The translations under genes were made by a program, and so were the position numbers. Source: a virus (lineage: Duplodnaviria > Caudoviricetes). From it: 43,564 bases of DNA. The notes under the pieces were generated by a model that did not search any database, had not been told where the DNA came from, and saw only the letters and a list, made by a program, of their open reading frames with translations. The stretch is from positions 1 through 43,564 of the IMG/VR virus record IMGVR_UViG_3300043574_000003. The stretch is one strand, 5' to 3'. Below are positions 1-43,564 of this stretch, in pieces (the first letter of the stretch is position 1; each line of letters begins with the position of its first letter).

Positions 1-234
1 TTTCAGATACACCGGCAACGTCTTGCGCAGCCCCAGGTCGTCCAGCACGCGCCTGATGTGCTTCGGATCTAGCGTGAACGGCTGCGGGTCGGTGTCGCGC
101 TCGTCTTGGCGCAGGAATTCACGGGCCTGCTCCATCTTGTACGCCACCCAGTAAATGAAACAGATGCCGCCGGCGGCGATCACCAGCAACACGCTGATCA
201 GGTTGAGGCCTTCTTCAGTCAGAAACTTGTCCAT
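1..234 (-). CDS. small membrane protein, truncated by the window edge
   Basis: Hand-translated: ATG at 232-234, MDKFLTEEGLNLISVLLVIAAGGICFIYWVAYKMEQ..., one hydrophobic segment, no stop before base 1. Confidence 0.55.
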   Translation of the reverse strand, partial: MDKFLTEEGLNLISVLLVIAAGGICFIYWVAYKMEQAREFLRQDERDTDPQPFTLDPKHIRRVLDDLGLRKTLPVYLK

Positions 235-248
235 TGCATTCCCCTAGT

Positions 249-437
249 TTATTTGGCGCTCTTGCGCGCCGATTTGGTTTTTAACAGAAACAGCTCCCAG
301 CACGCCATGTCGATCGGGTCGCGGCCCGATTCCCAGCGGTACCACGCTAGGCGCTTGCGGTGCACCAGCGCGGCGGCCTGCTCCTGTGTCAGGCCGGCGG
401 CTTTGCGGGTCGCTGCAATTTCTTCTTTTGTCGGCAC
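249..437 (-). CDS. XRE/Cro-type helix-turn-helix protein
   Basis: RKAAGLTQEQAAALV...WYRWESG matches the HTH_3 pattern; GGAGG RBS upstream. Confidence 0.8.
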   Translation of the reverse strand: MPTKEEIAATRKAAGLTQEQAAALVHRKRLAWYRWESGRDPIDMACWELFLLKTKSARKSAK

Positions 438-476
438 AGTTCCTCCAATTGATGCCCGACTAGCGGGCGGGGTTGA

Positions 477-707
477 TTAGGCGGCGACTTTGGGCATGAT
501 GTGCGTGGCGATGCGCACCGAAGGAGCTGTGGTACCGGAGCGCTCATAGATGCTGGCGGCATAGTTGCCGATCTCGATCTCATCGTCAGCGGCGCGGTAC
601 GCTTGATCCAGAGTCGAGCAATCGAACTCATACGCCTGCTCGCCTGCTGCGCGGTCTGCTTTGGTTGCGAAAACGAGTACGTAGTATTTGGCTTTGTTCA
701 TGATCAT
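477..707 (-). CDS. hypothetical protein, co-transcribed with the XRE gene
   Basis: 76-aa ORF with GGAG RBS, directly downstream of a consensus-like promoter. Confidence 0.6.
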   Translation of the reverse strand: MIMNKAKYYVLVFATKADRAAGEQAYEFDCSTLDQAYRAADDEIEIGNYAASIYERSGTTAPSVRIATHIMPKVAA

Positions 708-749
708 TTCTCCAATTCCGCCGCGCCCGTTGCGCTGCCCATGGAAAGA

Positions 750-778
750 ATTATGTATCAGAAACGTACGTGGATCAA
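750..778 (-). promoter_or_regulatory. sigma70-like promoter TTGATC-N17-CATAAT
   Basis: Minus strand: -35 at 773-778, -10 at 750-755, 17-nt spacer, in an AT-rich intergenic gap. Confidence 0.65.
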
Positions 779-805
779 GTATTATTTTGATGCGTTGTTT
801 TGCGG

Positions 806-2176
806 TCAGTCGTCGAAGCCACGCCGAGTCATAGGTTTGGATTGCGGTGGCGCCGGATGCCAGCCGCGCGCCACATCCTCGAAGCGCGTGTATTGCCCGA
901 CATAGACCAGATTGACCTTGCTACCCGCGCCCTGGCGATTGAGGGCGATATTCAGCTCGGCGATCCCTTTGTCTGAGCTGTGCTCGTTGTAGACCTCGTC
1001 CCGGTACAAAAACATCGCAATATCGCAATCCTGTTCGATCGATCCGGAGTCGCGGAGATCAGATGGCAAGGGGCGCTTGTTAGGGCGTTCCTCAAGCTTG
1101 CGATTCAACTGAGACAGAAGCAGCACCACGCAGTTGAGTTCCTTGGCTAGCGCTTTCAGCCCGCGCGTGATGGCTTCGATTTGCGCGTTTCGGTTGTCGC
1201 CGGGACCGCTCATCAATTGCAGGTAGTCGATCACCAGCAGATCTAGGGCGCCGGCCTTGCGCTTGATGGCCATGGCCTTGCCGCGAACCTGCATCAGCGA
1301 CAAGCCGCCTTGGTCGTCTAGGTACAGCTGCATGTCGGTGAGCTTGATCGTGGTGCGGGTCAGAGCCTGCCAATCCTCGGTGGTGAATTTCTTCGGATCA
1401 TTCAGGTGGTTCAGGTCGATCCGGCCGATGCTGGCCAGATTCCGGTTATGTAGCTCGGCTTTGCCCATCTCCATCGACAGGACGGCCGCCACGCCGTCGA
1501 CCGCGACGTGATTGGCGATGTTTAGCGCCAGCGCCGTCTTGCCCATCTTCGGACGCGCGGCCAGTACCACCAGGTTCCCCCGGCGCGGGCCGCCGTTCAA
1601 CGCCGCATCCAAATCGGTGATGCCGGTGCCCACGGCCGGCGAACTGTTGCCGTGGTATTCGGCGTCGATGCGCTCAATGTGCTGCGTCAAGCTCTCGATG
1701 GCGCGCTCTGGCTCGCCGGTGGCGCTGACGCGGCCCAGGGCCTCCAGCTTCGCCGCCGCCGCATCGACCAGTACCGCGCCCTCTTCGGCAGACTGGTGCG
1801 CATCCTCGATCAATTCGTGGGCGATGGCCACCAGCCCACGTTTCAGCGCGCGGTCGCGCACCGTGCGGCAGTACTGCGCTATGTTCGCTGCGCTAGGCAT
1901 GCTCTGGTGCAGCGTGTTGAGGTAGCCGATATCGACCTGTTTCCCTTCGGATTGCAACAGCCCGAAAACGGTGATGACGTCGGCCGGCCGGTTCATGCCC
2001 ACCAGCTTCAGGATTGCGCGGAAGATCATGCGGTGCTGCGCGTCGAAGAAGTGCGCCTCGCCCAGGTCGCCGATCTGGTCGACGGCGCGGTTCAGCCGCA
2101 GTAGGGCGCCCAGCACGGACTGCTCATGCTCGATGGCCACCATGCGATCGGTGTAGCGGTCGTCAGTGGGCATCAT
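806..2176 (-). CDS. dnaB: replicative DNA helicase, DnaB family
   Basis: AARPKMGKT Walker A, LSMEM, VIDYLQLM, LSQLNR, SDLRDSGSIEQD motifs. Confidence 0.96.
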   Translation of the reverse strand: MMPTDDRYTDRMVAIEHEQSVLGALLRLNRAVDQIGDLGEAHFFDAQHRMIFRAILKLVGMNRPADVITVFGLLQSEGKQVDIGYLNTLHQSMPSAANIAQYCRTVRDRALKRGLVAIAHELIEDAHQSAEEGAVLVDAAAAKLEALGRVSATGEPERAIESLTQHIERIDAEYHGNSSPAVGTGITDLDAALNGGPRRGNLVVLAARPKMGKTALALNIANHVAVDGVAAVLSMEMGKAELHNRNLASIGRIDLNHLNDPKKFTTEDWQALTRTTIKLTDMQLYLDDQGGLSLMQVRGKAMAIKRKAGALDLLVIDYLQLMSGPGDNRNAQIEAITRGLKALAKELNCVVLLLSQLNRKLEERPNKRPLPSDLRDSGSIEQDCDIAMFLYRDEVYNEHSSDKGIAELNIALNRQGAGSKVNLVYVGQYTRFEDVARGWHPAPPQSKPMTRRGFDD

Positions 2177-2997
2177 GCTGCTTTCCTTTTGGCGGCTTCA
2201 GCCGTGTTCTTGGCCTGCACGCCGGCCGATGTCAGCGCGCAATTGCCGTTATTGTCGAAGTACCACAGCTTGAACCAGTTCCCGCGCACCGACTTGCCGA
2301 ACACGATGCGCCAAGCCTTGTACTTTTTCGCCCCCTCGACGGTGTAACGCGCCCGAAACTCGGACCACTGCAGCGCCAGCACGTCATGACTGATGCCAGC
2401 CTCGGCGGCATAATCAAAAACACAATCGTCTTCAGGAACGGGCTTGACGCCTTCAGCCTTGCATTCAGCCAAGAATGTTTTCAGCGAGATAGCGGCACGA
2501 ACTTTTTTGACTGGCACGATTGCCCCCGAAGGGGGTATGGGGGTATTTGCTTTTACTTCTTCTCTTCTCTTCTCTTCTCTAGGTAACGCACTGGTAACGG
2601 TCACTGCGTTAGCGATTTCGTGAAGTTGCGTTACCGACTGCGTTACCACAGCGTTAGTTTTGTGATTTGCTACACGTTTTGCGGTCTGAGCACGGCTTTT
2701 TGCCGATGCGCCGTTGTGTTCTTCGAAACGAGTTAAGGTGATGCCGCCAGGGGTATCGGCGATCCAGTCGATGCTAAGCAGTGCCGCCCCCATACCAGGA
2801 ACGCCGGATTCACGATCGATCGCCTTGAGACTCAGGCCCGGCATGTGCCCATCCTGCGTGTGTTCGTCAGCCGATGACCAGAGCCAGTACAGCGCGCCGA
2901 CGACGGCCGGCTTGCTTGCATCGGTCAAATCGCAAAGCTGGGAAACTCGGGGGTCGGTCCAGAGGTTTGTGCGGACCTTGATCCATTCGCCGGCCAT
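2173..2997 (-). CDS. phage replication initiator protein
   Basis: MAGEWIKVR N-terminus, Lys/Glu/Arg-rich linker REEKRREE with internal iteron-like repeats, ATGA overlap with dnaB: lambdoid initiator-helicase arrangement. Confidence 0.75.
   Translation of the reverse strand: MAGEWIKVRTNLWTDPRVSQLCDLTDASKPAVVGALYWLWSSADEHTQDGHMPGLSLKAIDRESGVPGMGAALLSIDWIADTPGGITLTRFEEHNGASAKSRAQTAKRVANHKTNAVVTQSVTQLHEIANAVTVTSALPREEKRREEVKANTPIPPSGAIVPVKKVRAAISLKTFLAECKAEGVKPVPEDDCVFDYAAEAGISHDVLALQWSEFRARYTVEGAKKYKAWRIVFGKSVRGNWFKLWYFDNNGNCALTSAGVQAKNTAEAAKRKAA
2561..2657. repeat. putative replication origin: iteron-like GCGTTAC/GGTAACG repeats plus (TCTCT)n tract inside the initiator gene
   Basis: ggtaacg at 2582 and 2593; gcgtta(c/g) at ~2606, 2628, 2640, 2651; polypyrimidine tract 2561-2580. 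Lambdoid origins lie within the initiator gene. Confidence 0.55.
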
Positions 2998-2998
2998 C

Positions 2999-3121
2999 TC
3001 AAACCCCGCAGTGTGCGGCGATGCGCTTGATGGCAGCTTCGTATTCGGCCGGGGTGGCGTCGGGATGGGCGCTTACCAACGCTGCCTTAAGAATTTCGTA
3101 GTGCTGGTAATTCGCTTGCAT
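2999..3121 (-). CDS. 40-aa small protein / leader peptide upstream of the initiator
   Basis: MQANYQHYEILKAALVSAHPDATPAEYEAAIKRIAAHCGV; AAAGGA RBS; stop lies 1 nt before the initiator ATG. Confidence 0.65.
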   Translation of the reverse strand: MQANYQHYEILKAALVSAHPDATPAEYEAAIKRIAAHCGV

Positions 3122-3262
3122 GGCTAATCCTTTAGGCTGCACGTTGAACCGGGTCGCATTCCCTTTACACGATGGCGAGCGCCGTCGATGGGTCCGGTAA
3201 AACGTGCAGTCTGAAAGATTCATTTGAGAATTTCGTGTAAATATAGGCCGCGACAGCCTGAG
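3122..3262 (-). ncRNA. structured 5' leader RNA (long RBS-sequestering stem with alternative pairings)
   Basis: Stem 3126-3152 with 3194-3220; 9-bp complement 3164-3172/3233-3241; loop of small hairpin 3245-3259 complementary to 3153-3158. Confidence 0.6.
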
Positions 3263-3267
3263 CAGTA

Positions 3268-3297
3268 ATCGTATGCGAGTTTCCCCGCATGCGTCAA
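3268..3297 (-). promoter_or_regulatory. sigma70-like promoter TTGACG-N18-TACGAT
   Basis: -35 at 3292-3297, -10 at 3268-3273; predicted start just before the leader hairpin. Confidence 0.6.
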
Positions 3298-3315
3298 GGA
3301 AATTATTGCGAGTCG

Positions 3316-3447
3316 TCAAATCGCCTTTCCGTAAATCCGCGCGCAGTACCACAGCACGAACGCCTCGCGCGCGGTCGGGCCGACGAATACGCCGTCGTCG
3401 GCGATGCACAGCCAGGCGCCAGAGTGGGGCTTGAGGTGTGGCTTCAT
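3316..3447 (-). CDS. 43-aa hypothetical protein
   Basis: Hand-translated MKPHLKPHSGAWLCIADDGVFVGPTAREAFVLWYCARIYGKAI; ATGA overlap with the methyltransferase stop. Confidence 0.55.
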   Translation of the reverse strand: MKPHLKPHSGAWLCIADDGVFVGPTAREAFVLWYCARIYGKAI

Positions 3448-3920
3448 GCTGCCACCACACGACCAAGCCCACTGCGTTCCAGCGCCAGCACGTTCAACGC
3501 CCCGTAGGCAATCAAGCAGATAGGTGCGCCGCTGTTGAACGGCGCCCGCTTGCCGTCGACGGTATGGAAGTGCGGCCGGCCCTTGATGAACAGCACGGCG
3601 TCAGCAACCTGCCACACCGTCTCGTAAAACATCGCGGTCTCGGTGCGCGCCGGGATCAGTGCCACGCCGTTGCCGTGCGCGGCCATCTTGCGCATCCAGT
3701 GAATCGCCTCGCGGCCAAACGGCGGATTGCACCAGACGCGTCCCGCCCAAGGCTGCAACAGGCCGCTATCCTCTACGGTGAAGTGGCGCGCGGCGGTGTC
3801 CCATGGTCGGGCAACAGGAGCGCACGGATCCAAGTCGAACGTGCCGAGAGGAGCCAAGATGCTCGGCGGTGTCAGCCATTCGTCATGACCTCCATTTTTT
3901 TGATGCGACGACATGCTCAC
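3444..3920 (-). CDS. phage DNA N6-adenine methyltransferase
   Basis: DEWLTP, FDLDPCA (SAM binding), WCNPPF (catalytic) and LIPARTET motifs. Confidence 0.88.
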   Translation of the reverse strand: MSMSSHQKNGGHDEWLTPPSILAPLGTFDLDPCAPVARPWDTAARHFTVEDSGLLQPWAGRVWCNPPFGREAIHWMRKMAAHGNGVALIPARTETAMFYETVWQVADAVLFIKGRPHFHTVDGKRAPFNSGAPICLIAYGALNVLALERSGLGRVVAA

Positions 3921-4360
3921 AGCAGCACCTCCTGCGGCTGGGCGGCGGGGATGGCGGTGATGCGGACAACGACCCTCGCCGGCTTCTCGTCAGGCTCCAT
4001 GCGCATCACGATCAGCTGGAACACGGTCTTGTCGTCGCCGAATGCCGAGTCCTTCAGGCCGTCCAGCAATAATTTCGTTATATTGTCCGCGTCGATGGCG
4101 CGAACACTGTCATCCCAATGGGCGCCCAGCTTGCGCATGCGCGTCTGCCAATCCTTCGGGCGCTGCGGGTACATCCACAGCTCAATCTTGACCCGGCCAA
4201 CGATCTTCTGGAAGCCAGCAGCCAGTGCGGCCGCGCGCACCTTGGCCTTGTATTCTGTCGCTTCCTTCGTATTCATGATCGACAGGTGCTTGCCGCGCGA
4301 GACCGGCATCAGGTAGCGGTTGGCCGAGAATATCGGCAGGGTGAGGATGATCGGGGTCAC
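3917..4360 (-). CDS. rusA: RusA-family Holliday junction resolvase
   Basis: LPIFSANRY N-terminus and DADNITKLLLDGL...DDKTV acidic catalytic motif. Confidence 0.85.
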   Translation of the reverse strand: MTPIILTLPIFSANRYLMPVSRGKHLSIMNTKEATEYKAKVRAAALAAGFQKIVGRVKIELWMYPQRPKDWQTRMRKLGAHWDDSVRAIDADNITKLLLDGLKDSAFGDDKTVFQLIVMRMEPDEKPARVVVRITAIPAAQPQEVLL

Positions 4361-4767
4361 GGCATCAGGCCTTTCTTTTTCAGGATTATGTGAGTCTCGC
4401 CGCGCGCCCGGATGAAGGCGCCTTCGAGCAGCAGCAGGGAAAGCCAGTCCGGGCGCGGCGCGCGACCGTCAAGCACGTCATGACACGAACTGCAGCCGAA
4501 GCACGCTTCGGTGTCAGGCGCCTTCAGGCCCATGCCCTTGCCGTCGGCCAGCGCGTTGCTGTGGCAGAGCACCGTAGTGGCCGGGTCGAAGTTGCACACT
4601 CCGGGGATGCGCAGTGTGCAATCCTGATTACGCGCCGCCTTGCGGATCGGCGTCATGCGCGGTCCCTTGCTCTTCATCTTCGCGCGCGCCGCTGGGGCCT
4701 TGGTGGTGGCGCCAGGCTTCGACTTGAACGCTGTGCGGGTCATCGGTTTGGAGCGCGCCCAGGTCAT
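4357..4767 (-). CDS. DUF1364-like Cys/His-rich putative nuclease
   Basis: ARNQDCTLRIPGVCNFDPATTVLCH...GMGLK..D...CSSCHDVLDGR pattern. Confidence 0.8.
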   Translation of the reverse strand: MTWARSKPMTRTAFKSKPGATTKAPAARAKMKSKGPRMTPIRKAARNQDCTLRIPGVCNFDPATTVLCHSNALADGKGMGLKAPDTEACFGCSSCHDVLDGRAPRPDWLSLLLLEGAFIRARGETHIILKKKGLMP

Positions 4768-5177
4768 GCGCTCACCGCCGCAGGATGAAAGAACGCAGCC
4801 GGCAGCGCGAACGAATCGGGTTTCATGCCGATCTGCTTGGCACGCGTGATGATGCGCTTGGCATCATCGACTTTGATTGGCTGCAGAATAGGAATCTGTT
4901 TCGCTCTCTTGCCGCGCTTTTTACTCGGCGGTGGCATATCGGGACGGTCTTTGTACGTGATCGTCCACGCGCTGGGCAGTTGCCCCCATCGACTGCGCAC
5001 ACCTGGCTTGTCTATGACATGCTCCGAATCGCGCAGCTTGTGTAGATTGGCGCGAATCGCGCTCGCGCGTAGCTCAAACTTTTCGCAAAGTTGCATCACT
5101 GAGCAACCCGGATTTGCCGCAACAAAGTCATAGATGCCCAGCATGCGCTCCAAAGCGAATTTCTCAAAGCGGTTCAT
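4764..5177 (-). CDS. winged helix-turn-helix protein
   Basis: IYDFVAANPGCSVMQLCEKFELRASAIRANLHKL resembles a wHTH; overlaps both neighbours by ATGA. Confidence 0.6.
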   Translation of the reverse strand: MNRFEKFALERMLGIYDFVAANPGCSVMQLCEKFELRASAIRANLHKLRDSEHVIDKPGVRSRWGQLPSAWTITYKDRPDMPPPSKKRGKRAKQIPILQPIKVDDAKRIITRAKQIGMKPDSFALPAAFFHPAAVSA

Positions 5178-5416
5178 TTTGGAACCTTTGGAAACCGTGC
5201 GGCATGCAACCCGGCGATCTGCAATAGAAGGTCTTGGCCGCGCATATCCGACAAGTCAAACAGCGCCAGCAACTGCGCGCGGCGAGGGTCAACCAGCATC
5301 GGGATCGGAGCTACCTGTTCGAACTGGCGACGGCCTTGCGTTACGGTGTTGGCGGCATCAACTTTGAGTATGTGGTCAAGCTGTTGGATGCCGGCGGTTT
5401 TGAATTCGTTGCTCAT
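5174..5416 (-). CDS. hypothetical protein
   Basis: 80-aa ORF tightly packed with ATGA overlaps; GAGGGG RBS. Confidence 0.6.
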   Translation of the reverse strand: MSNEFKTAGIQQLDHILKVDAANTVTQGRRQFEQVAPIPMLVDPRRAQLLALFDLSDMRGQDLLLQIAGLHAARFPKVPK

Positions 5417-5874
5417 GATTTCCCCTCGTTAGGTGAAACGTGGAAAGTGACACCGAGACTAGCGCCGAATGCATACAGCGATTCTAGATATTGCGCCATG
5501 CCCTTCACGGTGAGCTTGGTGGTGGTACCGATCAGCGCGCGGTCGCCCTTTGGCGTGATCGTCCACTTCTCGTAGCCCTCGCGGCACAGCAGTGGGTCGA
5601 ATTCTTCGGGCAGCAGTTCCTGCTTCAAAAATTCGTGCCAAGCTTCCGCGCTGTACTTGCGGCCTTCGAGCCATGCCTGCTCCGCGATGTCGGCTAAAGG
5701 CCCAGCCCACATCAGCGCGTTCTGATCTGGCTTGCGCGGCGGCCGGTATTCATCGACGGTGATCTGCAACGGCTTGTCGGCATCCAGCGGCAGGTTGCGC
5801 ACCAGCGCCAGCGCACGCTCCCGCTGCTCTTCAGCGCGCAGCACGATGACCCGTTTGGCGAATGGCTGGCGCAT
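5413..5874 (-). CDS. ninB: NinB/YbcN-family recombination protein
   Basis: RKPDQNALMW, LADIAEQ, AEAWHEFLK, TTKLTVKGMAQYLESLYAFGA motifs. Confidence 0.85.
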   Translation of the reverse strand: MRQPFAKRVIVLRAEEQRERALALVRNLPLDADKPLQITVDEYRPPRKPDQNALMWAGPLADIAEQAWLEGRKYSAEAWHEFLKQELLPEEFDPLLCREGYEKWTITPKGDRALIGTTTKLTVKGMAQYLESLYAFGASLGVTFHVSPNEGKS

Positions 5875-5877
5875 GGC

Positions 5878-6096
5878 TTAATTCAGCAATGCCTGAATGT
5901 CGCGCACGGCCATCCCTGTCGCCAGATGGATATCGATAACCATCTGCGCGCTGACGTTCAGCCTACCGTGGCGCACCTTGCTGATTGCGGCGGGGGTCTG
6001 CTCCAGGAAGCGCGCCAGCGCGGCATCGTTTTTCAGCTTGTTTGCCTTGATGATGTGGTCAAGAAGCTTATGCGATGTGTCTTTTACGTCACTCAT
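5878..6096 (-). CDS. Cro-like HTH regulator, first gene of the leftward early operon
   Basis: KNDAALARFLEQTPAAISKVRHG HTH; AAGGAG RBS; first gene after the divergent promoter. Confidence 0.75.
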   Translation of the reverse strand: MSDVKDTSHKLLDHIIKANKLKNDAALARFLEQTPAAISKVRHGRLNVSAQMVIDIHLATGMAVRDIQALLN

Positions 6097-6139
6097 GATT
6101 GTGTTTCTCCTTTAGTCATATCCAGAAGCGGATACACTT

Positions 6140-6168
6140 ATAGTAAAGGAGATTCTATGTTCACACAA
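6140..6168 (-). promoter_or_regulatory. leftward early promoter TTGTGT-N17-TACTAT
   Basis: -35 at 6163-6168, -10 at 6140-6145, in the AT-rich divergence region. Confidence 0.55.
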
Positions 6169-6190
6169 GAAATATCTTTTCAAATACTTC

Positions 6191-6219
6191 TTGCTTGTTT
6201 GTGGCTTGTTGGATATAGT
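6191..6219 (+). promoter_or_regulatory. rightward early promoter TTGCTT-N17-TATAGT
   Basis: -35 at 6191-6196, -10 at 6214-6219. Confidence 0.6.
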
Positions 6220-6277
6220 TCTATCCATGGCATCGCATCCAGCGTGCCATTCAACCTCAACATCAGGAGCCTTAAAC

Positions 6278-6685
6278 ATGAAACGCATTCTTTTCGCCGC
6301 AGCACTCGCAATCGCATCGATCGGCGCATTCGCCGGCACACCAACCACCGTCACCAACGAATCCGGTAATGTCGTCTACGGCACCGCCCAGGCGCTGAGC
6401 GTCGAGAAAGACACGTCGGCCGGCTTCAATCGCGTAAAGGTCAAATATTCCAGCGGCTTCCAGTTCGTGGCCGACGATGCGAGCTGGGCGCGCTACGCAA
6501 AAATCGTCGTCAGCTTCGGAATGCCTGTGGCGGCCACGCCGACCCTGATCTACGACACGACCAAGTCGAACGGCATCAGCTGCCAGGGCGGTCAATCGAC
6601 CATCGCGTGGCCCAATGTCGGTATGGCCGAGTCGCTGAACGACGGCTGTGCATTCTTCAACGCGGCCAAGGGTTCCAGCAACTAA
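6278..6685 (+). CDS. secreted/periplasmic protein with Sec signal peptide
   Basis: AGGAG RBS then MKRILFAAALAIASIGAFA (signal peptide with AxA site); two Cys in the mature part. Confidence 0.75.
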   Translation: MKRILFAAALAIASIGAFAGTPTTVTNESGNVVYGTAQALSVEKDTSAGFNRVKVKYSSGFQFVADDASWARYAKIVVSFGMPVAATPTLIYDTTKSNGISCQGGQSTIAWPNVGMAESLNDGCAFFNAAKGSSN

Positions 6686-6708
6686 CCAGATCCTCACAGC
6701 AGGACCAA

Positions 6709-6729
6709 GGCCGCTCACGAAGCGGCTTT
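6709..6729 (+). terminator. possible intrinsic terminator
   Basis: gccgct-cacga-agcggc hairpin followed by only ttt (weak U tract). Confidence 0.4.
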
Positions 6730-6755
6730 GCCGATACTAACCCAAGGGAGAAACG

Positions 6756-6863
6756 ATGAACCGACCAATACCAACCTGCCGCCCGGTGTGGAACCGCTGG
6801 GCCTTCCGCCTGATCGTGCTAATCGTGGCCGCTTTCCTGCTGGGTGCGGGGTGGCCGAAATGA
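6756..6863 (+). CDS. 35-aa membrane peptide
   Basis: GGGAG RBS; MNRPIPTCRPVWNRWAFRLIVLIVAAFLLGAGWPK; ATGA overlap with the next gene. Confidence 0.55.
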   Translation: MNRPIPTCRPVWNRWAFRLIVLIVAAFLLGAGWPK

Positions 6864-7084
6864 GCGAGTGGATTAAATGCAGCGATAGACTGCCAGAATT
6901 GCGCGACGATAGTGTGCTGGCGTTCTTCTCAGAAAATGGCGGCATCGACATGGTGCACATCGAAGATTGGTTCGGCGACATCACTTGTGGCGTTGATGTA
7001 GACGGCAAGCAACTGTACGTGAAAATGTACGCTACTCGCGGGGTTACCCACTGGATGCCCCTCCCACCACCACCTGAAGTTTAA
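6860..7084 (+). CDS. DUF551-family protein
   Basis: MSEWIKCSDRLPE...VTHWMPLPPPP signature. Confidence 0.85.
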   Translation: MSEWIKCSDRLPELRDDSVLAFFSENGGIDMVHIEDWFGDITCGVDVDGKQLYVKMYATRGVTHWMPLPPPPEV

Positions 7085-7110
7085 CGCTGGTCTACCAGCA
7101 GAGGAAGAAG

Positions 7111-7725
7111 ATGCAAACTACCCTGAACCAAATCCGCGAACACTCACCATGCCAAGAAGGCTGGACGAAGTTACTGCGCGCCCTGAACAAAACTAAAGCC
7201 GACGACGATCCAGTAAGCATCGTGCAAGTCCTCGACAGCAACGGCCTGGATGATGCGCTGTGGTGCCTGCGTGCCGTCAAAGGCTGCGACAAAGAAATCC
7301 GCCTGTACGCGGTCTGGTGCGCCCGTCAAGTCGAACATCTGATGAACGCTGATCGCAGCAAGCAAGCCCTGGTTGTTGCTGAGCGGTTTGCTAATGGGGA
7401 GGCCACCGAGCAAGAACGGGCTGCTGCGTGGGCTGCTGCGTGGGCTGCTGCGTGGGCTGCTGCGTGGGCTGCTGCGTGGGCTGCTGCGTGGGCTGCTGCG
7501 GGGGCTGCTGCGTGGGATGCTGCGAGGGCTGCTGCGTGGGATGCTGCGAGGGCTGCTGCGGGGGCTGCTGCGTGGGATGCTGCGTGGGCTGCTGCGGGGG
7601 CTGCTGCGTGGGATGCTGCGAGGGCTGCTGCGGGGGCTGCTGCGTGGGATGCTGCGAGGGCTGCGCAAGCCGCTGAACTGCGCCGCGTTTGCGCCAAATG
7701 GGAAGCTAATCAGGTGCCAGCATGA
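7111..7725 (+). CDS. phage protein with Ala/Trp-rich tetrapeptide repeats
   Basis: TTLNQIREHSPC.EGW.KLL, SNGLDDALWCLRA N-domain followed by AAAW/DAAR/AAAG repeats; GAGGA RBS. Confidence 0.8.
   Translation: MQTTLNQIREHSPCQEGWTKLLRALNKTKADDDPVSIVQVLDSNGLDDALWCLRAVKGCDKEIRLYAVWCARQVEHLMNADRSKQALVVAERFANGEATEQERAAAWAAAWAAAWAAAWAAAWAAAWAAAGAAAWDAARAAAWDAARAAAGAAAWDAAWAAAGAAAWDAARAAAGAAAWDAARAAQAAELRRVCAKWEANQVPA
7420..7659 (+). repeat. 20 x 12-bp tandem repeat G(C/A)TGCTGCG(T/G/A)GG
   Basis: Directly visible in-frame array; only unit positions 2 and 10 vary. Confidence 0.95.
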
Positions 7726-8234
7726 CCCGCGCAACCGTAACGCCACTGGAAGCGCTGACGCGGCTGATAGCTGTTGCGAAGGAGATTGATTACCCAGCCC
7801 CAGCTTTTGAAACAGCCAATGCATGGAATAAGTTTCAGGGCGAGCTGGCTGTCGCGGAAATGGTGGTGCGGGATTGGGCGGAGCCTAAGCCGGTGGCATG
7901 GTGCGCACCTGATTCTGATGGCAAGCCCAAATTCGGCACTGGTTGGTGCTTTGCGCGCTTGCGCGACAGTATGGCGACCATGCCCCTCTACGCCGCCCCA
8001 CAACCCGAAGCCACTCAGGGTGATGTGGCCGTGGTCAATGCGCAGTTGGTGGAGGCGTTGACAGGGGCGCTGGCCGTGATCGATGATTACTTGGCCTATG
8101 ACCACAACGGCGACCCATGGACCGAGGACGCGCGCACGATGGGCGAAATGGACATCAACGATTACAAGCACGATGGCCGTTTAGACGCTGCCCACGCCGC
8201 CCTTGCCGCTGCTGGCGTGAAGGTGGCACTGTGA
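7722..8234 (+). CDS. hypothetical protein
   Basis: 170-aa ORF with KPVAW...PLYAAP and LVEALTGAL segments typical of mosaic phage early proteins; ATGA overlap. Confidence 0.7.
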   Translation: MTRATVTPLEALTRLIAVAKEIDYPAPAFETANAWNKFQGELAVAEMVVRDWAEPKPVAWCAPDSDGKPKFGTGWCFARLRDSMATMPLYAAPQPEATQGDVAVVNAQLVEALTGALAVIDDYLAYDHNGDPWTEDARTMGEMDINDYKHDGRLDAAHAALAAAGVKVAL

Positions 8235-8434
8235 TCGTGGACGACGCACCAGTCAGCGAGGAGCCGATCACAGCCCAGGAGCGCGCAGACCTCAAGGACG
8301 AACGCGAGGCCGAGGAATACTCCGAAGTCTACGCCCAGGTCCAGGCCGAGCGCGAGGCGGCAGGGCGCAGCGCGGCGTCGATCATGGTCGCTGCCGAGAC
8401 GATGCGCCGGCTGCGGGTGAAGTATGGCGGATGA
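8231..8434 (+). CDS. hypothetical protein
   Basis: GTG start overlapping the previous stop (GTGA); acidic 67-aa product. Confidence 0.55.
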   Translation: MIVDDAPVSEEPITAQERADLKDEREAEEYSEVYAQVQAEREAAGRSAASIMVAAETMRRLRVKYGG

Positions 8435-8501
8435 CGCTGTGTACCTGCTGTGGGCGGCGGTAATCATCGCAGCGGTTTTGTTCGCTGTGCGCAGGAAATA
8501 G
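8424..8501 (+). CDS. 25-aa membrane peptide
   Basis: MADDAVYLLWAAVIIAAVLFAVRRK: single TM segment with basic tail; fills the gap up to the next promoter. Confidence 0.4.
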   Translation: MADDAVYLLWAAVIIAAVLFAVRRK

Positions 8502-8502
8502 C

Positions 8503-8532
8503 TTGCGAAGGATCAATGTTTTAAGGTATCGT
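8503..8532 (+). promoter_or_regulatory. sigma70-like promoter TTGCGA-N18-TATCGT
   Basis: -35 at 8503-8508, -10 at 8527-8532, just before a structured leader. Confidence 0.55.
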
Positions 8533-8539
8533 GTGCGCA

Positions 8540-8667
8540 ATGGTGTGAGAGCCAAAGTACAGTGCAGAAAACAAGCCGTCAAAAGCTTGGGTTCTGAGAA
8601 CCGCCAGGAGCTGCACGCTTGGCCAAGTTCTCTCTCACCAGAACCCAGACTTTTGACGGTTTTTTTT
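8540..8667 (+). ncRNA. structured leader/attenuator RNA ending in a terminator
   Basis: Long stem 8573-8596/8639-8662 followed by a T-run; gtgagag 8545-8551 complements ctctcac 8632-8638; gtgcag 8562-8567 complements ctgcac 8611-8616. Confidence 0.65.
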
Positions 8668-8961
8668 CGTCTGTAGGTTCCACATCATTCGCACCGGACG
8701 CAGCGATACGAGACAGGCCTGATATCGGCCTACACCGGAAAGTAGACAGGCACCGACAGCCCCGGCCACGCCTAGCAAGCCTTGATGCAGGGACTTGAAA
8801 CAACTGTTATGCGGCAAGTGGTGAGACACCGCTGATAGGATGGAATGCATACCGCTTCGGTGGATTGGGTCTGGATCTTGTATCTGGATTGGATCAAAGG
8901 TGATAGAGACTGCGTAGGAAACTACAGGCTTATCACCCTTGGGGAAACTATGGAGAAACAC

Positions 8962-9669
8962 ATGACAGAACACAACCAAATGGAAGGACTGCTTAAACTA
9001 CGAGCGGCCTTCGAACCGCACCACATCAGCAAGCTCCCAAAGCCGACGAAGAAGCAAACTGAAGAGGTCCGCGCCGATTACACAAAGGGCGTCCGCTGCA
9101 CAATCTGCGGCACGTGGCACCATCCGAAGGTAGAGCACTTGGACTATGTTGGACACGCCGCGATTACCGCGCGCCTTTTGGACGTCGACCCACTATGGTC
9201 ATGGGAGCCGATTGCTTTTGACGCATCTGGATTGCCGCTTGTTGACAAAGACGGCGGCATGTGGATTCGGCTTACGGTGCTGGGCATGACGCGCTTGGGT
9301 TACGGTGACGCTGATAGCAAGACAGGTCCTAGTGCCATGAAAGAGCGGATCGGTGACGCGCTGCGCAATGCGGGCATGCGCTTTGGAATGGCGCTGGATC
9401 TGTGGCACAAGGGAGTACTGGAAATGGAGCCTGAGCGTTTTGAGGCAAACCCGGCCGACAAGTGGGTGATGAAAGCCGACAGCGCCGCCGACCTGAAGGC
9501 GTTGGAAAAAGTCTGGACCGAAGGCGCTGCCGACCTGGTCGAGAAAGATGACCGCAAGGCCTATGCCGAATTTAAGGCCGCAGTGTCCGCACGCAAGAAA
9601 GAGCTTCTGCCGCCTCCGCCGTCGCCTGAAGAACTGGACGCCCAGCGCAGCGCCGGGGGCCAGCCATGA
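8962..9669 (+). CDS. Rad52/Rad22 (Sak-like) single-strand annealing protein
   Basis: LDYVGHAAITARLLDVDP.W.W, WIRLTVLG.TRLGYG, KE.IGDALRNAGMRFG.ALDLW; alternative start at 8950. Confidence 0.8.
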   Translation: MTEHNQMEGLLKLRAAFEPHHISKLPKPTKKQTEEVRADYTKGVRCTICGTWHHPKVEHLDYVGHAAITARLLDVDPLWSWEPIAFDASGLPLVDKDGGMWIRLTVLGMTRLGYGDADSKTGPSAMKERIGDALRNAGMRFGMALDLWHKGVLEMEPERFEANPADKWVMKADSAADLKALEKVWTEGAADLVEKDDRKAYAEFKAAVSARKKELLPPPPSPEELDAQRSAGGQP

Positions 9670-10424
9670 GATTCGTAGAAGCCCAGCAGGGAACGCCTGA
9701 ATGGTATCAGGCTCGCGTCGGCAAGATCACCGCTTCGTGCTTCGCTGACGCCGTGTCGCGCGTTGGTGCGCTGGACGAACGCCAAGCCAAGTATGTCGCA
9801 TTGATGCGCGGCGGCGCGGCCCAGGCCGATGCGCTGAAGGAGGCCGGTTACAAGGCGGCGCCGACGGCCGACACGGTGCGGCGCGCGCTGGCCGGTGAAG
9901 ACACCAGCTCGCCGTCGGACACTGCCAAGCGCTACGCCGCAGACCTGGCCATCGAGCGCATCAGCAATCAGCCACACGGAGAGCCGGCAAAGGCGTGGGT
10001 GCTCGAGCGCGGTCACGAAATGGAAACGCGCGCGCGTATGCTGTACGAGGCGCGCACCGGCGCCTTCATCACCGAGTCGGGCATCTGCATCAGCGACGAC
10101 GGCATTTTCGGCTACAGCAGCGACGGCCTTGCCGACGACGACGGCCTCATCGAAATTAAGGCGCCGATCGACAGCATCAAGATCATGGAGATATGGCGCA
10201 CTGGTGACACTAGCGAATACGATCACCAGATGCAGGGCGGCTTATGGCTTACTGGCCGCAAGTGGCTGGACTTCATTATGTTCGTACCTGACCTAGCCGC
10301 CGTCGGGAAAGACCTCTATGCCAAGCGCATCCACCGTGACGAGGAATTTATCGACAAGATGGTCATGCAGTTAGCGGCCTTCGATACGATGGTACGTGAA
10401 TACGAAGCTGTACTCCGCACCTAA
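9666..10424 (+). CDS. YqaJ/lambda-exonuclease family recombination nuclease
   Basis: QGTPEWYQARVGKITAS, GHEME, SSDGL, IEIKAP, YDHQMQGGLW motifs. Confidence 0.92.
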   Translation: MRFVEAQQGTPEWYQARVGKITASCFADAVSRVGALDERQAKYVALMRGGAAQADALKEAGYKAAPTADTVRRALAGEDTSSPSDTAKRYAADLAIERISNQPHGEPAKAWVLERGHEMETRARMLYEARTGAFITESGICISDDGIFGYSSDGLADDDGLIEIKAPIDSIKIMEIWRTGDTSEYDHQMQGGLWLTGRKWLDFIMFVPDLAAVGKDLYAKRIHRDEEFIDKMVMQLAAFDTMVREYEAVLRT

Positions 10425-10454
10425 ACCACTTTACCCACCCGAAGAAAGAAGAAG

Positions 10455-11096
10455 ATGAGCATACAAGAACCGTTCTACCTGACCCGCGACCGCATGCTGG
10501 TGAAGGTCAAAATGCGCACTGAGAAGCATGGCGACGAGAACGTCGACGCCTACGACGTGATCCTGTCCGGAGCCTTCGCCAACGCCGTACTGCTGAAGCT
10601 CGACCCTGACCTGCGCCCGCACCTGTACACGCAAGAGCAGGGCGACCTGGTCGATGGACAGACGTACAACACGCTGCGCTTCCCTAAGCTGGGTCACTTC
10701 GACTGGGCGCTGGAAATGACGCGCATGGAGCTGACGCTGCACGATGAAGAGTTCGAACACGAAAGCGTGACCTTCACCGACAAGGAAGTCGACCGCTTCA
10801 ACTTCGGCTTGCTGGCTGGCGGCACGGTTAACTTCGGCCTGCGCGTTAAGGTCGGCGTGGTGGAAGACGAAACGCTGCTGCTCAAGCTGCTGCGCGCAAG
10901 TCACCAGGAGCTTCTGGTCAGCCTGCGCCAGGTAATTGTGGAAGAGCCGGACAACTTCGAGCAGGTAGAGCAAAGCGGCAAGGCGCCACAGAGCGAGGCT
11001 GGCAAGGAACTGGCGTCGCTGTTCAACAACCCGGCCGGCGCCCATTCGCCCGAAGAACTGGTCGGCCTGGAGCCTGAGCCGGCGCCGGAAGTCTGA
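10455..11096 (+). CDS. hypothetical protein
   Basis: 213-aa ORF with strong GC3 codon bias, in operon context. Confidence 0.75.
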   Translation: MSIQEPFYLTRDRMLVKVKMRTEKHGDENVDAYDVILSGAFANAVLLKLDPDLRPHLYTQEQGDLVDGQTYNTLRFPKLGHFDWALEMTRMELTLHDEEFEHESVTFTDKEVDRFNFGLLAGGTVNFGLRVKVGVVEDETLLLKLLRASHQELLVSLRQVIVEEPDNFEQVEQSGKAPQSEAGKELASLFNNPAGAHSPEELVGLEPEPAPEV

Positions 11097-11098
11097 TC

Positions 11099-11293
11099 AT
11101 GAGCCTGTGCATTCATTTTTCTGACCCTGCACAGGCCCGCTGCTGCCGCGCCGACGTCCAGTATCAGGCGTTGGCCGGTGGCGCGGCGCACACGATGATC
11201 TTTCGCCTGCCATGCTTTGAACTGTCGAACAGGCATGGTGAAGACGTGAAGCATTGCACGAAGTACCAACCACAAAGTGACCACGATGAATAA
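11099..11293 (+). CDS. small Cys-rich hypothetical protein
   Basis: 64-aa ORF packed between neighbours. Confidence 0.55.
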   Translation: MSLCIHFSDPAQARCCRADVQYQALAGGAAHTMIFRLPCFELSNRHGEDVKHCTKYQPQSDHDE

Positions 11294-12170
11294 CGATAAA
11301 ACGAACGAAGAATGGGCCGACCTGGTCCGCGCACAGATCGCGCAGATTGATGCGCTGACTCTGGCGCTGTCGGAGGCACGTAACGCCACGAGCGCGCCGG
11401 TTGATCTGTCGGGCCTGAAGAACCCTTACACTGGTCAAAGATGCCTGTCGCTGTATTCGGTCGGCTGGGAGCGCTGCATGTCCGAAGTGCGCGCCCTGCT
11501 GGCTGCTTCGCCAGCACCAACAGCCCCTACCGTTAGGCAACTCGCCGCGCAGTTGGACAGCGACGAGAAGTGGACGATTGCCGAGCAAAAAGCATTCGCA
11601 CCGTTCCTGGCACGCTTCCCCAATGAATGCAGCCAGGGCATTCAGTCGCTCGGCTCGGCGTGGAAACACGGCATCGCCTATGCGAATTCCCTCGCCGCCC
11701 CACAGCAGCATGCGCAAGCGGCGCTGAGCGATGAGCCAGCTTGGATATCTGTCAAAGACGCCCTGCCAAAGATAGAGCAATCGGTCGGAATGCATAGCAC
11801 GCGTGTTCATGTTTTGGCTGTGGCTGATTACGATGGAATAGTTTCGCAAATGTCTTTCATCCCCGAGTCTTCGCCACAGTGGCGTTACTTGGATGGGCGT
11901 CCTCGGCGGTTCGGTCCGACGCATTGGATGCCACTGCCAGTATTCGACACCGCCAGCCATCAGCCAGCCGCAGCACCAGACGTCGCCCAGTGCCAGCTTG
12001 TCTACGCAGAAGCACCACAGCAGGGCGGGGAGTTGCTGCAGGATGAGCGCAAGGCTTTTGAGGCGTGGATGCGAGATGAGTGTGGCGCTGACGACGACAT
12101 GCTGAAGCGTCCGCACGAAGGTCGATATTTCGGCTATCCGGATTACTCGGTGGAAAGGGGTGAGTCATGA
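11286..12170 (+). CDS. mosaic early protein with DUF551-like segment; 3' end replaced by the IS terminus
   Basis: WISVKDALP...PTHWMPLP segment; last 12 residues (GYPDYSVERGES) are encoded by the IS end starting at 12132. Confidence 0.7.
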   Translation: MNNDKTNEEWADLVRAQIAQIDALTLALSEARNATSAPVDLSGLKNPYTGQRCLSLYSVGWERCMSEVRALLAASPAPTAPTVRQLAAQLDSDEKWTIAEQKAFAPFLARFPNECSQGIQSLGSAWKHGIAYANSLAAPQQHAQAALSDEPAWISVKDALPKIEQSVGMHSTRVHVLAVADYDGIVSQMSFIPESSPQWRYLDGRPRRFGPTHWMPLPVFDTASHQPAAAPDVAQCQLVYAEAPQQGGELLQDERKAFEAWMRDECGADDDMLKRPHEGRYFGYPDYSVERGES

Positions 12171-13558
12171 ATAAACTCATCTGGGTGGAAACGCCAGTTG
12201 CAGTCTGCGCAAACCATAAGCAGGCTTTCCACTATCTCAGGGGCGGTTGCGCCCCTCGGCCTGACGTGGTCAATATGGTGACCGGCAAGCTCGTCTTCCA
12301 GAAACAAGCCTCCACAGCAAGCGCAGCGGTGCATCGGCTCATCAGCAATCGGCATCTGAGCCTGGGCAGCCCGCTTGGCGCGCAACTGGCGCTTGGACGG
12401 CTCCCGGTTGTTAAACAGCAGCCTGGCCCTGATGACCTCGAACGAGTAGCCGCGCCCCATCCTGTTCATCACCTTGGCAACGCCGTTGACGCCCTCGGTG
12501 TAGGCGTTGGTGATGGGGAAGTCGAAGTAGTTCAGAATCTCCTTCCGCCAGTTCTTCATGGCAGACAGCAGGTCCTTGAAGTCGGCCTTGAGGCTGTCTG
12601 GCACGTCGCCGGCGAAGCTGTCGAAGTCCCTGATGGCGGCGTCCTTTGGCAAGGTGTAGATGTCGAACAGCCGCTCCTTGAGCTTGTAGGCCTCAGCAAC
12701 CTCAGGCTCATTGGCCAGCCACATATCCAGGTTGAATCGCTGCTTGACGCTCAGGTCCTTGTTGCGCAGCCTCAGCAGCGCCTTGCTGCGCATCCAGCCC
12801 TTCCGGACAGCTGCCTTCTGGTCTTTGCCCAGGCGGATGCGGGTGCGCTCGATGCTCTCGTTGGCCTTCTTGACGACGTGGAAGCGGTCGATGACGACGG
12901 GCAGGTCCTTGAACATCAGTCCAGCCACGTCTCGGTACGGCGCCCACATGTCGATGGCCAGGCCCTTTACGTGGCTACGGTCGGGGAACTGGCTGAACCA
13001 GCGGATGAGCTGCGGCTTGTCACGGCCTGGCAGCAGGTCTATGGGGCGGCCGTTGCCAATGTCGGTGATGATGCCCCGGAAAATCTTGTTCAGGTGCGTC
13101 TCGTCCAGTCCAATCCACTCGGGCAGGTAGGGCTTGTACTCGACACTCATGGCCTCGATGAGGTCGCCGGCTACGTTCCTGACGGTCTTCTCGTCGCAGC
13201 CAAGGTGCTCGGAGACGCGCTGGAAGGTGTCACGCAGGCACTGCTGCTCGATGTAGGCCAGGCAGCGCTCCGTCATCCTGCGTTCAGCGTCAATGCCCTC
13301 CAAGGGCTGCAAGAACGTGCCGCTGCAGTCTCGGCACTTGTAGCGCTGGACCTTGGCCTCGATGCAGGATGGTCGACCGCGGACCGGGCTATCCAGGATG
13401 GTGAGCGACCTGGGGCCGTGACGGTAGAGCGCGCCCACCAGCCCGCACAGAGGGCAGGAGTCGGGTTGCTTGGCGTACTGGGCGGCTATGACGAGACGCT
13501 TGCCATCGTCAGTGGTGCTGGAAACCGTCCAGCCGGGCAATTGAAGGATGTCGGTCAT
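12143..13558 (-). CDS. ISL3-family transposase with C-terminal HNH-like extension
   Basis: N-terminal CPLCG...CRDC zinc finger; IGLDET, AIDMW..Y, IDRFHV, TNAYTEGVN DDE motifs; tail CACC...HHIDHVRP...CADCNWRFH. Confidence 0.92.
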   Translation of the reverse strand: MTDILQLPGWTVSSTTDDGKRLVIAAQYAKQPDSCPLCGLVGALYRHGPRSLTILDSPVRGRPSCIEAKVQRYKCRDCSGTFLQPLEGIDAERRMTERCLAYIEQQCLRDTFQRVSEHLGCDEKTVRNVAGDLIEAMSVEYKPYLPEWIGLDETHLNKIFRGIITDIGNGRPIDLLPGRDKPQLIRWFSQFPDRSHVKGLAIDMWAPYRDVAGLMFKDLPVVIDRFHVVKKANESIERTRIRLGKDQKAAVRKGWMRSKALLRLRNKDLSVKQRFNLDMWLANEPEVAEAYKLKERLFDIYTLPKDAAIRDFDSFAGDVPDSLKADFKDLLSAMKNWRKEILNYFDFPITNAYTEGVNGVAKVMNRMGRGYSFEVIRARLLFNNREPSKRQLRAKRAAQAQMPIADEPMHRCACCGGLFLEDELAGHHIDHVRPRGATAPEIVESLLMVCADCNWRFHPDEFIHDSPLSTE

Positions 13559-14284
13559 TCAGCCATTATCCGGGGAGAGTGTCAGCCATGCAACTTTTGC
13601 CACTCGCGGAACCTGTCCATTCCCAATGGCCTTAAGTCGGTCCATCCGATTGGCCACCCCATGACCCATTCGGTCCAATCCGGGTTCGGTCGGCCACCCA
13701 CTATGTCGTTGATGGTTACCTGCTTTTTCCCGCCATTGGCTCGGCGATTCGTCTTGTTCGTTGAGGCTCCACGCGCCCCCATGCTGGCATCCGGAGTCGG
13801 CAAGAACCCAGATTCTTTCCCTCTCGTGAGGAGCGTCGGCGTGATGAGCTCCCAGCACGCCCCATTGCGCATCAAACCCCATCTCGGCCAAGTCTCCAAG
13901 AACACGTCCGAGTCCGCGAGAAGTGAGCATTGGGGAGTTTTCCACATAGACGAACCGCGGCTGAACCTCGCGAACGACCCTGGCCATTTCCTCCCAGAGC
14001 CCACTGCGTTCGCCGTCGATACCGGCGCCCTTGCCAGCTGCGCTGATGTCCTGGCAGGGAAACCCGCCCGAAACGACGTCAACAAGGCCTCGCCATGGCC
14101 GTCCGTCAAAAGTCGAGATGTCAGACCAAATTGGGAAAGGCTTGAGGCATCCATCATTTTGCCGTTGCGCCAAAACTTGTGCGGCGTATCCATCACGCTC
14201 AACTGCGCACACGGTGCGCCATCCAAGCAGGTGTCCGCCGAGTATTCCTCCACCAGCGCCTGCGAAAAGAGCCAACTCATTCAT
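13559..14284 (-). CDS. DNA cytosine-C5 methyltransferase, catalytic polypeptide (lacks motif IX/TRD)
   Basis: LFAGAGG (I), GGFPCQD (IV), VENS (VI), HERERIW (VIII), RLKAIGNG (X); GGGAG RBS before ATG at 14284. Confidence 0.92.
   Translation of the reverse strand: MNELALFAGAGGGILGGHLLGWRTVCAVERDGYAAQVLAQRQNDGCLKPFPIWSDISTFDGRPWRGLVDVVSGGFPCQDISAAGKGAGIDGERSGLWEEMARVVREVQPRFVYVENSPMLTSRGLGRVLGDLAEMGFDAQWGVLGAHHADAPHERERIWVLADSGCQHGGAWSLNEQDESPSQWREKAGNHQRHSGWPTEPGLDRMGHGVANRMDRLKAIGNGQVPRVAKVAWLTLSPDNG
13582..14280 (-). CDS. overprinted second methyltransferase polypeptide carrying TRD-like region and motif IX
   Basis: 232-aa same-strand alternative frame, ATG 4 nt after the first ATG; ends LPTPDAS...NPDWTEWVMGWPIGWTD (motif IX-like). 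Confidence 0.72.
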   Translation of the reverse strand: MSWLFSQALVEEYSADTCLDGAPCAQLSVMDTPHKFWRNGKMMDASSLSQFGLTSRLLTDGHGEALLTSFRAGFPARTSAQLARAPVSTANAVGSGRKWPGSFARFSRGSSMWKTPQCSLLADSDVFLETWPRWGLMRNGACWELITPTLLTRGKESGFLPTPDASMGARGASTNKTNRRANGGKKQVTINDIVGGRPNPDWTEWVMGWPIGWTDLRPLGMDRFREWQKLHG

Positions 14285-14302
14285 GATTCTCCCATAACCA
14301 GA

Positions 14303-14366
14303 TTCCACCACTTATTCCGGATTTACAGGTTAACACATGAACTCACTTTCCACCACTTATTCCGGA
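14303..14366. repeat. 19-bp perfect direct repeat ttccaccacttattccgga at the IS end
   Basis: Copies at 14303-14321 and 14348-14366; the second lies within the terminal IR. Confidence 0.92.
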
Positions 14367-14375
14367 GAACCGAAG

Positions 14376-14400
14376 AAGCCGACATAGCGCCGGCTTTTTT
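14376..14400. terminator. intrinsic terminator, possibly bidirectional
   Basis: aagccg-acatagcgc-cggctt hairpin followed by a T-run on +, at the end of the lysis cassette. Confidence 0.65.
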
Positions 14401-14653
14401 ATTTCGGCCACGCGTCTACCGTCTTATGGTGCCGGATGGCACAGTCGGTATAGCGAGGGATAAGCACCTCTTGAACCCACCCCTGCAGCACATCATAATC
14501 GTCGGTGGTCGGGGTCTCGCCGATCAGCATGCAATCACTTGCTAGGTACTGATCCAGAGATGGCGCGATCCGCTGCGGCGGCGCTTTCGGCGAGGTTGTG
14601 CAGCCGCACAGGACCAGGGCGGCAATCATCAGGTAGGGGAGGAGGGGGCGCAT
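14399..14653 (-). CDS. o-spanin (Rz1-like lipoprotein)
   Basis: Lipobox VLCGC, Pro-rich linker, overlaps the 3' end of the i-spanin in another frame. Confidence 0.8.
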   Translation of the reverse strand: MRPLLPYLMIAALVLCGCTTSPKAPPQRIAPSLDQYLASDCMLIGETPTTDDYDVLQGWVQEVLIPRYTDCAIRHHKTVDAWPK

Positions 14654-14939
14654 TTTTCTGGTTCCTTCGGATGGCTGCGAGCTGGGTGTTGACGGCGGAC
14701 AGATCGGTTTGCGCGCCGAGGGCGGCAGCGGTAACTACGTCGGCGGCCACCTTGTAATCAGACAGTGCTACCTGCGACGCTTGGCTGATCGCCTCTGCGT
14801 TATCCTTCTTCATGTTGGCGATGTCGATTTTCAGATCCGCGATGGTGTCGGCGTACCAGAACTTTGCGCCCGTCGCGCCGGCGCCAAGTCCGATGACCAG
14901 CGCACCAACAGCGATCGGCCATGTGGGGATCAGACTCAT
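14535..14939 (-). CDS. i-spanin (Rz-like)
   Basis: N-terminal TM segment, Ala-rich coiled coil, C-terminal PLPDDC; position after endolysin/holin. Confidence 0.8.
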   Translation of the reverse strand: MSLIPTWPIAVGALVIGLGAGATGAKFWYADTIADLKIDIANMKKDNAEAISQASQVALSDYKVAADVVTAAALGAQTDLSAVNTQLAAIRRNQKNAPPPPLPDDCRPGPVRLHNLAESAAAADRAISGSVPSK

Positions 14940-15223
14940 TTGATCACCTCCGTGGTTTGCTGGATCAGGGTCGAGCTGCTGGTAGTAGTATCGCCCCGGT
15001 TGTTCTCTGCGATCTTGCCACCGACGTAGGAGTAGCCACCCAGGCCAGCTAGTGGGACCGTAACAGTGCCAAGTGCGAGTGCCACATCGCGACCATTGAA
15101 AGCGGCTACAGAAAGCACCACGACGGCCACAGAGAGGGCGAACACCGCACAGAGCATTGCGACACGCTTAGACGAGGCTCGGCCGCTAGCACCGTCGCCG
15201 ATGGCCTCACGCAGCCAGTTCAT
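14936..15223 (-). CDS. putative holin (2 TM)
   Basis: MNWLREAIGDGASGRASSKR followed by two hydrophobic segments; ATGA overlap with the endolysin stop. Confidence 0.65.
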   Translation of the reverse strand: MNWLREAIGDGASGRASSKRVAMLCAVFALSVAVVVLSVAAFNGRDVALALGTVTVPLAGLGGYSYVGGKIAENNRGDTTTSSSTLIQQTTEVIK

Positions 15224-15720
15224 GGAGTCAGCCCGACGACTGCGGAAGCAAGCGCCCAGTTCTTCGGCCACTCGGCAGGGTGCGGCTTGCCTGGTCGCCA
15301 CGCCTTCAGGTACTGCCCCCACCCGGCGATGTCGTCCTCCGGCAGCTTCGACGGCAGCGTGTAGACCAGCAGGCGCGCGGCGGCGGCGGCCACGATGTCA
15401 TGGTAGCGCATCGCTTCCCACAGCCCGGCCGGCGTGGCCAGCACGTTGTAGGCGTCGCAAATTGCGTCCATGGGCTTCGACGCCTTGGGATGCGTCAAAA
15501 CGCCCTTGCAGCCGCCGCCCTGTTCAAACTGCCAGAACGATGCGGCCGGCCCCAGCTCGTCGCCGCCGGCCGTGACCTGGCGCCGGTGAGCCAGCCCTGA
15601 TTCCTGCAGCGCGATCGCCAGCAGGAAGCGTGCAGCCATCGGGTCGGCTGGGATGCCCAGCGTATTCAGCTCGGACAGTGCTGGGGCGATAGCGGTCTGA
15701 TACAGTCGTTGCGGTGTCAT
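15220..15720 (-). CDS. endolysin, lysozyme-like fold
   Basis: LLAIALQES catalytic-Glu motif, GPAASFWQFE, YLKAWRPGKP; central position in the lysis cassette. Confidence 0.78.
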   Translation of the reverse strand: MTPQRLYQTAIAPALSELNTLGIPADPMAARFLLAIALQESGLAHRRQVTAGGDELGPAASFWQFEQGGGCKGVLTHPKASKPMDAICDAYNVLATPAGLWEAMRYHDIVAAAAARLLVYTLPSKLPEDDIAGWGQYLKAWRPGKPHPAEWPKNWALASAVVGLTP

Positions 15721-16112
15721 GATTTTTTATCCTCGTCGCGGCGCAGTTCAACGCCCATGTTTTTCATCTTCTCGCGCAGAATCCTATTCTCCAGGCGCGC
15801 GTTTTCTTCACCGGCTCTGCGCTGTTCCGCTTCATACTGCGCAGCCTCAAGCTCAGCTTGTTTTAAAAGCGTTTCGACCTCGCGCAGCTTAGTGGTTTTG
15901 TGGTTCAGGCGGGCCAGTATCAGCACGCCAACTATGCCGGTAAGGATTCCTATCTGCGTCAGGGATTCCGAGAACCACTGAGCGAAAGAAGTAATGCTCA
16001 GCGCGATCGTATAAGCCGACGCGTATATAGTCGGCTTATCCGTCTCCGTCAGCTTCTCCGCTACTATCTGAGCAACCTGCGCGGATTCGCTCAATATGCT
16101 TGGCAGTTTCAT
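15717..16112 (-). CDS. membrane protein with coiled-coil tail (holin/antiholin candidate)
   Basis: 1-2 TM segments then a charged coiled coil; ATGA overlap with the endolysin; alternative TTG start at 16148. Confidence 0.6.
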   Translation of the reverse strand: MKLPSILSESAQVAQIVAEKLTETDKPTIYASAYTIALSITSFAQWFSESLTQIGILTGIVGVLILARLNHKTTKLREVETLLKQAELEAAQYEAEQRRAGEENARLENRILREKMKNMGVELRRDEDKKS

Positions 16113-16144
16113 CGTTTTTCTTCCGTTGGCGAGTATTCTTGATG

Positions 16145-16555
16145 TCAAGATAAATAGCGTAGAACCATAAAGAGCCGGTCCCGATAGTAATTAATGTCCA
16201 GAACATCACTGTCACCAAGGAGTATTCGGATAGTAAGTGCATAATTTAATCCCGCGATCAGACTGTTATAAAAATCTGGCGGGATTTCGGCCAATGTGAG
16301 TACCCATCCAAGGGCGTTTGTTGCGACCGAGGCAATGCAAATAGCCTCTACATCCAGTTGCAGGTGACTTGACACGAAATAGCGAACGACTCGAAACATG
16401 AACAGGTCGACCGTGGCGGCGCCGCCGTAGTACAGCAGCCAGAACAGCGGGGCATACGGCATGCCGTCTGTGGCCGTATCGAAAGCCCGGCCGGTCAGCA
16501 GGAAGGCCATGCCCAGCGCAGCGCGCATGAACAGACTGCGCCACCACGATTTCAT
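16145..16555 (-). CDS. multi-pass membrane protein (about 4 TM)
   Basis: 136-aa hydrophobic ORF, TAATG-coupled to the upstream peptide gene. Confidence 0.7.
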   Translation of the reverse strand: MKSWWRSLFMRAALGMAFLLTGRAFDTATDGMPYAPLFWLLYYGGAATVDLFMFRVVRYFVSSHLQLDVEAICIASVATNALGWVLTLAEIPPDFYNSLIAGLNYALTIRILLGDSDVLDINYYRDRLFMVLRYLS

Positions 16556-16662
16556 TATTTGGGCGCCGGCTTCTTCACCGGTTTCTTATCGCCGCTTTTG
16601 GTAGGCATCGTTGGCGGTTTTTTTGGGCCATTCCCGCCGGTGGCAAAGAGTACGGATTTCAT
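16555..16662 (-). CDS. 35-aa Lys/Pro-rich peptide
   Basis: Hand-translated MKSVLFATGGNGPKKPPTMPTKSGDKKPVKKPAPK; AAAGGA RBS; below the ORF-track size cutoff. Confidence 0.65.
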   Translation of the reverse strand: MKSVLFATGGNGPKKPPTMPTKSGDKKPVKKPAPK

Positions 16663-16687
16663 GATGTTTCCTTTCAGGGTGGGTAAA

Positions 16688-17047
16688 TCATTCCAGGGTA
16701 CCGGCCGTCACGAACAGAGCGTCCAACAGCTCGCTGTTCAGGCCGATCGCTGCGCCAATGGCGTTCACGACTGGGCTGTCACGCTGGAACGTCAGGGAAT
16801 CGTTCCATTCGATTTGCGTCAGCGTACGCTGCGGCTCCGGCAGTGCGTCTATGGCAGGCTGCACCAGATGGAACAGGCCTTCGTGCGCCAGCGCCAGGCG
16901 GGCGGCCTTGCGGCTGACCGACTTGGGAACGATAGGAACTGATGCAGTCGCACGGGCCTTATCGACTTCGGATTGTTCGGCTGGCGTGCAGGCGCGGCGC
17001 TTTTGTTTGCCTTCCTCCTCATCCCAGTAATCCACATAATCTGGCAT
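16688..17047 (-). CDS. putative tail fibre assembly chaperone
   Basis: VPKSVSRKAARLAL...QIEWNDS..F.RDSP.V...LDALF pattern, immediately after the fibre gene. Confidence 0.7.
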   Translation of the reverse strand: MPDYVDYWDEEEGKQKRRACTPAEQSEVDKARATASVPIVPKSVSRKAARLALAHEGLFHLVQPAIDALPEPQRTLTQIEWNDSLTFQRDSPVVNAIGAAIGLNSELLDALFVTAGTLE

Positions 17048-17058
17048 TGCAATCTCCT

Positions 17059-18906
17059 TTATTTCTTTATGCCATAAACACGGATGATCCCACCCGCTAC
17101 AAACGTAGCGCCACCAGTTATCGACAATCGGAATCCAGTTACTGAATTGGATGCAGAATAAGTGCTCGCGGCGTCATTGCCAATATAGGCCGGCACATTG
17201 TTTTGTGAATCTGCCTGTAGTAATACTGTTTTGCTTGTCGATGTGCCATTCGCATTCAAAATGTAGGCAATGAAATTCATTCCGCCTGTACCTGTTCCAA
17301 CGCCAACTACAGTAATGCTTGTTGTGGCTGCTGAATATCCTGGGGCGCCAAATGTGCGAGACTGATAATTGGAACCTGTATCCGCTGCTCCTGCATTTGC
17401 AAGTTGCAAAATAACGTTATTGAAACCAGTTGAACCACGAATCCCCTGACCAGTTACCATATAACTGTCATATGTAGAGTTGGCGATATTCAAAACGTCT
17501 ACATTGACGGATGCGGTTGTCGTGATTGCAGCGAGCAATACAGAACCTGGCGGAACGACATCCAAGACACCACCCGTAAATGACATCCCAGGTCCAGGGG
17601 TAATTTCCTCTATGGCGCCAGTCGCCGCCGTAGTGCGGCCTAGCAGACGCCCGGTGGCCTGCGTGAACGCACGCGTCGTGATGGCGCCAGGAGCGATGTA
17701 GTCGGTGTTGGCGGCGGCCGCCGAGGTGACGCCGGCCGTCAATTTCAGCAAGCCCGACAGCGTGGACTGCTTGATCAGTTTCCCGGTGGTGCCGTTGTAC
17801 AGCGCCAGCGCGTCGTTGACTGACGCCGCCGGCCCGATGACGTCGCCGGTGCCGGGGCCAGTCGGCCCGATGAGCGAGACGCCGCTACCCCACGCGCCGC
17901 CGGCCTTCGGACCGTAGATCAGGTAGTTGGTCGTATCGATGTAGAAGTCGCCGTTGAAGCCGAGCCCGGCCCCGGGCGTTCCGGCGCCGTTGCGCAACGT
18001 GGTGCTGGCCAGCGTATCCCAGGTGCTGGTGGCCGTGTTGTAGACCAGCATTTGCGGAAGCGTGGTGTTGAAGTACAGCGCGCCGTTCAGCAGCGGGTTG
18101 CCGTCGTTGTCTAGCGTCGGGTTGCTGGCCTTCGGCCCCAGGTATCGGTCGTCAAAGTTGTCGAGCAGGTTGGCAGCCGTGGTGGCGCTGGTGGCGGCCG
18201 CGCCGGCGCTGGTGGCGGCATTGCCGGAAGATGTGAAAGCTGCTGCGGCGCTGTCGAGTGCGGACTGGGCCTGCAGACCGGCAATGGTGGCTTGCTGGCC
18301 AGCGACTACCGCGCTTGCCTGTGCATTGGTCGCGGACGTGGCGGCCGCTGTGGCACTTCCTGCTGCTGCCGCTGCACTGGCTGCTGCCGCTGCCGCCTGG
18401 TCCTCAAACGCGGTGGACGACAGCGCTATATCGCCAGTTGGAGAAAAAATCAACGCCTTGCCGGCGCGCACGGTGGCTGTCGGCAGATCCGAAGGGACAA
18501 TCGTATCCGACACAGGAAACTTGATGGCGCGGTCGACCTTGCCGGCGCTCTCCTGCACAAACATGGTCAGCCGGTCAAGCGCGTTTTCGATCACGCTCGG
18601 ATAGAACCCGCTGCCGTTGGTAATGTCGGTCGGCTGGGTTACCGAAATGCTGCCGACGATGGTGAGCTTTTCCCCGACCGCCAATGTGCTGTAGGATACC
18701 GAGCCGCCGGGGGTGGCGTCCTGGTCTGCGTTGAGCGTGACAAAATAGGTCGAGTCGAGCACCAGCGTGGTGTCGACGCCGGCGACGCTGGTCCTGATTA
18801 CCTTCAGGTCGGCCTTGGCGAATACCTTGAAAACGAACGGGAAGGAGGTCGTGACGCCGTTCCCGACGAACGGCCCGGCTTTGCGCGTGGTGGTGGAGAT
18901 GGTCAT
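17059..18906 (-). CDS. tail fibre protein
   Basis: T7 gp17-like N-terminal anchor (GNGVTTSFPFVFKVF...ENALDRLTM), Ala-rich shaft, FDDRYLG..DNDGNPL.NGALYFNT segment, beta-rich tip. Confidence 0.9.
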   Translation of the reverse strand: MTISTTTRKAGPFVGNGVTTSFPFVFKVFAKADLKVIRTSVAGVDTTLVLDSTYFVTLNADQDATPGGSVSYSTLAVGEKLTIVGSISVTQPTDITNGSGFYPSVIENALDRLTMFVQESAGKVDRAIKFPVSDTIVPSDLPTATVRAGKALIFSPTGDIALSSTAFEDQAAAAAASAAAAAGSATAAATSATNAQASAVVAGQQATIAGLQAQSALDSAAAAFTSSGNAATSAGAAATSATTAANLLDNFDDRYLGPKASNPTLDNDGNPLLNGALYFNTTLPQMLVYNTATSTWDTLASTTLRNGAGTPGAGLGFNGDFYIDTTNYLIYGPKAGGAWGSGVSLIGPTGPGTGDVIGPAASVNDALALYNGTTGKLIKQSTLSGLLKLTAGVTSAAAANTDYIAPGAITTRAFTQATGRLLGRTTAATGAIEEITPGPGMSFTGGVLDVVPPGSVLLAAITTTASVNVDVLNIANSTYDSYMVTGQGIRGSTGFNNVILQLANAGAADTGSNYQSRTFGAPGYSAATTSITVVGVGTGTGGMNFIAYILNANGTSTSKTVLLQADSQNNVPAYIGNDAASTYSASNSVTGFRLSITGGATFVAGGIIRVYGIKK

Positions 18907-18930
18907 GGTGGCGGCCCTTTATATGCACGA

Positions 18931-18963
18931 ATTATCGTGCCGGCCGCCACCAGTATGCGCACC
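18931..18963 (-). promoter_or_regulatory. putative late promoter GGTGCGCATAC-N16-GATAAT
   Basis: One of three identical 11-mers with the same spacing to a -10-like hexamer; precedes the tail fibre gene. Confidence 0.65.
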
Positions 18964-21900
18964 TTACTTCTTCTCTTGGTACCCCAGCGCCAGCGCCGCC
19001 GGGTTGTCCGTCTTGCCATTGGCCAGCGCCTCGGCGCCGGTGATGGTGCGGTTGATCTGCGCGCCAGGAAGTCCGGTCAGGTCGCCGACGATGTTGACGG
19101 TGGCCTTGCGGAAGCCCTCGTCCAGCTCGCCCTGGCCCGCCTCCTTAGCGAACTTGGCAGCGTCGCCGACTATGCGCACGCCTGCCGGCCCCTGGTATCC
19201 GAAGGTCTGTTGCCCGGCCATGATCTTGCCGACCTCGGCAAACTCGCGCGTGATGACCATGAGGCTCATCAGATACGTCAGTTGTTCGGCAGCCAGGCGC
19301 CGCGCCAGTTTGTCCATATCGTCATCGTCGCCCGAGTCGCCCGGCGTGATGGCCTGCTTGAGCGCATACCCCAGCACCGCCGGCACGGTGTACAGCAGCA
19401 GGTAGTCGCTGGCCAGCTTGGCCTTGCTCTTGGCCGTCATGGTCTGGCCGACGCCCAGGTTGAACGCGGTGTTCATGAACGAGTAGAACACGGTGAACAG
19501 CTTGAGCGCCTGGCCGCCGCGCTCGATCGCCGCCACGTCCTTGACCTGGCCGCCGCCCTGGGCATCGATGACGGCCTGGTCGGCCATCGCCACGCTGCGC
19601 GCCTCGTCGTTACCGCCGGCAACCGCTTTGTCATAGGCGCCCGTCCAGGTCGGCACGTCGACCATCTGCTGGGCGCGCATCATCAGCACATAGGCGTGCT
19701 GCTTGATGGCATCGTCCACCGACACCTGGCCCTGCACCTTGTTGCGCAGCTCGTTCAGCTCGCGGTAGCGCGTGCGTTGGCGGTTGCGCATGAACTCCGA
19801 TTTGAAGTTGGCGTTGCGCGTGCTCTGGATTGGCGATGCGATGTACTGCATGATCCCCTTGCCGATCCAGCCCGGCCCGACGCGCACGATGGACTGAGTG
19901 ATGCCCAGCCCCTGCATTGCGGCCGACATGACGTTGTAGCCGAGACCGGCGACGCTGACGTTCTGCCGCAGCTTGCCCAGCGCGATCTCGCCGGCGTTGG
20001 CCGCGCCCTTCTCCCCCTCGGCAATGTCGTTCACCCAGGATTTGAATTGCGCCTTGACCTCTGGCCCATAGTGCTCGCGGATGGCGCGGTCGATGCTTTG
20101 CGAGCGCAGCAGGCGGTTGGTGTCGATCAGCCATTCGTGCCAGCTCAAATCGTGGATCACGTCGTTGACGCCGGAATACAGGCCGGCCAGCGAGTACAGC
20201 AGCGGCCGGCCGACGACGGCCTCGGCGCGGGTCTTGGTGAAGCTGCGGCGCGTAGTGGCGCTGGTATATGCCCCTTGAAGCTGGCGCTGGGCGCCCTCGG
20301 CGTCCAGGTGCTCCTCGGCGCGGATGCTTGCGGCCGGATCGTACTTGACTGGGTAGTAGCCGCCTTTGTACTCGCCGTGCGTGGTCTGCACCGGCGCCGG
20401 CTCCAGCCATTGCGGCGCGCGGCCGTAGACCCGCTTCTCTTTGGCCTCGATCATCGGCCGGTAGCTTTCGAAGTGGTCCCAAACAGCTTGCACGGCGTCC
20501 CATTCCTGCTTGGTCAGGCTGTCCAGGATCGGCTTGACCTGCTCCCGCGTCCACCCCTCGCCGCCCAGCAGGCGCTGGATGTTCGACTCGTTGCCGAAGT
20601 TTAGGGCGATGGCGATGCGCGATTCCCGGTTGAAGCTGCGGCCGACGCTGGGGAAGAACTGACCCTTGCCGCCCATCTTGCCCAGCTTGAACACCGGCGC
20701 CATGATGTCGGAAAGCGCCTGCGTCGCGGCGGCGCGCATCGTTACTTCGTGGTCGCCGGCCTCGTTCGCGTTGCGCACGAAGTGCTCCCACATCAGGCCG
20801 CCGTCCTTGCCGCCGTCGAGTACGCGCGCCAGAGTGGCGATTTTGAGGTGCGCAGCCCAAAACCGTTTGAGGCCAGCCACGGCGCGGCCAACGTTCGTTG
20901 TCGGCGTGCGCGTGACGGCCTGTCGGTCGCCGGCGTTCTCGTCGATCGACTTGACGAGGTCGTCCCGCACGGCTTCATACTGGCGCTGGTCCTTGGCGGT
21001 GAGCAGCCGGTTCTTCAGGCGGCCCAGGTGGTCGATCTGCTTGATGGTGTCATAGAGGCCGCGCAGCTCTTCCATCGTCATGTCTTTGTACGATTTGCGC
21101 TGCGCCTCATCCAGCAGCTCGGCCGGGATCTCCGGCTCGAAACCCTGTTCGCGCTGCGACTCGGCCCAGGCCAGCAACGACTTGCGGCGGTCGATGTTTC
21201 GCAGCGACTGGCCGGTCCGCAGGTCGAAGCGCTCTAGCAGCGCGTCGATCTGGTCGAGGTAGTCGGTAGCCAGCGCCTTGCGTGCGCCGTCGCCGCCGAA
21301 TTTCTTGAAGTAGGCGACGGCCTTGTCCACCTCGGTCAGCGCGTCGGCGGCGGCGCGCGCGGCGTAGGTCTGAATCAACTGGTTGCGCTTCTCGACGGCG
21401 GCCTGCTCGATTTCGCCTTTCTTGAAAGCGGCGTCGGCGGCCTTGGCGGCGCGCGCGGCGGCTCTGGTGTACTGCGCTGGCTTGATGTCGCGCACGCGCA
21501 GGCGGGCGATTGTGGCCTCCGCAAACGCCTTGGCGGCGCGCGGCAGTGTGGCGACGGTGAGGCGGCGCCCCTGCGCGGTGGTACGACCGCTTTCCTCCCT
21601 GGCCTTGTTGGCGCGCTCAAGTGCGGACAGCTCGGCGGCCAAGAAGCGTGTACGCGCCGCGTCGGCAAGCGCGGCCTCGGTGGCGCGGGCCAGCCGCTCG
21701 GGGTTGGTCAGGTCGCCGTAGCGTTCGAGCATAAGCTTGTCGGTGCGCTCGCGGATGGCCTCTGATGCCGTCGGCGCTGTCAGCAGCTCGCGCACCAACT
21801 GGTCGCCAGACGTGTAGCCGAACATCTCGGCCGCCATGTCGGGACTGATGCCATCGCGGCCCACCATGCGTTCGATCGGCTTCCAGTCGAGCAGCGCGTA

Positions 21901-24534
21901 TTTGTCGCCCTCTCCGCTGTATAGGTCGGCCATGCCGGCGGCGTCGAGCTTCGTCGTTTTCAGGAACTCGCGAGCCTGGTTGATCGGCTCGGCCATCACC
22001 TCTGTTTCTACCTCGGTGCGCACCACCTTGCGCTTGGTGGCGGCATCTCGCTGCAGCTCCTTAAGCTTGCGGCTCTTGGCGTTGGTCAGCCACTGCATGT
22101 CGCGCAGCGTGCGGGTCTCCAGGTCGTGCACAGCGTTCTGTGTGGCCTGCATGCCCAGGTTCTGGTAGCTGCGCCATTCGTCGTCGGACATGAATTCCGG
22201 CTTGTTCTTGAACATGCCTTCGTGGCCGCCAAGCGCCTCGGCCTCGGTGATCTGCTCATTGGTGGCCAGCATGCGGTCGAACACGGCGCGTACATCATCG
22301 GTGAGCGTGACGTTAAGTTTCGACAGCGACTGGTAGACGTTGAGCATCCAGGCGCGGAAGCGCTGGAACACGCCGGCCATCTCGACGCTCGGCGCCCGGC
22401 CTTCGAACAGGTAGGCCTCGAAGCCGCGCGCAAACTGCTCATGCTGCGCGCGCTTCTCATCGGCACTCTTGGCATTCCATTCCGCCTGATCGGCGACGCC
22501 CAACCACTTGAGCACGGCGTCCATGTCCTCGCGCACCGGCGTCGGCGCATCGGCCATGTTGGCCATGCTGTTCTGTACTTCCAGGAAGAAGTGGCCGCTT
22601 TCGTGCAAAAACGATGTCAAATCGGATTGCTGGAATAGGCTGATGACGCTGGGCGCCGACGTGATGTCGTCGGCAAAGCTGATCTGCGCGCGCGGCTGCT
22701 CGCCCTGGTTCAGGGTGTTGTCGCCGGCCACGCCCTCGGCCCGCACCTGCAGCGGGTAGCGCTGCGCCATTTCCTGCGGCGTGATGCCGAGCCGCGCGGC
22801 TTGCACGGCGTAGAAGTTGCCAACCATGCCGGCATAGGCGGCGTTGACCTCGGGCGTGAAGCGGTTGGCGGAGCTCAACTGCTCGGCGATCTGCGCGGTG
22901 ACGGCGTCGCGCGAGGCCTTGAACGCGGTGTTGCCCTGGTCGACAGACAGCGTGCGCTCGACGTCGGCCTGTAGCTGCTCGCCCTGGCTCTGCATGTAGG
23001 TCTTCGCCTCGGCCTGCGTCATAGCGCCGGGGTCGGTACGAAGGTGGGGGATCAGCGCCGGCGCGATTTCAGGCGTCGACAGGTTGGCGGCGAACTCTTC
23101 GACCGGGATCCGGATGTCGCCGCCGGTCTCCAGCGCGTCGTTGAACTGCGCGGCGATCGAGGGCGACACCTCGGCGATGGCCGCCAGGTCCAGGCCAGAC
23201 TGGTTCAGCGTTGCGGCGCTGAGATAGACGTCGGTGACAGGGCCATCCTCGGCCGCCTGCTTGACGAACTGGGCGAAGCTCTCGGTGTCGCGCCCGCGCA
23301 GCTTCGACGCCTCGGCTTGGGCGGCGATCTGCGTCAGCATCTCTGCGTTGTGGTCGGCGTCGTCGGCCATGCGCTGCTGGCGCCCGGCGCGGCCGGCGAT
23401 GGCGCTTGCGCCGCCCATGATGCCAGACTGCGTCAGCGTGGCCACCAGGGTTTGGTAGGCGGCGCCCGGCCGATCTTCCAGGAACTGGCCCCACGTTTTG
23501 TCTGGATTGGCGATCGCTGTGTCGATGGCATCCTGGGCGAATGTGGCGATCTGCTCCCCCGGTACCTCGCGCGCCAGCAGCCCGGTAATGAAATGTCCGG
23601 CGCCGGCGCGGCCGAACTGCTTAGTCAGAAATGACATCGGCAACAACTCGGTACCCACCTCGACCGCACCCTCGCCGGCGGCGCCGACCAGTGCCTCGCC
23701 TGCAGTGGCGCCACGGCCGCGATACTTGCCGTAGGCCTCGGCCTCGGTCTGTGCGCCGGCGGCGGCCAGCGTCGGCGCCGCGCTGCGCGTCAGGATCGAT
23801 GCAGCCAGTCCCGGCGCCATGCGCAATATCGATTCGCCGCCGCCGTACACGGCCTGCGCGGTGCTCGATTCGAAGGCCGGCCGGTTGACGTCGGCCTCCA
23901 GGCTGGCCTGGCTGTACTGCCGCTGGGCGTCGGCGCGCACGGCGTCGGAGCCGAATAGGTCGGCGAGCTGCATGCGCACGCCCTCGCGCGCCATGCGGGC
24001 GCCGGTACCGAAGGAACCCAGCAGGCCGCTGACCACCGACGAGAAACTGGCGTCGGGGCCGCGCACTTGGCCGATGAAGCTTTCCACGCCGGACAGCGCC
24101 TGCGTGTCGTCATGCGCCATGCGGGCGAACTGCGGAACGCCGAGCGCGGCGGCCAGGCGCGGGGAGCTGGTGAGTAACTGGTCGTATTCGTTCAGGTCGG
24201 CATTGCGCTTGGCCTCCGGGTAGTTGCGCTCGGCCACGTCGGGCGGGATGCCAGTCTTACGGCTGAGCTGCGTGGCGCGCGCGGCGACGTCCGGGTTCGC
24301 CATCAGGGAATCGTAGAGCGAGGTGCGCAGTTGCGTGCGCTGGCCGTCGACCACGGCGCCGGCGGCGGCGTCAAATGCGGCGGGTTCCCGCACCTGGCGT
24401 ACTTGGCGCGCCGGCGCGGCCGACTCAAACGGGTTTGCCACGGGCTGAGCTGCCGCCGGAGCCGGGCCAGGCGCACTCATGGAGCCGGCCACTTGCGCGG
24501 CGGCGCCGTCGATATCGCTGTCGTTGATAATCAT
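18964..24534 (-). CDS. large internal virion (DNA ejection) protein
   Basis: 1856-aa Ala-rich helical ORF in the T7 gp16-equivalent position; contains LHESGH and HEQFARGFEAYL segments. Confidence 0.8.
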   Translation of the reverse strand: MIINDSDIDGAAAQVAGSMSAPGPAPAAAQPVANPFESAAPARQVRQVREPAAFDAAAGAVVDGQRTQLRTSLYDSLMANPDVAARATQLSRKTGIPPDVAERNYPEAKRNADLNEYDQLLTSSPRLAAALGVPQFARMAHDDTQALSGVESFIGQVRGPDASFSSVVSGLLGSFGTGARMAREGVRMQLADLFGSDAVRADAQRQYSQASLEADVNRPAFESSTAQAVYGGGESILRMAPGLAASILTRSAAPTLAAAGAQTEAEAYGKYRGRGATAGEALVGAAGEGAVEVGTELLPMSFLTKQFGRAGAGHFITGLLAREVPGEQIATFAQDAIDTAIANPDKTWGQFLEDRPGAAYQTLVATLTQSGIMGGASAIAGRAGRQQRMADDADHNAEMLTQIAAQAEASKLRGRDTESFAQFVKQAAEDGPVTDVYLSAATLNQSGLDLAAIAEVSPSIAAQFNDALETGGDIRIPVEEFAANLSTPEIAPALIPHLRTDPGAMTQAEAKTYMQSQGEQLQADVERTLSVDQGNTAFKASRDAVTAQIAEQLSSANRFTPEVNAAYAGMVGNFYAVQAARLGITPQEMAQRYPLQVRAEGVAGDNTLNQGEQPRAQISFADDITSAPSVISLFQQSDLTSFLHESGHFFLEVQNSMANMADAPTPVREDMDAVLKWLGVADQAEWNAKSADEKRAQHEQFARGFEAYLFEGRAPSVEMAGVFQRFRAWMLNVYQSLSKLNVTLTDDVRAVFDRMLATNEQITEAEALGGHEGMFKNKPEFMSDDEWRSYQNLGMQATQNAVHDLETRTLRDMQWLTNAKSRKLKELQRDAATKRKVVRTEVETEVMAEPINQAREFLKTTKLDAAGMADLYSGEGDKYALLDWKPIERMVGRDGISPDMAAEMFGYTSGDQLVRELLTAPTASEAIRERTDKLMLERYGDLTNPERLARATEAALADAARTRFLAAELSALERANKAREESGRTTAQGRRLTVATLPRAAKAFAEATIARLRVRDIKPAQYTRAAARAAKAADAAFKKGEIEQAAVEKRNQLIQTYAARAAADALTEVDKAVAYFKKFGGDGARKALATDYLDQIDALLERFDLRTGQSLRNIDRRKSLLAWAESQREQGFEPEIPAELLDEAQRKSYKDMTMEELRGLYDTIKQIDHLGRLKNRLLTAKDQRQYEAVRDDLVKSIDENAGDRQAVTRTPTTNVGRAVAGLKRFWAAHLKIATLARVLDGGKDGGLMWEHFVRNANEAGDHEVTMRAAATQALSDIMAPVFKLGKMGGKGQFFPSVGRSFNRESRIAIALNFGNESNIQRLLGGEGWTREQVKPILDSLTKQEWDAVQAVWDHFESYRPMIEAKEKRVYGRAPQWLEPAPVQTTHGEYKGGYYPVKYDPAASIRAEEHLDAEGAQRQLQGAYTSATTRRSFTKTRAEAVVGRPLLYSLAGLYSGVNDVIHDLSWHEWLIDTNRLLRSQSIDRAIREHYGPEVKAQFKSWVNDIAEGEKGAANAGEIALGKLRQNVSVAGLGYNVMSAAMQGLGITQSIVRVGPGWIGKGIMQYIASPIQSTRNANFKSEFMRNRQRTRYRELNELRNKVQGQVSVDDAIKQHAYVLMMRAQQMVDVPTWTGAYDKAVAGGNDEARSVAMADQAVIDAQGGGQVKDVAAIERGGQALKLFTVFYSFMNTAFNLGVGQTMTAKSKAKLASDYLLLYTVPAVLGYALKQAITPGDSGDDDDMDKLARRLAAEQLTYLMSLMVITREFAEVGKIMAGQQTFGYQGPAGVRIVGDAAKFAKEAGQGELDEGFRKATVNIVGDLTGLPGAQINRTITGAEALANGKTDNPAALALGYQEKK

Positions 24535-26249
24535 GGGAGTCCGTAGGCTGCTTTGAGGGTGGTGTTGATCTGGTCGTTGGTCGGGTTCTTTACGCCTTTG
24601 CGTTGCAGTGCCGCCTTCGCTTTTTCGCGATCAGCGTCAGGGAAGTCCGCGACGAACTTGTCCGTCTGCCCCTTGGCGCGCGCCTCGTAGTACCGCATGT
24701 TTGGATCGTTCATGTACCAGTGGCCCCTGACGACTTCGCCTTTCAGCACCAGCTTGTCGAGCACCTTCTGGCGCTCGGTCTCGTCCAGGTTCCTGCCCTT
24801 TTCGACCTGTGCCGCGCGCAGCGACTCATCGGCCTGGCGAACGAAGTTGCCGGCGTCCTCGCCCTTCAGGCCCAACTGCTTGACCATGTTGTTGCGCTGC
24901 TCGCTGACCGTGGAGATGACGGCCGCCTTCTCGGGCTTGCCCATGTCGGTCTGCGAATCGATGAAGCGCTTACGGTCGCCTGGCGACAGGCGGTCGAAGA
25001 ACGGCCGCAAGTCGGTGCTCTTGAACGCGGTGGGGTTTTGCCCCTCCATCGCCGACAGCGCGTAGTAGATGTTGGGATCCGTCTTGACCTCGGTCTTGGC
25101 GGCCGCCGCGTCGGCGTCGGCGCGGGCCGTTGCGCGCAGCGCGTGCAGCGCCTTGCCGTCCATGGCCGCGATCGTCGACGGCGGGATGCGGCTGAGTCTT
25201 CCGGTCTGCGAATAGATTTGCCATGCGCTGTCGGCGGCCGTGGCCTGCGCGCGCTCGCGGAGCTGCACCTTCTCCTGGTCGAAGCCTTTCAGGCGCTGGA
25301 CAATGGCATCCTCTTCTTTGCCGCTGTACTGGCTGCGGGCGTCGGCCAGCGCGGCGCCGATGTCGCCCTTAGATGCTGCGTACAGCGTTTCGGCGGCCCC
25401 CTGTGTCTTGGCCTCGAACTGGCCGACCTCCAACACCTTGGTCATGTGCAGCCGCACATCCGACGTCAGCTCGGCGTTGTTTTGCTTCATGTACTCCTTG
25501 GCGTAATCCAGCTTGCCGGCGTCGATAGCGGCCGACAGCACCGACGCGTGGCCGACGCTCAACTGCTCGACCATGGCCGCCTCGACCTGCTGGCCCGACC
25601 AGCCTTTCAGCTTTCCGGTCTCATACACGGCCGCCTTGATGGCGCCCTTGGACTGCTCGATGGCGCCGACGTCGCCCCAGGCAAGGCCCATTTGCTGTTG
25701 CGCGGTCTTGACGGTGCCGTCCTGCACCGACAGCTCGTAGCTGCTGTACTCGCGCGCGGTGTGCTGCGCGACGCCGCCACGGAACTGTGTGAGCATCTGG
25801 TTGGCCGTCTCGGCGAACTGGCGGCGCTGCGCGTCGTTGCCTAGGCCAGCGGAGATGGAATCGAAATTCTCCTTGAGCTTGTCGCCGTACTCGACGTCCA
25901 GCGGCTTTCCGTCGGGCCGGTCGAGCGCCGCCTTGCCCTGCAGGTTGATGTAACCGGCGTCCTTGTCGTAGGTCAGCTTCAGCCGGGCCTCGACCGCCTG
26001 GTTGTTGGCGTCATTCACCCGCGTCTGGTTAACCTGGTTCTGCATGTCTATCTGGATGTTCGCCAGGTTCTGGCCCAGCGCCATGCCGTTTTGAGCCAGC
26101 TTCTGGCCCTGCTCAATGCCGAAGGTATCGATGACCTTGGCCGGGTTGTGCGTGCCGCCGGCGAAGTTGGCGCGCGCATTCGGCGCCGCCTGCTCACGGA
26201 TGTCGGCCAGCGGGGATGCACGTTCTTGGAGGGTGGGAACGGTTGGCAT
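24531..26249 (-). CDS. internal virion (ejection) protein
   Basis: 572-aa helical ORF starting MPTVP, in the gp15-equivalent position. Confidence 0.72.
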   Translation of the reverse strand: MPTVPTLQERASPLADIREQAAPNARANFAGGTHNPAKVIDTFGIEQGQKLAQNGMALGQNLANIQIDMQNQVNQTRVNDANNQAVEARLKLTYDKDAGYINLQGKAALDRPDGKPLDVEYGDKLKENFDSISAGLGNDAQRRQFAETANQMLTQFRGGVAQHTAREYSSYELSVQDGTVKTAQQQMGLAWGDVGAIEQSKGAIKAAVYETGKLKGWSGQQVEAAMVEQLSVGHASVLSAAIDAGKLDYAKEYMKQNNAELTSDVRLHMTKVLEVGQFEAKTQGAAETLYAASKGDIGAALADARSQYSGKEEDAIVQRLKGFDQEKVQLRERAQATAADSAWQIYSQTGRLSRIPPSTIAAMDGKALHALRATARADADAAAAKTEVKTDPNIYYALSAMEGQNPTAFKSTDLRPFFDRLSPGDRKRFIDSQTDMGKPEKAAVISTVSEQRNNMVKQLGLKGEDAGNFVRQADESLRAAQVEKGRNLDETERQKVLDKLVLKGEVVRGHWYMNDPNMRYYEARAKGQTDKFVADFPDADREKAKAALQRKGVKNPTNDQINTTLKAAYGLP

Positions 26250-26906
26250 TTATTTCCCCTTTCCCATGGAATACCAACTACTGGCCACCTGGCCGGCGCT
26301 GCCGATCAGCGACACGGCGGCGGCGCTGTTCGGACTGATCGCCTTGGACCCGGCGCGCTGCTGTCCAGCGTCGAAGCGGTAAAGCGCGGCGTCGGCGCGT
26401 GACGTAGCCGCCTGATCCTTGTAGCCGATGCCCTGCACCTGGTAACCCCATGCGTTCTTGATCGCGTTGTCGCGTACGGTCTGCACGTTGCGCGCGGCGG
26501 AGTCGTTGATGGCGTTGGCGTTCAGCTCGCCCACGTAGTCGGTGGAGGTCAGCACGTCGACCGCCGAGCCGCTGCCGACGTCGACGCCGTTTGCGGCCAT
26601 GCCGACCTTCTGCTTACTCTTGACGGTAGCGGCCTCGTTGCGCGCGGCGGCCAGTGCGGCGGAGCGGTCATCCTGGATGCTGGTGACGTCGTTCTCGCCC
26701 TGGCGCAGCGCCTCGCGCGATTGCCAGCCGGCCAGCTCGGCGTTGTTCTCGGCCACCAAGGCCGCGTTGTTCGCTGTGACGGCGTTGCGGTCGGATGCCG
26801 CCGCGTCATAGAGCATCGATGTTTGCTGCGCTTTGGCGTTCTGGCGGGCGCTTGATGCACCCACGATTGCCGATGCGCCCATAACTGCCAGTGCCGGATT
26901 GCACAT
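26250..26906 (-). CDS. internal virion protein, T7 gp14-like
   Basis: MCNP start, MAANGVDVGSGSAVDV motif, Ala/Gln-rich. Confidence 0.75.
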   Translation of the reverse strand: MCNPALAVMGASAIVGASSARQNAKAQQTSMLYDAAASDRNAVTANNAALVAENNAELAGWQSREALRQGENDVTSIQDDRSAALAAARNEAATVKSKQKVGMAANGVDVGSGSAVDVLTSTDYVGELNANAINDSAARNVQTVRDNAIKNAWGYQVQGIGYKDQAATSRADAALYRFDAGQQRAGSKAISPNSAAAVSLIGSAGQVASSWYSMGKGK

Positions 26907-26908
26907 TT

Positions 26909-27373
26909 TTATATCCTCATGTCAAACCTGTAGAACGGTAGCTTTTTGGGGCCGTAAGGGATGGGTTCGGCCGCGATCTGGAATCCGAGCCGGCGCAACC
27001 AGCGGATGCTTTTGACGTTGCGCGCGTCGACATAGTTGACCAGTTCGGGATAGAGACCCAGCACGATCCGAAGATACACGACGCCGATTCGGGTAAGCGC
27101 ACCCGGAGACCGATCCAGCAGGGTGGTGCCAAGCATCCATGGCGAACCCACCCCACCGACCAGCGACAGCGGCGCCACGCCGCCGAGCATGGCCAGCTCG
27201 CCGTCGACCAGCATCGCCCAGCAGGCGGTGGAGACGTCGACGGCGTGCTGGACGGCCACCACCAGGTCTCCGCCGTGGCTGGCCTCCAGCTCCTGCCGGT
27301 CGAGGAATCGCATGTCCGCCGCCAGCGCCTCGACGTCGGCGCGCGTGACGGCGCGCATGCTGGCCTTAGCCAC
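26909..27373 (-). CDS. GNAT-fold virion assembly protein, T7 gp13-like
   Basis: MR..DRQEL, PWMLGT, LVNYVDARNVKSIRWLRRLGF; start GTG 27373 or ATG 27358. Confidence 0.82.
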   Translation of the reverse strand: MAKASMRAVTRADVEALAADMRFLDRQELEASHGGDLVVAVQHAVDVSTACWAMLVDGELAMLGGVAPLSLVGGVGSPWMLGTTLLDRSPGALTRIGVVYLRIVLGLYPELVNYVDARNVKSIRWLRRLGFQIAAEPIPYGPKKLPFYRFDMRI

Positions 27374-29756
27374 CGACTGCCGTGTCGAGCGCCATCGACA
27401 CCACCGTGAGCGGCAGTGGGCCGGATTGCCGTATCTGCACTTGGCCGTTGGTTTGCCACTTCGGTTCAAGCGGTATCTTTATTTCTTCAGACCCGATGAT
27501 CCTTGGCGGTGAGCCGTATGGTTCCGTCGTGCGCTGCTTGTACTCGACGAGCTTCCCGCCCCATGGGCCGGCCGTGATGCCCGACGATTCCGACACGCGC
27601 AGATAGACGTTGTTGACGTTCTTGGGTCGACCCTGGCCGGCCGCCGTGATCTGCTCTGTGGACATGGGCAACGTCACAAGGTCGGCGGTGATCGGAAGGC
27701 CGACGTGTGCGAGCGATACTGCCTGCTCCAACGTGATCGATCCGCCGACTACCGTTCTCGGCGCGAACACGGCGCCGTCGCCGAGCACAACCACCTTCTT
27801 TCCCTCCAGGTGGCCCAAGCCAGATATGACGGTGGCCGGCGCGCCGCTGTAGGTGTCGCCGCAGTCGACGAAGAATGCATCCTGTAGCTGCTGGAACTGG
27901 CGCGTATGCAGTCGCTCGACATAGCGTTTGTAGGTGCCGTTGATCAGGCGGCGCACGATGACATACAGCATGTCCTCTTCGCCCTCGGTGACCACCGTGC
28001 ACGACTCGAAGAACCCGTCGGTGTCATGGCGGTGCCAGCCGGCCACCTTCTGTTCGGGGACGTAGGTCATGCCCAGCAGGCGTCCATCCGAAGAGACCGC
28101 CCACAGGATGGGATACGGCGCCTTGGCGAATGCCAGGTCGACGATTGTTTTGAAGTTGAACAGATGCGGCGCCAGCAGTGACATGTCGGTGTTGCCGTAG
28201 CCAACGGCGCCATTGTCGGCCCGCGTGTAGACGATCTCCCTGATGTGACCGCCGCGTGCCTGCGCGTACAGGATCGAGCTGTCGGTAACGACCGGCTGCA
28301 CGCCGTTGGCGCCGGTGTACGACTGCACGCGCACGCTCAGCGTGGAAGGCGTAAGCGCGCCGCCATCGGACGAGGTGACGCGCCACACAGCCGACGACGT
28401 CAACAGGATGGCCTCGCCGAGCGGCACGATATGGCGGATGGTGTTGGCCTCGCGCGCGGCGATACGGAACGAAATGGCATCGTCGTCCCGTACCACGATA
28501 TTCGTGTTGAAGTTGCTTTCGGTGCCGGTGCGGGATCCCCAAAGGGTCTGAGGAAAGTTGATGGTGCCGGCGAACAGGCGGCGCTGCTCGAAGTAGCTGA
28601 CCGCCTGCGGCCAGTTGCCGCCGGACGGGAACGGATTCTGGTTCAGCGGTGGTTGCCGCGTCATGTCGGGATCGATGTTGTTGTCCGAGAACGGGATGCC
28701 CTTCAGTGCGCTGCCGATGTAGCCGTACGACCCGTTGCTTTCCTTGTACACGTTATAGTGGTCATAGGGAATGCCAGCGGCCGCGAGGGTTGGCGCGACA
28801 ACGATCATTGAGCCGGGATAGGTCAAATCGCTGAATGCGGTTGCCACCGATGACGCCACTGATTCCTGCCCCTCGGCGCTGACGGCGGTGAGCACGTACT
28901 TGTATTCCAGATAGTTGGGTGTCGGCGGGAATCCCTGCAGCGGCATGTCCAGGTTGGGTTCGGTCTGGTTGTCGTCGAACGCCAATAGCGTAGTTTCGGC
29001 AATGCGGTAATACTGGCCCGAGACCTCCCTGTAGACGCGGTATCCGATCGCGCCGCCGACCGCACCCCAAGTTATGTTGAGCGGCTGAGTACCTTGGATA
29101 TTGACGATTGAGCCGAATTCGCCGACACCTTCCACCCGAGCGTCATCGATCAGCGCCGTGACGATGTAGTTTCTAGAATCAGGTCCCGCGCCAGCACTGG
29201 AGGAGACGTGGACAAAAGCCGGCGCCGGCGGCCGCGCAGGCAGCGTAGCAACTGCCGTCGCTATCACCAGGCCGCCAAAGTAGGTTTGGTTGGTGCCAAA
29301 TGAGATCGGCTGCAGTGTCCAGTTGGTCGCGCCATTGCGCCGCAGCTCGTACGGCGGATACAGCGGATGGACCAACGTCATTACGTCGGCCGACTGAACG
29401 TAGTGGATATCGAACAAATTGGCCTCCGCGTACGGCGAGCCGATCTCATACGGCACGCCCGACAGCAGCAACGTGCCGCCGTTGGTGTGGAACCGCAGAT
29501 AGCCGTCGCCGAATTCCAACACCATGGTCTGCGTCGTCGAGTAGGAGAACGGGATCAGGCGCGTGCGCTTGGAGCTGGTCTTGACCTCGTTGACGTACTC
29601 TGTTCCCGGACGGTTTGCCGCCGGCCCGTGCGGCAGCGTGATGAAGTTGCGGCACATGGCCACGCCGGTCTGGTAGCTGTTCAGGTCGATGCGACCGTAC
29701 AACTCCGGGGTGATTTCACCGGCCGCAAAGGACCGGTCGAGCGAGCGGATACCCAT
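27366..29756 (-). CDS. tail tubular protein B / nozzle
   Basis: SFAAGEITPELYGR.D, NF...PHGP..NRPGT, VQSADV, YFEQRRLF, AGWHRH motifs; 796 aa. Confidence 0.88.
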   Translation of the reverse strand: MGIRSLDRSFAAGEITPELYGRIDLNSYQTGVAMCRNFITLPHGPAANRPGTEYVNEVKTSSKRTRLIPFSYSTTQTMVLEFGDGYLRFHTNGGTLLLSGVPYEIGSPYAEANLFDIHYVQSADVMTLVHPLYPPYELRRNGATNWTLQPISFGTNQTYFGGLVIATAVATLPARPPAPAFVHVSSSAGAGPDSRNYIVTALIDDARVEGVGEFGSIVNIQGTQPLNITWGAVGGAIGYRVYREVSGQYYRIAETTLLAFDDNQTEPNLDMPLQGFPPTPNYLEYKYVLTAVSAEGQESVASSVATAFSDLTYPGSMIVVAPTLAAAGIPYDHYNVYKESNGSYGYIGSALKGIPFSDNNIDPDMTRQPPLNQNPFPSGGNWPQAVSYFEQRRLFAGTINFPQTLWGSRTGTESNFNTNIVVRDDDAISFRIAAREANTIRHIVPLGEAILLTSSAVWRVTSSDGGALTPSTLSVRVQSYTGANGVQPVVTDSSILYAQARGGHIREIVYTRADNGAVGYGNTDMSLLAPHLFNFKTIVDLAFAKAPYPILWAVSSDGRLLGMTYVPEQKVAGWHRHDTDGFFESCTVVTEGEEDMLYVIVRRLINGTYKRYVERLHTRQFQQLQDAFFVDCGDTYSGAPATVISGLGHLEGKKVVVLGDGAVFAPRTVVGGSITLEQAVSLAHVGLPITADLVTLPMSTEQITAAGQGRPKNVNNVYLRVSESSGITAGPWGGKLVEYKQRTTEPYGSPPRIIGSEEIKIPLEPKWQTNGQVQIRQSGPLPLTVVSMALDTAVGG

Positions 29757-29758
29757 GA

Positions 29759-30406
29759 TTAATAGCTCCTGTATGGGGTGTTGTTTTGCATGCCCTGGAT
29801 GTCGCCATAGCGGGCGGTGATCGTCGACGATATGACGGGCTGTGTTTCATACGATTGCTTGGCGTCGGTGGCCTTGGCGTTGGCAAGCTGGCCGATGAAC
29901 GTCTGGTAGGCGTCTCGCCCGGCCTTGACGCCTTCCTGCCCTTTGAGCAGCGGGCCGGCCACGTATGACGCCAGCAGCCAGGTTAGCGTGTCCACGAACA
30001 GCGCGGAGAACTTGGAAGTATCGATGATCTTGGCCGTGTAGCGCAGGACGGCATCCTGTTGGTTGGTCAATAGCACGCGGGTGCCGTCGGCCTGCGTCTC
30101 CAGGATGAAATTCTGTTCGTACTCGTCGCCGGCGCTGGGCGGCAGCACCGCGATGGCGCGCGACACGTCCGCCGGCAGCGCATAGGCGTAGGCCCACGTC
30201 GATGGCGGTACAGCCTCCAGTGCGGCCGGCGCCACGCGGCGCAACGTGAACGTCCACGGATGCATTTCCAGCAGCGTGTCGCGCGCCATGGGATAGAACA
30301 TGCGGCAGTGGTCCGCATTCGCGCTGCCCTCCTGGAAGTCGGAGATGTTGGCCTCGTCGCCCAGGTGCGACAGCGCCAGGTTGCTGATGTCGATTTCGCT
30401 CGCCAT
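29759..30406 (-). CDS. tail tubular protein A / head-tail adaptor
   Basis: MASEIDISNLALSHLG, ARDTLLEMHPWTF, WAYAYALPAD motifs. Confidence 0.85.
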   Translation of the reverse strand: MASEIDISNLALSHLGDEANISDFQEGSANADHCRMFYPMARDTLLEMHPWTFTLRRVAPAALEAVPPSTWAYAYALPADVSRAIAVLPPSAGDEYEQNFILETQADGTRVLLTNQQDAVLRYTAKIIDTSKFSALFVDTLTWLLASYVAGPLLKGQEGVKAGRDAYQTFIGQLANAKATDAKQSYETQPVISSTITARYGDIQGMQNNTPYRSY

Positions 30407-30422
30407 GATGTGCTCCAGAATG

Positions 30423-30449
30423 AAAAACAGGGCCGACGTGGCCCTGTTT
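30423..30449 (-). terminator. intrinsic terminator after the capsid gene cluster
   Basis: aaacagggcc-gacgt-ggccctgttt perfect stem, T-run on the minus strand. Confidence 0.75.
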
Positions 30450-30473
30450 GTGGTTATGTTTCCTTGGCCCCGA

Positions 30474-30983
30474 TTAGTGCTTCGACGTCGGCTTACGACT
30501 GACCGCGCCGCCGGCGGTCTTGCCTTCGTCCTTCACTTCCGGCTTCACCGTTTCCTGGGCGATGGCGTGCGCGTCGGTACCGTCGTCCTTCTGCTGGCCT
30601 TGCTTTTGCTCTTCGGTCTGGAAGACCGGTTGCAGCTTCGGCTGGTCGTCGTTGTGCAGCCCAGGCGACGGGCCGTCGATGATGGCCGGCGAGTTCGGGT
30701 CGTTGTGCTCGGCGGTGGCGCGCTGGTTCAACTCGTTCAGCGCGGCCGCCTCGTTCTCGGCCTTCAGGCGGTCGGCTTCACGTTGCTGCTCGACGAGGCG
30801 CACCTTGTAGATGTGCTCATCGGCATCGCGGCGTTGCTGTGCGCCCGAATGGTCTTCCAGCTCGGTCAGGTTGTCACCGATCCGCATCCCGTGCGGAAAT
30901 GTGGTGGTGAACTCCTCGCCGGCTTTGACGACCCGGCTTTCGTGCGACAGCAGCGTGTCGCTGTTTGCGCGGTAGCGTGGCAT
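30474..30983 (-). CDS. hypothetical head-module protein
   Basis: GGAGG RBS; MPRYRA...VVKAGEEF N-domain with a low-complexity tail. Confidence 0.7.
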   Translation of the reverse strand: MPRYRANSDTLLSHESRVVKAGEEFTTTFPHGMRIGDNLTELEDHSGAQQRRDADEHIYKVRLVEQQREADRLKAENEAAALNELNQRATAEHNDPNSPAIIDGPSPGLHNDDQPKLQPVFQTEEQKQGQQKDDGTDAHAIAQETVKPEVKDEGKTAGGAVSRKPTSKH

Positions 30984-30995
30984 GGTCAGCCCTCC

Positions 30996-31448
30996 TTAGA
31001 AGACGGTGTAGCCGCTGGCGTAGGTCTGGTTGCCAGGTGCGGTATGGTTGGTCAGGTACGCCGAGAACGAGCCGGCCGTCAGCGGGCCGGTGCCGACGGT
31101 GTAGCGCACGCCCAGGTAGCGGCGACCGATGGGGGTCGCCAGCAGCGCGGCCGGATTCAGGGCCACGCCGATCGGGCGGCGACCGGCGGTCAGGTCGGCT
31201 TTCGGGATCGGACCCGACGAGGCCAGCACGTCGGGGCTGCTCAGGTCGGCGGCGGCCGAGCTGATGATTTCGAACGTGACCGTTGCGGCGCCGGCGGCGG
31301 TCGCTGCCACATCGACGGCAAACACGGCGTGCAGAGCCGTGCCGGGCGCCATGTCGCGGGCCACCGACAGGTCAATCGTGTTGGTCGATACCGCCGTGGC
31401 CGTGACGGCCTGGGCGGCGGAGAACTGCAGAAGTGCGTCGAGCATCAT
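30996..31448 (-). CDS. capsid cement/decoration protein (Bbp16-like)
   Basis: DALLQFSAAQAVTATAVSTNTIDL, RYLGVRYTVGTGPLTAG; directly after the major capsid gene. Confidence 0.85.
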   Translation of the reverse strand: MMLDALLQFSAAQAVTATAVSTNTIDLSVARDMAPGTALHAVFAVDVAATAAGAATVTFEIISSAAADLSSPDVLASSGPIPKADLTAGRRPIGVALNPAALLATPIGRRYLGVRYTVGTGPLTAGSFSAYLTNHTAPGNQTYASGYTVF

Positions 31449-31505
31449 GATGAATAACTCCTTGAAGGGTTGCCGGGGAACCTGTTGATTCCCCAGCGTA
31501 TTGGT

Positions 31506-32525
31506 TTAGACAACCAGCGTCTCGGCGAGGCCCAGGCCGTCGACGGTTCGCACCGGGATGCCCATAAACGTCAGGTTCTGGATGGCGGTACCGAACTGCG
31601 TTGCCGACTCCTTGATGCCCAGCGCGTTCTGCGACTTGTCCAGCGCTTGGATCATCAGGCCTTCCTTGATCGAACGGTTGGTGTAGAACGCCGCGCGGCC
31701 CATGCTGAAGTTGGGGATACGGGCAATTGCGCGCATCATCAGCTTGATCAGGTTGGTGCTAGCCGTCGTCGCCTGCGTGCCGGTGACGCCCACCCAGTCC
31801 GAGACGTCGACGTTGGCGATGCGCACCACATAGCGCCAGTCCTTCACGACCAGGCCGGCATCCCACTGAAACAGCGAGCGCGCCGCTTGGAACCAGTTGC
31901 CGTTCGCATCCTGCACCGATTCCTCTCCCAGGTCACGATTTGCCAGGCCTGCGCGGGAACCCTTCGGCACAGGGCTGAACACGGTTTGTTCACCCCATAC
32001 CACCAGGTAGACAGACGCGTTGTCCGAACCACTGCCGCCGGCCAGGATGACGTTGCTTCCGTTGCCGGCGGTGGTCGAGCTATAGCGCGTCGCCAGGCCG
32101 CTGAAGGTCTTCATGTCGGAGCCGACGTTGCCGTTGAAAATCTTGCCGACCATCTCCTGGCCCATGGCCTCGATGAAGGCCGATTCCTCGGACAGGCGGA
32201 AGGCGGCGCTGTTGCCGTTCAGGTTCAACAACTTGGCGTCGATGTGGCTGCGCGCTTCCAGCATCGCGCACGGCTCGGTGATTTGAGCGGTGGTCGATTT
32301 GCTCGACGGGATGCCCTGGTTGTATGCGCGCCAGTAGACGGCAGGCAGACCGGTGCGGACCGCGACGACGTGGCTGGTTGGCTGGTTGGCCTCCACGTAG
32401 ACGATGTCTTCCAGGATTTCATTCGTTTGGGACAGCAGTTCAGCGATGGGATCGACTTTGCCGTCTGGTCCCATGCGTTTGGACATATCGGCCAGGGTGA
32501 GCTGACCATTTGCGAGAGTTGCCAT
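31506..32525 (-). CDS. major capsid protein (BPP-1 Bbp17 / epsilon15 gp7 type)
   Basis: IAELLSQTNEILED, RTGLP..WR.YNQG, FRLSE..AFIEAM.Q, DWRYVVRIAN, F.GIPVR..D; 339 aa. Confidence 0.92.
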   Translation of the reverse strand: MATLANGQLTLADMSKRMGPDGKVDPIAELLSQTNEILEDIVYVEANQPTSHVVAVRTGLPAVYWRAYNQGIPSSKSTTAQITEPCAMLEARSHIDAKLLNLNGNSAAFRLSEESAFIEAMGQEMVGKIFNGNVGSDMKTFSGLATRYSSTTAGNGSNVILAGGSGSDNASVYLVVWGEQTVFSPVPKGSRAGLANRDLGEESVQDANGNWFQAARSLFQWDAGLVVKDWRYVVRIANVDVSDWVGVTGTQATTASTNLIKLMMRAIARIPNFSMGRAAFYTNRSIKEGLMIQALDKSQNALGIKESATQFGTAIQNLTFMGIPVRTVDGLGLAETLVV

Positions 32526-32538
32526 TTTGTGTAGCTCC

Positions 32539-33264
32539 TTATGGGTTCATATTCGGATACATGCGTTGCGCGGTGGTTTGCTCGGACGTGCTGCCGGGCT
32601 TGCCACCGACAAGGCGGTCTTCACTGATTGCATTGCCAACTCGGTACAGCAGTCGTGCGACCTCCGGGTGGTTGCCGATCGGCCCGTTGAGGAATTCCTT
32701 CAGCTCGGGCGTGCCAAAGGCCTCCACAGCCTTGCGGCTGACGGCAAGGTTTTCCTGCAGCTTGTCGCCGCCGATTTCCTTGTCGCTGATCGTCGCTTGC
32801 ACCCAGCTCTGCACCAGCGCGGTTTCTGCCTCGGCGAGCTGCGCGTTGACCCGCTGCTGATGTTTAGCTGCCAGGTCCATGACCTGCTGCGCCTTTTCCT
32901 GCGGCAGGTTGAGCGACTTGGCCAAGTCCTTGAATTCCGTGGTCACCTCGGCGTCGAACTTGATGCCGTCGGGGGCCTTGAAATCCTCGTACTGGTCCGG
33001 TGCGCTATTGGCCTTGGCGTCGGCTTCAGCCTTGGCCAGCGCGTCGGCGGCGGCTTGCGCTTCCTCGGCGGTAGGCGCTGGCTTCTCGCCGGCTGGCGGG
33101 TCTGCTGGTGCTGCTGCACCTTGATCCGCATCGGCGGCCGGCGCGTTCGCCAACAGGCTTGCGTCTGCCGGTGCTGGAGCGGGGGCTGGTGCCGGGGCGG
33201 CTGCTGCTGGCGCGGTATCAGTGGGAGTTTGACCGCTTGCAGTATCTGCTACATCACTCATCAT
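32539..33264 (-). CDS. capsid scaffolding protein
   Basis: Pro/Ala-rich N-terminus, DKEIGG, GNHPEV.R...VGNAISED; immediately upstream of the capsid gene. Confidence 0.78.
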   Translation of the reverse strand: MMSDVADTASGQTPTDTAPAAAAPAPAPAPAPADASLLANAPAADADQGAAAPADPPAGEKPAPTAEEAQAAADALAKAEADAKANSAPDQYEDFKAPDGIKFDAEVTTEFKDLAKSLNLPQEKAQQVMDLAAKHQQRVNAQLAEAETALVQSWVQATISDKEIGGDKLQENLAVSRKAVEAFGTPELKEFLNGPIGNHPEVARLLYRVGNAISEDRLVGGKPGSTSEQTTAQRMYPNMNP

Positions 33265-33583
33265 CTACCTCTTGGGCGTGGTTGTTGGCCTCGGTGACCA
33301 TCACGTGGTACAGCTCGGGGCATGCTTCGTTAATCATGTGCATGTACTGAAGGCCGATTTCTCGTTTGCCTTCGTTGAAAAACGTGGTGCTGTTGCCGGT
33401 GAAGCACGACAGGAACACGCCGGCGCGGGCCAGGAGCGACCACATGAAGCGACGACCCATCGGCTTGGACATCAGCGTCTTGAGGTCGTCCAGGTCACGC
33501 TTGCGCCCGGCCGCCGCCGCGTGCTGCTGGGCGCTTTCGTGCTCCTGCACGGCGGTCAGGTCTGTCGGGTTTCGTTCTTTCAT
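33254..33583 (-). CDS. Bbp19-like head protein
   Basis: LMSKPMGRRFMW.LL..AGVF...F.....TFFNEG.R..G pattern. Confidence 0.78.
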   Translation of the reverse strand: MKERNPTDLTAVQEHESAQQHAAAAGRKRDLDDLKTLMSKPMGRRFMWSLLARAGVFLSCFTGNSTTFFNEGKREIGLQYMHMINEACPELYHVMVTEANNHAQEVDDE

Positions 33584-33589
33584 ACCGCC

Positions 33590-33622
33590 ACGATACGGCC
33601 TGTCGTGGCTGGTATGCGCACC
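33590..33622 (-). promoter_or_regulatory. putative late promoter GGTGCGCATAC-N16-TATCGT
   Basis: Second copy of the motif; the -10 lies 6 nt from the ATG at 33583, implying a leaderless mRNA. Confidence 0.65.
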
Positions 33623-33631
33623 CTGCTATTG

Positions 33632-33889
33632 CTATTTGGTCGCCACCGGCAACGCGATGCAATCGAACTTGATCCGCGTGTAGGTGTTGAGCTTCTTATC
33701 GGCCGCGTACCATTTCCGGTACTTGTCGGCGTTGGCGTCGCACTCGGCTTTCGTCGGCCCCTGCGGGCCGAGTGCGATCTCGTAGCGGCTCTCCAACCCC
33801 TTCAAGTTGGGGTTGGTGCTGCCGTAGCCGTAATACTGATCACCGTTGTACGAGAAGATCAGGATGAAGGCGAAGTAGAGGACGTCCAT
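33632..33889 (-). CDS. small hypothetical protein with hydrophobic N-terminus
   Basis: 85 aa, TAATG-coupled to the large hydrolase gene. Confidence 0.6.
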   Translation of the reverse strand: MDVLYFAFILIFSYNGDQYYGYGSTNPNLKGLESRYEIALGPQGPTKAECDANADKYRKWYAADKKLNTYTRIKFDCIALPVATK

Positions 33890-36800
33890 TACGCCGCCAG
33901 CCTGAGCAGGAATTTGACGCTGCTGACCGCCTCGGCCTGCGACCCGACCTCAAGAGGGTGCAGGTTGTCCGCCATCCACCCCAGGGAGTTCGAGTTGACC
34001 CAGCTACCCCAATGCGCGTAGGTGTCGCGAACGAGCAGGCCGCGCTCGGTTGCCACGTCACGCGTCGTCTGCGCGATGACGTCCTGAATCGCCTTGGATG
34101 CCGACGATACGTTAGACGGGAAGTGCGTCGCCAGGGCCACGTTGATGCCAGCCGCCAGCAGCGTATCGACATACGTCGCGAGTTGCGATTTGTATGTCGC
34201 CGGCGCGGTGTTCGCGACCGCGTCGTTGATGCCTGGGCGGACGACGACCAGGTCAGGATTCAGGGCGACCAGAGCCGGCAATGGGTCGAATCCTTGGGTC
34301 GAAACGATCCAGTCCGCAATCTTGCCGCCGCTCCAGCCTGCGCTGTACATGCGGATCGACTTGACGGTGCTGTTATACGCATCCATGCCGATGATGTATG
34401 CACCGCCGGACGTGCGGGCCACGGCCACGGCGTTGGTGTTCAGGGCGCCGGTGATCGTCGCTTTACCCACGCCGCTGGTGCCGGCCTGGTTGACCGGTAC
34501 CGCCGTCGAGCCCGTGCGGGTGATGCTGAACGCGCCCAAGCTGGTATTGATGGCGTAGTACACATCGAACGTATCGCAAGGATCCTCCGGCGTGAAGGCC
34601 AGGCGTGCCGAGTTGGCGTTGTTCTGCTGCATCGAACCGGCGACGGTGCGGGTGGTTCCCGAGTGCGCGAAGCCGGCGCCGTCCGGGGCGGACAGGCGCG
34701 TGTCGTATGCCAACAGCGTGTAGGTGTTCGTTACGCCGAAGGACTGATCCCCGAGCCAGTTGTTGATTGCCACGGGCAGCGCCTGCGCCGCCGTCAGCGC
34801 GGTCTTGCGGTAGACGGATGGCGAGTTCGTGCGGAACGAGTTCGCTGCGCCGCCCAACGTACGCGCACCGGCTTCGGTGGAGTCGCCAGCCCACACGACG
34901 CGCATATCTGCGGTACCGGCTGCAACCGCTGCCATAGCGGCGCGGGTGCGCGCATAGTTCGGGTTGAGTACCTTCGCGTACTTGTCGGCGAACGCGATCA
35001 TTTGCGCCAGCACGCCGGCGCTCGGCGTGAAGCTGTGGCCGCCGGTGATTCCGGCGATCGATACGACCTCGGTTGCGACGCCGGTGACGCGCGCTACCAG
35101 CGCATCGGTGTTGCTGGTCTTCGGAACCGTGGCGTCATCCGTCGCGGCGGCGAACAGCATTGGCACGCTGCGGAACGCCGTTGGCGCGGCCAGCAGAGGG
35201 TCATAGCCGGCCGTGGCGGTGGCGTACGGGTTGCCCCCGTTGATGCTGTAGGCCGTGTTGATTTTGGCCGTCCAGGCGCTGGCGTAGGCCGTGGCAAGGC
35301 TGGTGGTGGGCGAGTAGCCGATCCACGCGGCCACGCCGGGGATATTCCCCTTCGACAGGCTGTTGAGAGATTCGATACCGCCCATGGAGCATCCCAGGAA
35401 CACGGTGTTGCCGATGCGCGCCCTGTTGTAGATGTATTGCCAGCCGGCGAAGTAGGCATCGATTGATGCCTGGCTACCCCACGTGGATTTGTTCGCGGCG
35501 ATGCCGACGGACAGGCAGATGTAGCCCGCCGCCGCAAACGCGCGCCGCATGATCGGATAGGTCGGGTCGCTATTGAAGGCCAGTTCGTCCGAGCCGTCCC
35601 CGTGGAACATCACCACCAGCGGGTATTCGATGGCCGAGTCGTAGCTTGGCGGTAGCCACACGGCGTAGCCGACGGTGGCCGCCGAGTTGCCGAGCCACAT
35701 CAGGCCGCTTGCCGTGCTGCCCTCGCCAAAGATACGCGGCTCGATGGTCTGGATGTCCTTGCGCGCGCTCATCGGGCCGAACGAAGACCCGGTGGTGTTG
35801 AGCGTATCGCTGTTGAACAGCTCGATGTTGTTGATGTTGAACCCGGTGCGGGCTCGGCGCGCGAAGAAGCCGACCGTGTTGTCGACCTTGTCCGCCGACA
35901 CCGAGATGTAGGTCGGGTCTACCGTGATCGTGATCAGGTAGTCTCCCCGGTTCAACGTGGCGCTCAGTTGCGTCACGGTGCCGTTGTTGTAGCTTTCGAT
36001 CTTGCCGGCCGTGAAGTTGAAGTAGACGCCGAAGAAGTTAGCCAAGCCCGTAGCCGGTGCGGCGCCTGCGGTGTCACTGTTCACGCCAGCGGCGATGCCG
36101 CCCGTGGTCGACCCTGCTGCAACGGTGACAGGGATCACCACGCGCATCGACTGGCCTGCCGTGATCGCGTAGCTGTGGTTCTGCGATGAGCCACCGCTGA
36201 CGGTGCCGCCAGCGTACAGGCGGTTGCCGGATACCTGCAGCGGCGCGGCGCCCTGCGTCCAGTTGGTCGACGCGGAGGTCCACGGTTCAACGAAGACCGT
36301 GGCCGACGTGTCCGCCGTGACGTAGCTCGCCGCTGCCGGGTTGTCGAATCCGCCCGTGTTGGTGAGGTTGACGGCTGAGGTGCCGGCAGCGACCTGCGAC
36401 AACGTGAACGTCGCGCTCTTGACAGCGGCGGTCAGGGTAGGGTTGGACGGCGTGAACGTGTCGCCGGACGGGTTGCTGGCCAGGTAGGCGGCGGTGCCGC
36501 TTACCGAGTTGGCGGCCAGATAGAATTTGTTCGATGTCTGGCCAGCAATGCCAGCCGTCGGGCCGATCAGCGATACGCCAGTTACGACCACGCCGCCGCC
36601 ACTGCTGCCGGTAGGGGTCACGGCGTTGGAGAGCGCCGACATAGGGCCGGAGCCGATCGCGTTGTTCGCACGCACGCGGATCTGATAGGTGACGCCGCCC
36701 TGCACATACTGGGCGCTGGTGAAGATTGCCGGGTTGGGTACGTTCTTCAGGGTGCGTTCGAGCACGCCGTTGACGTAAAGGAATGCGTCGTAGCTGGTGA

Positions 36801-37305
36801 TGGCGCTGCCGCCGGTGTCGGTCGGCGCGGTGTACGGGCCAGTGACGGTCTCCACGCCGGCGGTCGCGGTGCCGATGACCGGCGCGGCCGGCACGCTCAC
36901 GGGATTCGACAGCACCAGTGTATCGGTGGTGATGAGCGACAGCGACGCCTGGACCTTGATCGGCCATTCCTGGCCGGCGGGCGCAATCTCGCTGGCCGTC
37001 AACGTGAAGGTCGTGCCGGTAAATCCGGTGATGTTCACAAAACCGGCGCCCTTGTCGATCAGGCCTTGAATGCTCGTCAGCGCCATGCCGGGCGGCGGGG
37101 TCACGGTGATCACGTCGCCGACGGTGGCGCGCCCGCTGGTGTTGTTGGTGGTAATCTTGGCACGGTTGAGCAGCGGTGCGGTATCGGTCAGCATGTCGAC
37201 GAGTTGCACATCGACCTGCTTGATGCGGTTGTAGTGCGCGAGCTGGCCGGTGGCCGGATCAAACTGCCACTGCGGGTTGCCTTGGTATTGTCTGAATTTG
37301 GACAT
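33889..37305 (-). CDS. large multidomain protein: FN3/Ig-like + alpha/beta hydrolase + SGNH hydrolase
   Basis: FN3 pattern P.AP...YTAP..TGGSAITSY...YQIRVRA.N..G.G..S; FHGDG, GCSMGG, TDDATVP, GGHS; GDS, GWSG, GIND, DNLHP. Confidence 0.85.
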   Translation of the reverse strand: MSKFRQYQGNPQWQFDPATGQLAHYNRIKQVDVQLVDMLTDTAPLLNRAKITTNNTSGRATVGDVITVTPPPGMALTSIQGLIDKGAGFVNITGFTGTTFTLTASEIAPAGQEWPIKVQASLSLITTDTLVLSNPVSVPAAPVIGTATAGVETVTGPYTAPTDTGGSAITSYDAFLYVNGVLERTLKNVPNPAIFTSAQYVQGGVTYQIRVRANNAIGSGPMSALSNAVTPTGSSGGGVVVTGVSLIGPTAGIAGQTSNKFYLAANSVSGTAAYLASNPSGDTFTPSNPTLTAAVKSATFTLSQVAAGTSAVNLTNTGGFDNPAAASYVTADTSATVFVEPWTSASTNWTQGAAPLQVSGNRLYAGGTVSGGSSQNHSYAITAGQSMRVVIPVTVAAGSTTGGIAAGVNSDTAGAAPATGLANFFGVYFNFTAGKIESYNNGTVTQLSATLNRGDYLITITVDPTYISVSADKVDNTVGFFARRARTGFNINNIELFNSDTLNTTGSSFGPMSARKDIQTIEPRIFGEGSTASGLMWLGNSAATVGYAVWLPPSYDSAIEYPLVVMFHGDGSDELAFNSDPTYPIMRRAFAAAGYICLSVGIAANKSTWGSQASIDAYFAGWQYIYNRARIGNTVFLGCSMGGIESLNSLSKGNIPGVAAWIGYSPTTSLATAYASAWTAKINTAYSINGGNPYATATAGYDPLLAAPTAFRSVPMLFAAATDDATVPKTSNTDALVARVTGVATEVVSIAGITGGHSFTPSAGVLAQMIAFADKYAKVLNPNYARTRAAMAAVAAGTADMRVVWAGDSTEAGARTLGGAANSFRTNSPSVYRKTALTAAQALPVAINNWLGDQSFGVTNTYTLLAYDTRLSAPDGAGFAHSGTTRTVAGSMQQNNANSARLAFTPEDPCDTFDVYYAINTSLGAFSITRTGSTAVPVNQAGTSGVGKATITGALNTNAVAVARTSGGAYIIGMDAYNSTVKSIRMYSAGWSGGKIADWIVSTQGFDPLPALVALNPDLVVVRPGINDAVANTAPATYKSQLATYVDTLLAAGINVALATHFPSNVSSASKAIQDVIAQTTRDVATERGLLVRDTYAHWGSWVNSNSLGWMADNLHPLEVGSQAEAVSSVKFLLRLAA

Positions 37306-37318
37306 GGTATGTGCGCTC

Positions 37319-37672
37319 CTATGGGTTCATGTTGCTGGCGCTGTAGAGCGATTGCGCCGGGGTTTTATCGGGGCCGCTGCTCAGGGCCATGTCGGTGATC
37401 TGCAGGTCCATGCTGACGTCCTTGCCGTCCTGCGTCTGCCGCTGGCTGTTGCTGGTGACCTCCACCAGGGCCATCAACGTGAACTTGGTACCGACATCAG
37501 GCAGGTCACCGAGGTTGAGCTTGGCCAACGTGTCGTCGCACAAGTAGATGGTCAGGCCGTACGGATACTTCGGCCCCTTGTTCTCTTCGCCGAGCATGCT
37601 GGGCGCGCAACAGTCGCCAGTCATCTCCTTTGCCTCCGCCGGCGACAGCGCCATGTTTTGCATCTTCATCAT
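37319..37672 (-). CDS. capsid staple-like protein (epsilon15 gp10 type)
   Basis: KYPYGLTIYL.DDTL.KL...LP.VG...LQITDM pattern, just after the portal. Confidence 0.72.
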   Translation of the reverse strand: MMKMQNMALSPAEAKEMTGDCCAPSMLGEENKGPKYPYGLTIYLCDDTLAKLNLGDLPDVGTKFTLMALVEVTSNSQRQTQDGKDVSMDLQITDMALSSGPDKTPAQSLYSASNMNP

Positions 37673-37684
37673 TCGATCCCTCGG

Positions 37685-39349
37685 TTAGGTGTAGCCACTA
37701 AAATTGCGCGTCATGTCGGTCAGCGCGTTCTCGCCGCTGGTGTTAGCTTGCGACAGATCCTTGGCGCCGGACGCCATCGCCTGCATCGCCTGCATCGACG
37801 CGGCGGCCTGCTGCTGCTGCTGGCGAGCGTTGCGGATCAGGGCCACGTCCTTGTCGGCTACGATCAGGTTGGGGTCGACGCCCAGCATGTCGCTGTACAC
37901 GTCCGCCCACTCGTCGCTGTTGAACTTGTCGAGCACGTCGGGCTTGAACTGCGCCAGGGTGCCGAGCGACATCACGAAGCGGTCGATGCCGTTGGTGCCG
38001 ATGGCGCGCTGTGCCTGCGCCAGCATCGACACAAACTCGACCTGAAGCTCGACGCCCTGCAGTTCCTCCGGCGGCGGTGGCAGGATGCCGGCGCGCACCA
38101 TGCGGGCGAATGTCAGCTCGATCTTCGGGTCCAGCAGCTCGTTGTGCTGGCGTTCGAGCACTGGCCCGAGCATCAGCAACTTCTCTTCGTGGCGCTCGGC
38201 CACCTCGGTCGCGGTCATCTGCGTGCGGTCGGTGTTGGCCAGCATCTTGAACAGGTCGACATAGAACGTGCTGTTGATGCGGTCGCGCACGTCGCGGATA
38301 TCCTCCAGCAGGTACTGCGGGTTGAGCGTGACTTCCCAGGCCGTGCGCGCTGTCTGCGGCTGGGTGCTGTCGATGTAGCTGACGCCGCCCGGCAGGAAGT
38401 TGCCCATGCCCTTGGCGCTGGTCGGAAGGATGATGGGCGGCTTGACTTGGTAGTCGATCGCCTGCGCCTTGCGCAACTGCTGGTGCTGGAGCTGGCGCAC
38501 GTCGCCGATAGCCAACGTGCCGGGGCCGGTGCCGTAGACGTCGTCACCCCAGGTTTCCCAGCGCGGCGCCAGCACGCGGAACTCATTGAATCCGGAATCG
38601 CGCAGATTCTTGTCCGTGTTGCCGCCGGCCGGCTCGAACGTCAGCGAGCGCCACTGCATGTTGGCGGCATCGCGTATGCTTGGGTCTCGATCCGCGCGCG
38701 GCTCGATCAGGTGCACCAACGGGACCATCGCATCAAGCGACCCCTGGTCGAACAGGTTCTTGACCGTGTTGCTGACCTTCCCGATGCCGTACTCCTTGAC
38801 CACCTCGGCAACGGTCTTCTCGAACTGGCGATACATCGTGTCGACTTCGCCCTTGTAGTTGGTGGCCAGGCGATACTCGCCGGCCGTCAGGGTGTGATGG
38901 CGGATGACGTCCTCGAAGTCGTCGACCAGGATCGAGGTGGCCGTGCCATACAGCCCCAGCTCGCCGTACATCTGGTGCAACGCGCGGTAGGTGTTGGAGC
39001 GGGCGAACACGGACTGCATCAGGCGCGTGCAGTCGTTCAGCCAGATCTTGACCGGCGTGAACTTCATCAGCTCGGGGTCTGGCGTCGACAGGCGGAACCA
39101 CGGCCTAGCCGGCGACGTCATGCCCGCCATCAGGCCGGCCGCCAGCGTGGCCTGGGCTCGCGTGCCGGTCGAATCGTAGATGTCGTTGAAGTTCTTCTTG
39201 CCGCTGCGCTGGCGCTCGTCCTGCAGGAAGCGGCCAGACACCGGCAGGATGTTGCGGCTGATGTCTATCCACCGGCTGCGCCACTCGCTGAAGTCGCTGT
39301 CAAGTGAACCCCAGCGTTGCAGATACTTGTTGCGGGGCGTGGTAGCCAT
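37685..39349 (-). CDS. portal (head-tail connector) protein
   Basis: LAAGLMAGMTSPARPWFRL, YGTGPG, MTATEVAERHEEKLLMLGPVLER motifs; 554 aa. Confidence 0.95.
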   Translation of the reverse strand: MATTPRNKYLQRWGSLDSDFSEWRSRWIDISRNILPVSGRFLQDERQRSGKKNFNDIYDSTGTRAQATLAAGLMAGMTSPARPWFRLSTPDPELMKFTPVKIWLNDCTRLMQSVFARSNTYRALHQMYGELGLYGTATSILVDDFEDVIRHHTLTAGEYRLATNYKGEVDTMYRQFEKTVAEVVKEYGIGKVSNTVKNLFDQGSLDAMVPLVHLIEPRADRDPSIRDAANMQWRSLTFEPAGGNTDKNLRDSGFNEFRVLAPRWETWGDDVYGTGPGTLAIGDVRQLQHQQLRKAQAIDYQVKPPIILPTSAKGMGNFLPGGVSYIDSTQPQTARTAWEVTLNPQYLLEDIRDVRDRINSTFYVDLFKMLANTDRTQMTATEVAERHEEKLLMLGPVLERQHNELLDPKIELTFARMVRAGILPPPPEELQGVELQVEFVSMLAQAQRAIGTNGIDRFVMSLGTLAQFKPDVLDKFNSDEWADVYSDMLGVDPNLIVADKDVALIRNARQQQQQAAASMQAMQAMASGAKDLSQANTSGENALTDMTRNFSGYT

Positions 39350-39687
39350 CAGCCGCCCCCGCCGAGCAGCGTGTTGCGCCCGATATCGAGTGACGTCAGG
39401 TCGACGCCGCCGGCGCCGGTGAGCATGGTGGCCGTGGCGTTGGTGCCGCGCCCAGGTGTGGCGCCGGTGTTGGCCGCGCGCAGCGCCTGCACATTTGGCG
39501 CCTTGGCCTGCTGGACCGGTTGCGCGGTCTTGGGTACGGGCGCCTCCTTGATCGGGGTGGGCGGCGGTGGCGCTGCCGCTTCAGGCGCAGACTGGAATGC
39601 TTGCTGCGTTGCCTTCATGGACTTGCTGATGATGAGACCGCCAGCGATGGCGGCAATGCCGTAGGCAATAGATGCAGGTTCGCACAT
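39349..39687 (-). CDS. small virion protein upstream of the portal
   Basis: AAGGA RBS; MCEPASIAYG..., Pro-rich middle, TMLTGAGGV...NTLLG C-terminus; TGATG overlap with the portal. Confidence 0.75.
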   Translation of the reverse strand: MCEPASIAYGIAAIAGGLIISKSMKATQQAFQSAPEAAAPPPPTPIKEAPVPKTAQPVQQAKAPNVQALRAANTGATPGRGTNATATMLTGAGGVDLTSLDIGRNTLLGGGG

Positions 39688-39707
39688 GGCTGTGATCCTT
39701 ATGAGTT

Positions 39708-41285
39708 TTACGCATAGGGATCGTATTCCTTCTCCTGTCGAGTATGCGCACCCAGCAACTCCGACATGACCGGCGTGTCCTTCAGGGCCAGCAGGTAGGC
39801 GCTGGCATAGTCGGGCGAGCGCCCGATCTGCTTGATGATGTCCTCGCGGCTTTGCACCTTGATCACCTTGCCCTGGATCGACCAGGTCGGCGTGCACAGG
39901 TCGCGCGCCAGCTCCTTGTCTGGCGGTAGGCAGATGCCGGTGTTGTTGGCCGGGTCCAGCGCCTCGCGGAAGCGCCACCACAACTCGGTGCGCTGGTTCA
40001 GGAAATGGATCTGCCCGGTCTTGTCCATGCCGTAGGCCTTCTCGGACACATTCACGCCGATGACCTGCTGGTCGGCCTGGCGCAGGAAGTCCAGCGGCGA
40101 GCTGCCGACGCCGATCGAATCGAGGTGGATGGGCGCGCGGTCGCGCTTGGCGGCGATGCACAGGCCGGCCACGGTAGGGCCATCTGGCGTGGCAGCGCCC
40201 GGGTAGACCAGCGGTCGGTCGAACCACATGCCATGTCGGCGCGCGATGATGGTGTTATCCTCGCCACCGCGCGCCACGTCGACGCCCAGGCTGTCCATCT
40301 TGAGGAGCTGATCGGGGACCTTCCAGCGCGCCATGGCCGCGTCGACCCAGGCCGTCGGGATGACCTGGAAGGCGTTGTCCTTCATGCCGGCCTGGAAATC
40401 GCCGTACAGCATCTGCGAGCGCAGCGGCTCGGGTAAATCCTGCAGCGTGTTCATATAGCCGCTCGCCATGTAGAAGGGGTTGTCCGTGACTTTCGCCGGG
40501 ATGAATGTGCGGCTCTTCGGCTTGATGATGTCTTCCGGCCGGTGTGCGGCGCGGTCGAAGTCGTAGCAGGGCTTGCCGTCGACCATGACGAACTCGTCGC
40601 CGCGATCGAGCCAGGTATCGCTGGTGCTGCCCTTGCCGTCGGGGAGCATGGCGCAATAGCGGATGGCGCCCGGGACCGTCGGGTAGAGCGGGTGCTTGTT
40701 GTCGAGCCATGGCCCGAAGAAGTCAATCACCCAACGACCTTCGGCGGTAGTGGGCGGGTTGAAGAACATCCACACCTGGGCATGGAGGTCCGGATTGCTC
40801 GACCTGGTCCACCCCATGATGAAACGCACTTGCGCCTCTCGCATCTCGGTGACCTCGTCGAAGATCTTCTTGTCGTGCGCGCGGCCCTGCCAGCGGCTTT
40901 CGTCGCCCGGGTTGTCCAGGCCGCCGAACTCGCACAGCCCGCGATTGGGAATGCGCCAGATGCCCTTCGTGCTGTTGAAGCCCAGCGAGCTGCCGCCAAG
41001 TATCTCGGTCAGACGCTGGATCACGCCTTCGCACTGCGCCTTCTCGCGGCGGATGAACAGCGCGCGTTCGCTCTTGAGCAGGATGGTACCGGCGCCTAGG
41101 TCAGTTTTGCCGCCGCCGGCCGCGCCGCCGTAGCCGACGATATCGGCTGTGCTCTCCCACGCCATTGTCTGCGGACCCTTCAGCGGCCACCACAGCGGTT
41201 GCCGGCGGCGCAGCTCCATCAGCAGCGCCAGCTTGCGCTCAAGCGCCCAGCGCGTGGCGCGGTCAGTCAGGGACGTCGAAGTCAT
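39708..41285 (-). CDS. terL: terminase large subunit
   Basis: YGGAAGGGKT Walker A, IFDE Walker B, FNPP, LGVDVARGGED and RSPD nuclease motifs. Confidence 0.95.
   Translation of the reverse strand: MTSTSLTDRATRWALERKLALLMELRRRQPLWWPLKGPQTMAWESTADIVGYGGAAGGGKTDLGAGTILLKSERALFIRREKAQCEGVIQRLTEILGGSSLGFNSTKGIWRIPNRGLCEFGGLDNPGDESRWQGRAHDKKIFDEVTEMREAQVRFIMGWTRSSNPDLHAQVWMFFNPPTTAEGRWVIDFFGPWLDNKHPLYPTVPGAIRYCAMLPDGKGSTSDTWLDRGDEFVMVDGKPCYDFDRAAHRPEDIIKPKSRTFIPAKVTDNPFYMASGYMNTLQDLPEPLRSQMLYGDFQAGMKDNAFQVIPTAWVDAAMARWKVPDQLLKMDSLGVDVARGGEDNTIIARRHGMWFDRPLVYPGAATPDGPTVAGLCIAAKRDRAPIHLDSIGVGSSPLDFLRQADQQVIGVNVSEKAYGMDKTGQIHFLNQRTELWWRFREALDPANNTGICLPPDKELARDLCTPTWSIQGKVIKVQSREDIIKQIGRSPDYASAYLLALKDTPVMSELLGAHTRQEKEYDPYA
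39720..39752 (-). promoter_or_regulatory. putative late promoter GGTGCGCATAC-N16-TACGAT
   Basis: Third copy of the motif, embedded in the terL 3' end ahead of the portal operon. Confidence 0.65.
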
Positions 41286-41871
41286 GCTCTTCAGGCGCGG
41301 ATGGTGTTGCAGGCTTCGGCATGGCGGCCGCCGTGGCCAGTTGCTGCTCCAGCATGGCGATCTGCTCGCTGATCTCCCCCGTGCTCAGGTTCGAGAACTC
41401 CAACGAGCCGGCCATCTCGACCTTGCTGTTGTCGCGGTACTTGTCGGGCGCGTGCGCCTTGAGCAGCATGGCGGCCAGGCTGTCGCTGTATTTCTTGACC
41501 GACGCCAGCTTGCGCGTGCCGTCCTCGTTGAAGGAGGCGACCATCACCGGTTGCTTCGTGGCGCGGTCCATCACGGGCTTGCCGCTTCGTGTCAGCTTCG
41601 GTTCGAGCGCGTATTGGAACTGCCCCTGATGGATCACCGGCTCGTCGACGCCCTCGAACGCGCGCCGGGTCGCCTCGTCCTCCAGGGCGGTGACGCCGAT
41701 GCGCATGGCCCGGTCCCACTTCTCGGCGAAGTCGGGATCCTCCTCGCGCCAGTCGTATGCGGTGGTTCTTCCCATGCCCAGGGCGCGGCACGCTCGCCCC
41801 ACGTTTGCGGTTTCGGCGAGGGCTGCGCAAAAGGCAGCTACCCTTTCAGGTGTCCGGTTAGATGCGCTCAT
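41263..41871 (-). CDS. terS: terminase small subunit
   Basis: FCAALAETANV..AC...G.GRTTAYDWR..D..FA..W HTH, LEDEA.RRA.EG, YSD.L...LLKA..P.KY; alternative start 41880. Confidence 0.85.
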   Translation of the reverse strand: MSASNRTPERVAAFCAALAETANVGRACRALGMGRTTAYDWREEDPDFAEKWDRAMRIGVTALEDEATRRAFEGVDEPVIHQGQFQYALEPKLTRSGKPVMDRATKQPVMVASFNEDGTRKLASVKKYSDSLAAMLLKAHAPDKYRDNSKVEMAGSLEFSNLSTGEISEQIAMLEQQLATAAAMPKPATPSAPEEHDFDVPD

Positions 41872-41914
41872 TCCTATCATTCCTCATGTTCGCTATTTTG
41901 CTAAATTTTGTGGT

Positions 41915-42373
41915 TTAAAGCGCGAAAAGCTGCGTTTGTTGCGTGTTTTTGCGCTTTTTTGTAGATTTCGTATTCCTCGCGTTATTGAGCGCAATGGTAT
42001 AGCAGGCAGAACACCAGCGATAGCCCCCAAGCAAGTGCATGTCGCGGAACGGGATGGGGGCAAAGCAGCCGGTGCATGGCGCGGTGACCGGACCCATGTG
42101 CTCGGGGTCCGCCTCGCGGCGCTGTTCAATGGTGGGGGCGGTGGAACGGCGGAAGTCGGTGGCGTGCTGGGCGCGGCGCAGGTACCGGCAGATGTCGCGG
42201 GTGGTGCTCTTGGAGACGCCGAACAGCTCAGCCAGGCGCCCGTAACCCATGCCGTGCTCTTCGTGCAGGTCGAGCAGCTTGTCGACCTCGGCGTTCGTGA
42301 GCTTGGCGCGCTGGTGGTCCTCGCCGACGCGGATGCCGGCTTCGTTGACCGCTAACAGTCTTGTCGTTTGCAT
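41915..42373 (-). CDS. HTH protein with C-terminal CxxC...CxxC segment; candidate late regulator
   Basis: GEDHQRAKLT..EV...GMGYGRLAELFGVSKSTTRDIC HTH; CTGC...CSAC; own promoter; sits before terS. Confidence 0.7.
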   Translation of the reverse strand: MQTTRLLAVNEAGIRVGEDHQRAKLTNAEVDKLLDLHEEHGMGYGRLAELFGVSKSTTRDICRYLRRAQHATDFRRSTAPTIEQRREADPEHMGPVTAPCTGCFAPIPFRDMHLLGGYRWCSACYTIALNNARNTKSTKKRKNTQQTQLFAL

Positions 42374-42406
42374 GGCCGGCCCCTTCCGCTGTTGTTTCTT
42401 GGCGGA

Positions 42407-42435
42407 AGTGTAGTTGCTTACGGGCCAATGTGCAA
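42407..42435 (-). promoter_or_regulatory. sigma70-like promoter TTGCAC-N17-TACACT
   Basis: -35 at 42430-42435, -10 at 42407-42412. Confidence 0.55.
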
Positions 42436-42446
42436 ATATTTTAGGC

Positions 42447-42472
42447 AAAAAGAGACCAGCGCATGGCTGGTC
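42447..42472 (-). terminator. intrinsic terminator downstream of the tRNA-like RNA
   Basis: gaccagc-N5-gctggtc stem followed by TCTTTT on the minus strand. Confidence 0.7.
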
Positions 42473-42544
42473 AAATAGTCCTGCTTCGGTTCAAACCGCC
42501 GGGGATGAAGTCCGGCTAATCCTCCAGGGTACCGCAATGGAACT

Positions 42545-42641
42545 TGGCGCGTGCCACCGGTCTCGAACCAGCAACCTTCCACTGCACTGCGTTATAACGC
42601 ACCATGCGCAGAGGCTGCTCTACCCATTGAGCTATGCACGC
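42545..42641 (-). ncRNA. 97-nt tRNA-like RNA with an extended anticodon arm
   Basis: GCGTGCA/GGCACGC acceptor stem, U8A9, GCTC-AATGGGTA-GAGC D arm, GCTGG-TTCGAGA-CCGGT T arm, encoded CCA; 28 nt in place of the 7-nt anticodon loop. Confidence 0.8.
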
Positions 42642-42721
42642 TTAAATCTTCCCGGTTGCCTCCGGGGCGCTCTCTTGCGGTGCGCGGCTTCTTACGTTGA
42701 CGTACAGCAGCGAGAGCCTTG

Positions 42722-42749
42722 ATTCTACACCAGCCGGCGGCCGCGTCAA
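42722..42749 (-). promoter_or_regulatory. sigma70-like promoter TTGACG-N16-TAGAAT
   Basis: -35 at 42744-42749, -10 at 42722-42727, upstream of the tRNA-like RNA. Confidence 0.65.
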
Positions 42750-42986
42750 CTATTTCAAAAGTTTATCCACAGCACGACGATGCAAAAGCGCCGACAGGAC
42801 CAGCGTGGCCTCTACGCTGGACGGCGTGCTTAGGCAGAATTGATTATCTTGCGTCCAGACCAGCGCCGCCGACGTGATGCGCCCAGCATCGGCATCATCA
42901 GCAAGCTGGCGAAGAATTCCTGGGAAATCATGGGCTAAATCGAGTTCTCGCTTGTTGAAGTTGCCCTCTACGATTTTAAGGCTCAT
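42750..42986 (-). CDS. hypothetical protein
   Basis: 78-aa ORF, GGGAG RBS, ATGA overlap with the upstream mini-gene. Confidence 0.65.
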   Translation of the reverse strand: MSLKIVEGNFNKRELDLAHDFPGILRQLADDADAGRITSAALVWTQDNQFCLSTPSSVEATLVLSALLHRRAVDKLLK

Positions 42987-43051
42987 CGCTGCCGCTCCCG
43001 CAGTCCAAAACCAAGCTCGCGCCGCGCGCGCTCATGTTCCTCGGTAGTCAT
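42983..43051 (-). CDS. 22-aa peptide
   Basis: MTTEEHERARRELGFGLRERQR; ATGA overlaps on both sides. Confidence 0.45.
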   Translation of the reverse strand: MTTEEHERARRELGFGLRERQR

Positions 43052-43308
43052 TTGGCACGCTCCGCAATCATGGCGTCCGCGTATGCATACGCAAGACGCG
43101 CATGTGCTTGGGGGCCAGTTTCGTTCGAATGCTTGGCCGCTCCGACCACATGTGCAGCCAGCCCTTGCAAAGCCTTGGCCGCGAAGTAGTCGCGCAACGT
43201 CATACCACCGTGCGCCTCGGTGTCGATACGCTCCTGTCCATCGCTGTCTATCCCGGTCACGGTCGCTTCCAGGCATGGAAATGCTGGTCCTCCTGTTTCT
43301 TTGCTCAT
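43048..43308 (-). CDS. conserved phage hypothetical protein
   Basis: TGGPAFP...GMTLRDYFAAKALQG...AY..ADAM..ER pattern common in proteobacterial phages. Confidence 0.82.
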   Translation of the reverse strand: MSKETGGPAFPCLEATVTGIDSDGQERIDTEAHGGMTLRDYFAAKALQGLAAHVVGAAKHSNETGPQAHARLAYAYADAMIAERAK

Positions 43309-43309
43309 T

Positions 43310-43519
43310 TCATGCCCCTTGAAAATATTTACCGCTGATGGTGTCAACCTCTTCCAGCGACTTGTCGGACAGGTTGCGTGTGTCGTAAAGTTGTCCGGAT
43401 AGGGCCGCGTAACGGCGCACGGCTTCGGCGTCAGCCGGTGTCAGGTCGTGCACGATGCGGGCCAGTTCCTTGAGCTGCTGGCCGCGCAAATCGTACAGCA
43501 AGCGGTTGTCGGTGGTCAC
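43310..43519 (-). CDS. hypothetical protein
   Basis: 69-aa ORF with GTG start, packed against the next gene. Confidence 0.55.
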   Translation of the reverse strand: MTTDNRLLYDLRGQQLKELARIVHDLTPADAEAVRRYAALSGQLYDTRNLSDKSLEEVDTISGKYFQGA

Positions 43520-43564
43520 AGCAGCCCCCGCAGGTTGTCGCTGGTACCGCGCTTCAGGTCCACG

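Follow-up and report, generated by a model that had tools for sequence, protein, structure and literature searches.

A likely two-site leader RNA ahead of phage replication genes and its comparison with the C4 and CI RNAs

To our knowledge, very few phages, namely P4 and P1, have given a detailed picture of replication genes controlled by RNA alone. In plasmids of the IncI/IncB type, the ribosome-binding site (RBS) of the replication initiator is hidden in structure and is opened by translation of a leader peptide. The IncI gene repZ needs a pseudoknot, and the Inc RNA blocks this pseudoknot (PMC8383071, in part). The C4 RNA folds into three stem-loops and is cut by RNase P; its a' and b' loops bind the targets, with a' setting the specificity (PMC5320573, in part), and in P1 this RNA represses ant (PMC8198154, in part). 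In P4, the processed CI RNA pairs in trans with seqA and seqC and stops transcription of the replication genes, while in Gifsy-1 the RNA IsrK is an activator of a small ORF with a coupled anti-repressor (both from parts of PMC4825925). The motifs c4 and c4-a1b1 are listed in the part of PMC2864571 used here, and the motif c4-2 in that of PMC5737381.

The DNA analysed here, called the window throughout, is the whole stretch of 43,564 nucleotides, a 43.6-kb record of an uncultured phage, rated complete. Its minus strand carries, in this order, a small HTH gene, NinB, an HNH gene, RusA, a methyltransferase, a 43-aa ORF, the element described below, a 40-aa ORF, a replication initiation protein (2173..2997, phrog_2509, E 1.4e-43), and a DnaB-like replicative helicase (806..2176, phrog_19, E 6e-103). 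The single-strand-annealing and exonuclease genes are oriented opposite to the replication genes. Tyrosine integrase, resolvase, and S24 repressor domains (PF00589, PF00239, PF00717) were not found in the window record, and PF00589 was absent from five of five complete relatives tested; the phage may still have a non-integrating carrier state. Other features of the window include an ISL3-family transposase that weakly matches HNH at its C-terminus and lies beside a C5 methyltransferase region (12143-13558, minus strand), and a 204-aa protein with tandem AAWAA/AAWDA repeats (7111-7725, plus strand, phrog_18326). ARAGORN also calls a long, atypical tRNA-Ala(cgc) of 97 nt (42545-42641, minus strand), downstream of a promoter-like TTGACG...TAGAAT and ahead of the terminase genes.

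The region upstream of the replication genes likely encodes a leader RNA of about 140 bases, and this leader is very likely a real RNA element, since the covariation seen in two homologues gives it decisive support. The leader stretch is the same in two contig sets, which are possibly the source of the window's own DNA. Three members are considered here: that of the window, a copy in record G003 (L102/L050), and a further one in record G009 (L602). The labels a1, b1, a', and b' for their pairing sites are borrowed from C4. All parts named below lie on the minus strand, and the promoter, the small hairpin, TTTACACGA, and the interrupted stem reported in a first-pass annotation were found where it had placed them.

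The sigma-70-like promoter TTGACG-N18-TACGAT (3268..3297) consists of TTGACG at 3297-3292, an 18-nt spacer, and TACGAT at 3273-3268, and the predicted transcript start, at about 3260-3259, coincides with the first base of the a1 hairpin. It scores 9/12 and is one of six promoter-like sites in 11 kb, against 3.7 expected; by its consensus alone it is a weak candidate. The G009 member keeps the -10 hexamer (TACAAT, 8 nt before the hairpin) and not the -35, and no promoter consensus was found at the same spacing in the G003 copy. The promoter spacer is covered by an inverted repeat (3270..3294) with a G-T pair and a GAAA loop (-11.8 kcal/mol), and the G009 member has its own 11-bp inverted repeat at the same place, just upstream of 1648 on its minus strand (-16.0 kcal/mol). 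Both repeats contain a G-T pair, differ in their letters, and end at the -10 box; they may represent an operator, an activator site, or a hairpin on read-through RNA.

The transcript would begin with the 5' hairpin AGGC-TGTCGCG-GCCT (3245..3259), which is kept in all three members and whose loop forms site a1, GTCGCG (3254-3249). It is followed by site b1, TTTACACGA (3233..3241), single-stranded in the predicted closed fold. The main stem pairs 3220-3194 with 3152-3126 and is interrupted, with 23 bp in the minimum-energy fold; its 5' arm (3194..3220) includes an anti-RBS segment (3220-3214), and its 3' arm (3126..3152) holds the AAAGGA RBS of the 40-aa ORF (3133-3128) inside the basal helix, as had been proposed. 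Between the arms, an inner arm (3161..3192) is made of a CCC/GGG helix, a GGC/GCC tip hairpin, and site b', TCGTGTAAA (3172-3164), which in the predicted fold lies partly within an internal loop. Site a', TGCGAC (3158-3153), occupies an 8-nt bulge (3153..3160) directly before the 3' arm. Sites TCGTGTAAA, the 9-bp complement of TTTACACGA, and TGCGAC are thus nested as originally described. The match of TGCGAC to GTCGCG also holds, although strictly it comprises five Watson-Crick pairs and one G-U pair. Both sites do lie inside what had been called a large loop; by prediction, however, this loop is structured, with a CCC/GGG helix, a tip hairpin, and a' in a bulge.

The 40-aa ORF (2999..3121, ATG at 3121) belongs to a common family of small phage proteins and gave no match in Pfam or PHROG. 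It abuts the initiator as claimed earlier, its stop ending at 2999, one base ahead of the initiator ATG (2997), and from this arrangement both genes are probably coupled in translation. The reading frame of the 40-aa ORF stays open for 157 codons (2999-3472), across the entire leader, and contains an ATG at about 3223; this extended frame is probably incidental.

The copy in G003 first appeared as a weak nhmmer match (E 0.07-0.13) and was judged a homologue on inspection. It has the same 5' hairpin stem, with GTGACG in the loop pairing with its own a' CGTCAC, a site b made of GGACAAGA/TCTTGTCC, and a near-perfect long stem that covers GAGGGA, after which an HNH-AP2 endonuclease gene follows with no leader ORF. 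A model, R3, built from the window and the G003 copy was run over 199 related virus records and returned two matches: the training copy and, from outside the training set, the new member in G009 at 92.4 bits. In this last member site a is kept, b is replaced by ATGGTGTCGA/TCGATACCGT with G-U pairs, and the stem is kept through compensating changes. It precedes a different ORF, of 78 aa, with its stop touching the ATG that starts a lambda-O-type initiator, itself followed by an ORF resembling by eye the start of a DnaB helicase. The plan of a short ORF before a replication initiator, noticed at first in the window only, is repeated in G009 with a different ORF and initiator. The broader proposal of RNA control of replication stands in part: the element is there, but the G003 member precedes an endonuclease gene, and the element is a proposed switch.

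The covariation that had been asked of homologous leaders was seen in the stem and at both sites across the three members. In a three-row alignment, 95.8% of cells take part in pairs, and both sides have changed in 11 of the 40 pairs, a level reached by none of 500 shuffles, while slid-alignment controls have 31-44% of cells paired. For the main stem, 24 pairs were counted, nine of them altered on both sides, again with 95.8% of cells paired. Site b is out of register in this alignment, and its pairing was counted sequence by sequence, giving matches of 9, 11, and 8 bp made of three different sequences; in the homologues b1 is unrelated to that of the window, and each b1 is complementary to its own b'. 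Site a differs in one of the three members. Cognate duplexes between the 5' module and the inner region reach -22.4 to -26.8 kcal/mol, versus -8.5 to -17.4 for non-cognate combinations. With three members, two of them close, each change represents one or two events. Conservation of the RNA element, with its RBS-hiding stem and two long-range pairings that covary, is thus seen in two homologues, in line with the first suspicion.

Complementarity arising by chance in intergenic DNA was also considered. When the 5' 39 nt were shuffled 20000 times, 43 shuffles gave a 9-bp match and three gave the nested 9+5 match. The 138-nt leader folds with a z of -2.83 (6/500 shuffles equally good) and the 231-nt region with a z of -1.70, while a looser geometry, in which a 5-bp helix lies outside an inverted repeat of 9 bp, is found at about nine places in the window (23 strand-level hits). 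The duplex energy alone, equalled by 165 of 3000 shuffles, is not significant and would agree with chance, but the stem and both sites covary in the homologues, and chance complementarity is largely refuted, retaining hardly any credibility.

The leader is absent from Rfam and from the literature searched, in keeping with the earlier remark that it could not be assigned to a named family. A blastn search against phages and plasmids gave no match, exact-pattern scans of viral contigs returned 15, 64, and, over 19 of 64 parts, at least 120 loci with no homologue among the matches listed, and the scan of a single genome gave one doubtful locus. A descriptor scan of 3.37 Mb gave 12 matches, classified by eye as two of the window-type fold, five of the terminator type described below, one other single-arm leader, and four spurious; it missed the second leader of the window (8505-8668) and most known members. 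Five short motifs were absent from the part of the PMC10690425 supplements that was covered, and the family could be catalogued in the rest of them or in the commentary of PMC2864571.

The order in which the leader is synthesized suggests how such an element could work. Folding of partial transcripts of the window predicts a b duplex from about 93-96 nt, its joining by the a duplex at lengths of 108-117 nt, and the closed stem once 120 nt have been made. Both homologues pass through the same order of states, and in all three members the a/b duplex is the minimum-energy fold of a partial transcript. When a/b is forced, the RBS is predicted to be unpaired with values of 0.68, 0.60, and 0.72 in the three members (window first), against 0.17, 0.20, and 0.00 in the free fold. 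The open state is predicted to be metastable, because it lies above the final fold by 12, 16, and 25 kcal/mol in the same order. At equilibrium the closed stem wins at 120 nt, ahead of the synthesis of the RBS (126-131 nt), so that in the model the open state depends on a kinetic trap.

The preferred reading, for which the balance of confidence is about even, is a self-recognising leader RNA that briefly opens translation of the 40-aa ORF and the initiator and is then shut by its own copies, in the manner of C4 and CI. Sequence and covariation indicate its starting point, in which a1 and b1 at the 5' end match a' and b' inside the 23-bp stem and the base of the stem covers the RBS. Since synthesis reaches b' and a' ahead of the 3' arm, the growing RNA is predicted to zip a1-b1 onto b'-a', which would hold the 5' arm in a closed loop and leave the RBS open. 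The resulting kinetic trap may outlast ribosome loading, since a 3' arm still bound to polymerase could hardly be threaded around a strand that a closed loop constrains. The complete RNA is then predicted to relax to the closed stem, 12 kcal/mol lower in the window, displaying a' and b'. Finally, closed molecules would bind a1-b1 of new transcripts in trans, and these would fold directly into the closed form. The letters of a and b would act as an address, and the brake would affect only phages sharing it; any action in trans would be address-specific because non-cognate duplexes are weaker. The function of the whole mechanism as a switch is inferred.

The same folding predictions would be expected of a leader acting solely in cis, as a timer or rheostat with no trans-acting RNA involved. 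In such a leader the RBS would be opened by a/b pairing, either for a short time or through a pseudoknot whose basal helix is frayed, the latter being close to the idea first proposed. Such a cis-only device, rather unlikely in our judgement, would suit the absence of a target: no nested a+b second target (a2/b2) was found within 400 nt downstream in any of the three members. In the window, moreover, the closed fold (-45.4 kcal/mol) is energetically matched by a state in which the upper stem and the a and b helices coexist with an open RBS (-46.3, before loop penalties). However, this state is 4 kcal/mol worse than the closed fold in the G009 member and 8 kcal/mol worse in the G003 copy, and the wholesale replacement of b among relatives fits recognition between molecules better, even if drift could also yield it. 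A direct repeat, ACGAAATTCT (3236 and 3099), was tried as a seqC-like second target and rejected: about five of its bases pair with b', and the homologues have no second target. Elsewhere in the window, a simple pattern showed no second a1-b1 target with a hairpin.

Adding a 5' module to an already folded copy is predicted to gain about 6-9 kcal/mol with the RBS helix shut, a rough bookkeeping without pseudoknot penalties. This gain would act as a brake if it occurred in trans and as a lock if in cis. In the latter case, a1 and b1 would fold back on the finished stem and keep the downstream gene, the initiator or in G003 the nuclease, low, opening being brought about by read-through transcription or a protein. 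The closed stem with the a/b duplex is indeed the lowest state of all (-53.5 vs -45.4, equally rough and lacking a pseudoknot penalty), and a lock is compatible with the member that precedes an HNH-AP2 endonuclease. Against it stand that the stem by itself already closes the RBS, that the order of synthesis puts the a/b pairing ahead of the stem, and that in terminator-type leaders b1 lies a few bases from the stem base, where on steric grounds a cis lock would be hard to build; a lock is held to be unlikely, though a real rival.

Activation in trans is a further reading: a short a1-b1 fragment would bind b'-a' of full transcripts and open their RBS. The precedent is Gifsy-1, where translation of orf45 and of anrP, which is coupled to it, rises about 140-fold when IsrK is supplied in trans (PMC4825925, in part). 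The layout of leader, small ORF, and coupled gene is shared with that system. Yet no terminator-like site was found after b1, leaving none to release such a fragment, and binding to b'-a' is predicted to keep the RBS helix closed; this possibility is very unlikely.

The IncI/IncB plasmids had been named as the analogue of this locus. Control of their type would involve an activating pseudoknot and, to block it, an antisense RNA transcribed from the opposite strand; here the comparison is not supported. That repZ translation depends on a pseudoknot blocked by Inc RNA is established (PMC8383071, in part), and weak opposite-strand promoter consensus sites exist downstream of the leader in both homologues. 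They lie at non-matching positions, however, and the window has no such site, since a scan limited to consensus matches of at least 8/12 found none over its leader. Moreover, it is the small ORF, and not the initiator, whose RBS is hidden by the stem. The activating pseudoknot is energetically competitive in the window only and is worse in both homologues. A conserved hairpin over the initiator RBS was considered and found no support, a hairpin there being no stronger than in synonymous shuffles: the predicted unpaired value is 0.20, 27% of the shuffles are as good, and significance was not reached at any of six junctions. Control of this type is regarded as highly improbable.

The slot occupied by the element can be filled by an unrelated RNA. 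The closest relative of the initiator (L016, 85%) and that of the 40-aa ORF (L208, 83%) both have at this position a terminator-type leader. Besides a -10 box and b1, this leader has a hairpin whose loop is of the TTGG type, a three-way junction that exposes b' and a', and a U-tract. It shares with the window type the promoter, the 5' a1 hairpin, b1, a long stem with b' and a', the slot, and covarying addresses, and differs in its three-way junction and U-tract and in its sequence, which is unrelated. Neither an HMM of the terminator type nor its covariance model R1 (up to E 10, filters off) matched the window, and Rfam had no match to these leaders either. G003 and G009 each hold both the window-type fold and a terminator-type leader.

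Two pattern scans and nhmmer gave 48 distinct terminator-type sequences, of which six were dropped (three incomplete, one unparsed, and two, the near-identical L422 and L426, lacking a1), leaving 42, among them 39 unique variants. Site a pairs at 7/7 positions in all 39, with seven different address pairs; about four of these seven positions were preset by the parser and by one scan pattern, so that the remaining three carry the evidence. Site b has a mean of 5.2 Watson-Crick pairs in cognate versus 3.2 in non-cognate combinations, which none of 10000 permutations reached when kinship was ignored. Partial-transcript folding predicts a transient a-duplex in 38 of the 39. The absence of a1 from L422 and L426 counts against strict conservation. 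As judged by eye from translated starts, these RNAs precede 40-aa ORFs, initiators, and anti-repressor-like and HNH-like genes. They occur at loci L016, L097, L103, L197-L208, and L394-L513, and in 18 named Ralstonia phage records with no RNA annotation there, among them phage GP4 (NC_054964, about 20140-20222). The terminator-type family is uncatalogued and deserves its own description. Further leader variants, in which the loop of a 5' hairpin matches a segment in a long stem, are seen in L251 (about 1370-1500), L546 (about 1141, minus strand), and L104 (about 1890-1990).

The window itself contains a second two-site leader (8505..8668, plus strand), which ends in a U8 tract before the single-strand-annealing and exonuclease genes. 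Its address is GTGAGAG/CTCTCAC for site a and GTGCAG/CTGCAC for site b, its folding z is -5.84, and its partial transcripts pass through the same sequence of folding states. It is not a sequence homologue of the first leader and is not matched by model R3. A homologue in G004 (L598, 1501-1665, minus strand) has site b changed to ATTACA/TGTAAT with compensation. In a read-through transcript, the segment 8661-8695 folds back to pair with the 5' module; in addition, a' has an 8-nt match at 8819. The b' region of this second leader (8610-8617, plus strand) is also complementary over 8 bp to part of the 3' arm in the first one (3143-3136, minus strand), just above the RBS, which possibly reflects cross-talk between the two operons, or chance.

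What is new at this locus is the two-site logic in a different fold, with no second target set, in a phage with neither integrase nor CI-type repressor. Lacking these two proteins, the phage would use the element, if it is a switch, for timing or exclusion and not for lysogeny. The natural variants (three addresses of the window fold, two of the second leader, and 39 of the terminator type) lend themselves to cis/trans swaps and are possible orthogonal riboregulator parts. A wider and quite tentative proposal is that in non-integrating proteobacterial phages the timing of early operons is left not to a repressor protein but to leader RNAs that are portable, carry an address code, and repress themselves. 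Three or more unrelated folds would share the same two-site logic, swapping in one slot and having a terminator or an RBS as output, and one genome would carry two orthogonal copies, for replication and recombination; accumulated RNA would exclude later phages of the same address.

Among the known systems, the pairing of IncI-alpha/IncB plasmids (ColIb-P9 repZ) resembles the window in that a hairpin loop pairs with a downstream complement before a leader ORF and an initiator, the pairing being predicted to activate. The window type differs in having no conserved counter-transcript promoter, two nested sites instead of one, and the RBS of the small ORF as the hidden one. The likeness to P4 CI and to Gifsy-1 IsrK-orf45-anrP consists of a self-pairing leader, RNA-only control of replication or anti-repressor genes, and a coupled small ORF (PMC4825925, in part). 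In contrast to these, the window has no equivalent of seqC and no terminator after the 5' module, and its predicted output is occlusion of the RBS by the stem.

The closest likeness in layout concerns C4 of P1 and P7 (RF01695; motifs c4-a1b1 and c4-2 of Weinberg et al. 2010 and 2017), where upstream a1/b1 sites are followed by an RNA displaying b' and a', in nested and covarying order. As in C4, a' adjoins the 3' strand of the main stem, the variable letters of a and b would set the specificity, and a small ORF lies beside the regulated gene. RF01695 nevertheless gave no match in the window at the gathering score or at E up to 10, and none in the homologue loci at E up to 1. The window type has one extended arm, with b' in a predicted internal loop in all three members, whereas C4 has three stem-loops, P1-P3; it has no downstream a2/b2, and the RBS lies in the RNA's own stem. 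Its stem starts with AAU and not with the GGW 5' processing motif, and GCCA follows the stem in two of the three members. It also heads replication genes, in a phage with neither integrase nor S24 repressor. By analogy, the element probably works like C4 and CI but stands outside the C4 family on three counts, namely model match, fold, and second target set.
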